Assembly (NCBI GenBank): GCA_963753445.1
Contig: CAVWCG010000003.1
Span: 100,592-164,591, forward strand
DNA length: 64,000 nucleotides
DNA from: an uncultured Actinomycetes bacterium
GTDB taxonomy: Bacteria; Actinomycetota; Thermoleophilia; Solirubrobacterales; 70-9
Reading direction: 5' to 3'
Under the pieces are notes generated by a model. That model was given only the letters and a program-made list of their open reading frames with translations. It made no database searches and was not told where the DNA came from. Position numbers and translations under genes: made by a program. Below are positions 1 through 64,000 of the stretch, one piece after another (the stretch's first letter is position 1; the number at the start of each line of letters is the position of its first letter).

Positions 1-406
1 CCTCGCCGAAATGGACCCAGCTGAGCGCCCCGCCGAGCGACCAGAGGAAGAGGCTAGGCCACCCTTCGCAGCCGTAAGTCATCCACAGCTCGCGCCCGGC
101 GTCGATCGCCACCGGGAACTCGACTCCGAGGCGTCCCAGCCCCGCCGCGATCGCGTCGCGATCGGCGCCGAAGGGGAAGCGCGGCGCCTGCACGCCGATC
201 ACCGAGAGGCCCGCCTCGCGGTAGCGCCGCGCCCACTCGCCGAGGTAGGGGAGGGTGCGAACGCTGTTCAGCTGCGCGAAGTCGAGGAAGTGGACGATCG
301 CCGGGCCGCCCGCGGTGAGCGCCGGCATCGAGTCGGGTTCGGCGCCGATCCATTCCAGCCCCGACGGCAGGTCGGGTGCGGCGATGTTGTCGCGTCCGGG
401 GCGCAC
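1..406 (-). CDS. thioredoxin-fold (DipZ C-terminal-like) protein, 3' end beyond window edge
   Basis: Absent from the ORF track because it runs off the window. My minus-strand translation from GTG at 406 reads VRPGRDNIAAPDLPSGLEWIGAEP...AIVHFLDFAQLNSVRTLPYLGEWARRYREAGLSVIGVQAPRFPFG...VEFPVAIDAGRELWMTYGCEGWPSLFLW. It stays open to position 1 and has high GC3. The start codon is uncertain. Confidence 0.55.
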   Translation of the reverse strand, partial: MRPGRDNIAAPDLPSGLEWIGAEPDSMPALTAGGPAIVHFLDFAQLNSVRTLPYLGEWARRYREAGLSVIGVQAPRFPFGADRDAIAAGLGRLGVEFPVAIDAGRELWMTYGCEGWPSLFLWSLGGALSWVHFGE

Positions 407-459
407 GGGCGCCTGACGTTATCCTGGCGCGCCGCGCCGCGGCTCGGGGGCCGCCGCCG

Positions 460-1860
460 ATGAGCTTCACGCTGCCCTTCGCCCACGCCCTCGTCGCCAA
501 GCAGGACCTGCCGATCCCCGCCTGGCTCTTTGCCTGGGCGGCCTCGATCGTCCTCGTCGTCTCCTTCTTCGCGCTCTCCGCCGCCTGGCGCAAGCCGGTG
601 TTCGAGGAGGAACGCTGGCGCCCCTCGGCGGCCTGGCTCAGCGCCGTCCTGCGCTCCTGGCCGCTGCAGATCCTCTGCGGCGGGCTCGCCGTCTTCCTGC
701 TCGGGGTCGGCATCTACTCCGGCATCCACGGCACCGAAGCGCCCGACCGCAACTTCGCGATCACCTTCTTCTTCGTCACCGCCTGGATCGGCTTCCCCTT
801 CGTCTCGGCGCTGTTCGGCGACGTCTTCCCGATCTTCAACCCGTGGCGGGCGATCGCCCGAGTCGCGGCCGGCGCCTATGCGCTCCTCGCCCACCGTCGT
901 TTCCGGCACCTCGCATACCCGGAGCGGCTCGGCCGCTGGCCCGCGGCGGTCGGCCTGCTCGGCTTCGTCTGGCTCGAGGTCGTCTACGGCTCCAGCGGCG
1001 GCGTCGCCGTCGGCCTCGAACCCCACGCCGCGGGCGTCGCCGCCTGCGTCTACACCGGCTACTCGCTGGCGATGATGGCCCTTTTCGGCACCGAGGTCTG
1101 GTGCTCGCGTGGCGAGATCTTCTCGGTCTATTTCGGGATGTTCTCCCAGCTCGCCCCGTTCGGATCGAAGGACGGCCGGATCGGCCGCCGCCGGCCGCTC
1201 GCGGCGGCGACCCACTGGGTGGCCGGCGTTCCCGGCTCGACCGCCCTCGTGATCGCCTCGATCGCGTCGACCAGCTTCGACGGGGCCGAGGGCGGCGCCT
1301 TCAAACCCGGACTGGAACAAGTCGGTGACTGGATCTCCGGCGTCGGCGTCGGGCCGCTCGCCACGGTCCGCATCACCGACTCGATCTTCATGCTGGCGAC
1401 CGTCCTCGCGGTCGCGGGCGTATACCTCCTCGGGGTGCGGGGGATGCGCTCGATCCCCGGCGCGCCGCCGTTCAAGGATCTGCAGCGTGGCTTCGCCCAC
1501 ACCTTGATCCCGATCGCGCTGGCCTACCTGATCGCCCACTACTTCAGTCTCTTCGTCTACCAGGAGCAGGCCCAGTTCACCTACCTGCTCTCCGATCCCC
1601 TGGGGACCTCGACCACGGACCTCTTCGGCACCGCGGAATACGGGATCAACTTCAACTCCCTGACCCCGAATCTCATCTGGTACGTCCAGGTCGCCGCGCT
1701 GCTCGTCGGCCATGTCCTCGGCCTGACTCTCGCCCACGACCGCGCCCTCGTCTACTGGCGCAACTACCGCCTCGCCACCCGCTCTCAGTACTGGATGCTC
1801 GCGGTGATGGTCGCCTTCACCTGCTTCGGGCTCTATCTGCTCTCGACGGGGGGTGCGTGA
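460..1860 (+). CDS. polytopic integral membrane protein, family not recognised
   Basis: ORF 376..1860. I place the start at ATG 460 (MSFTLPFAHALVAK...). It has many hydrophobic spans and high GC3 throughout. Confidence 0.7.
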   Translation: MSFTLPFAHALVAKQDLPIPAWLFAWAASIVLVVSFFALSAAWRKPVFEEERWRPSAAWLSAVLRSWPLQILCGGLAVFLLGVGIYSGIHGTEAPDRNFAITFFFVTAWIGFPFVSALFGDVFPIFNPWRAIARVAAGAYALLAHRRFRHLAYPERLGRWPAAVGLLGFVWLEVVYGSSGGVAVGLEPHAAGVAACVYTGYSLAMMALFGTEVWCSRGEIFSVYFGMFSQLAPFGSKDGRIGRRRPLAAATHWVAGVPGSTALVIASIASTSFDGAEGGAFKPGLEQVGDWISGVGVGPLATVRITDSIFMLATVLAVAGVYLLGVRGMRSIPGAPPFKDLQRGFAHTLIPIALAYLIAHYFSLFVYQEQAQFTYLLSDPLGTSTTDLFGTAEYGINFNSLTPNLIWYVQVAALLVGHVLGLTLAHDRALVYWRNYRLATRSQYWMLAVMVAFTCFGLYLLSTGGA

Positions 1861-2009
1861 TGGGCGCGCTCACCGCCCTCCCGCTCGGCCACATCGGCCA
1901 CTGGCTGTGGGTCTTCTACGTGATGCCGGCGCTGATCGTCATCGGCGGCATCATCCGCTCGACCCGGGCCGAGAAAAAGCGCGAACGCTGGGAGGAGAAG
2001 GAGCGCTGA
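1860..2009 (+). CDS. small (49 aa) membrane protein, translationally coupled to upstream gene
   Basis: Below the ORF-track length cutoff. ATG 1860 overlaps the upstream stop in an ATGA. The product is MGALTALPLGHIGHWLWVFYVMPALIVIGGIIRSTRAEKKRERWEEKER: one hydrophobic span plus a basic tail, GC3-rich. Confidence 0.5.
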   Translation: MGALTALPLGHIGHWLWVFYVMPALIVIGGIIRSTRAEKKRERWEEKER

Positions 2010-2111
2010 CCAGTATCGCCTCATTTGGCCGACAAACTCTTGAGTGTTGACAGGCGTCGGGCCTTTTGACAGGTTGGACGCCGCTCAGCGTCTCGATCCC
2101 CAGGAGGCACC

Positions 2112-2666
2112 GTGAAGTCCTTGTCTCGCTCGCCGCCGCCGCAGCGCCCGTCGTCTCCGCGGCCTTCCGTTGCTCGGCCGGCGCGGAAATCATCACGGTC
2201 GGGCCGCTGCTGAACGGCGGTACCTGGACGGCGAAACCATGCGAATCCAGCGGGTGCGCGTTGCTCAACGACTACGGGAAGGCACCGGAACCGGGGGTTC
2301 CGCCGGTTTGGCCGAACACGCCGACGCGGGAATAACTTCGAGACGGCGAGCGCCCGAGTAGCGGTCGTGGCCTCGGCTGGAGTCCAGACCTATCCGATGT
2401 CGATGCCGGTCGCCGCCGGCGACCTGGTCGCGCTGAGCATGTCGGGGGGCACCTCGATCCGCATCCTCGACGGGCTTGGGGAATCTCGCGCTGGACCTTG
2501 GACCCGCCTGAAAGCGGGTCGTCGCCCTATGCCGTCCGAGGTCCCGGGCTGGCCGGCTTCAACGTCGAAATGCCCCGGATCACAGTTCGCGTCCGGGGGA
2601 AAGGTCGCGGTGACGCTGAGGCTGCCGAATGCGGCCCACGATGAGCACGGCAAAGGCAAGCACTGA
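2112..2666 (+). pseudogene. multiply frame-disrupted gene for a small secreted protein (or two short ORFs)
   Basis: AGGAGG at 2103-2108 precedes GTG 2112. A signal-peptide-like LVSLAAAAAPVVSAAFRCSAGA follows in the frame of ORF 2066..2335. Coding-like GC3 then continues in the frame of ORF 2367..2666 (GVQTYPMSMPVAAGDLVALSMSGGTSIRILDG) and appears to change frame twice more. No single open frame covers the region. Confidence 0.3.
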
Positions 2667-2670
2667 GCTT

Positions 2671-2713
2671 GCGCGGTGCGAAATCCCCGTATGCCGGGGA
2701 TTTCGAACCGCGC
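2671..2713. terminator. bidirectional hairpin between convergent genes
   Basis: The 18-bp stem gcgcggtgcgaaatcccc / ggggatttcgaaccgcgc has one mismatch and a 7-nt loop. The right arm touches the sufD stop codon. Confidence 0.6.
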
Positions 2714-3873
2714 TAGAGGATCTCGCCGAGGCGGGTCTCGAGCGCGGCGGAGATCTCGTCGCGGACCGGGCCCTCGGCGAGCCGTTCGACCAGCGCCTCG
2801 AGGAAGCCTTCGATCACCAGGCTCTTCGCGTCGGCCTCACCGAGGCCGCGCGAGGTCAGGTAGAAGAGCTGGTCCTTGTCGACCTGGGCGATCGCCGCGG
2901 CATGGGTGCAGCGGACGTCGTCGGCGAGGATCTTGAGGCCGGGGATCGCGTCGGCGTGCGCCTCCGGCGAGAGCAGCAGGTTGCGGCTCTCCTGGAAGGC
3001 GTCGGTTCCCTGGGCGCCCGGATCGACCTTGATCATGCCGCGCCAGACCGCCGTCGCCCCGGCCGCGAGGACGCCGCGGAAGGCGAGGTCGGAGTTGGTG
3101 TTCGGCGCCGCGTGCTCCTGGGTCGTGTCGTAGTCGAGGTGCTGGCCGGGGCCGCCGGCGTAGCCGCCGGTTACCCGCGCCTCGGAGCCGGGGCCCGCAA
3201 GTTTGGTCTCCATCCGCACCTTGCCGCGGGCCGAGCCGAAGCCGAGCGCCGACCAGTCGAGGCGGGCGTCGCGCTCCACCTGGGCGCGCTGGGTGGCGAA
3301 GATCCAGGCCTTCTCGGAGATGTCCTGGGTGTTGACGTAGCGCAGCGTCGCCGCCTGGCCGACCGCGAGCTCGACCACCGAGTTGAGCAGCGCGTCGACC
3401 TCGTCGTCGGGCGAGGACCAGTGCTCCCAGACCTCCGCCTCGGCGCCCTCCTCGAGCACGATCAGGGTGCGCCAGCTGACCGCGCTGCCGGTCGCCTCGA
3501 TCGGGACCTCGATCCGCACCGGCTCGGAGAGCTTGACCCCGCGCGGCACGTGGACGAGCACGCCGTCACGCCACTCGGACTCGTTGCGGGCCACGAAGGG
3601 ATCCTCGATCCCGACGAGACCACCCAGTTGCTCTTCGAGCAACTGGGGATGAGAGTCCAGGGCGTCACGCAGGCTGACCACCGTCGCGCCGTCCCCACCT
3701 TCGATGCGGGGCTCGGCGTCGGCCGGCGTGTAGGAGTCGAGGTCGAGGCTCGCCAGGTCGGTGAATTCCCAGCCCTTCGAGCGCGCGTCGGGGAGGGGGA
3801 GGGTCTCGGTCAGCGCGGCGCCACGCTGCCGCCGCTCCGCCAGCCACGCCGGCTCGGTCGCGAGCTCAGCCAA
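2713..3873 (-). CDS. sufD: Fe-S cluster assembly protein SufD
   Basis: ORF 2713..3873, 386 aa, SufD-like along its whole length. It overlaps sufB by 8 nt and is the last gene of the Rieske-sufB-sufD unit. Confidence 0.9.
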
Positions 3874-5299
3874 TGGAGCCCTCCATCTGCAGCTCGATCA
3901 GCCGGTTGAGCTCGACCGCGTACTCCATCGGCAGCTCCTTGGTGACGGGCTCGATGAAGCCGTTGACGATCATCTTCGAGGCCTCCTCCTCGTCGAGCCC
4001 GCGGCTCTGCAGGTAGAAGAGCTGCTCGTCGCCGATCTTCGAGACGGTCGCCTCGTGGCCGACGTCGGCGTCGCTCTCGTCGATCCGGATCGTCGGGTAG
4101 GTGTCGGAGCGCGAGTCCTCGTCGAGGAGCAGCGCGTCGCAGACCACCTTCGAGCGGCTTTCGGTCGCCCCGTCGGCGATTTCCATCAGGCCGCGGTAGG
4201 TCGCCCGGCCGCCGTCCTTGGAGATCGACTTGGAGAAGATCGACGAGGAGGTGCGCGGCGCCCCGTGGATGATCTTGCCGCCCGCGTCCTGGTGCTGGCC
4301 GGCGCCGGCGAAGGCGATCGAGAGGATCTCGCCGTGGGCTTCGGGGCCGAGCAGGTAGATCGACGGGTACTTCATCGTCAGTTTCGACCCGAGGTTGCAG
4401 TCGACCCACTCCATCGTCGCCTTTTCGTGCGCGACGGCGCGCTTCGTGACGAGGTTGTAGACATTCTGCGACCAGTTCTGGACGGTCGTGTAACGGACCC
4501 GGGAGCTCGGCTTGGCGACGATCTCCACCACCGCCGAGTGCAGCGAGTCGCTCGAGTAGACGGGGGCGGTGCAGCCCTCGATGTAGTGGACGTCGGCGCC
4601 CTCCTCGCAGATGATCAGCGTCCGCTCGAACTGGCCCATGTTCTCGGTGTTGATCCGGAAGTAGGCCTGCAGCGGCATGTCGACCTTGACCCCGGCGGGG
4701 ACGTAGACGAACGAGCCGCCCGACCAGACCGCCGAGTTCAGCGCCGCCAGTTTGTTGTCGTTGGGCGGGATCACCGTCGCCCAGTACTCGCGCAGCAGGT
4801 CCTCGTGCTCGCGCAGGGCCGTGTCCATGTCGGTGAAGATCACGCCCTGTTCCTCGAGCTTCTCGTTGACCTGGTGGTAGACGACCTCGCTCTCGTACTG
4901 GGCGCCGACGCCGGAGAGGAATTTGCGCTCCGCCTCCGGGATCCCGAGGCGGTCGAAGGTGTATTTGATGTCCTCCGGGACCTCGCTCCAGTCGCGCGAG
5001 TTCTTGTCCGAGGCGCGCACGAAGTAATGGATGTCGTCGAAGTCGATCTGCGCGAGGTTGCCGCCCCAGCTCGGGGTCGGGCGCTGTTCGAAGTGTTCGA
5101 GCGCTTTCAGCCGGAAGTCGCGCATCCACTGCGGCTCTTCCTTGAAGTCGGAGATCGTTTCGACGACCTCGCGGCTCAGACCCTTCGGCGCTTTGTAGGC
5201 GTAGCCGGTCTCGGGATCGTTGAAGCCGAACTTCTCCTTGTAGTCGGCATTGATCCCGGAAAGCTCTCTTTTCTCGGCGAGTACCTCAGGCGTTGCCAT
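3866..5299 (-). CDS. sufB: Fe-S cluster assembly protein SufB
   Basis: ORF 3866..5299, 477 aa, with the strong SufB signature [42 protein letters not shown]. Confidence 0.95.
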
Positions 5300-5302
5300 G
5301 CG

Positions 5303-5632
5303 TTATGCGACCTCCAGGGTGACGGTGTCGTCCGCGACGGCGGTCGCGAACGTCTGCACCGGCTTGAATGCTGGGAGCGTCTTCGGCCTGCCGGTGGTCA
5401 GGTCGAAAAGTGAGCCGTGGCGCGGGCACTCGACGGTGCAGGTGCTCGGGTCGAACTCGCCCTCGGCGAGGGGCCCGTCGTCGTGCGAGCAGCGGTCCTC
5501 GATCGCGTAGATCGTGCCGTCGCAGTTGAAGACGCCGATCTTCATCCCCTCGTGCTCGACAAGGCGCATCGTGCCGGGCGGCAGCTCGGCCACGGGGCAC
5601 ACTGAGATCGTGGTTCCTGCGGTGTCGGTCAA
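5303..5632 (-). CDS. Rieske 2Fe-2S ferredoxin-like protein
   Basis: ORF 5303..5632, 109 aa, with Rieske motifs CSHDDGPL and CPRHGSLF. It uses a TTG start as listed and sits directly upstream of sufB. Confidence 0.85.
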   Translation of the reverse strand: MTDTAGTTISVCPVAELPPGTMRLVEHEGMKIGVFNCDGTIYAIEDRCSHDDGPLAEGEFDPSTCTVECPRHGSLFDLTTGRPKTLPAFKPVQTFATAVADDTVTLEVA

Positions 5633-5688
5633 GGGGAGATTGCTTCCCGGGGCGGCTCACTGCCCCAGTAGAGACGATGCCAAACGTT

Positions 5689-5713
5689 AAACCTACTAAC
5701 AGGGTCGGATTTT
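5689..5713. promoter_or_regulatory. candidate operator AAA-CCTAC-N7-GTCGG-ATTTT upstream of Rieske-sufBD
   Basis: An AT-flanked imperfect inverted repeat lies in the divergent promoter region. The same architecture recurs at 9675-9699, upstream of the Rrf2-sufCSU unit. Confidence 0.35.
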
Positions 5714-5834
5714 AGCGGTCGGCCACCCTGGCGCCTCCTCCGGGGTGGACACGCGCGTTTCTTCACCGTCTGGCGATGACTTTCCGCCGCGAGCGTGGTC
5801 TTATCGACGTAACCCGATTCGAAGGAGGAGAGCG

Positions 5835-6635
5835 ATGAGCGAGAGGACCAGCTACGAGCCCGGCACGCCCTGCTGGGTGGAACTGAGCGGCACCCCCGAT
5901 ATCGACGCGAGCGAGGCTTTCTACCGCGCCCTGCTCGGCTGGGAGATCCCGGAGCAGCCGAACTCGGCCGAACTGGGCGGCTACCGCCGCGCCAAGCTGA
6001 ACGGCAGGGACGTCGCCGGCGTCTCGCCGAAGATGGAGGACTCGCAGCCCTGCGTCTGGGCGACCTACGTGTCGGTCGCCGATGCCGACGCGACGCTCGC
6101 CGCGGTCCGCGACGCGGGGGGCCAGGTGATCGTCGAGCCGATCGACGTGATGGGGATGGGCAAGATGGCCGTCTTCACCGACCCGACCGGCGCCGTCTGC
6201 GGGATCTGGGAGCCCGGCACCTTCGTCGGCGCCGAGCTGGTCAACGAGGACGGAACCTTCGGCTGGAACGAACTCGGCACCCGCGACGTCCCCGCCGCCC
6301 GCGAGTTCTACGGCAAGGTCTTCGGCTGGACCGTCGAAGAGCAGGAGATGCCGGGGATGGGCACCTACCACGTCTGGAAGGACGGCGAGGCAGTGCGCGG
6401 CGGCATGATGGACATCACCGGCATGGCGCCGGACGAGGCGCCGCCCCACTGGCTCGTCTATTTCACCGTCCCCGACGCCGACGCGACGGCGGCGACCGCC
6501 GGTTCGAGCGGCGGCCAGGTCCTGAACGGACCGATCGATATCAGCGTCGGCCGGCTGGCGGTGCTGATGGATCCGCAGGGCGCGATGTTCGCGGTCCTTG
6601 CGCCGAGCGACGAGACGCGGGAAAACGCCCCGTAG
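5835..6635 (+). CDS. two-domain VOC/glyoxalase-fold protein (Cfp32/Rv0577-like)
   Basis: ORF 5745..6635, with the start moved to ATG 5835 behind GAAGGAGGAG. It has two tandem VOC halves (GTPCWVEL..., TFGWNEL...). The resemblance to mycobacterial Cfp32 is from memory. Confidence 0.85.
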   Translation: MSERTSYEPGTPCWVELSGTPDIDASEAFYRALLGWEIPEQPNSAELGGYRRAKLNGRDVAGVSPKMEDSQPCVWATYVSVADADATLAAVRDAGGQVIVEPIDVMGMGKMAVFTDPTGAVCGIWEPGTFVGAELVNEDGTFGWNELGTRDVPAAREFYGKVFGWTVEEQEMPGMGTYHVWKDGEAVRGGMMDITGMAPDEAPPHWLVYFTVPDADATAATAGSSGGQVLNGPIDISVGRLAVLMDPQGAMFAVLAPSDETRENAP

Positions 6636-6641
6636 GACTGG

Positions 6642-7073
6642 TCAGGAGAGGTCGGCGACCGCTTCGGTCGGGTCGCCGGCCTCGCCCTCGTCCTCCCATT
6701 CGGCGGGCTGGCCGAGGGCGGCCGACTTGACGATCTTGAGGCCGAGCATCGCGCACTTCATCCGCGTCGCCGAGATGTCGATGCCGAGCAGCTCGAGCAC
6801 GTAGTCCTTCGGCAGCCGCAGCAGCTCTTCGCGGCTCATGCCGATCAGCTCGTCGGTCAGCAGCGAGGTGGCGGCGGTCGAGATCGCGCAGCCTTTGCCC
6901 TCGAAGGCGACCTCGGAGACCTTGTCGTCGGCGTCGAGCTTGATCGTCACGCGCTGCTCGTCGCCGCAGAAGGGGTTGGTGTCCTCGAACGCGAGGTCGG
7001 CGTCCTCGACGACCCCGAAATTGTGGGGCCGCTTGTAGTGCTCGAGGATCTGGTCGCGGTAGAGCTCGTCCAT
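6642..7073 (-). CDS. sufU: SUF-type Fe-S scaffold SufU (NifU/IscU-like)
   Basis: ORF 6642..7073, 143 aa. The three Cys ligand motifs are NPFCGDE, GKGCAIS and RMKCAML. It has a short acidic C-terminal tail. Confidence 0.9.
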   Translation of the reverse strand: MDELYRDQILEHYKRPHNFGVVEDADLAFEDTNPFCGDEQRVTIKLDADDKVSEVAFEGKGCAISTAATSLLTDELIGMSREELLRLPKDYVLELLGIDISATRMKCAMLGLKIVKSAALGQPAEWEDEGEAGDPTEAVADLS

Positions 7074-7093
7074 GGTTCGAGGCTAGCGAAGCG

Positions 7094-8377
7094 TCAGAGT
7101 CCAAAAACGCGGCGGGCGTCTTCGAGGCCCCGGGCGAGGCGGTCGATCTCCGCGGTCGTGCTGTAGACGCCGAAGCTGGCGCGGGCGGTGGCGGCGATGC
7201 CGAGCCGCTCCATCAGCACCTGCGCGCAGTGGTGGCCGGCGCGGACGGCGACGCCGTGGCGGTCGAGGATCTCGGAGACGTCGTGGGCGTGGATGCCGTC
7301 GATGTCGAAGGAGACCGGGCCGAGCCGCTCGGTGCCGCGCGGCGGGCCGAAGACGCGCAGGCCGGGGACCTCGGCGAGGCGGGCGAGGGTGTAGTCGGCG
7401 ATCTGGCGCTCGTGGTCGCGGACCGCCTCCATGCCGAGCCTGTCGTCGAGCCACTCGATCGCGGCGGCCATCCCGATCGCCTGGGCGATCGCCGGGGTGC
7501 CCGCCTCGAAGCGAGCGGGGACATCGGCATAGGTGGTGCCCTCGCGCGTCACCTTGCGGATCATCGAGCCGCCGCCGAGGAAGGGCGGCATCGCGCGCAG
7601 CAGGTCGAGCCTGCCCCAGAGCGCCCCGATCCCGGTCGGCGCGTAGAGCTTGTGGCCGGTCAGCGCGTAGAAGTCGACGCCGAGCGCGCCGACGTCGAGC
7701 GGCAGCTTCGGCGCCGCCTGGGCGCCGTCGGCGACGACGATCGCGCCGGCCTCGTGGGCCATCGCGCTGATCTCGGCGAGCGGGTTCTCGGTGCCGAGGA
7801 CGTTGGAGACGTGGGCGACGGCAAGGACCTTCGGGCCGCGCTCCAGCAGCTTCGCCAGCGCGTCCAGATCGAGCCCGCCGCTGTCGTCGATCGGCGCCCA
7901 GTCGATCTCCGCGCCGACCCGCTCGGCGAGCTGCTGCCAGGGGACGACGTTCGAGTGGTGCTCCATCTCGGTGATCACGATGCGGTCGCCGGCGCCGACG
8001 TTGGCGTCGCCCCAGGCCCGGGCGACAAGGTTCAGCGCCTCGGTCGCGTTGCGGACGAAGACGACCTCGCGGCGATCGGCGGCGCCGATGTGGCGGGCGA
8101 CCGTGGCGCGCGCCCCCTCGTAAGCCTCGGTCGCCTCGGCCGAGAGGGTGTGGGAGCCGCGGTGGACATTCGAGTGGTGGCGGCGCTCGTAGTCGTCGAC
8201 CGCCTCGATCGAGGCGAGCACCCGCTGCGCGGAGGCGCCGCTGTCGAGGTAGGCGACCGGGACCCCGTGGACCTGGCGCTCGAGCAGCGGGAACTGGGCG
8301 CGCACCCAGTCGATCGGGAACGCGTTCCCGGCGTCGACGGCGCCGGCGTCGGGGCTCTTCGCGGTCGCCTGCTCCAT
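7094..8377 (-). CDS. sufS: cysteine desulfurase SufS
   Basis: ORF 7094..8377, 427 aa. It carries a PLP-lysine context HKLYAPTGIGALWG and an active-site Cys context RAGHHCAQ. Confidence 0.93.
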   Translation of the reverse strand: MEQATAKSPDAGAVDAGNAFPIDWVRAQFPLLERQVHGVPVAYLDSGASAQRVLASIEAVDDYERRHHSNVHRGSHTLSAEATEAYEGARATVARHIGAADRREVVFVRNATEALNLVARAWGDANVGAGDRIVITEMEHHSNVVPWQQLAERVGAEIDWAPIDDSGGLDLDALAKLLERGPKVLAVAHVSNVLGTENPLAEISAMAHEAGAIVVADGAQAAPKLPLDVGALGVDFYALTGHKLYAPTGIGALWGRLDLLRAMPPFLGGGSMIRKVTREGTTYADVPARFEAGTPAIAQAIGMAAAIEWLDDRLGMEAVRDHERQIADYTLARLAEVPGLRVFGPPRGTERLGPVSFDIDGIHAHDVSEILDRHGVAVRAGHHCAQVLMERLGIAATARASFGVYSTTAEIDRLARGLEDARRVFGL

Positions 8378-8387
8378 CGCGAGGCGG

Positions 8388-9158
<771 letters not shown>

Positions 9159-9196
9159 TTCGCTCCGTTTCTCGGTCTTTCGGGAAGTTGGTGGTG

Positions 9197-9667
9197 CTAT
9201 GCGGCGCGGACGATCGCCGCCTCGCTGCGCCCCTGTGGCGAGGAGAACTCGACCAGCTCGGCCAGCGTGGTGCCCGCCAGCGCCTTGGTGACGCCGTTCT
9301 GCACCCGGGTCCAGAGCAGCTTCGTCGAGCAGGCGCGGTCGCCATCGTCCTCGTGCGAGCAGAGGACGCGACCCTCGGGCGTCTCGTGGAAGCACTCCAT
9401 CGGCGCGATCTGGCCTTCGAGGGCCTCGACGACCGCGTCCATCGTGATCTCCCCGGCCGGCTTGGCGAGCCGGTAGCCCCCGTGGGCGCCGCGGGTCGAG
9501 GTGACCAGGCCGGCCTTGCGCAGTTTGGCGACCAGGTGCTCGAGATAGGAGAGCGGCAGCCGCTCCGCTTCGGCGACCGAGTTGAGCGAGATCGGGGTCG
9601 ACCCGGGCTGGCGACCGAGCTCGATCATCAGGCGCACGCCGTACTCGGCTTTGGTCGAGAACAACAT
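9197..9667 (-). CDS. Rrf2-family transcriptional regulator (IscR/NsrR-like) heading sufCSU
   Basis: ORF 9197..9670. The ATG at 9667 gives MLFSTKAEYGVRLMIEL..., a winged HTH. There are three Cys in the C-terminal half (MEC, VLC, RAC). Confidence 0.85.
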   Translation of the reverse strand: MLFSTKAEYGVRLMIELGRQPGSTPISLNSVAEAERLPLSYLEHLVAKLRKAGLVTSTRGAHGGYRLAKPAGEITMDAVVEALEGQIAPMECFHETPEGRVLCSHEDDGDRACSTKLLWTRVQNGVTKALAGTTLAELVEFSSPQGRSEAAIVRAA

Positions 9668-9674
9668 CAAAACG

Positions 9675-9699
9675 AAATCCTACCGAAGCGGTCGGTTTT
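9675..9699. promoter_or_regulatory. candidate operator AAAT-CCTAC-N7-GTCGG-TTTT next to the Rrf2 gene start
   Basis: This has the same CCTAC-N7-GTCGG core with A/T flanks as 5689-5713. It ends 8 nt from the Rrf2 ATG. Confidence 0.35.
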
Positions 9700-9740
9700 G
9701 GTCCGCGCGGGCACCGGGCGGCGCACCGCGGCCTGACCGC

Positions 9741-10370
9741 TCAGGGCTCGATCAGCCCGCGGCGGATCGCGTAACGGACCAGCTCGACCCGGTCGCGCAT
9801 GCCGAGCTTGCGCATCGCGTTGGCGCGATGGTTCTCGACGGTCTTCTCGGAGAGGTGCAGCAGCTCGGCGATCTGTTTCGTCGTGTGGGCCTCGGCGACG
9901 AGCTTGACGATCTCCTCCTCGCGCGGGGTCAGCTCCTCCTCGCCGGAGGAGCCGCGTTCGAGCACGTCCTTGATCAGCGTGCGCTGCGCCTCGGGGGTGA
10001 GGAACGGCTCGCCGCGCTCGACCGCGCGGATCGCCGCCAGCAGGTCGGTGTCGGCCTGTGCCTTCAGCACGTAGCCGGAGGCGCCCGCTTTCAGCGCCTC
10101 GAAGAGGTAGCGCTCGTCGTCGTGCATCGAGAGGATCAGGACCTGGACCTCGGGCGCCTGCCGCTTGATCTCGCGGGTCGCCTGCAGCCCGGTCAGCTTC
10201 GGCATTTTCACGTCGAGGATCGCCAGGTCGGGCCGCTCCCGCACCGCCAGGTCGCGCGCCTCGGCCCCGTCGGCCGCCTCGGCGACGACCTCGATGTCGG
10301 GCTGGCGCTCGAGCAGCAGCCGCAGCCCGGACCTCACGATCCCGTGGTCGTCGGCGATCAGCACCCTCAC
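9741..10370 (-). CDS. NarL/LuxR-family response regulator
   Basis: ORF 9741..10388. It has a REC domain (VLIADDH...ILDVKMP) and a LuxR HTH (TTKQIAELLHLSEKTVENHRANAMRKLG). I prefer the GTG at 10370, which is 9 nt after GGGAGG. ATG 10379 and TTG 10388 are also possible. Confidence 0.85.
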   Translation of the reverse strand: MRVLIADDHGIVRSGLRLLLERQPDIEVVAEAADGAEARDLAVRERPDLAILDVKMPKLTGLQATREIKRQAPEVQVLILSMHDDERYLFEALKAGASGYVLKAQADTDLLAAIRAVERGEPFLTPEAQRTLIKDVLERGSSGEEELTPREEEIVKLVAEAHTTKQIAELLHLSEKTVENHRANAMRKLGMRDRVELVRYAIRRGLIEP

Positions 10371-10411
10371 GGCACACATCCTCCCCAATTCGGTGCGCCG
10401 CTCCCGTCGAC

Positions 10412-10463
10412 GGGCCGAAAACTGGACTATGGGTCAGGTTTTCGGCCCATCGACCGATGGGCC
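10412..10463. repeat. GGGCCGAAAAC hairpin element, copy 1 (kinase/regulator intergenic)
   Basis: The element reads gggccgaaaactggac-tatgg-gtcaggttttcggccc, followed by ggcccatcg-ac-cgatgggcc. It shares its sequence blocks with the hairpin at 30749-30797. Confidence 0.55.
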
Positions 10464-10468
10464 TCGCG

Positions 10469-11425
10469 TCACTGTGCCGGGATCGTGAGGCGGACCGTGG
10501 TGCCGGCGTCGGGGCGCGACTCGATCGTCAGCTCGCCGCCGACCAGGAGGGCGCGCTCGCGCATACCGCCGATGCCGAGGCCGCGCTCGGAGTCGGCGAA
10601 GGCGAAGCCGCGGCCGTCGTCGGCGACGGTCAGCGCGACCCCCTCGGGGCCGCGGCGGAGCGTCACCGCGACGTGGGCGGCGCCGGAGTGGCGGGCGGCG
10701 TTCGAGAGCGCCTCCTGAGCGACCCGGTAGACGACCAGCTGGGCGTCGTCGCCGAGGTCCGAGAAGTCGCCGTCGGCCTCGATCGTCGCCTCGATCTCAC
10801 CTTCGGCGAGCCGCTCGACCAGCCCCGCGATCGCCGCCGCCAGGCCGAGGTCGTCGAGCGCGGTGGGGCGGAGCTGGCGGGCCAGCGAGAGCAGCTCGCG
10901 CATCGCCTGGTTGGCGAGCGCTTTGGTCTCGGCCAGCTCGGCCTCGAGCTCCGGGGGCGCCGCCGAGCGCGCCGCCTCGAGCCGCAGCAGCAGCCCGGTC
11001 AGCGACTGGTTGACCTCGTCGTGGAGGTCGCGCGCCACCCGCGCCCGCTCCTCCTCCTGGGCCTGCAGCGCCGCCGAGCCCGCCCGCCGCCGCTCCGCCT
11101 CGAGGCGCCGCATCATCCGCAGGAAGGCGAGCTCGATCCGCTCCACCTCCTCGGTCTCGCCGACCCCGTCGATCGAGGCGGGGAGGAGGGACCCGGGCCG
11201 CGAGAGGTCGACTTTCTCCATCTCTTCGATCAGGGCCTCGAGCGGGGCGAAGCGGCGTCGCAGCAGGATCATGTTCACCGCCGCGCCGGCGACCACGGCG
11301 AGGACGACGATCGCGAGGATCTCGCCGACCGAGAGCCCGGCGACGACGCCGGCGACGATCGCGATCGCCCCCGACAGCACCGCGTTGACGACCAGCACCT
11401 GGGTGAAGAGGGCTCGTCTGCGCAC
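10469..11425 (-). CDS. sensor histidine kinase (HisKA_3 type)
   Basis: ORF 10469..11425, 318 aa. It has N-terminal hydrophobic spans, an H-box RVARDLHDEVNQSL and ATPase motifs NAARHSGA, DDGRGF and GLGIGGMRERA. Confidence 0.85.
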   Translation of the reverse strand: MRRRALFTQVLVVNAVLSGAIAIVAGVVAGLSVGEILAIVVLAVVAGAAVNMILLRRRFAPLEALIEEMEKVDLSRPGSLLPASIDGVGETEEVERIELAFLRMMRRLEAERRRAGSAALQAQEEERARVARDLHDEVNQSLTGLLLRLEAARSAAPPELEAELAETKALANQAMRELLSLARQLRPTALDDLGLAAAIAGLVERLAEGEIEATIEADGDFSDLGDDAQLVVYRVAQEALSNAARHSGAAHVAVTLRRGPEGVALTVADDGRGFAFADSERGLGIGGMRERALLVGGELTIESRPDAGTTVRLTIPAQ

Positions 11426-11571
11426 CGCCCAAGCCTAGGCGGGGCGCCCCATGCCCCGCGGCGACTAGGGACTGCCCCCGGGCGGTTCAGGGGGTGGCCC
11501 CTATGGCGAGATCGCCCGGTTCCCGTGATACTTCGTCGACCAATTTCTCCACGAGGAGCACCTGAGACACG

Positions 11572-12429
11572 ATGACCACCACCAAGCAATCGACCCTCGG
11601 CGCGACGCTGCGCACGACGATCCTGTTCGCCGCCCTCGGCGGCCTGCTGGTCGTCATCGGCGCGCTGATCGGGGGCCCGCAGGGAGCCGCCGGCTTCCTC
11701 ATCCTCGCGTTGCTGATCAACGCGGGCTCCTACTTCTTCAGCGACAAACTGGCCCTGGCGTCGAGCCGCGCGAAACCGATCGACGAGTCGGAAGCGCCGC
11801 GGCTCTACCAGATCGTCCGCGAACTGACGACCCGCGCCGGGCTGCCGATGCCGCGCCTCTACATGATCCCGAGCGAACAGCCGAACGCCTTCGCCACCGG
11901 CCGCAACCCGAAGCACGCCGCGGTCGCGGTCACCCAGGGGATCACCAAACTCCTCTCCGAGGACGAGCTGCGCGGGGTGCTCGGCCACGAGCTCACCCAC
12001 GTCCGCAACCGCGACATCCTGATCCAGTCGGTCGCCTCGGCGATCGGCATGGCGATCACCTACGTCGCCTACATGCTGATGTGGTTCGGCGACGACGACA
12101 ACTCGCCGCTGGGGCTGGTCGCCTCGCTCGGCCTGGTCATCCTGGCGCCGATCTCGGCGAGCATCATCCAGCTGGCGATCTCACGCCAGCGCGAGTACGC
12201 GGCCGACGCCGGCGGGGCCGAACTGTGCGGCAACCCGGAGTCGCTGGCGAGCGCGCTGCTGCGCCTCGAGTCGGGCGCCGAAGCGATCCCGATGCAGGTG
12301 AACCAGGCGGCCGAGCCGCTCTACATCGTCCGCCCCTTCAAGGGCAAGGGCATCGCCGGCCTCTTCTCCACCCACCCGCCGATCGAAGAGCGGGTCCGCA
12401 GACTTCGTCAGATGCGCCCCAGCTTGTAA
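11572..12429 (+). CDS. htpX: M48 zinc metalloprotease HtpX
   Basis: ORF 11572..12429, 285 aa. It has the HELTHVRNRD zinc motif, four hydrophobic spans and GAGGAG upstream. Confidence 0.9.
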   Translation: MTTTKQSTLGATLRTTILFAALGGLLVVIGALIGGPQGAAGFLILALLINAGSYFFSDKLALASSRAKPIDESEAPRLYQIVRELTTRAGLPMPRLYMIPSEQPNAFATGRNPKHAAVAVTQGITKLLSEDELRGVLGHELTHVRNRDILIQSVASAIGMAITYVAYMLMWFGDDDNSPLGLVASLGLVILAPISASIIQLAISRQREYAADAGGAELCGNPESLASALLRLESGAEAIPMQVNQAAEPLYIVRPFKGKGIAGLFSTHPPIEERVRRLRQMRPSL

Positions 12430-12471
12430 GGGCGCTCCCGAAGGGCTAGGTCTCGTCCGGTGACCTAAGTC

Positions 12472-12516
12472 GCGCCGCGGCCGTCGATTCTGGAGCGACG
12501 GCCGCGGCGCTTTTTT
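12472..12516 (+). terminator. rho-independent terminator after htpX
   Basis: A perfect 15-bp stem gcgccgcggccgtcg / cgacggccgcggcgc with a 9-nt loop is followed by TTTTTT. Confidence 0.85.
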
Positions 12517-12562
12517 CGCTCTGCGCAGCGGTTTTCCGAACTCCCACACAGCCCCTCGCGGG

Positions 12563-12586
12563 CTCGCTATACTTTTTGAAGTAAAG
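12563..12586 (+). promoter_or_regulatory. conserved promoter/leader motif CTCGCTATACTTTTTGAAGTAAAG upstream of the rhodanese-ThiF gene
   Basis: 20 of 24 positions are identical to 16893-16916, upstream of cysM. It contains a TANNNT -10-like hexamer (TATACT). Confidence 0.45.
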
Positions 12587-12612
12587 CTGATCCGAATTAG
12601 GGGATTTAAAGA

Positions 12613-13779
12613 ATGGCGACTGGTGCAGGAACCGAGCAGACCCAGGTGATCGAGGAGATCGAACCGTTCGAGGCGGTCGCGGAGATCGAGGGCGGCGACA
12701 TCGTCCTGATCGACACGCGCGAGCCCCACGAGTACCAGGAGGCCCACCTCGAGGGTGGCAAGCTGGTCCCGCCGGCGATGCTGGCCGACGAGATCGAGAG
12801 CGCCGCGCCCGACAAGTCGGCCCGCACGATCCTCTACTGCCGCTCCGGCAACCGCTCCGGCATCGCCGCCGCCCAGATGCAGGCGATGGGCTACACCAAC
12901 GTCGCCTCCGTCGCCGGCGGGATCCTCGCCTGGCAGGAGCAGGGTCTCCCGGTCGTCGCCGCCCAGGGGATGACCCCCGAGCAGCGCGACCGCTATTCGC
13001 GCCACACCCTTCTCCCCGAGGTCGGCGTCGACGGCCAGCTGAAGCTCTTGAACTCGAAGGTGCTGCTGCTCGGGGCCGGTGGCCTCGGCGCGCCGACCGC
13101 GCTCTACCTCGCCGCCGCCGGGATCGGCACGCTCGGCCTGGTCGATGACGACGTGGTCGACGCCTCCAACCTGCAGCGCCAGGTGATCCACAACACCGAG
13201 CGGATCGGCATGCCGAAGACCGAATCGGCCCGCCTCTTCATCGAAGCGCTGAACCCCGACGTCAACGTGATCGAGCACCGCACCAGGCTCAACGCCGAGA
13301 ACATCCTCGACATCATCGGCGACTACGACATCGTCGTCGACGGGGCCGACAACTTCCCCACCCGCTACCTGCTGAACGACGCCTCGGTGCGGCTGCGCAA
13401 GCCGGTCGTCTCGGCCTCGATCCTCAGCTTCGACGGTCAGATCTCGACCTTCGTCCCCTACGAGGGGCCCTGCTACCGCTGCCTCTACCCGACCCCGCCG
13501 CCGGCCGAGCTCGCCCCGAGCTGCTCCGCCAACGGCGTCCTCGGCGTGATGGCCGGGACGATGGGCACCCTGCAGGCCAACGAGGTGATCAAGCTGGTGC
13601 TCGGCGTCGGCGACCCGCTGGTCGGCCGGCTCCTCCTCTACGAGGCGCTTGGCACCCGCTTCACCGAGCTGAAGGTCCGCCGCGACCCGGATTGCCCGAT
13701 CTGCGGTGAGCACGCCGACGAGATCCCGGAGTCGGAGATGGGCCAGTTCCCCGACTACGACCTCTTCTGCGCCGGCTAG
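12613..13779 (+). CDS. sulfur-carrier adenylyltransferase/sulfurtransferase (MoeZ-like) with the rhodanese domain at the N-terminus
   Basis: ORF 12613..13779, 388 aa. Residues ~15-110 form a rhodanese domain with active loop YCRSGNRS. The remainder is a ThiF/MoeB fold (LLLGAGGLGAP, DDDVVDASNLQRQ) with zinc Cys pairs CYRC and CPIC. Confidence 0.85.
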   Translation: MATGAGTEQTQVIEEIEPFEAVAEIEGGDIVLIDTREPHEYQEAHLEGGKLVPPAMLADEIESAAPDKSARTILYCRSGNRSGIAAAQMQAMGYTNVASVAGGILAWQEQGLPVVAAQGMTPEQRDRYSRHTLLPEVGVDGQLKLLNSKVLLLGAGGLGAPTALYLAAAGIGTLGLVDDDVVDASNLQRQVIHNTERIGMPKTESARLFIEALNPDVNVIEHRTRLNAENILDIIGDYDIVVDGADNFPTRYLLNDASVRLRKPVVSASILSFDGQISTFVPYEGPCYRCLYPTPPPAELAPSCSANGVLGVMAGTMGTLQANEVIKLVLGVGDPLVGRLLLYEALGTRFTELKVRRDPDCPICGEHADEIPESEMGQFPDYDLFCAG

Positions 13780-13807
13780 CTCGGCCAACCGGTAGGTTTC
13801 CCCGCTG

Positions 13808-14080
13808 ATGGCGACGGTTCGCATCCCACCTGTCCTGCGCCCGAAAACCGGCGGCGCCCCCGAGGTCGATGCCGCGGGCGGCAACGTCGGCGAGGTCCTG
13901 CGCGCCCTGACCGCCGCGCACCCCGACACCTCGGCCCAGCTGTTCGACGCCGAGGGCGAGCTCAACCGCTACGTCAACATCTACCTGAACGACGAGGACG
14001 TGCGGGTGCTCGACGGCCTCGACACCTCGGTCACCGACGGCGACACGGTCGTGATCCTCCCGGCCATGGCCGGCGGCTGA
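13808..14080 (+). CDS. cysO: ThiS/MoaD-fold sulfur carrier protein (CysO-like)
   Basis: ORF 13808..14080, 90 aa, ending in ...VVILPAMAGG then stop. This is the diglycine tail of beta-grasp sulfur carriers. Confidence 0.8.
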   Translation: MATVRIPPVLRPKTGGAPEVDAAGGNVGEVLRALTAAHPDTSAQLFDAEGELNRYVNIYLNDEDVRVLDGLDTSVTDGDTVVILPAMAGG

Positions 14081-14198
14081 GACGCCTGCAAATCGGCGCC
14101 TGGCGGCGTCCTCGGTCGGTCTCATCGGGTCCGCACTGGAGTGCGCTCCCCTCTGCGCCCGCCCTGCGTCCTTGCCAGGCTTGATTTTCGGCGTCTCA
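14078..14198 (+). repeat. stop-codon-associated structured repeat, copy A
   Basis: It starts on the cysO stop codon. Outer arms are tgagacgcc / ggcgtctca. The core has GGCGTCCTCGG, a central hairpin gcactggagtgc and CTGCGTCCTTG. Confidence 0.7.
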
Positions 14199-14222
14199 GG
14201 GCGAGCTCGGTCGGCTCGCTCA

Positions 14223-14292
14223 CCGGTCAGGAATCTGCGCGGTTAGTTATCCACGTATACGACGGTTTTTTAACCCGGCAGATTTCTGACCG
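14223..14292. terminator. 15-bp inverted repeat around an AT-rich loop, 3' of the ABC operon
   Basis: The arms ccggtcaggaatctgc and gcagatttctgaccg pair at 14 of 15 positions. The loop holds the lowest-GC patch nearby and a T6 run. Confidence 0.4.
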
Positions 14293-14301
14293 TTTGAGCG
14301 T

Positions 14302-15066
14302 CTAACGCTCGAGGACGCGGCCGAGGAACTTCTTGGTGCGCTCCTCGCGGGGGTGGTCGAGGATCTGGGTGGGGTCGCCCTGCTCGACGACGACGCCGCC
14401 GTCCATGAAGACGACCTGGTCGCCGACCTCCTTGGCGAAGCCCATCTCGTGGGTGACGACCAGCATCGTCATCCCTTCGTCGGCGAGCTCGCGCATCGTG
14501 TCGAGGACCTCTTTGACCAGCTCGGGGTCGAGCGCCGAGGTGACCTCGTCGAAGAGCATCACGTGGGGTTCCATCGCCAGCGCCCGGGCGATCGCGACGC
14601 GCTGCTGCTGACCGCCGGAGAGCGTTTCCGGATACTGGCCGAGGCGGTCGCCGAGGCCGACCCGCTCGAGCAGCGCCTTGCCTTTCTCTTCCGCCTCCGA
14701 CTTGGATCTGCCCAGGACCCGTTGGGGCGCCAGGGTCACGTTCTGGAGCGCGGTCTTGTGGGGGAAGAGGTTGAACTGCTGGAAGACCATGCCGACCCGC
14801 TGGCGGACGAAGTCGAGGTTCCAGCTCGACTCGCCGGTGCCGGAGCCGGGGCCCTTGCAGATGTCCTGGCCCTCGAGGAAGATCTCGCCCTCCTCCGGCG
14901 GCGACAGCAGGTTGACGCAGCGCAGCAGCGTGCTCTTGCCCGAGCCGCTCGGCCCGAGGATGCAGATCACTTCGCCTTTGGCGACGTCGAGGTCGACGCC
15001 TTTCAGCACTTCAAGGCTGCCGAAGCGCTTGCGGACGCCTTTCAGCTGCACCATCGGCTCTGCCAT
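14302..15066 (-). CDS. polar amino-acid ABC transporter ATP-binding protein
   Basis: This is the C-terminal 254 codons of ORF 14302..15810, starting at [10 protein letters not shown]. It has Walker [10 protein letters not shown], signature [15 protein letters not shown] and Walker [12 protein letters not shown]. It overlaps the permease in an ATGA. Confidence 0.92.
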
Positions 15067-15810
15067 CACGCCACCTCGATGTGGGCGCCGCGGGCGAGTT
15101 TGCCCTGGTTGCGTTTGATCAGATAATCGACCAGGCGCGCCCCCGGCAGGCAGATGACGAGGAAGAAGGCGGCGGTCAGGGTCAGCGCCGAGCTGTTCAG
15201 CTGTTCGGCGAGGATTTCGCGGCTGACCAGCACCGACTCGCCGAAGGCGATCACGCTGACCAGCGTCGTGTCCTTCAGCAGGGAGATCATTTCGTTCAGC
15301 ATCGGCGCCGGGATCTTCGTCACCGCCTGCGGGACGACGATGTGGCGCATCGCCTGGAAGTGGCTCATGCCGAGCGAGCGGGCCGCCTCCATCTGGCCTT
15401 TTGGCACCGCTTCGATCCCGGCCCGGTAGACCTCCGCCATATAGGCGCCGTAGACGAAGACCAGTGCCGCGACGCCGTACCAGAACGGATCGGGCTTGCC
15501 GAACCACTCGGGGATGCGGATGCCTTTCGGCAGGAAGGTGAGGAAGGGCACGCCGCCGGAGATCATCAGGATGATGATCAGCATCGGGATCGCCCGGAGA
15601 ACGTCGATATAGGCGATCGTCAGGAAGCGGAGCGGCATCGAATTTCTTCCCGGGCAGCTGGCGCAGCAGGGCCAGGACGAGGCCCCAGATGAGGGCGACG
15701 ATCACCGCGACGAGGAAGATCAAGAGGTTCTGCAGGAAGGCTTCGAAGACTTCCCCGAAGTGTTCTCCCATGATGTGGAAATCGAAATACTGTTCGAAAA
15801 AGACCTTCAA
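15066..15810 (-). CDS. amino-acid ABC transporter permease, frame-disrupted near 15639
   Basis: The N-terminal 57 codons (MKVFFEQ...[14 protein letters not shown]) lie in the frame of ORF 14302..15810. The rest ([18 protein letters not shown]...) lies in ORF 15066..15638. The total span is 3n+1 nt. GGAG precedes the TTG at 15810. Confidence 0.75.
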
Positions 15811-15910
15811 ATCTCGCTCCTGATCCTGCGTTTCCCGGTCAAATCGAAAGAGGGGGGCACCGTTCCCGGCGCCCCCCTCCGTTATACGACTTTCAGCTAC
15901 CGCGCGATCG

Positions 15911-16797
15911 TCACTTCGATTCGGCTTCTTCGATCGCTTCTTCGAGGCCTTTCAGCGGCGGTGCTTCTTTGAACCACTTTTCGTAGACCTTGGTGTAGCT
16001 GCCGTCTTCGATGGTCTTCTTCAGGCCTTCGTTGATCTGTTCGAGCAGTTCGGTGCTTTCCGGCGCGACCGCGATTCCGTACGTTTCTTCGGTCGGGACT
16101 TTTTCGACGATTTCGATGCCGCCGAGTTCTTCGGCCTGCTGTTTCGCGACCGGCGCGTCGATGATCACCGCTTCGACCGTCCCGGCCTTCAGCGCGTTGT
16201 CGGCGTCGGGGCCTTCCGGGTAGGGCCGGAGTTCCTTGGCTTCGGCTTTTTCCTTGCCGAGTTCGAGGCCGGTCGTGCCCTGCTGGGCGGCGACGATTTT
16301 GCCCTTGAGGTCGGAGAGGCCGGTGATCGAGCTGCCTTCTTTGACCAGGATCGCCTGTTCGGAGAGGTAGTACGGCAGCGAGAAGGAGACGACTTTTTCG
16401 CGTTCTTCGGTGATCGTCGCCGCCGACATCACCGCTTCGAACTTTTCCTGGGCGACGTCGCGGAAGATCGTTTCGAACGAGGAGTCGATGAATTCCGGTT
16501 CGCGGCCGATCTCTTTGCCGATCGCTTCCATCAGTTCGACGTCGAAGCCGGTGTAGCTGCCCTTTTTCCCCTGCTCGAACGGGGGATAGGGGATATCGGA
16601 GCCGACCGTCAGCTTTTCGCCGCCGCCGCTCGATTCTTCTTCGCCGCGCCTCCGCCACCGCTGCTTTCCGCGCTTTCTTCGCTCGTGCTGCTCGAGCTCG
16701 AGCTGCTGGAGCCGCCGCCGCATCCCGCGACGACGATCGCCACCACTCCCACGAGAAGCACCGCCATAAAGGCGGCCAGCCGCGTCTTACTGAACAA
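15911..16797 (-). CDS. amino-acid ABC transporter substrate-binding lipoprotein, frame-disrupted near 16640-16655
   Basis: The lipoprotein signal [26 protein letters not shown] is in ORF 16609..16797, with GGAGG before the TTG. The mature family-3 binding domain ([14 protein letters not shown]...[13 protein letters not shown]) is in ORF 15911..16723. The span is 3n+2 nt. Confidence 0.75.
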
Positions 16798-16892
16798 ACC
16801 TGCCTCCGATCAAGAATTTGCTGGACTCGGGCCGAACATACACCCGATTCCAGGGGTCGCGTTTGTCCAGGGGTCCAAGATTCCTCCCCACC

Positions 16893-16916
16893 GTCGCTAC
16901 ACTTTCTGAAGTAGGG
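16893..16916 (+). promoter_or_regulatory. conserved promoter/leader motif GTCGCTACACTTTCTGAAGTAGGG upstream of cysM
   Basis: This is the near-identical partner of 12563-12586. It ends 14 nt before the cysM ATG. Confidence 0.45.
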
Positions 16917-16930
16917 GGTACCGGCAACCG

Positions 16931-17896
16931 ATGGCACCAGATCCAGTCTTGAACAGACCTTGCGGGGGGCGCTTCGGCGACGTGGTCGAATCGATCGGCA
17001 ATACGCCGCTGGTCGAGCTGTCCCGACTCTCGCCGAAGCCCGACGTCCGCATCTTCGCGAAGCTCGAGGGCCACAACCCGACCGGCTCGGTGAAGGACCG
17101 CGTCGCCCGCTCGATGATCGAGAAGGCCGAGGCCGAAGGGGCGATCGAGCCGGGCCAGACGATCCTCGAACCGACTTCCGGCAACACCGGCATCGCGCTG
17201 GCGATGATCTGCCGGCGCAAGGGCTACCCGCTGCAGGTGGTGATGCCCGACAACGTCACCGAGGAGCGCACCCAGCTGCTGCGCATGTACGGCGCCGAGA
17301 TCGTCTACTCGGAGGGGGCGAAGGGCTCCAACGGGGCGGTCGAGGTGGCACTCGAGCTGGCCGAGCAGCCCGGCTTCTTCATGCCCTACCAGTACGGCAA
17401 CGAGGCCAACCCGCTCGCCCACTACAACGGGACCGCGGTCGAGATCCTCGAAGAGCTCGACTCGGTCGCCGCCTTCGTCGGCGGCCTCGGCACCGGTGGC
17501 ACCCTGATGGGCAACGGCCGCCGGCTCAAGGAGGCCGACCCCGAGACCTTGGTGGTCGCCGCCGAGCCGATGCAGGGGGAGCTCGTCCAGGGGCTCCGCT
17601 CCCTCGACGACGGCTTCATCCCGCCGATCATCGACCTCGGCCTGCTCGACCGCAAAATCATGGTCTCGAATCGCGACGCGATCGTCTGGACCAAGAAGCT
17701 GCTCGAGGAGGAGGGCGTCTTCTCCGGCGTCTCCGGGGGCGCGGTCGCCCGCGTCGCGGCGCGGATCGCGGGGGAGATCGACTCCGGCAACGTCGTCTTC
17801 CTGATCCCCGACGACGGCTGGAAGTACCTCTCCTCCGGCATTTACACGAAGCCGCTCGAGGAGATCGAGAATCTGGACTCCACCGTCTGGTGGTAG
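16931..17896 (+). CDS. cysM: PLP-dependent cysteine synthase, CysM type
   Basis: ORF 16931..17896, 321 aa. It has the PLP-lysine motif NPTGSVKDR and GNTGIALA, and is clustered with CysO and Mec. Confidence 0.9.
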   Translation: MAPDPVLNRPCGGRFGDVVESIGNTPLVELSRLSPKPDVRIFAKLEGHNPTGSVKDRVARSMIEKAEAEGAIEPGQTILEPTSGNTGIALAMICRRKGYPLQVVMPDNVTEERTQLLRMYGAEIVYSEGAKGSNGAVEVALELAEQPGFFMPYQYGNEANPLAHYNGTAVEILEELDSVAAFVGGLGTGGTLMGNGRRLKEADPETLVVAAEPMQGELVQGLRSLDDGFIPPIIDLGLLDRKIMVSNRDAIVWTKKLLEEEGVFSGVSGGAVARVAARIAGEIDSGNVVFLIPDDGWKYLSSGIYTKPLEEIENLDSTVWW

Positions 17897-17898
17897 CT

Positions 17899-18004
17899 CT
17901 GGGAGTGCGCCTGGCGCGGCGCATATCGGCGTCCTCGGTCGCTCGCGTGCAGAGCACGCCACGCTCCTTGCGTCCTTGATCTGCTTGGCCAGTCACACTC
18001 CCAG
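17899..18004 (+). repeat. stop-codon-associated structured repeat, copy B
   Basis: It starts 3 nt after the cysM stop. Outer arms are ctgggagtg / cactcccag. The core has GGCGTCCTCGG, the hairpin gcgtgcagagcacgc and TTGCGTCCTTG. Confidence 0.7.
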
Positions 18005-18013
18005 AAAGGCATC

Positions 18014-18412
18014 GTGAAGATTTCTCAAGCCCTGGTCGACGAAATGGTCGCGCACGCTCGCGAGGACCTGCCGAACGAGTGCTGCGGGATGGTGGGTGGC
18101 GTGGACGGGGAGGCGACCAAGGTGGTGCGGGTCGGCAACGCGGCGGCGACGCCGTTGCGCTACGAGATGGACCCGCAGGGGCAGTTCGACGCGCTGAAGG
18201 AGATCGAAGCGGACGGCGACCTGCTGGCGATCTACCACTCGCACACGAAAAGCGCCGCCTATCCGTCCCAGACCGACGTCAACCAGGCACAGAACTGGCC
18301 GGAACCGGTCTACATCATCATCTCGCTGGCCGATGCCGATAACCCCGATGTGCAGGCCTTCCACCTAGCCGACCTGAAGATCGCCGACGCCGACCTGGAG
18401 ATCGTGGCGTGA
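18014..18412 (+). CDS. mec: JAMM/MPN+ metalloprotease (Mec-like, CysO-cysteine hydrolase)
   Basis: ORF 18014..18412, 132 aa. It has the JAMM motif HSHTKSAAYPSQTD and the upstream Glu context PNECCG. Confidence 0.85.
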   Translation: MKISQALVDEMVAHAREDLPNECCGMVGGVDGEATKVVRVGNAAATPLRYEMDPQGQFDALKEIEADGDLLAIYHSHTKSAAYPSQTDVNQAQNWPEPVYIIISLADADNPDVQAFHLADLKIADADLEIVA

Positions 18413-18880
18413 GCCCCGAGACCAAACACCGCGGCGCCCACTCGCGCGGCTCCCACGGCGGCGGCGGGCACGGCGGCGAGGGTGGCGGCGGCGGAGGCGG
18501 TGGGGGCGGCGGCAAGCTGGTCAAGGTCGGCTTCGCCCGCAGCCAGGCCGAAGCCGAGATGCTGCAGGGCCTGCTGCTCGAGTCCGACATCCCGAGCATC
18601 CTCAAACGCTCGCGCGGCTTCGACAACCCGGACTTCCTCGGCGGCGGCCCGCACGACATCTGGGTCAACTCCGAACACGCTCACGAGGCGCGCCGGCATG
18701 CTCGAGGAAACGATGACCGATGGCGAGGGCGAGGGCGAGGAGCGGGCCGAGCTCGAGGGCGAAGCGCGCCTGCGGCGGACCGGCGGCGAACCGATGACGC
18801 CCGGTCGCCTCGCGCTCTGGGTCGCCGGCGCGGCCGTCGTCGCCGTGATCGTGATCCTGATCGCCTACTGGATCAGCTGA
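18409..18880 (+). CDS. DUF2007-like small protein with Gly-rich N-terminus and C-terminal membrane anchor, frame-disrupted near 18697
   Basis: GTG 18409 overlaps the mec stop. KLVKVGFARSQAEAEMLQGLLLESDIPSILK is in ORF 18409..19161. After ...HEARR the coding signal moves to ORF 18482..18880 (MLEETMTDGEGE...LALWVAGAAVVAVIVILIAYWIS). The span is 3n+1 nt. Confidence 0.6.
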
Positions 18881-18882
18881 CG

Positions 18883-18909
18883 CCGGCCGCTCAGCTGACG
18901 CTGGCCGGC
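18883..18909. terminator. hairpin between convergent gene ends
   Basis: The arms gccggcc / ggccggc flank the palindrome tcagctga. The element covers the stop codon of the minus-strand gene. Confidence 0.4.
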
Positions 18910-19649
18910 CGCACCATCTCGCGCAGGTGGTCGCGCCAGGCGGCTTCGATGTCGCGGAAGCGGGCGTCGAAGGCGTCTTCCAGGGTGACCGCGGGACCGC
19001 CGGGGAGGAGGCCGTCGACGAGGCGCTCGCAGGCCTCGGGCCCGCGCTCGTTCTCGAGCAGGTCGAAGATCGTGCCGCCGAGGATCACCGCGTCGCGGCG
19101 CGATGGCGGGAAGGAGACGCGGCCCGCGCCGCGCAGGCGCAGCAGCACCGCGGCGCGGTAGAGGCCGACCTGGCGGGCGAAGTACTGGGCGCCGCCTTCG
19201 ACCAGCCAGGCCCAGCGCAGGTAGCGGACGAAGCGGCGCGGCGTCCAGGAGGGCGGCAGCGCCGGGTTGTTGGTCGCGATCACCAGCTGGGCGTAGAGGC
19301 GCTCGGCGGTCCCGCGCAGCGCTTCGAGCGAGTCCTCGCCGGCGGCGCGCCGTTCCATGTGGCGGTCGTTGAGGACGTGGAGCTCGGTTGCCATCGGCCA
19401 TCCCGCCAGGTAGCGGCGCCCGGCCGGCGCCGCCGCCCAGCGCGCGGCGGGCAGGAAGGGGTGGGCCATCGTCAGCGAGACCGGGTTGGTGTGGATGACG
19501 ACGGTGACCTCGTCGGGCACCTTGTCGAAACGGTCTTCGAGGCGCAGCCGCAGCGTCTCCATCCGGTCCAGGGTCCGATCGGCGAACGCCGCGTCCTCGG
19601 AGTCGTGGCGCGCGGTGAACGAAAGCGACTCGGTTTCAACCCAGGACAT
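18891..19649 (-). CDS. hypothetical protein (252 aa), family not recognised
   Basis: ORF 18891..19649 has high GC3 and globular-looking composition. I saw no motif I can name. Confidence 0.7.
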   Translation of the reverse strand: MSWVETESLSFTARHDSEDAAFADRTLDRMETLRLRLEDRFDKVPDEVTVVIHTNPVSLTMAHPFLPAARWAAAPAGRRYLAGWPMATELHVLNDRHMERRAAGEDSLEALRGTAERLYAQLVIATNNPALPPSWTPRRFVRYLRWAWLVEGGAQYFARQVGLYRAAVLLRLRGAGRVSFPPSRRDAVILGGTIFDLLENERGPEACERLVDGLLPGGPAVTLEDAFDARFRDIEAAWRDHLREMVRPASVS

Positions 19650-19671
19650 GATCCCAGGCTAGAGCCTGCGT

Positions 19672-19749
19672 TCGGCTGACCAAGCAGAGCAAGGACACAC
19701 GAGCGAGCGTGCTCTGCACGTGAGCGAGCAGGACGCCGCTATGCGCCGG
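19672..19749 (-). repeat. stop-codon-associated structured repeat, copy C
   Basis: On the minus strand it starts right after the stop of the gene at 19750..20379. The reverse complement aligns with copy B (ggcgcata-gcggcgtcct...cgtgcagagcacg...tgtccttg-ctctgcttgg). Confidence 0.65.
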
Positions 19750-20379
19750 TCAGACGAGGGCAGGCTCAGCCGCACCGCACACGTCGCGAATCTCTTCGCG
19801 GGCGCGGTCGAACTCCTCGTCGGCCATCACCGGCGTGCCCTCGAAGGGCAGATCGCGGTCGATCTCGACCCAGGAGCGGCAGCCGTGGTACTCGTCGCGG
19901 ACCCGCACGGTGACCGGGCGGGGGATGCGGTGGACCCGCAGCAGCAGGATGTGAAGGGGGTGACGACGCTTCCAGGCGAGTCGCTTCTCGGCGTAATCCG
20001 GCGTCCAGATGTAGTACGGCGACAGGCAGTCGAGGGTGCGCCGGTCTTCGATCGTGACGTGGTCGGTCACCTCGGCCCAGGCGCGCAGCCGGACACGGTC
20101 GGGCTGGGGGATGCCACCGTCCTGGATCAGGGCTTTCGGCGGCGGCTCCTCGTCGGGCCAGACGCCCTCCTCGAGGGCGCGACGCAGCTCGGGGTGGTGC
20201 GATTCCCGGACCAGGTCGTTCCGCTGGTGGTCGAAGGTCGGATAGAGGAAGAACCGCTCGTGCTCCAGTTCGAAGTGCTTGTTCTCCTCGCGAATTCCGC
20301 CCTTGCGCAGGGTGAGCAGCTGCTCACCCTCGGCGAGAGCGCGGACCGTTACAGCCCATTCCTTGAGAGCGATTGGCAT
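19750..20379 (-). CDS. DUF1802-like protein
   Basis: ORF 19750..20379, 209 aa. Its N-terminus MPIALKEWAVTVRALAEGEQLLTLRKGGI matches my recollection of DUF1802 proteins. This is unverified. Confidence 0.7.
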   Translation of the reverse strand: MPIALKEWAVTVRALAEGEQLLTLRKGGIREENKHFELEHERFFLYPTFDHQRNDLVRESHHPELRRALEEGVWPDEEPPPKALIQDGGIPQPDRVRLRAWAEVTDHVTIEDRRTLDCLSPYYIWTPDYAEKRLAWKRRHPLHILLLRVHRIPRPVTVRVRDEYHGCRSWVEIDRDLPFEGTPVMADEEFDRAREEIRDVCGAAEPALV

Positions 20380-20520
20380 TTGAAGTCAGTACCTAGGGAG
20401 GTCGTGTGCGTGTATAGGGGGCTGGGCGCGTGAAACGGGCTGCGTGAGGCCGTTGTGCCCACCCGAGATCGCGCATTCTAGAGAAGCCCGCGCGAAACAC
20501 CAAATAATTGGTGTCGAAAT

Positions 20521-22032
20521 TTAAGGAGGGCCGTGGCCGCCGCCGCCTGGGGTCTCCAGGCGCAAACGGCTTCCTGGAGCCAGATCGCCGTCGCCCTTGG
20601 AGGGCAGGGAACGTCCGTCCAGGACGTTTCTACCCGGGGCGCCGTCGGCACCGCCGTCGCGCCCGCGGGGCGCCTGGCGACGGCGCTCGGTGAGCAGGGT
20701 GAAGCGCATCGGGGCGAGGGCTTCCAGCTCGCGGACGAGGCCGTCGCCGCCGCGGTGGGCGCCGGCGCCGCCCGAACCCCGGCGCAGGGCCAATTCGCGG
20801 ACCCGCAGCGGGAACTCGGTCTCGAGCGCCTCGACCGGGGTGTTCAGCGTGTTCGACATCGCGACGTGGATCGCGCTCGGGCCGTCGGCGTCGGGGCAGG
20901 CGCCCTGGCCGCCGCCAAGCGTCTCGTAGTAGGTGAAGTCCGCGCCCGCGAGGGTCAGGTTGTTCATCGTGCCCTGGCCCTGGGCGGGGACCGGGCGGGC
21001 GCCTGAGAGCGCCGCGATCACCAGGTCGGCGACCCGGCTCGAGGTCTCGACGTTGCCGGCGACGACGGCGGCGGGCGGCTCGGCGTTGAGGAGGCAGCCG
21101 CGCGGGGCGGTGACCTCGATCGGGCGGTGGGCGCCCGCGCAGGGCGGCGCGTCGGGGTCGCTGAGGACGCGCACCGCGAAGAAGGCCGCCGATTTCGTCA
21201 CCGAGAGCGGGCAGTTGAGGTTGCCGTCGACCTGGGGATCGGTGCCGGCGAAGTCGAGGCGCAGGGTCCCGCCGGCGACGGTCGCCTCGACCCGCAGGTG
21301 GACGTCGCGCTCGGAGCCGTCGGGACGGTCGTCTTCGAGGATGTCCGCGGCGGCGTAGGTGCCGTCGGGGAGCGCGGCGAGGGCGGCGCGGGTGCGGCGC
21401 TCGGCGTAGGCGAGGATCTCGTCCATCCCCTCGCGCAGCCCGGCGGCGCCGTGGCGCGAGGCGAGCTCCCCCAGGCGCTGCCGCCCGACCCGGTTGGCCG
21501 ACTGCTGGGCGCGCAGGTCGGCGAGCCGCTGGCGCGGGTTGCGCATCGCCGCGACGAGGCGGTCGAGCGCCTCGGGGTCGGCCCGGGTCGGCGGGATGAC
21601 GACGCCCTCCTCCTCGAGCGTGTGGGAGAAGGCGGGCATCGAGCCGGGGGTGGGGCCGCCGACGTCGGCGTGGTGGGCGCGCGCGGCGGCGAAGCCGAAG
21701 AGCTCGCCGTCGACGAAGACGGGCGAGACGAGGGTGATGTCGGGGAGGTGGGTGCCGCCGCGGTAGGGGTCGTTGAGGATCCATTCGAGCTCGGGCTCGT
21801 GGTGCTCGCCGAGGACCGCGGCGACGGCGTCGGGCATCGAGCCGAGGTGGACCGGGATGTGCTCGGCCTGCATCACCAGCTCGCCGCTCGCGTCGAAGAG
21901 CGCGGTCGAGCAGTCGTGGCGCTCCTTGATGTTGGCCGAGTAGGCGGAGCGGATCAGGGTCGCGCCCATCTCCTCGCAGGCGGCGCGCAGGCCGCCGATC
22001 AGAACCTGGAGGGTGATCGGGTCGATCGTCAT
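20521..22032 (-). CDS. hyuB: hydantoinase B / oxoprolinase family protein
   Basis: ORF 20521..22032, 503 aa, beginning MTIDPITLQVLIGGLRAACEEMGATLIRSAYSANIKERHDCSTALFD. It overlaps hyuA in an ATGA. Confidence 0.9.
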   Translation of the reverse strand: MTIDPITLQVLIGGLRAACEEMGATLIRSAYSANIKERHDCSTALFDASGELVMQAEHIPVHLGSMPDAVAAVLGEHHEPELEWILNDPYRGGTHLPDITLVSPVFVDGELFGFAAARAHHADVGGPTPGSMPAFSHTLEEEGVVIPPTRADPEALDRLVAAMRNPRQRLADLRAQQSANRVGRQRLGELASRHGAAGLREGMDEILAYAERRTRAALAALPDGTYAAADILEDDRPDGSERDVHLRVEATVAGGTLRLDFAGTDPQVDGNLNCPLSVTKSAAFFAVRVLSDPDAPPCAGAHRPIEVTAPRGCLLNAEPPAAVVAGNVETSSRVADLVIAALSGARPVPAQGQGTMNNLTLAGADFTYYETLGGGQGACPDADGPSAIHVAMSNTLNTPVEALETEFPLRVRELALRRGSGGAGAHRGGDGLVRELEALAPMRFTLLTERRRQAPRGRDGGADGAPGRNVLDGRSLPSKGDGDLAPGSRLRLETPGGGGHGPP

Positions 22033-24086
22033 GGGGTGCTCCGAGGGGGAGAAGATGGGGACCCTTCGCTCACGAACTGGGAGGTTCGCTCAGGGTCCCC
22101 ATCTTCTCCCGGCGAGCGGGTGGCGATGATCGTCCCGAACTCATCCACTTGTGCGCTCCAGCCGAGGGGCAGGACGAGGGTCGCCTCGGGGAGCTCGAAG
22201 ATGACGGGGCCCGACGCCTGGCGGCCGGCTTCCGGCTCGCCGCGGAGGACGGGCGTCTCCATCCACTCATCGCCGAAGCGGACGCGGCGTGAGCCCTCTT
22301 CGACCGAGCCGGCGGCGCTCGCGGCGGGGCGCGGCTCGGGGCCGTCGATCACCAGGGCGAGCTGGATGTCGACGAGGACGACCTCCCCGTCGGGATCGCG
22401 GTGCCCGTAGCGGTCCTCGTGGGCGGCCTCGAAGCGGGCGACGAGGTCGGCCGGGTCGGGCTCGGGCTCGCCGGGGACCGGCAGCTCGAAGGCCTGCCCG
22501 GCGTAGCGCATCCCGTAGACCACCTCGGCGCGGGCGCCGTCGAGCCCCGCCCCCGCGGCCTCGCGCAGCTCGCCGACCGCCGCGGCGATCCGCTTGGCGG
22601 TGAGGTCGTCGCCGGCCAGCATCACGGTGCGAGCGGTATCGCGGCGGTGGTCCGACGCGCAGAGGCCGAAGGCGGAGAGGACGCCGCCGGCCCGTGGGCA
22701 GAGCAGTCGATCGATCCCCAGCTCCGCGGCGATCGCGGCGGCGTGCATCGGGCCGGCGCCGCCGAAGGGCAGGAGGGCGAAGCGGCGCGGGTCGACGCCG
22801 CGCTCGACGGTGACGACGCGGAGCGCCCGCACCATCTCCTGGTTGGCGACGCGAACGATCCCGGCGGCGGTCTCGAGCGGGTCGAGCCCGAGTTCGGCGG
22901 CGAGGGCGCCGACCGCCCGCTCGGCCGCCGCGGCGTCGAGCGCGACGCCTCCGGCCAGGGTCGAGTCGGCGGCGAGGTTGCCGAGCATCAGGTCGGCGTC
23001 GGTGACGGTCGGCTCGGTGCCGCCGCGCCCGTAGGCGGCGGGGCCGGGGACGGCGCCCGCCGACCGCGGCCCGACCCGCAGCGCGCCGCCGGGGTCGCGC
23101 CAGCCGATCGAGCCGCCGCCCGCGCCGACCGTGTGGACGTCGACGGTCGGCAGCTGGATCGGGCGGCCGTCGATGGTGCGTGAGTCGGTGCGCCGCACGG
23201 CGCCGTCCTCGACCACGCAGACGTCGCAGGAGGTGCCGCCCATGTCGAAGCCGAGCGCGTTGCCGTCGCCGCTGAGGCGGGCGAGGAGCCCGGCGCCGAC
23301 CGCGCCGCCCGCCGGGCCGGAGAGGACGCTCCAGGCGCCGGCCCGGGCCGCCTCGGCGGCCGGGGCGACGCCGCCCGAGGAGAGCATCACCTGCGGGGCC
23401 GGGAGGCCGGCTGCCGCGGTCGCGTCGGTCAGGCGTCCCAGGTAGCGGCCGAGCAGCGGCGAGAGGTAGGCGTCGATCGCCGTGGTCGAGGCGCGCTCGT
23501 ACTCGCGGAAGCGCGGCAGCACCTCGTGCGAGGCGGAGACGTGGAGGTCGGGGAGGCGCTCGCGCAGGAACTCGGCGAGGCGGCGCTCGTGGGTCGGGTC
23601 GAGGTAGGAGAAGAGCAGGCAGATCGCCACCGACTCGGCGCCCCCCGTTTCGAGCGCCGCGGCGAGCCGCTCCGGCTCGCCGTCGCCGAGCGGCTCGACG
23701 ATCCCCTCCGGGCCGGTCCGCTCGGCCGCCTCCAGCTTCAGCTCGGGGGCGATCAGCGGCGCCGGCTTCGGGGCGCAGAGGTGGTAGAGGCTGGGCCGGT
23801 CCTGGCGGGCGATCTCGAGCAGGTCGCCGAAGCCGCGGGTGGCGATCAGGGCGGTGCGGGCGCCGCGTTCCTCGAGCAGCGCGTTGGTGCCGACCGTCAT
23901 CCCGTGGGCGAAAAGGTCGATGTCGGCGGGCTCGGCGCCCGCCTCCGCGAGGACCGCCGCGAGCGCCGCCATCACACCCTCCGACTCCTCACCCGGCGTG
24001 GTCGGGACCTTGGCGGTGTGGACTGCGCCGTCGTCGAGCAGGACCGCGTCGGTGAAGGTTCCGCCGACGTCGACCCCTAGCAACAT
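22029..24086 (-). CDS. hyuA: hydantoinase A / oxoprolinase family protein
   Basis: ORF 22029..24086, 685 aa, beginning MLLGVDVGGTFTDAVLL. Its last ~28 codons are the translated hairpin at 22047-22110. Confidence 0.9.
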   Translation of the reverse strand: MLLGVDVGGTFTDAVLLDDGAVHTAKVPTTPGEESEGVMAALAAVLAEAGAEPADIDLFAHGMTVGTNALLEERGARTALIATRGFGDLLEIARQDRPSLYHLCAPKPAPLIAPELKLEAAERTGPEGIVEPLGDGEPERLAAALETGGAESVAICLLFSYLDPTHERRLAEFLRERLPDLHVSASHEVLPRFREYERASTTAIDAYLSPLLGRYLGRLTDATAAAGLPAPQVMLSSGGVAPAAEAARAGAWSVLSGPAGGAVGAGLLARLSGDGNALGFDMGGTSCDVCVVEDGAVRRTDSRTIDGRPIQLPTVDVHTVGAGGGSIGWRDPGGALRVGPRSAGAVPGPAAYGRGGTEPTVTDADLMLGNLAADSTLAGGVALDAAAAERAVGALAAELGLDPLETAAGIVRVANQEMVRALRVVTVERGVDPRRFALLPFGGAGPMHAAAIAAELGIDRLLCPRAGGVLSAFGLCASDHRRDTARTVMLAGDDLTAKRIAAAVGELREAAGAGLDGARAEVVYGMRYAGQAFELPVPGEPEPDPADLVARFEAAHEDRYGHRDPDGEVVLVDIQLALVIDGPEPRPAASAAGSVEEGSRRVRFGDEWMETPVLRGEPEAGRQASGPVIFELPEATLVLPLGWSAQVDEFGTIIATRSPGEDGDPERTSQFVSEGSPSSPPRSTP
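22047..22110. repeat. perfect 19-bp inverted repeat at the hyuA/hyuB junction
   Basis: The arms gggagaagatggggaccct and agggtccccatcttctccc are separated by 26 nt. That spacer contains a ttcgctca direct repeat. Confidence 0.75.
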
Positions 24087-24107
24087 GGCGGCGAAGCTAC
24101 CCCCTCC

Positions 24108-24138
24108 GACGCTTGTCCTCCATACGCGGACAAGCGTC
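24108..24138 (-). terminator. hairpin after nadB
   Basis: The 11-bp perfect stem gacgcttgtcc / ggacaagcgtc has a 9-nt loop and no U-tract. It lies between the nadB stop and the hyuA start. Confidence 0.5.
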
Positions 24139-24140
24139 GT

Positions 24141-25586
24141 TCAGTCCCAGGTCTCGCGGCGGGCCGAGCGGTCGGGGGCGAGGACGATGTGGACGCCGTC
24201 GAGGGCCGGGTCGGTCGCCGGGCAGTCGGTGCGCAGGTGCGGGCCGCGCGACTCTTCGCGGGCCAGCGCCGCGCGCGCGATCGCCTTCGCCAGCGGGTAC
24301 GGGTCGGGGATCAGCGCGGCCAGGTCAGTCGGGTTGCGGAGCGGCCCGGCGAGGCGCCAGACCGCGTCGCGGGTGGCGCGGGTCGGCGGGACGAAGCGCC
24401 ACTCGGGCTCGGCCGGGCGCGCCCCGATCTCGGGCTCGTGGAGCGCCGCCCGCGCCGCTCGGCCGCCGAAGACGAAGCACTCGCTGAGCGAGTTGGAGGC
24501 GAGCCGGTTGGCGCCGTGCAGGCCGGTGCAGGAGCACTCGCCGACCGCGTAGAGGCCGGGCAGCGAGGAGCGCCCGTCGAGGTCGACCGCGATCCCGCCC
24601 ATCGTGTAATGGGCGGCCGGGGAGACCGGCACCGGCTCGGCCTGCGGGTCGAGCCCCGCCTCGGCGAGCAGGGCGAAGACGTTGGGGAAGCGGGCCGGGT
24701 CGATCGAGCGCAGGTCGAGCCGCACCGCGGCGCTGCCCTCCTCGCGCAGCTTGGCGAGGATCGCGGCGCTCACCTCGTCGCGCGGGGCGAGCTCGTCGGT
24801 GAAGCGCTCGCCGGTCGCGTCAAGGAGCTTGGCGCCCTCGCCGCGGATCGCCTCGGTGATCAGGGCGCCGTCGAAGCGAGTGTCGGGGAGGGCGAGCGCG
24901 GTCGGGTGGAACTGGCAGAACTCGAGGTCGGCGAGGTCGGCCCCCGCTGCCGCGCCGAAGACCGGACCGGCGCCGATCGCGCCGCGCGGGTTGGTCGTCC
25001 GCCGCCACAGCGCCGCGGCGCCGCCGGTCGCCAGCACCGTCGCCCGCGAGCCGAGCGCGCCGACGTCGGTCAGCACCCCGTGGCAGCGCTCGCCGTCCGA
25101 CCAGAGCGCCGTCGCCGAGGTCCGCTCGCGGACCTCGATCCGCTCGTCGGCGGCGACCATCGCGGCCAGCTTCGAGGTGATCTCGCGGCCCGTCTGGCTG
25201 CCGCCGGAGTGGACGATGCGGCGGGCCGAGTGGCCGCCCTCGAGCCCGAGCGCGAGCCGCCCTTCGTGGTCGAGGTCGAAGACGACGCCGCGCGCCTGCA
25301 GCTCGCGGACCGCGGCCGGGGCCTCCTCGACCAGCACCTGCACCGCGGCGGGGCGGCAGAGCCCGCGGCCGGCGGCGATCGTGTCCTCGGCGTGACGCGC
25401 CGGCGAGTCGCCGGGTTCGAGCGCCGCGGCGAGCCCGCCCTGCGCCCAGAAGCTGGCGCTCTGGGAGAGCGGCGTCCGCGAGACCACGCAGACGCGACCG
25501 CCGAGCTCGGCGGCGCGGAGGGCGGTCCAGAGGCCGGCGGCGCCGCCGCCGACGACGGCGACGTCGTACTGCGCGACCGCGTTTAT
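24141..25586 (-). CDS. nadB: L-aspartate oxidase; N-terminal FAD motif lies upstream of the first canonical start codon
   Basis: ORF 24141..25487 is NadB-like. In frame upstream it continues as AVAQYDVAVVGGGAAGLWTALRAAELGGRVCV, with no ATG, GTG or TTG. The upper limit is set at the ATA codon 25586-25584, which overlaps the upstream TAA. Confidence 0.8.
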   Translation of the reverse strand: MNAVAQYDVAVVGGGAAGLWTALRAAELGGRVCVVSRTPLSQSASFWAQGGLAAALEPGDSPARHAEDTIAAGRGLCRPAAVQVLVEEAPAAVRELQARGVVFDLDHEGRLALGLEGGHSARRIVHSGGSQTGREITSKLAAMVAADERIEVRERTSATALWSDGERCHGVLTDVGALGSRATVLATGGAAALWRRTTNPRGAIGAGPVFGAAAGADLADLEFCQFHPTALALPDTRFDGALITEAIRGEGAKLLDATGERFTDELAPRDEVSAAILAKLREEGSAAVRLDLRSIDPARFPNVFALLAEAGLDPQAEPVPVSPAAHYTMGGIAVDLDGRSSLPGLYAVGECSCTGLHGANRLASNSLSECFVFGGRAARAALHEPEIGARPAEPEWRFVPPTRATRDAVWRLAGPLRNPTDLAALIPDPYPLAKAIARAALAREESRGPHLRTDCPATDPALDGVHIVLAPDRSARRETWD

Positions 25587-26023
25587 TTGTCCCCGCTCTC
25601 CCGGCGGATCTGGTCGATCCGCTCGCGCAGCCAGCCGGCGGCGCCTTCGCGGGCGCGGGCGCTCTCCGCGGCCACCGCTTTCTCGGCTTCCTCGGCGCGC
25701 CGCTCGGCGGCGGCGATCCGCTCCTCGGCGGCGTCCGTCTGGGCCTCGATCTCGCCGAGACGCTCCTCGGCGGCGGCGATCGCCCGCTCTTTCGCCTCAC
25801 GCTCGGAGGAGAGCTCTTCCTCGTGCCGCAGTTCCAGCTCCTTGCGGACGCGGTCGGACTCGGTGCGCCAGCGCTCGAGGTCGGCCTCCAGTGCCCGGAT
25901 CTCCGCCTCGGCGCGTTTTTCGGCGGCCGCCGCGGCCTCGGCGGCAGCGGTCAGCGTGCGCTCGGCCTCGCCGATCCGCGCCTCCATCCCGCCTGCCGCT
26001 GCGCCTGAGTGCTCGTCGCTCAT
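25583..26023 (-). CDS. coiled-coil protein (146 aa), function unknown
   Basis: ORF 25583..26023 has an E/A/R-rich heptad-like sequence (AEAEIRALEADLERWRTESDRVRKELELRHEEE). Its codon bias is consistent with coding. Confidence 0.6.
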   Translation of the reverse strand: MSDEHSGAAAGGMEARIGEAERTLTAAAEAAAAAEKRAEAEIRALEADLERWRTESDRVRKELELRHEEELSSEREAKERAIAAAEERLGEIEAQTDAAEERIAAAERRAEEAEKAVAAESARAREGAAGWLRERIDQIRRESGDK

Positions 26024-26055
26024 CTACATGCCCGCTCCGCGCTCAAGACCCCAAT

Positions 26056-27000
26056 CTAAACGCGGCGGCCGGTCATGTGGCGGTAGACCTCGATCACCCG
26101 CTCGGCCATCGGCCCCGCGGCAAGCGTCGCGGCGCGCGCCGCGCCCGCCACGCGGGGGTCGCCCGCGGCCAGGTGGGGACGGGCGGCGGCCGCCCAGACG
26201 TCGGGGTCGAAGGGGGCGCAGAGGCAGCCCTCGATCCCGGCGAGCAGGTAGGGGGCGATGCCGACCGGGGTCGAGAGGACCGGCACGTCGCAGGCGAGCG
26301 CCTCGATCGCCGCCATCCCGAAGCCCTCGTAGTCGGAGGTGATGAGGACGGCGTCGGCGGCGTTCATCCAGGTCGCCATCGCCTCGGGCTCGATCGAGCC
26401 GCCGGTGAGGAGGTGGGCGTCGGTGGCGGTGGCGAGCGCGGCGGCGCGGTCGTGGCGCTTCTCGCGGCGGGCCGGGTCGGCGGGGAAGAGGAGGTAGCGG
26501 CCGGCCGGCTCGAGGCCGAGCGCCGCGCGGGCGGCGGCGCGCGGGGCGGGGGCGAAGCGGCTGAGCTCGGGGCCGCAGGGGAGGACGGCGGAGCCGGGGA
26601 CGGCGGGCAGGCCGGGGCGGCCGTCCTCCTCGTCGAAGAGCGCGCGGGAGACGCCGGCGACGAGGTCGGCGCGCCAGGCGAGGCGGCGCGAGAGCGGCCC
26701 GACGACGCCGTGGCGGACGTCGGTGCCGTGGAAGGTGACGAGCAGCGGACGGGCGCCGGCGATGTGGGCGACCCAGCCGGCGAGGCCGTAGTGGGCGTGG
26801 ACGAGGTCGAAGCGCTCGTGGCGCAGCAGGGCGCGCAGGCGGCGGATCGCGGGGAGGTAGTGGGAGCGGCCGCGGGGGAAGCCGAATTCCTCGACCTCGA
26901 TGCCGTGGGCGCGGATCTCGGCGACCTGGTCGCGGACCCAGCGGCCGCGCTGCGGCGTCGCCTCGTCGGGAACGAGGTTGGTGACGACGAGGACGCGCAT
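26056..27000 (-). CDS. GT-B fold glycosyltransferase (GT4-like)
   Basis: ORF 26056..27000, 314 aa, beginning MRVLVVTNLVPDE. The C-terminal half has the EGFGMAAIEALACDVPV motif typical of group-1 glycosyltransferases. Confidence 0.8.
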   Translation of the reverse strand: MRVLVVTNLVPDEATPQRGRWVRDQVAEIRAHGIEVEEFGFPRGRSHYLPAIRRLRALLRHERFDLVHAHYGLAGWVAHIAGARPLLVTFHGTDVRHGVVGPLSRRLAWRADLVAGVSRALFDEEDGRPGLPAVPGSAVLPCGPELSRFAPAPRAAARAALGLEPAGRYLLFPADPARREKRHDRAAALATATDAHLLTGGSIEPEAMATWMNAADAVLITSDYEGFGMAAIEALACDVPVLSTPVGIAPYLLAGIEGCLCAPFDPDVWAAAARPHLAAGDPRVAGAARAATLAAGPMAERVIEVYRHMTGRRV

Positions 27001-27086
27001 CGCGGCAGGTTATCCGTGCCTGGGCGGGGTACGGGGAGGCCCTGCGCCGCCGAAACGGCGCCACCGTCGCCTCCCCGTCTGCTTGA

Positions 27087-28082
27087 GTGCCCGTTCTGAT
27101 GCGCTTTCCGCGCCTTCCGATCCTCACGGTCCTGACCGGCTTGATCCTCGTCGGCGGACTCGGCGCGCCCGGCGCGGGGAGCGCCGCCGCGCCCGGCCTG
27201 GGGAGCGCCGCCGCCGGCGCTGCCGGAGCCGGCGCCGCGAGCGCCCCCGCGGCGACGCCGTCGATCTCCTTCCCCGAGCACGCGGGCGCGGCGCGCCGCT
27301 TCTGGACCCCGGCCCGGATGGAGGCGGCACGGCCGCTCGTCGGCTCGCCGCCGGCCCACGGCTCGGCGCTCGACCCGGCGCTGACCGCGACCTCGGAAAC
27401 GGTCAAGGAACCGACCCTGCCCGAATATCGCGTCAACGGTGTCATCTTCATCTCCGAAGGCGCCGGCATCGGCTACGGCCGCTGCTCCGGCACCTCGGTC
27501 GTCTCACCGAACAAGAGCGTCGTCATCACGGCCGGCCACTGCGTCTACGAGTCCGGCATCTGGGCGGACCGCAAGTGGGTCTTCGTCCCCGGCTACCACC
27601 ACGGCGAACGCCCCTTCGGCACCTTCACGGCCCACTGGCTGGGGACGACGCCGGCCTGGCACGCCCACGAAAACGAGAACTTCGACGTCGGCGCGGGGGT
27701 GGTCGGGCGCAACGAAAAGGGCCAGACGCTGGCGGCGGCGGTCGGCGCCGATCGGGTCGCGACCGGGCTGCCGCCGAACCAGACCTTCGACGTCTACGGC
27801 TATCCGGTCGAAAAGCCGTTTAACGGCGGCACCCTGCAGGTCTGCCGCGAAGCGCCCTTCGAGGGCCACGACTTCGGCTCGCTCTTCGAACCGGGCCCGC
27901 TCGACCTGGCGATCAGCTGCGACGACAGCGCCGGCGGCTCGGGCGGCGGCTGGATGATCGAAGGGAACGTCGTCAACAGCGTCACCACCTACGGCTATCC
28001 GAGTGACCCGTCGACCAACTTCGGCCCCTACTTCGGCCGCGACGTCGCCCACCTCTACGCCCGGGCGAAACAGATCAGATGA
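27087..28082 (+). CDS. secreted trypsin-like (S1) serine protease
   Basis: ORF 27087..28082 has a signal peptide. The catalytic His context is VITAGHCV and the Ser context is DDSAGGSGGGW. The start may instead be the MRFPRL methionine. Confidence 0.78.
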   Translation: MPVLMRFPRLPILTVLTGLILVGGLGAPGAGSAAAPGLGSAAAGAAGAGAASAPAATPSISFPEHAGAARRFWTPARMEAARPLVGSPPAHGSALDPALTATSETVKEPTLPEYRVNGVIFISEGAGIGYGRCSGTSVVSPNKSVVITAGHCVYESGIWADRKWVFVPGYHHGERPFGTFTAHWLGTTPAWHAHENENFDVGAGVVGRNEKGQTLAAAVGADRVATGLPPNQTFDVYGYPVEKPFNGGTLQVCREAPFEGHDFGSLFEPGPLDLAISCDDSAGGSGGGWMIEGNVVNSVTTYGYPSDPSTNFGPYFGRDVAHLYARAKQIR

Positions 28083-28981
28083 GGCGCCTCGCGATAGCCC
28101 TTCTCCTTGCCTGCCTGCTCGCGGCGCCGGCGGCGCTTGCCGATGGCGGCGGCGCGCCATCGCCGCACCAGATCGAAGTCGAACCGCGCTTCCAGCTCGC
28201 GGGCTCGCACGGGTACCGGCTGCTGATCTCGGCGCGAGCGGCGACGGTGACGATCGGGGTCTCGCGCGGCGACAACAGCCCGCGCGCCGGCACCTCGACC
28301 ACCTACGTAGCCCGCGGCGTCGCGGGGCCGAACGGCATCCACGCCGACTTCCACCAGTTCGGCCGGGTCGACGTCAAGTTCCACTCCACCGCGCCCGCCG
28401 CTCGCGGGCTGCCGCCCGACTGCTTCGGCGGGACCACCGGGGCGGCGACGATCCCCGGCTACTTCACCGGCACGGTGGACTTCGAAGGCCAGGGCGGCTA
28501 CACCGCCGTCCGCTCGCACCGGATCCGCGGCGAGGTCGTCCTGCCGCCGACCGAACAGTGCCCGCTGGTCGCCGGCGGCGCCAACCCGCTGATCGAAGAC
28601 CCGAGCGCCGAGCTGCCTCCGGCGAAGACCCGGATGACCCTCTCGGCGCTCGAAAAATCCGGCACCGGCGGCCTCCTCTTCGTCGCCCGGCGGGCGGGCA
28701 AGACCGGCTTCTACGCGGAACGGTTCGGGACGGTCGGCCGGATCGGCCTCCTCAGCCTCGCCTATGCCCTCGGGCCGCGCTCCAGCTTCGCCTCCGACCC
28801 ACAGGTCAGCTTCGGCACCGTCCGCCCCCCGGCGCCCTTCGTCGGCACGGCGACCCTGCGCCGCGAGGCCGGCGGCAGGCGCTCCTGGACGGGCACCCTC
28901 GCCGCCACCTTCCCCGGCGAGGAACCCGTCTCCCTGGTCGGCCCGCAGTTCCACACCACCCTGGCGCGAAGCTTTCCCTAG
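28079..28981 (+). CDS. secreted hypothetical protein coupled to the protease gene
   Basis: ORF 28079..28981 overlaps the protease gene in an ATGA. Its signal peptide is MRRLAIALLLACLLAAPAALA. No family recognised. Confidence 0.65.
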   Translation: MRRLAIALLLACLLAAPAALADGGGAPSPHQIEVEPRFQLAGSHGYRLLISARAATVTIGVSRGDNSPRAGTSTTYVARGVAGPNGIHADFHQFGRVDVKFHSTAPAARGLPPDCFGGTTGAATIPGYFTGTVDFEGQGGYTAVRSHRIRGEVVLPPTEQCPLVAGGANPLIEDPSAELPPAKTRMTLSALEKSGTGGLLFVARRAGKTGFYAERFGTVGRIGLLSLAYALGPRSSFASDPQVSFGTVRPPAPFVGTATLRREAGGRRSWTGTLAATFPGEEPVSLVGPQFHTTLARSFP

Positions 28982-29087
28982 CGCCTGAGAAGCCTTCGCC
29001 GGCCGGCACCCAATCGGCACTCGCGCGTCTTGTTCGGTGCGCATTTGAGGCCGAGCATCGCTCCCGCCAAACGAGGAAGGGAGATCG

Positions 29088-29354
29088 ATGTTCTACGCAA
29101 TCCTGGGCTACCTGCACGCCGCCTTGTGGCGGGCCAACACCGCGGTCACGAGAAGGGCGCGGGCGATCCATGCCCTCGCCGAGGAGCGCGGTCAGGGGAC
29201 GGTCGAGTACGTCGGCCTGATCCTCCTGGTCTCGCTCCTGATGGTCGGGATGGTGGCGGCGATGAAAGGGTTCAACGGCAAACAGGGAACCGAGCTCGCC
29301 GACGTGATCATCAACAAGATCAAGGAAGCGGTCGACAAGGTCGCCTTCAAATGA
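29088..29354 (+). CDS. Flp/Fap-type pilin-like small protein
   Basis: ORF 29088..29354, behind GGAAGGGAG. It contains RGQGTVEYVGLILLVSLLMVGMV, which matches the G-x4-EY prepilin motif followed by a hydrophobic helix. Confidence 0.5.
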   Translation: MFYAILGYLHAALWRANTAVTRRARAIHALAEERGQGTVEYVGLILLVSLLMVGMVAAMKGFNGKQGTELADVIINKIKEAVDKVAFK

Positions 29355-29360
29355 GTGGTG

Positions 29361-29387
29361 GGCGTCGCCGTCGTCGGCGGCGACGCC
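29361..29387 (+). terminator. hairpin after the pilin-like gene
   Basis: The perfect 10-bp stem ggcgtcgccg / cggcgacgcc has a 7-nt loop and starts 7 nt after the stop. Confidence 0.55.
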
Positions 29388-29409
29388 TCCGCCGTGAAAG
29401 GATCGCCCG

Positions 29410-30129
29410 ATGCCCGCCTCGCGCAGCTATGACCGCGCCCCCGCCGACATTCGACCGGTGACGATCGACCCCGGTTTCGTCGAAAGCGCCGACGGCTCGG
29501 CGCTGATCTCGGTCGGGCGGACGCGGGTGATCTGCACCGCCTCGATCTCCGAGCAGGTGCCGCGCTGGATGATGGGGCGCGGCAAAGGCTGGGTCACCGC
29601 CGAGTACGCGATGCTGCCCGCCTCGACCGGCGAGCGCAAGCAGCGCGACGTCTCGAAGGGCAAACAGGACGGGCGCGGGGTGGAGATCCAGCGGCTGATC
29701 GGGCGCAGCCTGCGGGTCGTCGTCGACTTCAAGGCGCTCGGCGAACGGAGCGTCTACGTGGACTGCGACGTGCTCGAAGCGGACGGGGGGACGCGGTGCG
29801 CCTCGATCACCGGCGGCTTCGTCGCGCTGCAGTTGGCCTTCCAGAAACTGCTCGACCGCAAATTGATCGAGGCGATGCCGCTGACCGGCTCGATCGCTGC
29901 GGTCAGCGTCGGCATGGTCGACGGTCGGCCGCTTTGTGACCTCGACTACAGCGAGGACTCGCGCGCCGAGGTCGACGCCAACGTGGTGATGACCGGCGAC
30001 GGCGGCCTGGTCGAGGTGCAGGCGACCGCCGAGCGGACGCCGCTCTCGCGCGCCTCCCTGGACGAGCTGCTCGGCCTCGCGGAGGGCGGCATCGCCCGCC
30101 TGCGGGAGGTGCAGGAGCGGGTCGCGTGA
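29410..30129 (+). CDS. rph: ribonuclease PH
   Basis: ORF 29410..30129, 239 aa, containing GSALISVGRTRVICTAS...GKGWVTAEYAMLPASTGERKQRD. Confidence 0.93.
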   Translation: MPASRSYDRAPADIRPVTIDPGFVESADGSALISVGRTRVICTASISEQVPRWMMGRGKGWVTAEYAMLPASTGERKQRDVSKGKQDGRGVEIQRLIGRSLRVVVDFKALGERSVYVDCDVLEADGGTRCASITGGFVALQLAFQKLLDRKLIEAMPLTGSIAAVSVGMVDGRPLCDLDYSEDSRAEVDANVVMTGDGGLVEVQATAERTPLSRASLDELLGLAEGGIARLREVQERVA

Positions 30130-30139
30130 GGCGGTCGCG

Positions 30140-30715
30140 ATGATCCTCGCGACCGGCAACCAGCACAAGCTGGGGGAGATGCGCGAACTGCTGCCGGGGG
30201 TCGACCTCGAGCCGCTTCCCGCGGGCTGCGAGTCGCCGGTCGAGGACGGCGACAGCTTCGAGGCCAATGCGCTGATCAAGGCCCGCGCCGCCCACGCGGC
30301 GACCGGCGACGCGGTGATCGCCGACGACTCCGGGATCGAGGCCGACGACCTCGGCGGCGCGCCGGGGATCTACTCGGCCCGCTACGCCGGCGAGGGTGCC
30401 GACGACGAGACCAACCTCGACAAGCTGCTGCGCGAGGTCGACGCCGCCGGCGGCGAGCGCCGCGCCCGCTACGTCTGCGTCCTCGCGCTGGTCGACGCCG
30501 ACGGCACCGAGCACGTCTTCGAAGCGATCTGCACCGGCCGCCTCCGGCGCGAGCGCCGCGGCACCGGCGGCTTCGGCTATGACCCGGTCTTCGTCCCCGA
30601 CGACACCGGCCCCGACGACGAGCGGACGATGTCAGAGCTGTCCCAGGCCGAGAAGAACGAGATCAGCCACCGCGGCCGCGCCGCCCGCCTCCTCGCCGCC
30701 CACCTCGCCTCCTAG
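30140..30715 (+). CDS. rdgB: non-canonical purine NTP pyrophosphatase (RdgB/HAM1)
   Basis: ORF 30140..30715, 191 aa, containing MILATGNQHKLGE...ADDSGIE...GFGYDPVF...KNEISHRGRA. Confidence 0.9.
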   Translation: MILATGNQHKLGEMRELLPGVDLEPLPAGCESPVEDGDSFEANALIKARAAHAATGDAVIADDSGIEADDLGGAPGIYSARYAGEGADDETNLDKLLREVDAAGGERRARYVCVLALVDADGTEHVFEAICTGRLRRERRGTGGFGYDPVFVPDDTGPDDERTMSELSQAEKNEISHRGRAARLLAAHLAS

Positions 30716-30748
30716 CGCCCCCACGACACACTTCCACGCGCCGCCCAG

Positions 30749-30797
30749 GCCGATGGGCCGAAAACCGGACGCCCAGTCCGGTTTTCGGCCCATCGGC
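30749..30797. repeat. GGGCCGAAAAC hairpin element, copy 2 (perfect 22-bp stem)
   Basis: The stem is gccgatgggccgaaaaccggac - gccca - gtccggttttcggcccatcggc. It starts about 33 nt after the rdgB stop. Confidence 0.75.
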
Positions 30798-30872
30798 GGG
30801 AGGGGCGCACCGGACTGTGCCTGGACCCGCGCAGCTTGTGTCGGAACCCAGCCTTAAGGCGCACGCCCGGGC

Positions 30873-30920
30873 GCGCCCGTCCCGCCCTCACACCTGCCAA
30901 GCCGAGGGAGGGACGGGCGC
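30873..30920. terminator. 17-bp hairpin in the rdgB / Roadblock intergenic region
   Basis: The stem gcgcccgtcccgccctc / gagggagggacgggcgc has one mismatch and a 14-nt loop. Confidence 0.45.
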
Positions 30921-30964
30921 CCTCGGACGGGCGGCGCACGCAATGCAGCCGCGCCCCGCGCACC

Positions 30965-31129
30965 TCAGGCCGGCGGCAGCAGATTCACGGCGGCGGCGGC
31001 GCCGACGGCGACCAAGGTGATCGTGTAGCCGGTGTAGCCGCTGACCGCGAAGAGGATCGCGGCGATGGCGCAGACGACCACGACGGTGAGCCAGGATGCT
31101 CGGGCGAGGGGCACGGTCGGTATTTTCAC
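30965..31129 (-). CDS. possible 54-aa membrane peptide
   Basis: This is the tail of ORF 30965..31513, from GTG 31129: VKIPTVPLARASWLTVVVVCAIAAILFAVSGYTGYTITLVAVGAAAAVNLLPPA. It is hydrophobic and GC3-rich. It collides with the Roadblock gene start region. Confidence 0.3.
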   Translation of the reverse strand: MKIPTVPLARASWLTVVVVCAIAAILFAVSGYTGYTITLVAVGAAAAVNLLPPA

Positions 31130-31133
31130 TGAA

Positions 31134-31496
31134 GTGCCCGACGCCGCCGCAACAGCCCCCGCTCCGGCGGCCGCCGAGGCGGCGCTCAACTTCCTCACCG
31201 AGATGTCCCCGGATCTGCGCGGCGGGGCGATCCTGACCGCCGACGGCACCGTCCTCGCCGCCTCCGGCGACGCCGCGGAGTGGGCGGAGGAGGCGGTCGC
31301 CCTGCTGCGGGTCGCCGACGCCGCCGGCGACGAGCCAACCGAGCAGGTCCACGTCGCCACCCAGGCCGGCGAGGTCTTCGCGCTCCGCCACGCGGGCTTC
31401 GCCGCGGTCACCGTCACCGAGCGCTTCGCCCTCGCCTCGCTCACTTTCTTCGACATGCGCTCCGCCCTCCGCGAGCTCGCCAAGGAAGTCGGCTGA
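31134..31496 (+). CDS. Roadblock/LC7 (MglB-like) domain protein
   Basis: ORF 31065..31496, containing ALNFLTEMSPDLRGGAILTADGTVLAASGD...VHVATQAGEVFALRHAGFAAVTVTERFALASLTFFDMRSALREL. The start is either GTG 31134 or ATG 31065. Confidence 0.65.
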   Translation: MPDAAATAPAPAAAEAALNFLTEMSPDLRGGAILTADGTVLAASGDAAEWAEEAVALLRVADAAGDEPTEQVHVATQAGEVFALRHAGFAAVTVTERFALASLTFFDMRSALRELAKEVG

Positions 31497-31720
31497 TGCC
31501 GCCGAAGCCCCACCGCGTCCTGCTCGATCGCGTCAGCGGCTACGCCGACGAGGCCGCCGCCTACATGCGCCGCCGCCGCGTCTCGCGCAAACCCTTCGCC
31601 CGTCTCTACTACCCGGGCGGCCGCGCCGCCGAGTACCCGGCCGACTCGACCGCGGGCGCCGAGCTGTTCGTCGCCGCCGGCGCCGTCATCGACCTGACCG
31701 CAAAGGCGCGTCGCTCGTGA
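31496..31720 (+). CDS. 74-aa hypothetical protein coupled on both sides
   Basis: ATG 31496 overlaps the Roadblock stop in an ATGA. Its stop overlaps the tldD GTG in a GTGA. It begins MPPKPHRVLLDRVSGYADEAAAYMRRRRVSRKPFARLYYPGG and has high GC3. Confidence 0.55.
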   Translation: MPPKPHRVLLDRVSGYADEAAAYMRRRRVSRKPFARLYYPGGRAAEYPADSTAGAELFVAAGAVIDLTAKARRS

Positions 31721-33103
31721 CCGAGCTGCTCGACCAGGAGGTCGCCGCGCGCGTCCTCGCCCGCGCCCTCGCCAACGGCGGCCGCTTCGCCGAGGTCTTC
31801 GCCGAACGGCGCGGCGGGCTGACGATGGCGATCGACGAGTCGCGGATCGAGTCGGTCCAGTCGGGCGCCGAGGAGGGCGCCGGGGTCCGCGTCGTCGACG
31901 GCGCCACCACCTACTTCGCCCACGTCGACGGCCTCGAGCCGGCCGAGCTCGAGCGCGCCGCCGACGAGGCCGCCTCGGCGCTCCGCGCCGGGCGCACCGA
32001 GCCGCGCCCGCTGACCGCCCGCCCGGTCACCCCGCTGCCGATCGCGGTCGCCCCCGAGGACGTTCCCGCCGCCCGCAAGGCGGAGCTCCTGCGCGAGCTC
32101 GACCAGCGCGGCCGAGCGATGGGCGACGAGGTCGCCCAGTTCACCGCCTCCTACGCCGAGGCCCGCCGCGTCGTCACGATCGCCAACTCCGACGGCCTCT
32201 TCACCGGCGACGACCGCACCCGCACCCGGATCGGCGCCCAGGTCGTCGCCCGCCGCGGCGACAAGGTCGAGACCGGGGCCGAGACGCTCGGCGCCCACCG
32301 CGGCTTCGAGCTGCTCGAAGAAGACCCCGGCCTGATCGCCGAGCAGGCGGCCCAGAAGGCGCTGACGCTGCTCGACGGGCGGCCCGCGCCCTCGGGCTCG
32401 ATGCCGGTCGTGGTCGGCGGCGGCTTCGGCGGCGTCCTCTTCCACGAGATGACCGGCCACGGCCTCGAGATCGACCACATCCACAAGGGCGCCAGCGTCT
32501 ACATCGGCAAGCTCGGCGAGCAGGTCGCCCAGCCGCTGCTGAACGCCTACGACGACGGCCGCCTCCCCAACGAGTGGGGGTCGGACGCGATCGACGACGA
32601 GGGGCAGCCGACCCAGAAGACGCTGGTGATCGAGGACGGCAAGCTGGTCTCCTACCTCTACGACCACCTCGGCGCCGAGCGCGACGGGGTCGCCTCGACC
32701 GGCAACGGCCGCCGCGAGAGCTTCCGCCACCTGCCGCTCCCGCGCATGACCAACACCTACATCGCCCCCGGCGAGTCGACCCCCGAGGCGATGATCGAGG
32801 AGACCGAGAACGGCTTCTACGCGGTGTCCTTCGGCGGCGGTCAGGTCGACCCGGCGACCGGCGACTTCGTCTTCGGCGTCTCCGAGGGCTACCTGATCGA
32901 GAACGGCAAGGTGACCAGCCCCTGCACCGGGGCGACGCTGATCGGCAACTGCCTCGACGCGCTCGCCGCGATCGACGCGGTCGGCGAACGACTTCTTCAT
33001 GAAGACGGGGATCTGCGGCAAGGGCGGCCAGCGGGTCCCGGTCGGGACCGGCCAGGGCCACGTCCGCGTCGGGAAGATGACCGTGGGAGGAACGCAGCTA
33101 TGA
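31717..33103 (+). CDS. tldD: TldD-family metalloprotease, frame-disrupted at about 32986
   Basis: ORF 31717..33123 is TldD-like up to ...AIDAVG. The conserved C-terminus DFFMKTGICGKGGQRVPVGTGQGHVRVGKMTVGGTQL lies in the +1 frame and ends at 33103. The span is 3n+1 nt. Confidence 0.85.
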
Positions 33104-33119
33104 CGAAGGGGACGCAGCT

Positions 33120-34490
33120 ATGAGCGACTCGCTCCCCAACGTCGAGCTCTCGCCCGCCGCGTCGCGCGCCGTCGAGGCCGCCCTCGCCGCCGGCGCGGGC
33201 GCCGCCGAGGCCTACGCCAGCCGCGACACCGGCCGCGAGGTGCGCGTCCACGGCGGCGAGGTCGAGAGCCTCACCGCCGCCACCCAGACCGGGATCGGGA
33301 TCCGCGCCTGGGACGGTCACCGGGTCGGCTACGCCTACGGCACCGACCTCTCCGAGGCCGGGGTCGCGGCGCTCGCGGCGCGCGCCGCCGAGATGGCCGC
33401 GGTCGCCGACGAGGACGAGTTCGCGGCGCCGCCGCAGCCGGCGCAGATCGAGGCCCTGCCCGGCCTCGACGACCCGAGCGTCGCCGAGTGGACGGCGGGC
33501 CAGGTCGCCGAGCTGGCGCTGACCGTCGAGCGCACCGCGCTCGCCGCCGACCCCCGCGTCGCCGGGGTCGAGACGGCCGTCTACGCCGACTCGACCGAGC
33601 AGGTCGCGATCGCCTCCTCGACCGGGATCGCCGCCGCCTACGAGGCTTCGAGCTGCTTCGCCTACCTGCAGGCGCTCGCCGAGTCGGACGGCGGTCGCGA
33701 GACCGGCCTCGGCTTCGGCCTCGCCCGCGGCCCCGACGACCTCGACCCGGAGGCGATCGGCGTCGAGGGGGCGGAGCGCGCGGTCGCGATGATCGGCGCC
33801 GGCAAGCCCGCCTCGCGCTCCTGCCCGGTGGTCCTCGACCCGACCGTCGCCGCCAGCTTCGCCGGCCTGATCGGCGGCGCGCTCGGCGCCCGCGCCGTGC
33901 AGCGCGGTCGCTCCCCCTTCGCCGGCCGGCTCGGCGACGAGGTCGCCTCGACCACCTTCGCCCTCCACGACGACGGCCGCGACCCGGCGGGCGCCGCCTC
34001 GGCCCCGTTCGACGGCGAGGGGGTGCCGCGCCGCCGCACCGCGCTGATCGAGGGCGGCGCCCTGCGCGGCTACCTCTACGACACCTACACCGCCAACCGC
34101 GAGGGGACCGGCTCGACCGGCTCGGCCTCGCGGGCGGGCTACCGGTCGCTGCCCTCGGTCTCGGCCTCGAACCTGATCGTCGCGACCGGGGAGCACTCGA
34201 TGGAGGCGCTCCTCGCCGAGGCCGCCGACGGCATCTTCGTCACCGACGTCGCCGGCCTCCACTCGGGCGTCAACCCGGTCACCGGCGTCTTCTCCGTAGG
34301 TGCCTCGGGACGGGCGATCCGCGGCGGCGCGCCGGCCGAGCCGGTCCGCGAGTTCACCATCGCCGGCGAGCTCGTGGCGATGCTGCGGGCGGTGGTCGCG
34401 GCGGGCTCCGAGGCGCGCTGGGTGCCCTTCGGCGGATCGGTCTCGACCCCCCCGCTGCTGGTCTCCGAGCTCTCCATCAGCGGCACCTGA
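33120..34490 (+). CDS. pmbA: PmbA/TldE-family protease partner
   Basis: ORF 33120..34490, 456 aa, TldD/PmbA fold, ending ...FGGSVSTPPLLVSELSISGT. Confidence 0.88.
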   Translation: MSDSLPNVELSPAASRAVEAALAAGAGAAEAYASRDTGREVRVHGGEVESLTAATQTGIGIRAWDGHRVGYAYGTDLSEAGVAALAARAAEMAAVADEDEFAAPPQPAQIEALPGLDDPSVAEWTAGQVAELALTVERTALAADPRVAGVETAVYADSTEQVAIASSTGIAAAYEASSCFAYLQALAESDGGRETGLGFGLARGPDDLDPEAIGVEGAERAVAMIGAGKPASRSCPVVLDPTVAASFAGLIGGALGARAVQRGRSPFAGRLGDEVASTTFALHDDGRDPAGAASAPFDGEGVPRRRTALIEGGALRGYLYDTYTANREGTGSTGSASRAGYRSLPSVSASNLIVATGEHSMEALLAEAADGIFVTDVAGLHSGVNPVTGVFSVGASGRAIRGGAPAEPVREFTIAGELVAMLRAVVAAGSEARWVPFGGSVSTPPLLVSELSISGT

Positions 34491-34601
34491 GCGGACGCCT
34501 AATTGACTGCTCAGGGCCTCTTTTGGCTCCCTGCGCGGTTTCCCGCCGACCGGCGTTGTTAGATTGCGACTCGTCTTCAACCCCCGAGGAGGAATCTCGA
34601 C

Positions 34602-34883
34602 GTGACCAAGGCTGAGTTTCTGGACCAACTGTCAGGCGACGAGCGTCTGGGTAGCAAAAAAGCGGCAAGCGACGCCGTCGACGCCGTCCTCGACGCGATC
34701 ACCGGCGCCCTGGCGGCGGGCGACGAGGTCAGCTTCACCGGCTTCGGCAAATTCCACGTCGCCGAGCGTGGCCCGCGCCAGGGCGTGAACCCCCGCACCG
34801 GCGAGCGGATCACGATCCCGGGCGGCAAAGTGCCGCGCTTCTCCGCCGGCTCCGCTCTGAAGACCAAAGTCAAAGGCGGCTGA
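34602..34883 (+). CDS. hup: HU-family nucleoid protein
   Basis: ORF 34602..34883, 93 aa, with GAGGAGG before the GTG. It contains FGKFHVAERGPRQGVNPRTGERITIPGGKVPRFSAGSALK. Confidence 0.92.
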   Translation: MTKAEFLDQLSGDERLGSKKAASDAVDAVLDAITGALAAGDEVSFTGFGKFHVAERGPRQGVNPRTGERITIPGGKVPRFSAGSALKTKVKGG

Positions 34884-35776
34884 GTCTGAGCAAGTTCGCC
34901 GACCGGCTGACGGCGCTCGTCGAGGAGCGCCGCAGTCAGGTTTGCCTCGGCCTCGACCCCGATCCCGCGAAGCTGCTTCCGGGGATCGCGGTCGACGCCG
35001 ACGGCGGCGGCTCCCCGGCGCAACTCGCCGGGCGCGCCGTCGCCGCCCACTGCGGCGAGCTGATCGAGCGGGTCGGCCCGCACTGCGTGGCGGTCAAGCC
35101 GCAGCTCGCCTGCTTCGAACGCCTCGGCCCACCGGGCTGGGAGGCGCTCGCGGCGGCGCGTGAGGCCGCCCGCGAGGCGGGCCTGATCTTCCTCGCCGAC
35201 GGCAAGCGCGGCGACGTGCCGGTCACCGCCGCCGCCTACGCGCAGGCGCTGGTCGGCTCGACCCCGACCCCCTGGGGCGAGGTGCCGGGGCTCGGCGCCG
35301 ACGCCTTCACCGCCAACCCGCTGCTCGGCCGCGACGCGCTCGAGCCGCTGGTCGCGGCCTGCGAGGAGGTCGAGGCGGGGATGTTCGTCCTCGTCCGCAC
35401 CAGCAACCCCGGCGCCGCCGATCTGATGGACGTGCGGGCCCCCGACGCACCACTGCACGAGCGGCTCGCGGCGCTGGTCGACGAGCTCTCCGGGCGGCTC
35501 CTCGGCGACAGCGGCCTCAGCGGCCTCGGCGCCGTGGTCGGCGCGACCGAGCCCGAGCACATCGCCCGCCTCCGCGAGCTGATGCCGCGCTCCGTCTTCC
35601 TGTTGCCCGGCGTCGGCGCCCAGGGCGGCGATCCGGAGCTGCTCGGCGCCGCCTTCAGGCCCGGGCCGGCGGCGGCGATCGTCTCCTCCTCGCGCGGGAT
35701 CGCCGGCGATCCCGACCCCGCCGCCGCGGCCGAGCGCCTCCGCGCCACCCTCTGGGCCATCTCGGCCGGCGCCTGA
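34880..35776 (+). CDS. pyrF: orotidine 5'-phosphate decarboxylase (type 2); conserved N-terminus precedes the first canonical start
   Basis: ORF 35087..35776 is PyrF-like. In frame upstream it continues as SLSKFADRLTALVEERRSQVCLGLDPDPAKLL... with no ATG, GTG or TTG. The only candidates are CTG at 34880 (overlapping the hup TGA) or CTG at 34886. Confidence 0.82.
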   Translation: MSLSKFADRLTALVEERRSQVCLGLDPDPAKLLPGIAVDADGGGSPAQLAGRAVAAHCGELIERVGPHCVAVKPQLACFERLGPPGWEALAAAREAAREAGLIFLADGKRGDVPVTAAAYAQALVGSTPTPWGEVPGLGADAFTANPLLGRDALEPLVAACEEVEAGMFVLVRTSNPGAADLMDVRAPDAPLHERLAALVDELSGRLLGDSGLSGLGAVVGATEPEHIARLRELMPRSVFLLPGVGAQGGDPELLGAAFRPGPAAAIVSSSRGIAGDPDPAAAAERLRATLWAISAGA

Positions 35777-35866
35777 CAAAGGCGCTGGTATTCACCTGAT
35801 TCGCCGCTACGATCCCGCCCCAGGCTTGCCCCGGGGCCGTACGCCTCGCGCCGATCACCCGGTCCG

Positions 35867-36187
35867 ATGAAGAGAAAGCGCAGCTGGATAGCAAGGTTCC
35901 TCGCCCTCGTCGCGTTGATCGCGGCGATCGTGGCGATCGTCGTCGTCGCCTCCAACACGAACCTGCACTCGAACTCGCACAACAAGGGCAAGCAGGGCCA
36001 GGCGCACAAGCAGCAGCAGCAGAAGAAGCCGCGCACGAAGGCGAAGAAGTACGTCGTGCAGAGCGGCGACACGTTGACCTCGATCGCCCACAAGACCGGC
36101 ATCCCGTTGGCCGAACTCCAGGCGCTGAACCCTGAAGTCGACCCGCAGACGCTGATCGCGGGCGAAGTTCTGAAGCTGCAGAAGTGA
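35867..36187 (+). CDS. LysM-domain membrane-anchored protein
   Basis: ORF 35867..36187 has an N-terminal anchor, a K/Q-rich linker and a LysM domain (YVVQSGDTLTSIAHKTGIPLAELQALNP). Confidence 0.8.
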   Translation: MKRKRSWIARFLALVALIAAIVAIVVVASNTNLHSNSHNKGKQGQAHKQQQQKKPRTKAKKYVVQSGDTLTSIAHKTGIPLAELQALNPEVDPQTLIAGEVLKLQK

Positions 36188-37398
36188 GGCGGCGCCGAGT
36201 CGGCGCCCTCTTCGCGGTCCTGCTCGGCGCGCTGGCGCTCTGCGGGAGCGCCGAGGCGAAGGGACCGCAGATCCTCGCCAAGTCCTGGGCGCTGATCGAC
36301 GGGCGGACCGGCGAAGTGCTGACCTCGCACGCCGGCGCCGAACGCCGCCTGATCGCCTCGACGACGAAGCTGATGACCGCCTACGTGGCGATGAAGGACC
36401 TGCCGCTCGGCAAGATCGTCAAGGCGCAGCCCTACGAATACGAATACGGCGAGTCGGTGATGGGCCTGCGGCCGGGCCAGAGGATCAGCGTGCGCGACCT
36501 GCTCTACGGGTTGATCCTGCTGAGCGCCGGCGACGCCGCCAACACGCTGGCGATCGACGCCGCCGGGTCGGTGAAGAAGTTCGTCGCGCAGATGAACCGC
36601 CACGCCGCCGCGCTCGGCCTGACCAACACCCACTACGCCAACCCGGTCGGCCTCGACCAGAAGGGCAACTACTCGAGCGCCCTCGACCTGGCGGCGCTGA
36701 CCGAGGAACTGGAGAAGATCCCCGCCTTCGCCAAGATCGCCGACTCGCGCGAAGCGACCCTGCGCAGCGTCCACCCGACGCGGCGGATCAAGTCGATCAA
36801 CGAGCTGCTCGAAATGGCGCCCTGGGTGACCGGGGTGAAGACCGGCCACACCTGGAAGGCGGGCTACGTCCTGGTCGGCTCGGGCAGCAGGCAGGGGATC
36901 CGCCTGATCTCGGTGGCGATCGACGCGCCGACCGACGAAACCCGCTTCTCCGACAACCTCGAACTGCTCGAATGGGGCTTCCGCCAGTACCACCGGCGGG
37001 TGGCGCTCCCGAAGGGGAAGGAGCTCGCCAGCCCCTCGATCAGGTACTCGGGCGGCGAACTGCCGCTGCGCGCGGCCCATTCGCTGAAGGTCGGGATGCG
37101 CGCCGGCCAGAAGGTCTCGGTCGAAGTCGACGCGCCCCGGCAGGTGAGCGGCCCGATCCGCCGCGGCGCCCGCCTCGGCACCGCCACGGTCAGCGTCGAC
37201 GGGCTCCGCGCCGGGTCGGTGGCGCTGGTCGCGAGCCGCTCCATCGCCGCCGCGAGCAGCTTCGACAAGGCCCGGGGTTTCATCGGCGAGCATCCGGTTA
37301 CTCTCGCCTTGGTGGCGTGCGCGATACTGATCGCAGCGATGCTTCTCGGGCGGCAGCTCCGTCGAATCCGAAGGGGAAAGCGGGTGAAGCAGAAGTGA
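36184..37398 (+). CDS. D-alanyl-D-alanine carboxypeptidase (S11, PBP5/6-like)
   Basis: ORF 36184..37398 has a signal peptide, the SxxK motif ASTTKLMT, KTG in GVKTGHT and a C-terminal anchor. Confidence 0.88.
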   Translation: MRRRRVGALFAVLLGALALCGSAEAKGPQILAKSWALIDGRTGEVLTSHAGAERRLIASTTKLMTAYVAMKDLPLGKIVKAQPYEYEYGESVMGLRPGQRISVRDLLYGLILLSAGDAANTLAIDAAGSVKKFVAQMNRHAAALGLTNTHYANPVGLDQKGNYSSALDLAALTEELEKIPAFAKIADSREATLRSVHPTRRIKSINELLEMAPWVTGVKTGHTWKAGYVLVGSGSRQGIRLISVAIDAPTDETRFSDNLELLEWGFRQYHRRVALPKGKELASPSIRYSGGELPLRAAHSLKVGMRAGQKVSVEVDAPRQVSGPIRRGARLGTATVSVDGLRAGSVALVASRSIAAASSFDKARGFIGEHPVTLALVACAILIAAMLLGRQLRRIRRGKRVKQK

Positions 37399-38351
37399 TC
37401 CTCACGGTGACGCTGAACGCGGCGATCGATCGCACGGTCGCGGTTCCGAACTTCCGCCTCGGCCGTCGCCACCGCGCGGTCGAGAGCCGCACCGTGGCCG
37501 GCGGCAAGGGCATCAACGTGGCGCGGGCGCTGAACCTGCTCGGCCGCCCGGTGATCGCCACCGGCTTCGTCGGCGGGCCCTCCGGCACGCGCGTGCTCGA
37601 AGAGCTGCACGACGAGTCGGTGCTGACCGACTTCATCGCGATCGCCGCCGAGACGCGGATCAACCTCGCGGTGATCGACCCGACCTCCGGCGAGCAGACC
37701 GAGATCAACGAGCGCGGCCCGGCGGTCTCCGCCGAGGAGACGAAGCGCCTCTTCGACCGGATCGGCTACCTGGCCGGCGGGACGAAGATCTGCGTGCTGG
37801 CCGGCTCGCTGCCGCCCGGCGCCGGCGACGATCTCTACGCGCGGCTGATCGGCGACCTGCGCCGCCGCGACGTCCCGGTGGTGCTCGATGCCGAGGGCGA
37901 GGCGATGCTGCACGGGGTGCGGGCCGGTGCCTCGATGGTGACGCCGAACGAGCGCGAGGCCGAGGAGCTGGTCGGCCAGGAGTTCGCCGACAGCTCCGAC
38001 CTCGCGACCGGCCTGCTCGAGCTGGTCCGGCTCGGCGCCGAGGAAGCGGCGATCACCCGCCCGGCGGGCTGCGTCGCGGCGGTCGGCCAGAACTCCGAGC
38101 GGCGCCTGCTCGAGATCCACACCGAGCCCCTGGAGGCGGTCTCGACGGTCGGCTCCGGCGACGCTTTCGTGGCCGGCTACGTGGCCGCCCGCTACGAGGG
38201 CCGCAGCGAGGAGGAGTGCCTCGCCTACGGGGTCGCCTGCGGCGCCGAGTCGACCCAGCACTTCGGCGCCGGCTTCGTCGACCGCAACCAGGTCGAGCGG
38301 CTGCTCGGCGGGGTCGCCGTGCACGATTTGGAGGTCCCGGCCGAAGTGTAG
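37395..38351 (+). CDS. PfkB-family sugar-phosphate kinase (1-phosphofructokinase-like)
   Basis: Part of ORF 36972..38351, starting at GTG 37395 (GTGA overlap). It begins VILTVTLNAAIDRT and contains GGKGINVA and VSTVGSGDAFVAG. Confidence 0.85.
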   Translation: MILTVTLNAAIDRTVAVPNFRLGRRHRAVESRTVAGGKGINVARALNLLGRPVIATGFVGGPSGTRVLEELHDESVLTDFIAIAAETRINLAVIDPTSGEQTEINERGPAVSAEETKRLFDRIGYLAGGTKICVLAGSLPPGAGDDLYARLIGDLRRRDVPVVLDAEGEAMLHGVRAGASMVTPNEREAEELVGQEFADSSDLATGLLELVRLGAEEAAITRPAGCVAAVGQNSERRLLEIHTEPLEAVSTVGSGDAFVAGYVAARYEGRSEEECLAYGVACGAESTQHFGAGFVDRNQVERLLGGVAVHDLEVPAEV

Positions 38352-38388
38352 GCTGGTTGGTTCAACGCCAGCCCTGGAGGTAGTCACT

Positions 38389-39591
38389 TTGGAAATCGAA
38401 ATCGGCCGCGGAAAGAAAGGGCGGCGCGCCTACGGATTCGACGACATCGCGATCGTTCCTTCGCGCCGCACGCGGGACCCTGACGACATCGACATCACCT
38501 GGACCCTCGGTCCCTACCGCTTCGACCTGCCCCTGCTCGCCTCCGCCATGGACGGAGTGGTCAGTCCTGAGACCGCAGTCCTGACCAGTGAACTGGGCGG
38601 TCTCGGCGTGCTGAACCTGGAGGGCATCTGGACCCGCTTCGAGAACGCCGAGGAGAGGCTGGAGGCGATCTCCGCCGCCCCCAAGCACGAGGCGACGCGG
38701 CTGATGCAGGAGATCTACACCGAGCCCGTCAAGTCCGAGCTGATCGGCCGGCGGGTCGAGGAAATCAAGGCGAAAGGCGCGGTCGTCTGCGGCTCGCTGA
38801 CGCCGCAGAAAGTGCGGGATCACTACGAGGTGGCGGTCGAGGCGGGCCTCGACATCCTCGTCGTCCAGGGCACCGTGATCTCCGCCGAACACGTCTCGAC
38901 CACGGTCGAGCCGCTCAACCTGAAGGAGTTCATCGCCGAGGTGCCGGTGCCGACGATCGTCGGCGGCTGCGCCTCCTACTCGACCGGCCTGCACCTGATG
39001 CGGACCGGCGCGGTCGGGGTCCTGGTCGGGGTCGGCCCCGGCGCCGCCTGCACCACTCGCGGCGTGCTCGGGATCGGCGTGCCGCAGGCGACCGCGATCG
39101 CCGACGTGGCGGCCGCCCGCGCCCAGCACATGCTGGAGACCGGCGAGTACGTGAACGTGATCGCCGACGGCGGCATGCGGACCGGTGGCGACGTCTCCAA
39201 GGCGATCGCGATGGGCGCCGACGCCGTGATGGTCGGCTCGCCGCTCGCCCGCGCCAAAGAGGCACCGGGCCGCGGCTTCCACTGGGGGATGGCGACCTTC
39301 CATCCCTCGCTGCCGCGTGGGACGCGCGTCTCGACCAAGCAGGACGGGACGATGGAGCAGATCCTGCTCGGCCCGGCCCGCGAGAACGACGGCACCTTCA
39401 ACCTGATGGGGGCGCTGAAAACCTCGATGGCCACCTGTGGCTACGAGGACATCCGCAGCTTCCAGCGGGCCGAGGTGATGGTCGCGCCGGCGCTGATGAG
39501 CGAGGGCAAGAAGCTGCAGAACGAGCAGCACGTCGGGATGGGATCAAACGGGCGGGCCGCCGTGTGCTGCCGGGGTGGCCGTCTCGGATGA
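38389..39591 (+). CDS. IMP dehydrogenase-related protein lacking CBS insert (GuaB3-like)
   Basis: ORF 38389..39591, with GGAGG before the TTG. It contains [21 protein letters not shown]...[11 protein letters not shown]...[26 protein letters not shown]. Confidence 0.85.
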
Positions 39592-39725
39592 CTAGTCCGG
39601 CCGGAGCGCCTCCTCCGGCGGGTGGCGCCGTAGCGGGGGACCCCCCCTGAGGAAGCTTTAGCTACCGGAAGGCGGGCGGGTCCCCTGCGGCGACAGGACC
39701 CGCCGGCCGGAGCGCTACCGAGGAG
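39592..39725 (+). promoter_or_regulatory. structured intergenic leader upstream of guaA
   Basis: A 13-nt direct repeat CCGGCCGGAGCGC occurs at 39597-39609 and 39703-39715. A 9-bp hairpin spans 39675-39704. CCTCCTC at 39609-39615 is complementary to the GAGGAGG just before the guaA start. Confidence 0.3.
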
Positions 39726-41249
39726 GTGCTGGTCCTCGATTTCGGGGGCCAGTACTCGCAACTGATCGCGCGGCGGATCCGCGAATGCGGGGTCTTCGCG
39801 GAGTTGCTGCCGGCGAACGCGGACGTCGAGAAGATCCGGCGCGGGCACCGAAGGCGCTGGTGCTCTCCGGCGGGCCGGCCTCGGTCTACGAGCCGGGGGC
39901 GCCCGCCTTCCCGACCCAGCTGCTCGATCTCGACATCCCGATGCTGGGGATTTGTTACGGGATGCAGGCGATGGCGCTGGCGCTCGGCGGCAAGGTCGAA
40001 GGCGCCGAGGCGGGCGAGTTCGGGCGCACCGAGCTGACCCTGACGCGGCGGCGGCGGCCGACTGCTCGGCGGGCTGCCCGAGGAGCAGAGCTGCTGGATG
40101 AGCCACCGCGACGTGGTCCGCGAGGCGCCCGACGGGTTCACCGCGCTGGCCGCCTCGCCGAGCTCGCCGGTGGCCGCCTACGAGATGACCGACCGCGGCC
40201 TCTACGGCATCCAGTTTCACCCCGAGGTCGTCCACACGCCCTACGGGACCGAGATCCTCACCCGCTTCCTGCGCGACGTCGCCGGCTGCACCGAGCAGTG
40301 GAGCGCCGCCTCGGTGATCGACGAACAGGTGGAGAAGATCCGCGCCCAGGTCGGCGAGGGCAGGGTGATCTGCGGGCTCTCCGGCGGCGTCGACTCCTCG
40401 GTCGCGGCGCTGCTCGTCCACAAGGCGGTGGGGGAGCGGCTGACCTGCATCTACGTCGACCACGGGATGATGCGGCTGAACGAGTCCGAGCAGGTGGTCG
40501 AGACCTTCTCCCAGTTCGGCATCCCGCTGATCGCGGTCGACGCCGAAGAGCGCTTCCTCGCCAAGCTCGCCGGGGTCGACGAGCCGGAGCGCAAGCGCAA
40601 GATCATCGGCGAGGAGTTCATCCGCGTCTTCGAGGAGGAGGCGTCGAAGCTCGACGACATCGGCTATCTCGTCCAGGGGACGCTCTACTCGGACGTGATC
40701 GAGTCGGGCGGCACCGACCACGCGGCGACGATCAAGTCCCACCACAACGTCGGCGGCCTGCCCGACGACTTCGACTTCGAGCTGGTCGAGCCGCTGCGGA
40801 TGCTCTTCAAGGACGAGGTGCGCGCGGTCGGCGCCGAGCTCGGGCTGCCCGAGCGGATGGTCTGGCGCCAGCCCTTCCCGGGCCCCGGCCTGGCGATCCG
40901 CATCGTCGGCGGCGAGGTCAACCGCGAACGCCTCGACATCCTGCGCGCCGCCGACGCGATCCTGCAGGAGGAGATCCGCGCCGCCGAGATGTACCGGCAG
41001 CTCTGGCAGTCCTTCTGCGTGCTGCCGGTGGTCCGCTCGGTCGGGGTGCAGGGCGACGGGCGCACCTACGCCTACCCGATCGTGATCCGCGCGGTCACCT
41101 CCGACGACGCGATGACCGCCGACTGGGCGCGCCTGCCCTACGACCTGCTCGAGCGTGTCTCCAGCCGGATCATCAACGAGATCCGCGGCGTCAACCGCTG
41201 CGCCCTGGATATCTCGTCGAAGCCTCCGGCGACGATCGAGTGGGAGTAG
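39726..41249 (+). CDS. guaA: GMP synthase (glutamine-hydrolysing), with two compensating frame breaks
   Basis: The N-terminus [24 protein letters not shown] is in ORF 39726..40037. The middle [14 protein letters not shown]...[12 protein letters not shown] is in ORF 39785..41692. The rest, WMSHRDVV...[10 protein letters not shown]...end, is in ORF 40098..41249. The total span is 3n. Confidence 0.9.
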
Positions 41250-41257
41250 TCAGCGGC

Positions 41258-41364
41258 AGCGTGGGGGCGCCTCGCGGCGTCCTCGGTCGTTCGGCTCGGG
41301 TCACGCACTGGAGTGCGCTCCCCTCGCCTCACTTCCCTGCGTCCTGGCGAGGCTGGCCCACGCT
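41258..41364 (+). repeat. stop-codon-associated structured repeat, copy D
   Basis: It starts 9 nt after the guaA stop. Outer arms are agcgtggg / cccacgct. The core is nearly identical to copy E. Its right end overlaps the lgt stop codon. Confidence 0.7.
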
Positions 41365-42172
41365 ACCGCGTGGACGTCCTTGGACGTCGGCGCGGCGCTG
41401 GGTCCAGAGCGAACCAGGTCGCGCCGACCAGGGTGAGCGCGATGGCCACCCAGAAGTTGAGGCGCTGGCCGAGGATGTGATGGGCGGGGTCGACCCGCAG
41501 GCTCTCCTCGAAGATGCGGAAGGCCGAGTAGCCGGTGACGTAGAGGGCGAAGAGGCCGGGCGGGCGGATCTTGCGATGGTGGCCGAGCCAGACGAGGAAG
41601 GCGGCCAGCGCCAGGTCGAAGATCAGCTCGTAGAGGAAGGTCGGCTGGAAGGTGGCGTAGTGGAGGTAGCCCTCGGGGCGGTGCGCCGGTGAGATCTGCA
41701 GTGCCCAGGGGAGGTTGGTCGGGCCGCCGAAGAGCTCCTGGTTGAAGTAGTTGCCGACCCGGCCGATCGCCTGGGCGACGAGCAGGGCGGGAGCGGTCGC
41801 GTCCATGAAGGCGGGCACGCGAGACGCCGGCCCGGTGGACGCGCCAGATCCCGACCAGCGGCGCCGGCGGCGATTCCGCCCCAGATGCCGAGCCCGCCGT
41901 CCCAGACCGCGAACGGGCCCCACCAGGTGTGCGGGCATTTCGCCGAAGCTGGTGATGTCGAAGTAGAGGCGGCCGCCGATCAGGCCGGCCGGAAAGGCCC
42001 AGATCGCGACGTCGTAGACGAGGTCGGGGTCGCCGCCCTGGGCCCGCCAGCGCCGCCGCACGATCAGCACCGCCGCGGTCACGGCGATCGCGTACATCAG
42101 CCCATAGACGTGGACCTCGAACGGCCCGATGCCGAAGCCGCTGGAGGCTGGGCTGGGGATCGAGGCGATCAC
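41363..42172 (-). CDS. lgt: prolipoprotein diacylglyceryl transferase, central segment out of frame
   Basis: ORF 41363..42355, with the start at GTG 42172 ([24 protein letters not shown]). The C-terminal part has [13 protein letters not shown]. The conserved [24 protein letters not shown] is readable only in shifted frames across about 41815-41935. Confidence 0.85.
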
Positions 42173-42222
42173 GTGGCGAAACCTAGTGATCGCCGCCGTC
42201 GGTCGCTGACGAGGCAGATAGG

Positions 42223-42245
42223 AACGAGAACAATTCTCATTATCG
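42223..42245. promoter_or_regulatory. candidate Fur-family (Zur) box upstream of the metal ABC operon
   Basis: The site aacGAGAACAATTCTCattatcg has GAGAA-N3-TTCTC dyad symmetry. It sits in the only AT-rich patch of the lgt / metal-ABC divergent region, about 60 nt before the ATG. Confidence 0.45.
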
Positions 42246-42306
42246 TGTAGTCTGCGCACCGCGACCGGTCGGGTCGCGTCACCTCGCCACGGATCAAGGA
42301 GCCTCC

Positions 42307-43257
42307 ATGTCGCCCATCTGCCGCCCTCTCGCCTCTCGCCTTGCCGCGGTCGCAATCGTCTCGCTGGCCGTCGTGGGAGCGGTCACCCTTGCCGGCTGCG
42401 GCGGCTCCTCTTCCGCCGATGCGAGCTCCGAAGGCAAGATCACCGCGGTCGGCGCCGAGAACGAGTACGCCGATGTGATCGAACAGATCGGCGGCAAGTA
42501 CGTCGACGTGAGCGCAGTCGAGAGCGACCCGAACACCGATCCCCATACCTTCGAGGCGAGTGCCAGCGTCGCCCAACAGGTCAGTGGCGCCGACGTGGTG
42601 GTCCAGAACGGACTCGGCTACGACACCTACATGGAAAAGATCGAGTCGGCCTCGTCGAGCTCGTCGCGCAAGGTGATCGACGTGCAGGAACTGCTCGGCC
42701 TGCCCGATTCGACCCCCAACCCGCACCTCTGGTACAAGCCGGAAACGATGCCCGCGGTGGCCAGGCGGCTGGTCGCCGACTTCTCGGAACTGCAGCCTGA
42801 GCACAAGTCCTACTTCGCGGCGAACCAGAAGAAGTTCGAAGCCTCGCTCGAACCCTGGCTGGAAGGCCTCGACAAGTTCACCACGAAGTTCCCCGGCGCC
42901 GCCGTCGCCACGACCGAGCCGGTGGCCGACTACATGCTGGAAGCCGCAGGGATCGAAAACCTCACCCCGTTCAGCATGCAGGCCGACATCATGAACGACA
43001 CCGATCCGGCTCCCCAGGCGGTTGCCCTGCAGGAAGGCTTCTTCAGTGAACAGAAGGCCGACGCGTTCGTCTACAACCAGCAGGTGACGGACTCGATCAC
43101 CGAAAAGTTCCTGAAGTCGGCCGCCGAGAATGGCGTGCCCGTGGTCGGCGTCTACGAGACGATGCCGACCGGCTACACCTACCAGCGCTGGATGACCGCC
43201 GAGCTGCGGGCACTGGAAGAAGCGGTCGCCAACGGGAAGTCGACCGAAGAGCTGTAG
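42307..43257 (+). CDS. metal (Zn/Mn) ABC transporter substrate-binding lipoprotein (TroA/ZnuA family)
   Basis: ORF 42307..43257 has the lipobox VTLAGC. It contains ITAVGAENEYADV...DPNTDPHTFEASASV...NPHLWY. Confidence 0.85.
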   Translation: MSPICRPLASRLAAVAIVSLAVVGAVTLAGCGGSSSADASSEGKITAVGAENEYADVIEQIGGKYVDVSAVESDPNTDPHTFEASASVAQQVSGADVVVQNGLGYDTYMEKIESASSSSSRKVIDVQELLGLPDSTPNPHLWYKPETMPAVARRLVADFSELQPEHKSYFAANQKKFEASLEPWLEGLDKFTTKFPGAAVATTEPVADYMLEAAGIENLTPFSMQADIMNDTDPAPQAVALQEGFFSEQKADAFVYNQQVTDSITEKFLKSAAENGVPVVGVYETMPTGYTYQRWMTAELRALEEAVANGKSTEEL

Positions 43258-43259
43258 AT

Positions 43260-44093
43260 ATGGCAGCAGTCGCGACCAGCGAGACCGTGCTGTCGGTCGA
43301 GGAGCTCGGCGTCCGGATCTCCGGGCGCCAGATCCTCGACGGCGTCGACTTCGCGATCGCGCCCGGTGAGTTCACCGGGCTGATCGGCTCCAACGGGGCG
43401 GGCAAGACGACGCTGTTTCGAGCCATCCTCGGCCTGCAGCCGGCAACCGCGGGGCGGATCGTGGTCGCCGGGCGGCCGCGATCGCGACGCACCGACGCGA
43501 TCGGTTACGTGCCACAGAAGTTCCTGCTCGACCCCGACCTGCCGCTGCGTGGTCGCGACCTCGTCGGGCTCGGCGTCGACGCGCGGCGTCTCGGCTTCTC
43601 CCTCGAGCGGCGCCGCCGGCGCGAGCTGGTCGATGAGATGCTCGACGCGGTGGGCGCCGAGTCCTTCGCCGACACCCGGGTCGGCCGGCTCTCGGGCGGC
43701 GAGCAGCAGCGGATCCTGATTGCGCACGCGTTGATCTCCGGACCGCGCCTGCTGCTCGCCGACGAGCCGCTCGCCAACCTCGATCTGCGCAGCGCCCAGG
43801 AGGTCGTCTCACTGCTCGCCCGGATCTGTCGCGAGCGCGGCGTCGCCGTGCTGATCTCTGCCCACGAGATCAACGCGCTGCTGCCGTCCATGGACCGGAT
43901 CGTCTACCTGGCGAACGGGCGCGCCGCGAGCGGCGCCACCGAGGAGGTGATCCGGGCCGATGTGCTCAGCCGCCTCTACGGGCAGCACGTCGACGTGATC
44001 GATGTCCACGGTCGGGTGCTGATCGTCGCCGGCGCGGGCGACGACCTTCACGGTCACGAGGAGGCGGTCCACCACGTCGAGGTGATCCAGTGA
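43260..44093 (+). CDS. metal ABC transporter ATP-binding protein
   Basis: ORF 43260..44093 has Walker A GSNGAGKTT, signature LSGGEQQR and Walker B LLLADEP. Confidence 0.9.
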   Translation: MAAVATSETVLSVEELGVRISGRQILDGVDFAIAPGEFTGLIGSNGAGKTTLFRAILGLQPATAGRIVVAGRPRSRRTDAIGYVPQKFLLDPDLPLRGRDLVGLGVDARRLGFSLERRRRRELVDEMLDAVGAESFADTRVGRLSGGEQQRILIAHALISGPRLLLADEPLANLDLRSAQEVVSLLARICRERGVAVLISAHEINALLPSMDRIVYLANGRAASGATEEVIRADVLSRLYGQHVDVIDVHGRVLIVAGAGDDLHGHEEAVHHVEVIQ

Positions 44094-44968
44094 GCCCGCC
44101 CGCCTTCCTCGGCCCGGTCTTCGCATCCGGGTTCTTCGAGAACGAAGCGGTGCACGTCGCCCTGGCGATCGGCGCCGCGGTGGCGATCGTGACCGGTGTG
44201 GTCGGCGTCTTCACGGTGATGCGGGGGCAGTCGTTCGCCGGTGAGGCGCTCGGCGATATCGGCACCACCGGCGGGTCCGCCGCTGCCCTGGTGGGAGTCG
44301 GACCGCTCGCCGGCTTCGTCGCGATCGACGTCCTCGCCGCCGCGGCGATGGAGCTGGTCGGGGTGCAGCGGGTGCGTGGCCGTGACCTGGCGACCGGGGT
44401 CGTGCTCGGCGCCGGGATCGGCCTCGCCGCTCTCTTTCTCTACCTGGACACCACGCAGGGCGCCGACGGAGGCTCCACCGTGACGATCCTCTTCGGCTCG
44501 ATCTTCGCGATCTCGAGCACGACGATCCCGGCCGTGGTCATCCTCGCAGCGCTCGCCGTGGCGCTGATCGTCGCGCTCTACCGACCGTTGCTGCTGAGCA
44601 CCGTCAGCCCCGAGATGGCCGCGGCGCGGGGAATCCCGGTGCGTCTGGTCGGTGCCCTCTACCTTCTGGCCCTGGCACTGGCGACGGCACTCGCCGCGAT
44701 CACGATAGGGACGATCCTCAGCACCGCGCTGCTGATCGGGCCCGCCGCCGCCGCGCTGCGCCTGACCCGGAGACCGCTGCGGGCGATGCTGGTCGCGATG
44801 GCGATCGGCATCGCCGCCACCTGGGTCGGCATCGTGCTCGCCTACGACAGCTATCACTGGCCCCCGCAGGGGCACGGCTGGCCGGTCAGCTTCTTCGTCG
44901 TCGCCTTGGTCTTCGTCCTCTACCTGCTCAGTGGACTGGTCGAGTGGCACCGGGAGCGGCGGGCCTGA
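44090..44968 (+). CDS. metal ABC transporter permease 1
   Basis: ORF 44090..44968 has a GTGA overlap. It is polytopic, of the ZnuB/TroC type. Confidence 0.85.
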   Translation: MSPPAFLGPVFASGFFENEAVHVALAIGAAVAIVTGVVGVFTVMRGQSFAGEALGDIGTTGGSAAALVGVGPLAGFVAIDVLAAAAMELVGVQRVRGRDLATGVVLGAGIGLAALFLYLDTTQGADGGSTVTILFGSIFAISSTTIPAVVILAALAVALIVALYRPLLLSTVSPEMAAARGIPVRLVGALYLLALALATALAAITIGTILSTALLIGPAAAALRLTRRPLRAMLVAMAIGIAATWVGIVLAYDSYHWPPQGHGWPVSFFVVALVFVLYLLSGLVEWHRERRA

Positions 44969-45780
44969 TGTTCAGCGGCTTCATGGTCAATGCCTGGACC
45001 GTCTCCGGCATCGTCGCCGTGGTCGCCGGCGTGGTCGGCTTCTTCACCGTCATGCGCGGCTCGGCGTTCGCCGCCCACGCGATCCCGAACGGCTCCTTCG
45101 CCGGCGCCGCCGGCGCCAGCCTGATCGGCGTCAGCACCCTGTTAGGGCTCGGTGTCTTCGCCTTCATCGGGGCGCTCGGGATCGGTCTGCTCGGCAGACG
45201 CGGTCGCCACGATGCGGTCACCGCGCTGATGCTGGTGATGATGCTGGCGCTGGGCTCCCTCTTCGTCAGCCTCAGCAGCCAGTACGCGCCCGAGGTCTAC
45301 TCGCTGCTGTTCGGCGAGGTGCTGGGAATCAGCTCCAACTCGGTTGCGCCGACGTTGATCCTCGGCCTTCTCTGCATCGCCGCGATCGCCGCGCTCTACC
45401 GGCCGCTGATGCTCTCCTCGGCGCTGCCGGAGATCGGTGAGGCGCGGGGAATCGGCACGTTCGCGATCGAGCTCGCCTTCCTCGGCGTCCTCGCGCTCGC
45501 CACCGCGATGACCGTCCCGGTGGTCGGCACCCTGCTGATCTTCAGCCTGATGATCGGAGCGCCCGCCGCCGCCCGCTCCTTGACCGACCGCCCTGGCGTG
45601 GCGATGGGTCTCTCGGTCGTGATCGCCTTGGCGATCGTCTGGTTCGCGATCGCCGCTTCCTACGAAACGGATTACCCGGTCGGGTTCTTCGTGGGCACCG
45701 GCGCCGCTGCCTCCTACGTGCTGGCGCGCCTCTGGCAGGCCGGCCGCGCGCGGTACGCGGGTCGGCGGGTTCTAGGATGA
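44968..45780 (+). CDS. metal ABC transporter permease 2
   Basis: ORF 44944..45780, with the start at ATG 44968 (ATGA overlap), beginning MFSGFMVNAWTVSGIV. It is paralogous to permease 1. Confidence 0.85.
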   Translation: MFSGFMVNAWTVSGIVAVVAGVVGFFTVMRGSAFAAHAIPNGSFAGAAGASLIGVSTLLGLGVFAFIGALGIGLLGRRGRHDAVTALMLVMMLALGSLFVSLSSQYAPEVYSLLFGEVLGISSNSVAPTLILGLLCIAAIAALYRPLMLSSALPEIGEARGIGTFAIELAFLGVLALATAMTVPVVGTLLIFSLMIGAPAAARSLTDRPGVAMGLSVVIALAIVWFAIAASYETDYPVGFFVGTGAAASYVLARLWQAGRARYAGRRVLG

Positions 45781-46232
45781 GTGGCGTGAAGACGGTCGCT
45801 CGCGAAAGCTGGAAGGAGCGCGCGCTGGCGTCCCTGCAGCGGGCCGGTTACCGGCGCGGCGGTGCCCGCACCGCCGTGATCGAGGCGCTCGCCGAGCACG
45901 ACTGCGCGGTCACCGCGCTCGACCTCGAGGACGAGCTGCGCGGGGGCGAGGCCGAGGTCGGGCGGGCCAGCGTCTACCGCGCCCTCGAGCAGCTCGAGCA
46001 GCTCGGTCTCGTGCAGCGGATCGAGGTCTGCCGCGGCACCGCCGGCTACGAGCGCGTCGACCCCACCGGCCACCACCATCACCACGCGATCTGCCGCGAC
46101 TGCGGCCGCATGGTCCCGTTCGAGGACCCGACCCTGGAGCGCGCTCTCGACAAAGTGGCCGGGACGATGAGCTTCGACGTCACCGAGCACGACGTCGTCT
46201 TGCGCGGTCTGTGCGATCGCTGCGCCGACTGA
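45777..46232 (+). CDS. Fur-family metalloregulator (Zur-like)
   Basis: ORF 45777..46232 has an ATGA overlap. It contains HHHHAICRDCGRMVPFEDP...LRGLCDRC (CxxC pairs) and is the last gene of the metal ABC operon. Confidence 0.85.
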   Translation: MSGVKTVARESWKERALASLQRAGYRRGGARTAVIEALAEHDCAVTALDLEDELRGGEAEVGRASVYRALEQLEQLGLVQRIEVCRGTAGYERVDPTGHHHHHAICRDCGRMVPFEDPTLERALDKVAGTMSFDVTEHDVVLRGLCDRCAD

Positions 46233-46257
46233 GCGATCTGGCTATCATCCCCGGGCC

Positions 46258-46283
46258 GCGTGGGCGATGCCCCGCGCTTTTTT
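46258..46283 (+). terminator. hairpin plus T6, 16 nt upstream of rplM
   Basis: The stem gcgtggg / ccccgcg(c) is about 7 bp including one G-T pair. It is followed by TTTTTT. It lies after the zur-like gene and just before rplM. Confidence 0.5.
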
Positions 46284-46298
46284 ATGACCGATAGCGCG

Positions 46299-46733
46299 AT
46301 GAAGACCTTTGTGGCCAATGCCGAGAACCGCCAGCGGGACTGGTACGTCGTCGATGCCGAGGGGCAGACCCTGGGCCGGCTGGCGACCCAGATCGCCGAC
46401 GCGCTGCGGGGCAAGCGCAAGCCGACCTACACGCCGCACGTCGACACCGGCGACTTCGTCGTCGTCGTCAACGCGGAGAAAATTCACGTGACCGGCGACA
46501 AGCTGGCGCAGAAGACCTACTGGCGCCACAGCGGCTACCCGGGCGGGATCAAGTCGCGCAGCCTCGCCGAGATGCTCGACCGGCGCCCCGAGGAAGTCAT
46601 CCGCAAGGCCGTGAAGGGGATGCTGCCGCGCAACCGGCTCGCCCGCCAGCAGCTGACCAAGCTGAAGGTGTACGCCGGCCCCGAGCACCCGCACGCCGCC
46701 CAGCAGCCGAAACCGATGGAGATCCAGCGATAG
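46299..46733 (+). CDS. rplM: 50S ribosomal protein L13
   Basis: ORF 46260..46733, with the start at ATG 46299 ([29 protein letters not shown]). Confidence 0.93.
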
Positions 46734-47558
46734 ATGTCTGACGAGACGAACGAGACTTCAGAGCAGCAGCCCGTAGACGAGGCGACCGAGGGTCAGGACG
46801 CCGCGACCGCGGGTCCTGTCGCCGATGAGGCCGTAGAGGCTCCGGCCGCCTCGACCGAGGAGGAGGAGCCCGCCGAGGAGGCTCCCGCCGAGGAGGAGCG
46901 CGCTCCCGCTGGCGAGGCCGAGGAGCCCGCCGCCGAGGAGGCCCCGGCGCCGCCGCAGCGCGAGGCGCCCCGGAAAGAAGAGAAAAAAGACGTCATCCCC
47001 GGCGCCGACCTGGAGCCGATCGCGGTCGAGCCCGACGGCCCCGAGCTGTCGGCCGAGGAGCGCGCCCGCCTCGAAGCCGAGGAAGAGGAGAAACGGAATC
47101 GCGAGGCCGCCCTCGCCGCCGCCGAAACCGACTCCGAGCTCGCCGAGCGCGCCCCGGCGAAAATGGAGAAAGGCTCCCGCTTCCTCGCCACCGGCAAGCG
47201 CAAGAACGCGATCGCCCGCGTCACCCTGCTGCCCGGCGACGGCAAGTTCGTGGTCAACAACCGCGACCTCGAGGAGTTCTTCCCGCGCCCCCTGCACCAG
47301 ACGATGGCGCGCCAGCCGCTCACCGTCTCCGGTTACGAGGGCAACGTCGACGTCCGCGTCCGCGTCCACGGCGGCGGCGTCTCCGGCCAGGCCGGGGCGG
47401 TTCGCCACGGCATCGCCAAGGCCCTGACCGAGATCGACGCCGAGCTGCGTGGCGACCTGAAGCGCCGCGGCTTCCTCACCCGTGACGCCCGGGTCAAGGA
47501 GCGTCGCAAGGCCGGGTTCAAGAAGGCCCGCAAGAAGCCGCAGTTCAGCAAGCGCTGA
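46734..47558 (+). CDS. rpsI: 30S ribosomal protein S9 with 143-aa acidic N-terminal extension
   Basis: ORF 46734..47558, with its ATG immediately after the rplM TAG. The canonical S9 core starts at MEKGSRFLATGKRKNAIARV (47163) and ends ...KKPQFSKR. The upstream 429 nt are in frame and GC3-rich. Confidence 0.85.
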   Translation: MSDETNETSEQQPVDEATEGQDAATAGPVADEAVEAPAASTEEEEPAEEAPAEEERAPAGEAEEPAAEEAPAPPQREAPRKEEKKDVIPGADLEPIAVEPDGPELSAEERARLEAEEEEKRNREAALAAAETDSELAERAPAKMEKGSRFLATGKRKNAIARVTLLPGDGKFVVNNRDLEEFFPRPLHQTMARQPLTVSGYEGNVDVRVRVHGGGVSGQAGAVRHGIAKALTEIDAELRGDLKRRGFLTRDARVKERRKAGFKKARKKPQFSKR

Positions 47559-47597
47559 TCACCTCGCCTCCGCACTTTCCGCATTAGGCTCTGCCGG

Positions 47598-48947
47598 GTG
47601 GCAAACGCCAGCAGCAGGAAGCTGTTCGGGACCGATGGTGTCCGCGGCGAGGTGGGCACCTTCCTCACCGCCGAGCTGGCGACGGCGCTCGGCCGCGCCG
47701 CGACCGCGTCGCTCGAGGTCGAGCGCCCCCAGGTCCTGATCGTCCGCGACACCCGCGAGTCGGGCCCGATGCTGGAGGCGGCGCTGGCCGCCGGGATCGC
47801 CGCGGCGGGCGGCGACGCGCTGCTCGGCGGCGTCCTGCCGACCCCGGCGGCGGCGATCCTCGTCCGCCGCCTCGGCCTCGACCTGGCCGCCGTCGTCTCC
47901 GCCTCCCACAACCCCTACCGCGACAACGGGATCAAGTTCTTCTCCGCCGCCGGCACCAAGCTCCCCGACGAGGTCGAGGCGCGGATCGAGGCGCTGATGG
48001 AGGGTGGGGGGCGGGTCCTGACGGCGGGCGAGGGCCCGCCGCCCGCCGCCGCGCCGGGCCGGATCGACGAGCTGAACGGCGGCGAGGACGACTACATCCG
48101 CGAGCTCGCCGCCGCCTTCCAGATCGACCTCTCCGGCCGCAAGGTCGCGCTCGACTGCGCCAACGGCTCGACCTACCGGGTCGCGCCCCACATCTTCGAA
48201 CAGCTCGGGGCGACGGTCGAGACGATCGGCGTCGACCCCGACGGCCAGAACATCAACGCCGGCGTCGGCTCGACCCACGTCGAGGCGCTGGCCGAGCGGG
48301 TCGCCGCCTCCGACGCCGAAATAGGCTTCGCCTTCGACGGCGACGGCGACCGGGTGCTGGCGGTCGACGCCGCCGGCCGCATCCACGACGGCGACGAGCT
48401 GATCGCCCTCGCCGCCCGCGGCCTCGCCGCCCGCGGCGAGCTCGGCGGCGGCGTCGTCGTCACCGTGATGACCAACTACGGCTTCCACACGGCGATGGAG
48501 GCGGCCGGGATCGACGTCGCCGTCACCCAGGTCGGCGACCGCTACGTGATCGACGAGATGCTGCGCCGCGAGTGGAAGCTCGGCGGCGAGCAGTCGGGCC
48601 ACATCATCGCCTCCGACATCGTCTCGACCGGCGACGGGATCGCCGCGGCGCTCCTGACGATGCGCGAGCTCGCCGGCTCGGCGCTCGCCGACGCCCCCGC
48701 GATGGACAAGCTGCCGCAGCGACTCGTCAACGTCAGGGTCGCCGACCGCGAGAGCCTGACCGGCGCGGTCGCCGTCTGGGACGCGGTGGCGAAGGAGAGC
48801 ACCGCGCTCGAGGGACGCGGCCGCGTCCTCCTGCGCCCCTCCGGCACCGAGCCGCTGGTCCGCGTGATGGTCGAGGCTCCCGTCGCCGACGAGGCCGACG
48901 CGGTCTGCGACCGGCTGGTGTCGCTGGTGCGCGAAGAGCTCGGCTGA
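47598..48947 (+). CDS. glmM: phosphoglucosamine mutase
   Basis: ORF 47598..48947, 449 aa, with active-site context SASHNPYRDNGIKFF. Confidence 0.93.
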   Translation: MANASSRKLFGTDGVRGEVGTFLTAELATALGRAATASLEVERPQVLIVRDTRESGPMLEAALAAGIAAAGGDALLGGVLPTPAAAILVRRLGLDLAAVVSASHNPYRDNGIKFFSAAGTKLPDEVEARIEALMEGGGRVLTAGEGPPPAAAPGRIDELNGGEDDYIRELAAAFQIDLSGRKVALDCANGSTYRVAPHIFEQLGATVETIGVDPDGQNINAGVGSTHVEALAERVAASDAEIGFAFDGDGDRVLAVDAAGRIHDGDELIALAARGLAARGELGGGVVVTVMTNYGFHTAMEAAGIDVAVTQVGDRYVIDEMLRREWKLGGEQSGHIIASDIVSTGDGIAAALLTMRELAGSALADAPAMDKLPQRLVNVRVADRESLTGAVAVWDAVAKESTALEGRGRVLLRPSGTEPLVRVMVEAPVADEADAVCDRLVSLVREELG

Positions 48948-49012
48948 GCGCTGCCGCGGCTCAAGATCTCGTCCCCCCGGGCCGGGACACCCTCTAACCT
49001 CTCTTCCCCTTT

Positions 49013-50869
49013 ATGTGCGGCATCGTCGGATACGTGGGCGGCAGGCCTTGCGAAGAGCTTCTCCTCCAAGGCCTTGAAAAGCTCGAATACCGTGGCTATG
49101 ACTCGGCCGGCATCAGCCTGCTCGAGGACGAGGGCGAGGTCGAGTCGGTCCACGCGGTCGGCAACCTCGCCAACCTGCGCGCCGCGGTCGAGCGCGTCGC
49201 GGCGGGCAACGGCAACGGCGCCTTGGCTCCGGCCGAGACCGGCATCGCCCACACGCGCTGGGCCACCCACGGCCGCGTCACCGAGGAGAACGCCCACCCT
49301 CACGACGACAGCTCGGGCAAGGTCCACATCGTCCTCAACGGGATCGTCGAGAACCACGCCGAGCTGCGCAGGCGCCTGCTCGCCGAAGGCGAGGACTTCA
49401 CCTCGGAGACCGACGCCGAGGTGGTCGCCCACCTGATCGCCCACCACTACGACGGCGACCTCGCCGCCGCCACCCGCGACGCCTACGCGGAGCTGCGCGG
49501 CCACTACGCCTTCGTCGCCATGCACGCCGACGAGCCGAACCGCCTGCTCGGCGCGCGCAAGGAGTGCCCGCTGGTCGCCGGGGTCGGCGACGGCGAGACC
49601 TTCCTCGCCTCGGCGATCCCCGCCTTCCTCGCCGACACCCGCGTCGCGGTGCCGATCGAAAACGGCGAGATCGTCGAAATCGAAGCCGACGGGGTGCGGA
49701 TCACCGACACCGAGGGCAACCCGATCGAGCGCGCCGCCGAAGAGGTGACCTGGGACTCCGAGGCCGCCGAGAAGGGCGGCTACGAGAGCTTCATGCTGAA
49801 GGAGATCCACGAACAGGCCGACGCGGTCGCCGAGACGATCACCGACCGCCTGCCCGAGGTCGATGGGGTCGATCTCTCCGACGTCGATCTCTCCGACGAG
49901 TACCTGCGCGACGTCGGCCGGATCGTGATCGTCGCCTGCGGGACCAGCTACCACGCCGGCCTGATCGGCCGCTACGCGATCGAGGAATGGGCGCGTGTCC
50001 CGGTCGAAATGGACATCGCCTCCGAGTACCGCTACCGCAACCCGGTGGTCGGGCCGGGCGACCTCGTGATCGGCATCACCCAGTCGGGCGAGACCGCGGA
50101 CACCCTGGCCGCGATGCGCCTCGCCCACGAGGCGGGCGCCAAGGTGCTGGCGGTCACCAACATCATGGGCAGCCAGGCGACCCGCGACGCCGACGCCGTC
50201 CTCTACACCCGCGCCGGCCTCGAGATCGGCGTCGCCGCGACCAAGACCTTCCTCGCCCAGGTCGCGGCGATGTACCTGCTCGGGCTACGCATCGCCGAGC
50301 TGCGCGGGACCCTGCCGCCGGCCCGGATCGAAGAGCTGGTCGCCGAACTGAAGGCGCTGCCGCTGAAGATCGACGAGACCCTGGAGGCGGTCGAGGCGCC
50401 GGTCCGCGCCGTCGCCGAAAAACACGCCCGGCGCGAGTTCTTCCTCTATCTGGGGCGCCACATCGGTCTGCCGGTCTGCCTGGAGGGGGCGCTGAAGCTG
50501 AAGGAGATCTCCTATATCCCGACCGACGCCTACGCCGCGGGGGAGATGAAGCACGGGCCGATCGCGCTGCTCGACGAGTCGACGCCGGTCGTCTGCATCG
50601 CCACCGACAGCCCGGTGCTGGAGAAGGTGCTCTCCAACGTCGAAGAGGTGCGGGCGCGCGGCGCCGAGACGATCGCGATCGCGACGGTCGGTTCCACTCG
50701 TCCCGGCGAGGTCGCCGACGTGACGATCGAGGTCGCCGCCGGCGACTGGATCCTGCAGCCGATCCTCGCCGTGCTGCCGCTGCAGCTGCTCGCCTACGAC
50801 ATCGCCAAGGCGCGCGGGCTGAACGTCGACCAACCGCGTAACCTGGCGAAGACGGTGACGGTCGAGTGA
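49013..50869 (+). CDS. glmS: glutamine-fructose-6-phosphate aminotransferase
   Basis: ORF 49013..50869, 618 aa, beginning MCGIVGYVG and ending ...LAKTVTVE. Confidence 0.95.
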   Translation: MCGIVGYVGGRPCEELLLQGLEKLEYRGYDSAGISLLEDEGEVESVHAVGNLANLRAAVERVAAGNGNGALAPAETGIAHTRWATHGRVTEENAHPHDDSSGKVHIVLNGIVENHAELRRRLLAEGEDFTSETDAEVVAHLIAHHYDGDLAAATRDAYAELRGHYAFVAMHADEPNRLLGARKECPLVAGVGDGETFLASAIPAFLADTRVAVPIENGEIVEIEADGVRITDTEGNPIERAAEEVTWDSEAAEKGGYESFMLKEIHEQADAVAETITDRLPEVDGVDLSDVDLSDEYLRDVGRIVIVACGTSYHAGLIGRYAIEEWARVPVEMDIASEYRYRNPVVGPGDLVIGITQSGETADTLAAMRLAHEAGAKVLAVTNIMGSQATRDADAVLYTRAGLEIGVAATKTFLAQVAAMYLLGLRIAELRGTLPPARIEELVAELKALPLKIDETLEAVEAPVRAVAEKHARREFFLYLGRHIGLPVCLEGALKLKEISYIPTDAYAAGEMKHGPIALLDESTPVVCIATDSPVLEKVLSNVEEVRARGAETIAIATVGSTRPGEVADVTIEVAAGDWILQPILAVLPLQLLAYDIAKARGLNVDQPRNLAKTVTVE

Positions 50870-52431
50870 AGCCCTGCGCATTTCTCGCGGCCACGCTGGC
50901 CGCGGCGTTCGTCATCGCCGGCTGCGGCGGCGGCTCCAGCAGCGGTGGCGGCGGCGATCCGGCGAGCCTCGCCCCGGAAAAGGCCCCGGTCTATCTGGAA
51001 GTCGACCTGGGCGCCGAAGGCAAGTCGAGCGAAGAATTCAACGAACTCGCGCAGAACGTGCTCGGGATCGACAACGTCGGCGAATACATCGCCGAAGAAC
51101 TCGAAAACTCCGTGCTCGCCGAAGGCCAGAAGCTGAACTTCGAAGAAGAAGTCGAACCGTGGCTGGGCGAAAAGGCCGGCCTCTACCTGGAGGAATACGA
51201 CGGCAGCAACTTCAGCGGCGGCGGGTTCGCGCTCGAAACGAGTGACGCTGGCGAAGCCGAAGAATTTCTCGAACATCGCGTCGAAGGCGTCGAAGACGGC
51301 GAAGAAGTCGAAGAAGGCGAATTCGAAGGCGACCGCTACTGGGTCAGCCCCAAGGACGAATCGGTCCTCGGCGTGATCGGTGAATTCCTCGCCTACGGCG
51401 AAAAGCTGCCCGATTTCGAAGCAATGGTGAAGACCTCCGAAGAAGGCGACGGCTTGAGCGAATCGGCGAAGTTCAAGCAGGCGACCGCGGCTGCCCGGAG
51501 CGAAGGGCTCGGCAGCGTCTACGTCGACATCGGCGGTCTGATCGAAGAGGCGAGAGGCACGATCGATGCCGAAACCGAAGCCGGCTTCGCGCTGCTGGGG
51601 ATCGAACCGCGCAACGCGACCGCGTTCGCCACGGTGGTGCCGCACTCCGAACAGATCGAGATCGACCTCACGACCAACGTGACCAAGGCGACGGTGCCGG
51701 GCGGCGACGCCTCGGCGCTGCTCGAAGGCCTGCCCGCGACCGCGGTGCTCGGCTTCGCCTCGCCGGAATTCGGCAAGACCTTCGGCGAAGGCGTCCACGA
51801 ATTCAGCGAACAGGGCGTGCCGGGTCAGCTCGAACCGGGCGAACTCGAAGCCGCGTTCGAATCGCTCGGGATCAGCTTCAAATCGCTCGCCGCGTCGATC
51901 GGCGACGTCGCCGGCTTCGTCGAAGGGTCAAGCATGGGGAGCCTCGGCGGCGCGGTCGAGATCGAGACGAGCAACGCGACCGAAGCGAAGAACACGGTCG
52001 CCAACATCGGCCTGCTGCTGCGGGCGAGCGGGACCAAGGGCGTCACCGCGATCAACGGCGACTTCAGCGGTTTCTCGGTCCACTCGGCAAGCCTCGGCTC
52101 GAAGCCGGTGATCGTCGGCGCCGCCGGCGAAAAGATCGTGATCGCCTACGGGCCGAAGGCGGCGGCGCAGGCGCTGCGCAGCCAGGCGAAGACGCTGGGC
52201 TCGACCGCCGCGTACGAAGCGGCGAAGAGCGCCCTCGGCTCGACGCCGATGAGCGCGTTCGTCGCCGGGGGCCCGGCGCTGAAGCTGGTCGACGCGCTGC
52301 TCTCGCCGGCGGAATCGGCCGAATTCGCCGCGGCCAAGCCCTACCTGCGGAAGATCACCTACGTCGGGATCGGCTCCGAAGTCAAGGGCGCCGCCACCAC
52401 CGCGAAGGTGATCGTCGGCCTCTCGAAGTAG
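50866..52431 (+). CDS. large acidic lipoprotein, unknown function (possibly DUF3352-like)
   Basis: ORF 50866..52431 has a GTGA overlap with glmS and the lipobox VIAGC. It is E/G-rich with marked GAA codon use. The family assignment is from memory only. Confidence 0.72.
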   Translation: MKPCAFLAATLAAAFVIAGCGGGSSSGGGGDPASLAPEKAPVYLEVDLGAEGKSSEEFNELAQNVLGIDNVGEYIAEELENSVLAEGQKLNFEEEVEPWLGEKAGLYLEEYDGSNFSGGGFALETSDAGEAEEFLEHRVEGVEDGEEVEEGEFEGDRYWVSPKDESVLGVIGEFLAYGEKLPDFEAMVKTSEEGDGLSESAKFKQATAAARSEGLGSVYVDIGGLIEEARGTIDAETEAGFALLGIEPRNATAFATVVPHSEQIEIDLTTNVTKATVPGGDASALLEGLPATAVLGFASPEFGKTFGEGVHEFSEQGVPGQLEPGELEAAFESLGISFKSLAASIGDVAGFVEGSSMGSLGGAVEIETSNATEAKNTVANIGLLLRASGTKGVTAINGDFSGFSVHSASLGSKPVIVGAAGEKIVIAYGPKAAAQALRSQAKTLGSTAAYEAAKSALGSTPMSAFVAGGPALKLVDALLSPAESAEFAAAKPYLRKITYVGIGSEVKGAATTAKVIVGLSK

Positions 52432-52450
52432 GCCCTCGCCGGGGGCTAGT

Positions 52451-54046
52451 GTGGTGCCGATGGAAGCTTGGCTGAGAGGTCTCTACGACGCCGAGGGGAT
52501 GCGGGCCCTCGATCGCTGGGCGATCGAGGGCCAGGGCGTCGACTCGCTCGAGCTGATGGAGGCCGCCGGCCGGGCGGTCGCCGAGGAGGTGGCGCGGCTG
52601 GCGCCGCAGGGCCCCGTGCGGGTCGTCTGCGGCAAGGGCAACAACGGCGGCGACGGGCTGGTCGCGGCGCGGCTGCTGCGCGAGATGGGCTTCGAGGCCG
52701 AGGCGCTGCTGCTCTGGCCCGCGGATGAGCTGAGCGATGACGCGACGGCGAACCTGGCACGGCTCGCGGCCGCCGCCGAGGGCGTTCGCAGTTCTCCTCG
52801 CTATCCGACGATTTCTGCGAACGCGGCGGTCGAGGTCGGCGACGACATCGCCGCCCGGCTCGCCGGCTCCGGCGCCGTCGTCGACGCGATCTTCGGCACC
52901 GGCTTCGCCGGCGCGCCGCGCGAGCCCGCCGCCGCGGCGATCGCGGCGATCGCATCGGCCAAGAAGGGTGGCGCCGCCGTGGTCGCCTGCGACGTCGCCT
53001 CCGGGGTCGATGCCGCCAGCGGCGAAGTCGCCGGCGCGGTGGTCGAGGCCGACGTCACCGTCACCTTTCACGGCGCCAAGGTCGGCCAGTACGTCGCTCC
53101 CGGCAAGTGGGCGACCGGCGAGCCGGTGGTGGCGCCGATCGGCATCCCGGCGGGCGCGCCCGAGCCCGCCGCGGCCGGGGTGATCGAACCGGCGGTGCTC
53201 GAGCTGGCGCCGCGCCGCGGCGCCCAGTCGACCAAGTTCAGCTCCGGGCAGGTGACGATCGCGGGCGGCTCGCGCGGCCTCACCGGGGCGGTGCGGATGT
53301 CCTCGACCGCGGCGATCCGGGCAGGCGCCGGGTACGCGACCGTCGCCGTCCCCGCCGACCTCGAGCAGGTCTTCGAAGCGGCCGAGGTCGAGGTGATGTC
53401 GCGCGGCATCGCCGGTCCGGCGGGGCGCCTCGGGACCGAGGGCGCCGATGACGTCCTCGCCGCCTTCGGGCGCGCCGCCGGCGGGGTGCTCGGCCCCGGG
53501 CTCGGCCGCGACGACGATTCGCTGGCGCTCGCCCGTGAGGTCGCCCCTCGGGTCGAGGCGCCGCTGGTGATCGACGCCGATGGCCTGAACGCCTTCGCCG
53601 GCCAGCTCGACCGCCTCGCGGCCCGCGCCGCGCCGACGATCCTCACCCCGCACGCGGGGGAGCTCGGCCGCCTGCTCGAGCGCGATTCGGCCGAGATCGG
53701 CGAACGCCGTCTCGCCGCCGCCCAGGAGGCCGCCGCCTGGAGCGGCGCCGTCGTCGTCCTCAAGGGCGACGACACGATCGTCACCGACGGCGAGCGGGTC
53801 GCGGTCAACGCGGTCGCCGCGCCCGGCCTGGCGACGGCGGGGAGCGGCGACGTCCTCTCCGGGCTGACCGCGGCGCTGCTCGCCCGCGGCCTCGAGCCCT
53901 TCACCGCCGCCTGCGCCGCGGTGATCGCCCACGCCCGCGCCGGACAGGAGGCCGCGCGCCGCGTCGGCGCCGCCGAGTCGGTGATCGCGACCGACGTGAT
54001 CGCGGCGATCCCGGCGGGCCTGCGCGCCGGCGGGCCGGTCGAATAA
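52451..54046 (+). CDS. nnr: bifunctional NAD(P)H-hydrate repair enzyme (epimerase + ADP-dependent dehydratase)
   Basis: ORF 52451..54046 has a YjeF-N part (GKGNNGGDGLVAARLL) and a carbohydrate-kinase part (VLKGDDTIV...GSGDVLSG). Confidence 0.88.
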   Translation: MVPMEAWLRGLYDAEGMRALDRWAIEGQGVDSLELMEAAGRAVAEEVARLAPQGPVRVVCGKGNNGGDGLVAARLLREMGFEAEALLLWPADELSDDATANLARLAAAAEGVRSSPRYPTISANAAVEVGDDIAARLAGSGAVVDAIFGTGFAGAPREPAAAAIAAIASAKKGGAAVVACDVASGVDAASGEVAGAVVEADVTVTFHGAKVGQYVAPGKWATGEPVVAPIGIPAGAPEPAAAGVIEPAVLELAPRRGAQSTKFSSGQVTIAGGSRGLTGAVRMSSTAAIRAGAGYATVAVPADLEQVFEAAEVEVMSRGIAGPAGRLGTEGADDVLAAFGRAAGGVLGPGLGRDDDSLALAREVAPRVEAPLVIDADGLNAFAGQLDRLAARAAPTILTPHAGELGRLLERDSAEIGERRLAAAQEAAAWSGAVVVLKGDDTIVTDGERVAVNAVAAPGLATAGSGDVLSGLTAALLARGLEPFTAACAAVIAHARAGQEAARRVGAAESVIATDVIAAIPAGLRAGGPVE

Positions 54047-54059
54047 CCTCGCCCGACCG

Positions 54060-54521
54060 ATGAAGACCGCCGCCGAGATCATGGATGCCGACGTTCCCAG
54101 CGTCACCGCGGACGACGACGCGCGCGCCGCGATCGACCTGCTCTCGAAGACCGAGCTGGGCGCCGTCGCGGTGGTCGACGACGACCGCAAGGTGGTCGGC
54201 ATCGTCAGCGAGTCGGACCTGATCCTGGCCGACGAGGAGTCCGATCTGCACCTGCCGCACTACGTCAACATCATGGGCGGGATCGTCTTCATCGGCTCGA
54301 TGAAGGGCTTCGAGAAGCGGCTGGAAAAGGCCTTCGCGACGAAAGTGTCGGAGCTGATGAGCGCCGACCCGATCGTCGCCCATACCTACGAGGCGGCCGA
54401 CCGGGTGGCGAAGAAGATCGCCGACCACCACCACAACCACCTGCCGGTAGTCGACGAAGACGGGCGGCTCGCGGGCATGGTCACGCGGGCCGACGCGCTC
54501 GCCGCCGTCGTCGACGGCTAG
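54060..54521 (+). CDS. CBS-pair domain protein
   Basis: ORF 54060..54521, 153 aa, with two CBS repeats (VVDDDRKVVGIVSESDL and VVDEDGRLAGMVTRADAL). Confidence 0.85.
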   Translation: MKTAAEIMDADVPSVTADDDARAAIDLLSKTELGAVAVVDDDRKVVGIVSESDLILADEESDLHLPHYVNIMGGIVFIGSMKGFEKRLEKAFATKVSELMSADPIVAHTYEAADRVAKKIADHHHNHLPVVDEDGRLAGMVTRADALAAVVDG

Positions 54522-54523
54522 TC

Positions 54524-55645
54524 ATGGAGCGGGCGCTCGCCCGGATCGATCTCGGCGCCCTCCGCGCCAACTGCGAACGCCTGCGCGCCGAGCTCGGCGA
54601 GGCGAAGCTCTGCGCGGTGGTGAAGGCCGACGGCTACGGCCACGGCGCCGACGCGGTCGCCGAGGCGGCGCTCTCCGGCGGCGCCTCCAGCTTCGCGGTG
54701 GCGACCGCGGGCGAGGCGCGGCTGATCGGGCGGCGCCTCCAGCACATGCCGCTGCTGACGATGGGGGCGCTGAGCGCGAGCGAGGTCGACGTCGTTCTCG
54801 CCGCCGGTTCGGAGGTCGGCGTCTGGAGCGAGGGCTTCCGCTCGCTGCTCGCCGATCGGGCGCGGGCGATGGGCCGCCCCGCCCGCGTGCACATCAAGCA
54901 CGACAGCGGCATGGGGCGACTGGGGACCTTCGACCCGGGCGAGGTGCTCGCCCTGGCGCGCGCCTGCGACGCCGACCCCTACCTGCAGATGGCCGGGGTC
55001 TGGACCCACTTCGCCACCGCCGACGAACCCGACGACGACGAGGGCTGCTTCTTCGAGCAGCTCGACCGCTTCGAGCCGGTCGCCGCCGCGGTCCGCGCCG
55101 AGTTCCCCGGCGTCACCGTCCACGCCGCCAACAGCGCCGCCGTCTTTCGCTCCGATCGCTCCCACTTCGATATGGCCCGCTGCGGGGTCGCGATCTACGG
55201 GCTCGACCCCTTCCAGGACGACCCCCGCGCCCGCGGCCTCGCCCCGGTGCTCTCGCTCACCTCCTACGTCGCCGCGGTGAAGCGCTTTCCGGCCGGGCAG
55301 AGCGCCGGCTACGGGCGCCGCTGGCGGGCGCCGGAGGACACCTGGGTCGGCGTCGTGCCGATCGGCTACGGCGACGGGGTGCGGCGGGCGCTCGGCAACG
55401 ACTGCGACGTGCTGGTCGGCGGCAAGCGATACCGGCTGGTCGGCACCGTCTCGATGGACAACCTGACGATCGACCTCGGTCCCGAGACCGCGGTCGAGGT
55501 GGGGGAGGAGGCGGTCCTGATCGGCCGCCAGGGCGAGGCCGAGATCCGCGCCGAGGAGATCGCCGCCCGCCTCGACACGATCAACTACGAGGTGACCTGC
55601 GCGATCTCGGCGCGGGTGCCCCGGGTCCCCTGGGAGCCCGCGTGA
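54524..55645 (+). CDS. alr: alanine racemase
   Basis: ORF 54524..55645, 373 aa, with PLP-lysine context AVVKADGYGHG. Confidence 0.92.
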   Translation: MERALARIDLGALRANCERLRAELGEAKLCAVVKADGYGHGADAVAEAALSGGASSFAVATAGEARLIGRRLQHMPLLTMGALSASEVDVVLAAGSEVGVWSEGFRSLLADRARAMGRPARVHIKHDSGMGRLGTFDPGEVLALARACDADPYLQMAGVWTHFATADEPDDDEGCFFEQLDRFEPVAAAVRAEFPGVTVHAANSAAVFRSDRSHFDMARCGVAIYGLDPFQDDPRARGLAPVLSLTSYVAAVKRFPAGQSAGYGRRWRAPEDTWVGVVPIGYGDGVRRALGNDCDVLVGGKRYRLVGTVSMDNLTIDLGPETAVEVGEEAVLIGRQGEAEIRAEEIAARLDTINYEVTCAISARVPRVPWEPA

Positions 55646-57054
55646 GCCTCGCCGACGACCTGCGCGCCGCCAGGTTGCCGGCGGCGGTGAGCCGGGCGCT
55701 GGGCGGGGGAGTTGGGGTCTGGGTCGCCGGCGGCGCGGTCCGCGACGCGGCGCTCGGCCGCGACGTCGTCGACCTCGACCTGGCGGTGGCGGGCGACCCC
55801 GGCGCGGTCGCCAAGGCGCTCGGCCGTGAGCTCGGCGAGCCCGCCTTCGAGCTCTCCGCCGAGTTCCGGACCTGGCGCGTCGTCGCTGCGGGCCGCGGTT
55901 GGCAGGTCGACGTGACCGCGCTTCGCGGCGGCTCGATCGAGGCCGACCTCGCCGCCCGCGACTTCACCGTCGGCGCGGTCGCGGTGCCGCTCGGCGCGGG
56001 CGAGGCGATCGACCCCTTCGAGGGCCTCGCCGACCTCGACCGCGGCGTGCTCCGCGCCGTCGGTCCCGCCGCCTTCACCGACGACCCGCTGCGCCTGCTG
56101 CGGGCGGCCCGGCTGGCCGCCGAGCTGAACCTGCGGATCGACCCGGGGACGGTCGCGCTCGCCCACGACGCCGCCGCGCTCGCCGCCGACCCGGCGGGCG
56201 AGCGCCAGCTGGCCGAGTTGCGCCAACTGCTCGGCGGCCCGGCGCCGCTGCGCGGCCTCGAGCTGCTCGACGAGCTCCGCCTCACCGCCGTCGTCCTGCC
56301 CGAGCTGGAGGGGACGAAGGGCGTCGAGCAGGGGCCGAACCACCACCGCGACGTCCACGGCCACACGCTCGAGGTGCTCGAGCGCACGCTCGAGATCGAG
56401 GCCGACCTGGCCCGCTTCGTCGGCGACGAGCGCGCCGCCGAAGCCGCCGCCTACCTGGCCGAGCCGCTCGCCGACGAGATGGACCGCACCGTCGCCCTGC
56501 GCTTCGGCGCCCTCCTCCACGACATCGCCAAGCCCGCGACCCGCCGGGAGCGCGACGGCTTCGTCGGCTTCAAAGGCCATGACGTCGAGGGGGCGACGAC
56601 GATCGGCGAGATCATGGGCCGCCTTCGTGCCTCGCGCCGACTCACCCGCTACCTGCAGGCGCTGACCCTGCACCACCTGCGGCTCGGCTTCATGGTCCCC
56701 GAGGCGCCGCTGCCGCCGCGCCGCGTCCACGAGTACCTGCGCGCCACCGAACCGGTCGCCGTCGACGTCACTCTGCTCACCGTCGCCGACCGCCTCGCCG
56801 CCCGCGGCGCCGGCCCGATCGCCCGCCCCGAGATGGTCCAGGCCCACCTCGACCTCGCCCGCGAAATGGTCGCCGCGGCGCTCGACTGGTTGCGCGACGG
56901 CCCGCCCGAGCCCCTTCTGCGCGGCGACGAGCTCGCCGCCGAGCTCGGCATCGAGGGCCCCGAGATCGGCGCGAAGCTGGCCGAGCTCGAGGCGGCGCAG
57001 TATGCAGGCGAGATCACGGATCGGGCCGGCGCGCTCGGCTTGCTGCGCGGGTGA
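55642..57054 (+). CDS. cca: CCA-adding enzyme / poly(A) polymerase family nucleotidyltransferase with HD domain
   Basis: ORF 55642..57054 has a GTGA overlap. It contains WVAGGAVRDAALGRDVVDLDLAV, FTDDPLRLLRAARLA and an HD region (HHRDVHGHTLEV...LLHDIAK). Confidence 0.85.
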   Translation: MSLADDLRAARLPAAVSRALGGGVGVWVAGGAVRDAALGRDVVDLDLAVAGDPGAVAKALGRELGEPAFELSAEFRTWRVVAAGRGWQVDVTALRGGSIEADLAARDFTVGAVAVPLGAGEAIDPFEGLADLDRGVLRAVGPAAFTDDPLRLLRAARLAAELNLRIDPGTVALAHDAAALAADPAGERQLAELRQLLGGPAPLRGLELLDELRLTAVVLPELEGTKGVEQGPNHHRDVHGHTLEVLERTLEIEADLARFVGDERAAEAAAYLAEPLADEMDRTVALRFGALLHDIAKPATRRERDGFVGFKGHDVEGATTIGEIMGRLRASRRLTRYLQALTLHHLRLGFMVPEAPLPPRRVHEYLRATEPVAVDVTLLTVADRLAARGAGPIARPEMVQAHLDLAREMVAAALDWLRDGPPEPLLRGDELAAELGIEGPEIGAKLAELEAAQYAGEITDRAGALGLLRG

Positions 57055-57072
57055 GGTACCCTCCCGGACCGC

Positions 57073-57291
57073 ATGGCTAAAGAGGAAAAGATCGAAATGG
57101 AGGGAGAGATCACCGAGGCTCTCCCCAACACGATGTTCCGGGTCAAACTGGACAACGGACACGATGTGCTCGGTCACATCTCCGGCAAGATGCGCCGCCA
57201 CTACATCCGCATCCTGCCCGGCGACCGCGTGAAGATCGAGCTGAGTCCTTACGACCTCGACCGCGGCAGAATCACCTATCGCTACAAATAG
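57073..57291 (+). CDS. infA: translation initiation factor IF-1
   Basis: ORF 57073..57291, 72 aa, beginning [41 protein letters not shown]. Confidence 0.95.
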
Positions 57292-57380
57292 GCGCCTGAC
57301 GGCGTCCTCGGTCGTTCGCCTCGGGTCACGCACAGGTGTGCGCTCCCCGCGGCTCGCTTCCCTGCGTCCTTGTCAGACGT
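57292..57380 (+). repeat. stop-codon-associated structured repeat, copy E
   Basis: It starts at the infA stop. It reads gcgcctgac-GGCGTCCTCGGTCGTTCGCCTCGGGTCACGCACAGGTGTGCGCTCCCC...CCCTGCGTCCTTGTCAG and is very close to copy D. Confidence 0.7.
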
Positions 57381-57480
57381 CTCTTTGAAGCGGTAGGCCG
57401 GGCTCGGCCGCGGCTCGATGTCCGCCCCTGGGTGGCAGCGCGCGGCCGGCTGTCGCCTCGACCGCGCTCCGGGGGGAGGT

Positions 57481-57640
57481 GAGAAAGGTCGACCGCGGCC
57501 CGTCAGGGACCGTGGCCCATGAGGTGCTCAGGTGCGGTCGACCTTTGGCCCGCCCTCGGCCGTGCGGTCGTCCTTTGGCCCGTTGTCAGGGTCAAAGGAC
57601 GACCGCGGTTCAATGTCCGGGCCAAAGGACGACCGCGGGT
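57481..57640. repeat. cluster of five 17-19 bp units arranged as 30-bp tandem pairs in inverted orientation
   Basis: The units are F0 57481-57500, R1 57532-57550, R2 57562-57580, F1 57590-57608 and F2 57620-57638. The core is AAAGG(A/T)CGACCGCGG or its complement. Confidence 0.75.
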
Positions 57641-58800
57641 CCGCGAGCTCCGCGATCAAAGCGGACCAGGCGAACTCCTTGGCGCCGAGGCCGGTGCCGT
57701 CGCGCGGGTCGTAGTACTCGCGCAGCCCTGAGCGGTCGACGGCGCCGATGACGCCGGCGGCGAGGCCTTCGGCCTCCTCGAGGTAGCCGAGCCGGCGCAT
57801 CCCCAGCCAGACCAGCCAGGCTCGCGTTGATCCAGGTCGGGCCACGCCAGTAGCGGCGGATCGGGCCGCGGCTGCCGCCCGGCTCGCAGCTGCGCTCCGC
57901 GACCGATACGGAGGGCGGCGCCACCGGGGTGAGGAACTCACGCTGGTTCAGCAGGTGCTCCTCGACGAGCCGCCGGCCGATCGGCTCGGGCAGGTCGGGC
58001 AGCGCCAGCGGCGCCAGGCTCGCCCAGGTGACCGGGGAGGGGCGGAGGCCGCCCGGCTGGGCCTCGTCGACGAAGAGCCCGCGCTCCTCGTCCCAGAGCC
58101 GCTCGACCAGCGCCGGCGTCGCCGACGGCCGCCCGAGGCTCTGCAGCGCGAGCGACCAGAACGTGTTGACCAGCGTCTCGCAGAGGACCGGGCCACCGCG
58201 GTCGCGGATCCGCCGCGCGTCCCAGCCGAGCCGGCGGTTGCGCGCGACCAGCAGGGGGAAGCCGGCGCGGCCGCCGGAGCGGCGCCCCCAGACCGGTTCG
58301 AACTTGGGCGAGGCGTCGAGCCCCGACTCGTCGGGCTGGACGATCCAGAGCAGGCCGTCGCCCTCGAGGTCGCGATTGGCGAGCAGCCAGTCGGCCTGGG
58401 CGCCGATCCGCGGCTCCGCGGCGGGGTCGCCGACCGCGATCCGCCAGGCCCACGCCAGCAGCGGCGGCTGGATCGACTCGGTCTGCCGCGCCGTCCGGGT
58501 GGCGACGTTGTAGAAGGCGCGCCTGATCCCGGCGACCGGCCGCCCCCAGAAGATCGTGTGGCCGATGAAGCCGCCGGGGCGCTGGACGGCGAGCAGGCTC
58601 TCCAGCTCGGCCCGCGAGCGGCCCGGCTCGAAGCGCCGGTTGACGATCGCCGCGAAGCAGGAGTCCCAGTACCACTGCCACGGATAGCGGCCTGGGCTCG
58701 GTTCGGTGTAGGCGTAGCAGATGCCGTCAGCCTCGCCTTCGCGCCAGTTCTGGCGGAGGACCCGCTCGGCCTCGGCGAGGGCGCGTTCGGCGTCGTCCAT
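57528..58800 (-). CDS. six-hairpin glycoside hydrolase (GH63/MGH1-like), frame-disrupted near 57820, tail runs into the repeat cluster
   Basis: ORF 57610..58800 contains YPWQWYWDSCFAAI and ends with ...RYWRGPTWINAS. It continues in ORF 57528..57941 as WLVWLGMRRLGYLEEAEGL...EYYDPRDGTGLGAKEFAWSAL. The span is 3n+1 nt. Confidence 0.75.
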
Positions 58801-58829
58801 GCGCGCCGCAGGCTATCGACGCCCGCCGA

Positions 58830-58868
58830 GTTCGCAGTTTTCGTCGCTATGCGGTGATAACTGCGAAC
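58830..58868. promoter_or_regulatory. 10-bp perfect inverted repeat in a divergent promoter region
   Basis: The arms gttcgcagtt and aactgcgaac are separated by 19 nt. The site lies between the glycosidase gene start and the secreted-protein gene. Confidence 0.3.
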
Positions 58869-58984
58869 GCGCGCCCGGCGTGGCTCAGATCGTGCAGCGG
58901 GCGCCGCGAGCGGGCATCCCGGCGCCGGGCTCGGCAAGATTGGGCGCCGCAACTGGCCCGTTGGCCCGGTGTTGCCAGGTACTC

Positions 58985-59755
58985 ATGCTCATTTCGTCCA
59001 CCCACAGCCGCCGCGCCGCCCTGGCCCTTGCCGCCGCGGCCTGTCTGCTCGTCGGCCTGGTCGCCGCCGTGCGCCCCGGCTCGGCCGCCTCGGCGCCGCT
59101 GACCGTCACCGTGCTCGGCCAGACCGCGGAAACGCCGCCCGCCTCCTGCCCGGGCAAAATCGTCAACAACGTCGAGGTCACGCCCTGCCGGGTCGAGGGC
59201 CACGTCACCGGCTTCCAGTCGATCGCCGACGGCATCGCGCGCCCCTACGAGGCCCCCTACGAAGGCAAGATCGTCGCCTGGTCGATCACCCTCGCCAAGC
59301 CCTCGACCACGGAAACCGCGACGACCACCAACGAGGTCGGCTTCTTCGACGAATTCCTCGGTGAACCGTCGGAGGCCAGGATCGGGATCCTCAAGCCGAT
59401 CGAAGGCACCAATCCGCCCCAGTACACGCTGGTCCGGCAGAGCCCGCTCGAGGTGCTCAACCCCTACTTCGGCTCGACCCCCGTCTTCGCGCTCAAGCAT
59501 CCCCTGACGGTCCTCCAGGGTCAGGTCGTCGCCCTCACCGTCCCGACCTGGGCGCCGATGTTCGCCTTCAACGTCTCCAGCGAAAACACCTGGCGCGGCA
59601 GCCGCCTGCCGGAACACTGCTCGTCCAAAGAAGACATCCAGGACGGCCACCCGCAGCAGGGCGTCGGCAAGACCAAGACCTACGGCTGCTACTACTCGAA
59701 CGCGCGGCTGCTCTACACCGCGACGCTCGTCAAAAACCCCAAAGCCGCGGAATAG
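58985..59755 (+). CDS. secreted hypothetical protein
   Basis: ORF 58721..59755, with the start at ATG 58985. The signal peptide is MLISSTHSRRAALALAAAACLLVGLVAAVRPGSAASA. It has several Cys. No family recognised. Confidence 0.7.
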   Translation: MLISSTHSRRAALALAAAACLLVGLVAAVRPGSAASAPLTVTVLGQTAETPPASCPGKIVNNVEVTPCRVEGHVTGFQSIADGIARPYEAPYEGKIVAWSITLAKPSTTETATTTNEVGFFDEFLGEPSEARIGILKPIEGTNPPQYTLVRQSPLEVLNPYFGSTPVFALKHPLTVLQGQVVALTVPTWAPMFAFNVSSENTWRGSRLPEHCSSKEDIQDGHPQQGVGKTKTYGCYYSNARLLYTATLVKNPKAAE

Positions 59756-59759
59756 CGGC

Positions 59760-59777
59760 GGCGCGCTAGAGCGCGCC
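59760..59777. terminator. short GC hairpin between convergent genes
   Basis: The hairpin is ggcgcgc-taga-gcgcgcc. It overlaps the stop of the minus-strand zinc-ribbon gene. Confidence 0.4.
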
Positions 59778-60029
59778 CTGGCGCAGCCCGCAGTACGGGC
59801 AGTCCGAGACGTCGATGCCGATCAGCTGATCGCAGCGGCGGCAGGCCCGCAGGTTCTCGGGGCTGCGGGGCAGGGCCGAGGCGGAGGGGGCCAGAGGGAG
59901 GACCATCGCGACGGGGAACATCTCCTCGCCGGTCTCGCGGTCACGGTAGATCTGACCCGGCTCGGTGGGGGCGATCGCCTCGCGGCCGGAGGCCGGGGCG
60001 CGCATCCTGAAGAGCTGCTTCTCATTCAT
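59766..60029 (-). CDS. 87-aa zinc-ribbon-like protein
   Basis: This is the C-terminal part of ORF 59766..60818, from ATG 60029: MNEKQLFRMRAP...CRRCDQLIGIDVSDCPYCGLRQGAL. It has two CxxC pairs. Confidence 0.55.
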   Translation of the reverse strand: MNEKQLFRMRAPASGREAIAPTEPGQIYRDRETGEEMFPVAMVLPLAPSASALPRSPENLRACRRCDQLIGIDVSDCPYCGLRQGAL

Positions 60030-60062
60030 CGCCGCACAGACTAATAGCTTGCCCGGAAAGAG

Positions 60063-61408
60063 ATGCGCCTCCTCATCTTCCACGGCTACATGCTGCGCGG
60101 CACCGGCAGCAACATCTACAACGTCAACCTGGCGCCGGCCCTGGCGCGCCTCGGCCACGAGGTCCACCTGCTCTGCCAGGACCGCGAGGTCAAGATCCCC
60201 GGCGTCCAGATCCACAACCCGGACATCGGCGGGCTCCTGCCGGTCTACGTGAAGGACCCCTACCCGGGCTTCGAGGTGAAGGCCTTCGACGAGCTGACCG
60301 AGGCCGAGCTCGCCCGCTACGTCGACTCCAACGTCGCCGCCGTCCGCGAGGTCGCCGCGGAGGTCGGGGGAATCGACGCCGCGCTCGCCAACCACCTGGT
60401 GATGGGCCCGGCGATCCTCGCCCGCGCCGACGTCGCTCCCTTCGCCGCCAAGATCCACGGCTCCGCCCTCGAGTACACGGTCAAACCGCACCCGCGCTTC
60501 CTCCCCTACGCCTATGAGGGGATGGAGGCCGCCCAGGGGGTCCTGGTCGGCTCGGCCCACACCGGCGAATCGCTCTGGGCGGCCCTCCCGGACCTGCCCC
60601 GGCTGGGGGACAAGACGCGCCTCGGACCACCCGGCGTCGACGTCGAAGAGTTCGCCCCCGGCGAAGCGGGGCGCGAGCGCCTCGTCGTCTTCGTCGGCAA
60701 GCTGATCGTCGCCAAGGGGGTCGACCTGCTCTTGGCCGCCTGGCCGCTGGTCCACGCCAAGCACCCCGGGGTCCGCCTCCAGCTCGCCGGCTTCGGTGCC
60801 TACGAGGACGGGCTGCACCGGCTCCAGGCGGCGCTCGACCGCGGCGACCTCGACGATGCCCGCGCCGTCGCCGCCGCCGGTCGGGGTCTCGAAGGGGGGA
60901 GGAGGAGCCGCTGCCGATCCTCGCCGCCTTCCTCGCCGACCCGCCCCCGGGCTACGCCGAGGCGGCCCGCGCCGCGGCGGGTTCGGCCGAGTGGATCGGC
61001 CGCCTCGAGCACGACCAGGTCGCCGGCCTCCTGCCCCGGGCGGAGGCGCTGGTGATGCCGAGCACCTTCCCCGAGGCGTTCGGGATGGTCGCGGTCGAGG
61101 CCGCCGCCTGCGGTGCCCTGCCGGTCTCGGCCGGCCACTCGGGGATGCGCGAGGTCTCGCGCCGGCTCGCCGTCGGCCAGCCGGACGCGGTCGCGCCGCT
61201 CACCTCCTTTCCGGCCCGGCCCGGCGCCGTCGAGGCGATCGCCGACCGCCTCGACCGCTGGTTCGACCTCCCCGAGCAGAGCCGCGCCGAGGCCCGCGCG
61301 ACGCTGGTCGAGACCGTCGCCCGCCTCTGGAGCTGGGAGGGAGTCGCCCGCGGCGTGCTCGACGCCGCCGCCGGAAACCTAGGCGGGCTGCCGCTCCCTG
61401 CCCCCTAG
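60063..61408 (+). CDS. GT-B glycosyltransferase (GT4-like), frame-disrupted in a G6 run
   Basis: ORF 60063..61055 is convincing up to ...AAAGRGLEGG. The frame of ORF 61052..61408, extended backwards, gives EEEPLPILAAFLADPPPGYAE...LVMPSTFPEAFGMVAVEAAACGALPV. The break is at GGGGGG 60894-60899. The span is 3n+2 nt. Confidence 0.8.
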
Positions 61409-61458
61409 TTGCGGGAGTCATTTGACCCGCGAAAGCGTCCCGCCGCCGCTTCAATAGA

Positions 61459-62268
61459 ATGCCGCGCGGTTTGATTTCCGACCGCCTCCCGATAGCCAAA
61501 ATGGCCGCTGCCGTCGTTGCATTGGCGGCGGCGATCTCGGCGGTGATGCTGTCGATCAACTGGAACGGCGCGGAGGATTCGACCGCTGCCCCGAAGATCG
61601 ACGACCTGCTGAACATCATGATCGTGCTGTCGTCGATCGTCTTCTCGGTCGTCGTCGTCGCCCTCGGCTACGCGCTCTACAAATTCCGCGCGAAACCAGG
61701 TGACGAATCGGACGGCGAGCCGATCCACGGCAACACCCGCCTCGAGATCGCCTGGACGGTCGTGCCGACGATCATCGTGCTCTTCGGCGGTGGCTGGAGC
61801 TGGAAAGTCCTCGACGAAATCGAAGAACCGGTCGCCAACCAGATGACCGTCGACGTGTTCTCGCAGCAGTACTACTGGTCCTTCGGCTACCCGGAAGACC
61901 ACTACGCCTACTCGCGCGACGTCCTCCACGTGCCGGTGAACCGGCAGATCGCCTTCAAGATGCACTCCCAGGACGTCATCCACTCCTTCTGGGTCCCGCA
62001 ATGGCGGATCAAGAAAGACAACGTCCCGGGCATCACGACGACCGCGATCGTCACCCCGGACAAGGTCGGGACCTACCAGCTGATCTGCACCGAGCTCTGC
62101 GGCTTCGGCCACGCCACGATGCGGGCCAAAGTGATCGTCCAGTCGGAAGCGGCGTTCGAGAAATGGCTCAAAGGCCTGAAAGAAAGAGTGCCCACGCCGC
62201 TGATGGTGTCGGTCAAGCAAGACACGGAGACCAATCCCGAACCGCTCGAAAGGGTGGAAGCGGAATAA
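61459..62268 (+). CDS. ctaC: cytochrome c oxidase subunit II
   Basis: ORF 61459..62268 has the CuA motif HSFWVPQWRIKKD...CTELCGFGHATM. The start may instead be the internal MAAAVV methionine at 61501. Confidence 0.9.
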   Translation: MPRGLISDRLPIAKMAAAVVALAAAISAVMLSINWNGAEDSTAAPKIDDLLNIMIVLSSIVFSVVVVALGYALYKFRAKPGDESDGEPIHGNTRLEIAWTVVPTIIVLFGGGWSWKVLDEIEEPVANQMTVDVFSQQYYWSFGYPEDHYAYSRDVLHVPVNRQIAFKMHSQDVIHSFWVPQWRIKKDNVPGITTTAIVTPDKVGTYQLICTELCGFGHATMRAKVIVQSEAAFEKWLKGLKERVPTPLMVSVKQDTETNPEPLERVEAE

Positions 62269-62282
62269 TGGAGGCGAAGTAG

Positions 62283-64000
62283 ATGGCTGCAGCGTTCAAA
62301 CGACCCGGCTGGTATCGCGCCCTCCTCGGCACCCTCGTGGCCGCGGGCCTCGGCGTCGGCCTCGTGGTCGTCCTGCGCGGCATCTCGGGCCTCTCCGCCT
62401 TCCAGAGCGAACAGACCGGCTACCCGCAGGTCGTCGTGCCGCTGATCATGGCCCCGTTCGGCTTCCTGATCGGCCTCGGCGCCTTCGACTACTGGCTGCG
62501 CTGGGCCTTCGGCCTGCCGACCATCCCCGAGGACCACGCATCGCACGGCGCGCACAGCTGGAAGGACTACTTCAAGGTCAACACCGATCACAAGGTGATC
62601 GGCATCCAGTACATCGTCACCACGTTCTTCTTCTTCTTCGTGGGTGGGGCGATGGCGATGCTGATCCGCGCCGAGCTCGCCCAGCCGGGCACCCAGATCG
62701 TCGGCGCCGGCACCTACAACAGCCTCTTCTCCACCCACGCGGTGCTGATGATCTTCGTCTTCGTGATCCCGGTCTTCGCCGGGATCGCCAACTACGTCCT
62801 GCCGCTGATGATCGGCGCCCCGGACATGGCCTTCCCGCGCCTCAACGCGCTCAGCTTCTGGCTGCTGCCGATGGCCGGCCTGCTCTTCATCGGCTCCTTC
62901 CTCGCCCCGGGCGGCGCCTTCGACGCCGGCTGGACGGGCTACGCCCCGCTCTCGACCGGGGCGCCCCTGGGCCAGTCCTTCTTCAACCTCGGGGTCCAGT
63001 TCGCGGGCGCCTCGTCGATCGCCACGGCGTTGAACTTCCTGGTCACGATCATCACCATGCGGGCGCCGGGGATGACCTTCTGGCGGATGCCGCTGCTGGT
63101 CTGGGCGAACCTCTCGACCTCGCTGCTGGTCGTCGCCGCGACGCCGTTCATCGCGGGCGCCCAGTTCATGGTCCTCTTCGACCGCATCCTGCACACGAAC
63201 TTCTTCCAGTTCGGCTCGGGCGGCGACGTGATCAGCTACCAGCACATCTTCTGGTTCTACTCGCATCCGGCCGTCTACATCATGATCCTGCCGGGGTTCG
63301 GGATCATCTCCGAGGTCATATCCACGCACGCCCGTAAACCCATCTTCGGTTACCGATTGATGGCGCTGGCGTTGATCGGGATCGTCGTCCTCAGCTACTC
63401 GGTCTGGGCCCACCACATGTTCGTCGCGGGCATGTTCAGCTGGCTGCGCGTGCCGATGATGCTGACCACGCTGCTGATCGCGGTGCCGACCGGGATCAAG
63501 ATCTTCTCCTGGCTGGGGACGCTCTATTTCGGCAAGATCCACACTAAATCGACGGCGATGCTGTTCGCGCTCGCCTTCATCGTGACCTTCACGATCGGCG
63601 GGATATCCGGGGTCATGCTCGGCATGGTGCCGTTCGACATCCACGTCTCCGACACCTACTTCATCGTCGCCCACATCCACTTCGTGCTGTTCGGGGGCTC
63701 CGTCTTCACGATCTTCGCCGGGATCTACCACTGGTTCCCGAAGATGACCGGGCGGATGTACGACGAGAAACTCGGCCGCATCCACTTCTGGGGCTCCCTG
63801 ATCGGCACCTGGGGCACCTTCATCCCGATGCACTGGGTGGGGATGGACGGGATGCCGCGACGGGTCGCCGACTACGCGAGCCAGTTCGGCAACTGGAACC
63901 TGCTGATCAGCTGCTTCGCCTTCATGCTCGGCGCGATCCAGCTCGTCTTCCTCTACAACATGATCGTCTCCTGGCGGTTCGGCCCGAAAGCCGAGGCCAA
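62283..64000 (+). CDS. ctaD: cytochrome c oxidase subunit I, 3' end beyond window
   Basis: Absent from the ORF track because there is no stop in the window. My translation from ATG 62283 reads MAAAFKRPGWY...NTDHKVIGIQYIVTTFFFFFVGGAMAMLIRAEL...HPAVYIMILPGFGIISE...WAHHMF...HIHFVLFGGS, open to position 64000. Confidence 0.93.
   Translation, partial: MAAAFKRPGWYRALLGTLVAAGLGVGLVVVLRGISGLSAFQSEQTGYPQVVVPLIMAPFGFLIGLGAFDYWLRWAFGLPTIPEDHASHGAHSWKDYFKVNTDHKVIGIQYIVTTFFFFFVGGAMAMLIRAELAQPGTQIVGAGTYNSLFSTHAVLMIFVFVIPVFAGIANYVLPLMIGAPDMAFPRLNALSFWLLPMAGLLFIGSFLAPGGAFDAGWTGYAPLSTGAPLGQSFFNLGVQFAGASSIATALNFLVTIITMRAPGMTFWRMPLLVWANLSTSLLVVAATPFIAGAQFMVLFDRILHTNFFQFGSGGDVISYQHIFWFYSHPAVYIMILPGFGIISEVISTHARKPIFGYRLMALALIGIVVLSYSVWAHHMFVAGMFSWLRVPMMLTTLLIAVPTGIKIFSWLGTLYFGKIHTKSTAMLFALAFIVTFTIGGISGVMLGMVPFDIHVSDTYFIVAHIHFVLFGGSVFTIFAGIYHWFPKMTGRMYDEKLGRIHFWGSLIGTWGTFIPMHWVGMDGMPRRVADYASQFGNWNLLISCFAFMLGAIQLVFLYNMIVSWRFGPKAEA

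What the first reader, a model, noticed from the sequence alone, without database searches (positions are those of the whole stretch)
14078..14198. Structured repeat family placed directly after stop codons (5 copies in 64 kb)
- Copies: 14078-14198 (+), 17899-18004 (+), 19672-19749 (-), 41258-41364 (+), 57292-57380 (+).
- Shared parts: a 5' box GGCGTCCT, a central GC hairpin, and a 3' box TGCGTCCTTG (TGTGTCCTTG in copy C).
- Position: every copy starts 0-9 nt after the stop codon of a gene on the same strand (cysO, cysM, the DUF1802-like gene, guaA, infA).
- Covariation: the outermost closing helix differs between copies but stays complementary within each. The pairs are tgagacgcc/ggcgtctca, ctgggagtg/cactcccag and agcgtggg/cccacgct.
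- I do not recognise this as a named RNA or REP family. It could be a REP/MITE-like element, a 3' UTR terminator or stabiliser, or a protein-binding platform.
Basis: seen in the sequence. Interest (0 to 1): 0.7.

Follow-up and report, generated by a model that had tools for sequence, protein, structure and literature searches.

The report
Mobile palindromic repeat at gene ends
The five repeats are real copies of an undescribed small hairpin-shaped mobile DNA element, found across the soil actinobacterial class Thermoleophilia, that settles at gene ends and lengthens its stem by copying neighbouring DNA in reverse, sometimes rewriting a neighbour's stop codon and last amino acids.

Summary
A covariance model finds exactly five copies in the window (E 2e-22 to 1e-9; next hit E 0.03). 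Each lies 0-8 nt after a same-strand stop codon.

The family is not in Rfam, in the searched papers, or in the plasmid and phage collections. It is widespread in Thermoleophilia genomes assembled from metagenomes (at least 120 loci).

Each copy is a nested palindrome. Its top carries two near-invariant boxes, GGCGTCCTCGGTCG and CTCCCTGCGTCCTTG. The stems around the boxes (P2, P3) vary with many compensatory changes.

It behaves as mobile or unstable DNA:
- Close relatives (about 90% DNA identity) lack copies A, B and C.
- Contigs with an identical InfA protein carry or lack copy E.
- One pair of contigs differs by a clean 90-nt indel.

The copy-specific outer helix is not RNA covariation. At the infA and cysO sites one arm is an inverted duplicate of the other flank. 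That duplicate created new stop codons and new C-termini (GH ...YRFK* versus ...DPKPL*; CysO GG* versus GGAS*).

Across the family, orientation is about 3:1 sense. No U-tract follows the hairpin, G·U pairs are not in excess, and some orthologous copies have decayed.

Best reading: a new REP/MITE-like palindromic element. An RNA role at the 3' end of transcripts is not excluded.

The parts
14078..14198 (+). Copy A (long form), the whole hairpin. Outer arms 14078-14086 TGAGACGCC and 14190-14198 GGCGTCTCA. Model match 14092-14188. 5' box 14105-14118. 3' box 14160-14174. The left arm supplies the cysO stop codon TGA.
   Evidence: Element-free relative L134 reads GGCGGC GCC TCC TAG at this site.
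17899..18004 (+). Copy B (short form), between cysM and mec. Outer arms 17899-17907 CTGGGAGTG and 17996-18004 CACTCCCAG. Model match 17915-17992. 5' box 17928-17941. 3' box 17964-17978.
   Evidence: Most CysM-orthologue loci have only 7-25 nt between cysM and mec.
19676..19753 (-). Copy C (short form, one-base deletion in the 5' box). Its terminal CTGACC (19753-19748) contains the DUF1802 stop TGA (19752-19750). 5' box 19737-19725. 3' box 19704-19690. Right end GGTCAG 19681-19676.
   Evidence: Relative L132 has an unrelated 38-nt spacer at this site.
41258..41364 (+). Copy D (long form), after guaA. Outer arms 41258-41265 AGCGTGGG and 41357-41364 CCCACGCT. Model match 41263-41361. 5' box 41276-41289. 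3' box 41333-41347 (ends TGG). The stop of a convergent gene (CTA, 41363-41365) overlaps the right arm.
57275..57397 (+). Copy E (long form), after infA. Left arm is the infA 3' end CCTATCGCTACAAATAG (57275-57291). Model match 57288-57386. 5' box 57301-57314. 3' box 57358-57372. Right arm CTCTTTGAAGCGGTAGG (57381-57397) is a diverged inverted copy of the infA end.

Best explanation
The five repeats belong to an undescribed family of small (about 78-195 nt), non-coding, palindromic repeat elements of the class Thermoleophilia. In kind they resemble REP/REPIN and MITE elements.

Anatomy. Each copy is a nested hairpin.
- At the top sit two near-invariant boxes, GGCGTCCTCGGTCG and CTCCCTGCGTCCTTG. 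Both contain GCGTCCT and both read in the same direction. They enclose a variable inner hairpin, P3.
- Below the boxes come a variable 5-6 bp helix (P2) and a conserved CCGGCGC/GCTTGG step (P1).
- Below that come arms that are specific to a lineage or to a single copy.

Behaviour (shown). Copies are gained and lost at gene ends over short evolutionary distances. The inner module, short or long P3, is exchanged at the same locus.

Origin of the outer arms (inferred from comparing occupied and empty sites). They arise in place by inverted duplication of one flank. The likely route is snap-back or template-switch DNA synthesis on the hairpin during replication. This is why the stem so often begins at a stop codon and why the stops of convergent genes pair with each other. 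It also explains why neighbouring genes acquire new stop codons and C-terminal residues. Extended arms can then travel with the element; the Gaiellales 195-nt unit is an example.

The boxes (inferred, weakest step). They are the recognition site of an unidentified trans-acting protein that keeps the family active across the class.

Transcription (inferred). Because most copies are transcribed with the upstream gene, they probably also act incidentally as hairpins at the 3' end of the transcript.
For: Real, class-wide family:
- The window holds five copies by the model search.
- The box pattern is found at 120 or more loci, all but one chance match (L085, inside coding sequence) in Thermoleophilia genomes assembled from metagenomes: Solirubrobacterales, Gaiellales, Thermoleophilaceae, Miltoncostaeaceae.

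Gain and loss:
- Ten contigs encode an identical InfA protein in the same gene order. L121, L122 and L130 carry the element. L124, L125, L127, L128 and L129 have the infA stop and the convergent GH stop overlapping or 6-7 nt apart. L123 and L126 have a different gene downstream and no copy.
- Contigs L131-L136 are about 90% identical in DNA to the window. None has a model hit. L134 and L136 lack copy A, L132 lacks B and C, and L131, L133 and L135 lack B.
- L183 and L193 differ by a clean 90-nt indel, with a GGC repeat at the junction.

Arms made by inverted duplication:
- infA site: the right flank CTATTTGAAGCGATAG is the reverse complement of the infA end CTATCGCTACAAATAG at 15 of 16 positions. 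It now encodes the end of the convergent GH...YRFK* in L122 and L130, against ...DPKPL*/DPKSL* at empty sites.
- cysO site: the left arm TGAGACGC is the inverted copy of the flank GCGTCTCA, which is seen without any element in L170. It replaces the CysO tail GG-AS* with GG*.
- Family-wide, the flanks outside P1 are more complementary than mismatched controls: duplex energy -26.7 versus -19.1 kcal/mol, and a median of 9 versus 4 anchored matches.
- Expansion of inverted-repeat arms by polymerase template switching is documented elsewhere (PMC8794818, PMC8604942, PMC13100816; found, abstracts only).

Exchange of the inner module at one locus:
- infA site: L122 is short and L130 long, with identical flanks.
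- cysO site: the window is long and L192 short.

Arms moving with the element: the Gaiellales 195-nt unit has sharp boundaries, (TA)GGAGGGCTTGGCG...CGCCAAGCCCTCC(TA), at ten non-orthologous loci.

Features expected of selfish or neutral DNA rather than an RNA selected at every copy:
- Boxes have decayed in the copies after cysO in L193, L166 and L137.
- 12 of 51 copies between tandem genes are antisense, with intact boxes.
- The variable helices hold about 30 G·U pairs against 57 A·C pairs.
- Distribution is typical of REP-like elements: 40 convergent, 51 tandem, 6 divergent.
Against: - No transposase or other partner protein was identified. Two pairs of inverted copies enclose only ordinary small ORFs.
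- No unambiguous target-site duplication was found. The TA ends of the Gaiellales unit lie inside a palindromic CTAG. The only other candidate is the GGC repeat in a single pair.
- The boxes at the top, not the ends, are the conserved part. That is unusual for a MITE recognised through its terminal repeats.
- Box conservation across four orders, and in the orthologous cysM-mec copies whose arms have diverged beyond alignment, could instead reflect purifying selection for a function.
- The 3:1 sense bias follows gene orientation even within one locus (window copy C; L113). An RNA-level constraint would explain that.
- The direction of the L183/L193 difference (insertion or deletion) is not resolved.
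- The pattern search required intact boxes, which inflates the apparent conservation.
Confidence: 0.6

Rival explanations
1. Functional RNA module. The boxes and P3 form a conserved internal-loop motif in the 3' UTR that a protein recognises. It would act as a factor-dependent terminator, a processing site or a stabiliser, and selection would maintain the stems. Its multi-copy distribution would reflect recruitment at many gene ends.
For: - The boxes are near-invariant in the copies recovered from four orders, while P2 and P3 co-vary strongly: 80.6% of cells paired versus 67.1% in shuffles, 383 versus 140 double-change cells, and 26-48% paired in slid controls.
- There is a sense bias of 39:12 between tandem genes, and the five window copies are all sense.
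- The conserved CCGG/UUGG step pairs only as G·U on the sense strand.
- At the infA locus a synonymous TAT/TAC change in infA is matched by A/G in the opposite arm in L122, L130 and L079.
- The cysM-mec copies keep their boxes although their arms have diverged.
Against: - About a quarter of intact copies between tandem genes are antisense.
- G·U pairs are not in excess over A·C in the variable helices, about 30 versus 57.
- Boxes have decayed in several copies after cysO.
- Close relatives do without the element at all four loci where relatives were compared.
- No U-tract follows the hairpin.
- There is no Rfam match.
- Copy B sits inside an apparent cysM-mec operon, where a terminator would be counterproductive.
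Confidence: 0.2
2. The element is mobile, but the outer arms are not made by it. It inserts specifically into the loop of hairpins that already exist at gene ends (terminator-like), as IS1397 and some IS110-family elements are reported to insert into REP hairpins.
For: - L193 has the outer hairpin GTGTGGC..GCCGCA without the element, exactly where L183 carries it.
- Empty infA sites have a small hairpin, CCGCT-acaaatag-AGCGG, with the insertion point in its loop.
- L168 has the hairpin CCCCG-TTC-CGGGG after cysO where L189 carries a copy.
Against: - At the infA and cysO sites the long arms of occupied loci are absent from empty relatives. They consist of sequence copied from the other flank, including coding sequence and stop codons.
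- L134 has no hairpin at the cysO site.
- L193 can equally be a deletion of the element between the GGC repeats that left the arms behind.
- The comparison with IS1397 and IS110 rests on my own recall, not on a test here.
Confidence: 0.15
3. Folded single-strand recombination sites of the integron attC type: imperfect palindromes directly after the stop codon of a gene, in the same orientation, recognised by a tyrosine recombinase.
For: Position directly after stop codons and same-strand orientation in the window. Variable stems with conserved boxes facing each other in the fold.
Against: - The upstream genes are housekeeping genes in conserved gene order, not cassettes (infA, guaA, cysO, cysM).
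- The attC core sites RYYYAAC/GTTRRRY, recalled from my own knowledge of attC, are absent from the sequences.
- The copies are dispersed rather than arrayed.
- No integrase gene was seen in the Pfam-annotated InfA loci.
Confidence: 0.02

Closest known systems
REP / REPIN elements, including the GTAG- and CGTC-tagged REP superfamilies (Di Nocera et al. 2013, PMC3733652)
   Same: - Short GC-rich extragenic palindromes in many copies.
- Enriched between convergent and tandem genes and depleted between divergent ones.
- Often abut or supply stop codons.
- Transcribed with the upstream gene.
- Persist over long evolutionary times.
- Each box contains the tetranucleotide CGTC.
   Different: - Tagged REPs are 20-40 nt. 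They have the tag directly next to an 8-9 bp stem whose first two pairs are A/T, a 4-5 nt loop and a CCA tail, and they form head-to-head dimers.
- Here the two CGTC-containing boxes read in the same direction and are separated from the stems.
- The unit is 78-195 nt, and the conserved part is an internal loop at the top of the hairpin.
- The paper does not mention Actinobacteria.
- No REP-associated tyrosine transposase (RAYT) gene was found or sought systematically.
[quoted passage not shown] Correia, ERIC, RPE)
   Same: - Small and non-coding, with long inverted arms.
- Dispersed copies at non-orthologous loci.
- Present in some close relatives and absent from others.
- Subfamilies with sharp boundaries; the Gaiellales unit has 17-nt terminal repeats flanked by TA.
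   Different: - In most copies the outermost arms are specific to that copy.
- The invariant sequence lies at the top, not at the ends.
- No parent insertion sequence and no clear target-site duplication were found.
- Arms made by inverted duplication of the flank are not a described MITE property, as far as I know.
Expansion of inverted repeats by template switching / quasipalindrome mutagenesis (PMC8794818, PMC8604942, PMC13100816)
   Same: A mutational process that homogenises and lengthens hairpin arms by copying one arm or flank in inverted orientation. It fits the infA and cysO junctions.
   Different: It is a general mutational mechanism, not an element family. It does not explain the conserved boxes or the dispersal to new loci.
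Intrinsic (Rho-independent) terminators
   Same: A GC-rich hairpin immediately after the stop codon. Between convergent genes the hairpin is placed to serve both directions.
   Different: No U-tract follows the hairpin. The hairpin is 80-200 nt with conserved internal loops. Some copies lie inside operons (cysM-mec) or are antisense.

Membership tests
Rfam RNA families | Match to a curated covariance model | tested here: not met
   No match at gathering scores in the whole window. Only chance-level miRNA and lncRNA hits at E above 2 in 13900-19900, which holds copies A-C.
MITE | Small, non-coding, long inverted arms | tested here: met
   Units are 78-195 nt. Each folds as one long hairpin (-38 to -61 kcal/mol; z-scores only -1.5 to -4.1 against shuffles of this GC-rich sequence). 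The longest ORFs listed across copy E are spurious.
MITE | Dispersed copies, with some sites occupied in one relative and empty in another | tested here: met
MITE | Target-site duplication (direct repeat) flanking the terminal inverted repeats | tested here: inconclusive
   The Gaiellales unit is flanked by TA on each side in 7 (left) and 8 (right) of 10 copies, but inside a palindromic CTAG. A GGC repeat is seen in one clean pair. At infA and cysO the flanks are inverted, not direct.
MITE | A related autonomous insertion sequence with the same ends | not tested
   Only 8-kb loci were available and no whole genomes. Two pairs of inverted copies enclose no transposase-like ORF.
CGTC-/GTAG-tagged REP | A terminal unpaired tetranucleotide tag directly next to an 8-9 bp stem (A/T in the first two pairs), a 4-5 nt loop and a CCA tail; 20-40 nt in all | tested here: not met
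   CGTC is present in both boxes but lies 8 nt from P3. The stems are GC-rich and 6-11 bp, and the unit is 78 nt or more.
REPIN-RAYT system | A single-copy RAYT (tyrosine transposase) gene flanked by the repeats | not tested
   Needs complete genomes of carriers. None could be read whole here.
Intrinsic terminator | A GC-rich hairpin followed by a run of U | tested here: not met
   No T run follows any of the five window copies. Only 2 of the 44 copies that could be measured have 5 or more T in the 10 nt after the predicted hairpin (a rough measure).
Integron attC | Core sites RYYYAAC ... GTTRRRY at the two ends; units arrayed behind cassette genes next to an integrase gene | tested here: not met
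   The core sites are absent from the sequences. The upstream genes are housekeeping genes in conserved gene order. The core-site consensus is from my own knowledge.
Structured cis-acting RNA (generic) | Compensatory base-pair changes together with tolerance of G·U but not A·C on the transcribed strand | tested here: inconclusive
   Compensatory changes are abundant in P2 and P3. In the variable pairs, however, A·C/C·A (about 57) outnumber G·U/U·G (about 30). A single-stranded DNA hairpin would show the same covariation.

The most novel reading that the evidence does not exclude
The invariant module at the top of the hairpin (two same-direction GCGTCCT boxes around a hairpin) is the working site of a dedicated, still unknown protein. 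One version: a nickase or recombinase drives hairpin-primed, 'rolling-hairpin'-like copying, so the palindrome grows outward from its top. That would be a way of spreading not described for bacterial repeats. The other version: an RNA-binding factor uses the module as a class-wide signal for ending or stabilising transcripts that lack a U-tract. Either version would explain why the top, not the ends, is conserved across four orders.
Probability: 0.2. Interest if true: 0.8.

Novelty: new variant of a known kind. Interest (0 to 1): 0.55.

Why it matters
Thermoleophilia are abundant soil bacteria known almost entirely from genomes assembled from metagenomes. Their non-coding DNA is essentially unstudied.

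This family gives them a REP/MITE-like repeat with three unusual traits:
- The conserved part is an internal loop at the top of the hairpin.
- The stem is built from inverted copies of the neighbouring DNA.
- The process visibly rewrites neighbouring genes. It creates new stop codons, gives a convergent gene the same C-terminal peptide as its neighbour, and removes the CysO tail that otherwise follows the Gly-Gly end. In the related mycobacterial system that tail is thought to be removed by Mec; this point is from my own knowledge.

The family offers natural examples of hairpin growth by template switching with dated 'before' and 'after' states. It is also a practical marker for annotating gene ends and for strain typing in these genomes. 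If a partner protein exists, the family would be a tractable new system linking a repeat to the protein that acts on it.

Tried and rejected
- Rfam: no family at gathering scores for the whole window or at permissive E-values for 13900-19900.
- Literature: no paper holds the box sequences. Searches on Thermoleophilia, Conexibacter and Solirubrobacter repeats found nothing specific.
- Plasmid and phage collections: no match.
- Viral contigs: one pattern hit, L211, is a chance match inside a collagen-like coding repeat. L085 is likewise a chance match in coding sequence.
- CGTC-tagged REPs: considered because both boxes contain CGTC, rejected on architecture.
- attC sites: rejected, because the core sites are absent and the upstream genes are housekeeping genes.
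- Canonical intrinsic terminator: rejected, no U-tract. My fold-based measure of stem length over-extends in this GC-rich DNA and was used only for the T count.
- Transposase between inverted copy pairs (L110, L113): only ordinary small ORFs.
- G·U versus A·C test for the functional strand: no excess on the sense strand, so uninformative.
- Target-site similarity: short similarities between the gene ends and the 5' half of the element at cysO, infA and DUF1802 were noticed, but judged compatible with chance in GC-rich sequence.
- K-turn and known ribozyme cores: considered from memory. No defining motif is visible and nothing was tested beyond Rfam.

Full report

Yes. The 15-mer CGGCGTCCTCGGTCG occurs exactly four times in the window; copy C has a one-base deletion in it.

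I built a covariance model, R1, from 114 copies: 112 from other genomes plus window copies B and C. Run over the whole window without filters, it returns exactly the five copies. Their E-values are 2e-22 (B), 2.6e-15 (A), 1.4e-13 (C), 5.3e-11 (E) and 1.3e-09 (D). The next hit has E 0.03.

Pfam confirms a ThiS-family CysO, a PALP-family CysM, a JAB-domain Mec and a DUF1802 protein. The ORF before copy E is the 72-residue InfA. guaA was not checked against a family library.

In the window every copy starts 0-8 nt after, or on, the stop codon of a same-strand gene.

**2. Anatomy**

The copies come in a short form (B, C) and a long form (A, D, E). From the outside in, each copy has:
- arms specific to that copy;
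- a conserved step, CCGGCGC / GCTTGG (P1);
- a variable 5-6 bp helix (P2);
- the 5' box GGCGTCCTCGGTCG;
- a variable inner hairpin (P3), with a nearly fixed U-A pair in its middle;
- the 3' box CTCCCTGCGTCCTTG;
- the partner strands of P2, P1 and the arms.

Both boxes contain GCGTCCT and read in the same direction.

The long form carries a second, nested module inside P3: CGGGTCACGCAC-loop-GTGCGCTCCCC.

P2 and P3 vary with many compensatory changes. On 114 copies, 80.6% of cells are paired against 67.1% in shuffles. There are 383 double-change cells against 140. Slid controls give 26-48% paired.

**3. Distribution**

All but one chance match in coding sequence (L085) are Thermoleophilia genomes assembled from metagenomes: Solirubrobacterales, Gaiellales, Thermoleophilaceae and Miltoncostaeaceae.

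Model R1 finds 13 further copies in the first 100 of these loci (746 kb) besides the ones the pattern had found. That is about one per 57 kb, against one per 13 kb in the window.

Nothing matches in:
- Rfam, either at gathering scores or in a permissive search of the stretch holding copies A-C;
- the plasmid and phage collections;
- the text of the searched papers.

The single viral-contig hit is a chance match in a coding repeat.

**4. Copies come and go**

*infA site.* Ten contigs encode an InfA protein identical to the window's, with the same gene order upstream (alanine racemase, then a PolyA_pol/HD-domain protein, then infA). In eight of them a convergent glycoside hydrolase (GH) follows.
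- L121, L122 and L130 carry the element after infA, as do the window and L079.
- L124, L125, L127, L128 and L129 do not. There the two stop codons overlap or lie 6-7 nt apart.
- L123 and L126 have a different downstream gene and no copy.

*cysO-cysM-mec region.* Eighty loci encoding a CysM orthologue were fetched from metagenomes. Only five besides the window carry a copy after cysM. Most have 7-25 nt between cysM and mec.

The closest contigs, L131-L136, are about 90% identical in DNA to the window. None has a model hit anywhere, and they lack copies A, B and C wherever they cover those sites.

*A clean indel.* L183 and L193 differ by exactly the 90-nt element, with GGC at both junctions.

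*Exchange of the inner module.* At one and the same locus P3 differs between relatives that share the same flanks:
- infA site: L122 short, L130 long;
- cysO site: window long, L192 short;
- cysM-mec site: window short, L183 long.

This means either repeated re-insertion or conversion between copies.

*Decay.* Several copies after cysO have decayed boxes (L193, L166, L137).

**5. Where the outer helix comes from**

It has a different explanation.

*infA site.* In occupied loci the sequence to the right of the element, CTATTTGAAGCGATAG, is the reverse complement of the infA 3' end, CTATCGCTACAAATAG, at 15 of 16 positions. This sequence is absent from empty sites. It now encodes the end of the convergent GH gene...NPSYRFK* in L122 and ...TAYRFK* in L130, against ...DPKPL* and ...DPKSL* in L124 and L127. 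InfA itself ends ...TYRYK*.

*cysO site.* Here the copying ran the other way. The right arm GCGTCTCA, which includes the stop codon of the convergent ABC-transporter gene, exists without any element in L170. The left arm TGAGACGC is its inverted copy. It replaces the CysO tail, so CysO ends GG* instead of GG-AS* or GG-AA*.

An inverted copy of a stop codon is a stop codon for the opposite strand. This explains why the stops of convergent genes are so often paired in these hairpins.

*Family-wide.* Flanks outside P1 are clearly more complementary than mismatched controls: -26.7 versus -19.1 kcal/mol, and a median of 9 versus 4 anchored matches.

*Mechanism.* Polymerase template switching on hairpins is known to homogenise and lengthen inverted-repeat arms (PMC8794818, PMC8604942, PMC13100816, abstracts only). 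I infer that mechanism here.

*The alternative.* The element might insert into hairpins that already exist. L193 supports this, since it has the outer hairpin without the element, and so do small hairpins at some empty sites. But L193 may equally be a deletion between the GGC repeats.

*Arms can become part of the mobile unit.* In Gaiellales a 195-nt unit with sharp ends, (TA)GGAGGGCTTGGCGAAAC ... GTTCCGCCAAGCCCTCC(TA), carries the same boxes at its top and sits at ten unrelated loci. In Solirubrobacterales, recurrent extensions such as CTGACC...GGTCAG and GCTGCAAACC...GGTTTTCGC behave the same way.

**6. RNA or DNA?**

*Context of 137 copies:* 40 lie between convergent genes, 39 between tandem genes in sense orientation, 12 between tandem genes in antisense orientation, and 6 between divergent genes. 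The other 40 could not be assigned. This is the distribution typical of REP-like repeats, with a 3:1 sense bias that follows the local gene rather than one absolute strand. Window copy C and the two copies in L113 show this.

*Against an RNA selected at every copy:*
- the antisense copies have intact boxes;
- some copies have decayed;
- close relatives lack the element;
- copy B sits inside an apparent operon;
- no U-tract follows the hairpin;
- in the variable helices A·C mismatches (about 57) outnumber G·U pairs (about 30).

*For an RNA-level role:*
- the sense bias;
- the conserved G·U step in P1;
- the extreme conservation of the boxes, including in cysM-mec copies whose arms have diverged beyond alignment.

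My pattern search required intact boxes, so the apparent conservation is partly a result of how the copies were collected.

**7. Comparison with known kinds**

The closest are REP/REPIN elements and MITEs.
- The CGTC-tagged REPs of Di Nocera et al. share the tetranucleotide but not the architecture, and that paper does not mention Actinobacteria.
- The MITE criteria of size, inverted arms, dispersal, and sites occupied in one relative but empty in another are met. A target-site duplication and a parent insertion sequence are not established.
- The features that define intrinsic terminators, attC sites or any Rfam family are not met.

**8. Verdict**

The finding is real and the family is undescribed in the resources searched.

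The best-supported reading is a palindromic mobile or unstable repeat whose stem grows by inverted duplication of flanking DNA, with effects on neighbouring genes. What reads the conserved boxes is unknown, and so is whether the transcript has a function. It is a new variant of a known kind, of moderate interest.

Noticed in passing
window 57474-57648: A second, unrelated repeat family: units of about 20-30 nt, GCGGTCG(A/T)CCTTTGGCCCG, in direct and inverted order at about 30-nt spacing. In the window it appears to be translated as a C-terminal extension of the convergent GH gene (...ELADPRSSFGPDIEPRSSFDPDNGPKDDRT...).
   Followed up: partly
window 14223-14293: A low-GC insert of about 70 nt with roughly 15-nt inverted ends, CCGGTCAGGAATCTGC / GCAGATTTCTGACCG, lies between copy A and the stop of the ABC-transporter gene. 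It is absent from relative L134. It was seen by eye and was not picked up by the repeat finder at seed 8.
   Followed up: partly
window 14066-14080; L134, L136, L139 and others: CysO ends exactly at Gly-Gly in the window and in other element-bearing loci. Many element-free relatives have 2-5 extra residues (GGAS*, GGAA*, GGACAA*). So the element changes whether the C-terminus needs trimming.
   Followed up: partly
L141, L146, L159, L165, L168 and others, just upstream of cysM: A conserved AT-rich motif, GCTATACTTTTTGAAGTAACGGGAGAG, lies immediately before cysM wherever cysO and cysM are adjacent. It looks like a promoter or leader plus a ribosome-binding site.
   Followed up: no
L131, L132, L139, L145, L153, L158 and others, after cysM: A recurrent motif, CGCAACT followed about 16-18 nt later by GTTT, lies upstream of a predicted secreted-protein gene inserted between cysM and mec in many relatives. 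It could be a promoter for an alternative sigma factor.
   Followed up: no
window 41366-41392: Directly after copy D lies ACCGCGTGGACGTCCTTGGACGTCGGC. It contains a lone CGTCCTTG resembling the 3' box, inside a small palindrome. It may be a remnant of another copy.
   Followed up: no
L063 3936-4106 and L098 2147-2327 (minus strand); L078: Tandem head-to-tail duplications of the element together with its arms. In L078 two long units abut at a CTAG.
   Followed up: no
L121 3330-3460: Yet another repeat, CGGGCGA(T/C)CCTCGTTAC in direct and inverted copies, lies downstream of the infA copy in L121.
   Followed up: no
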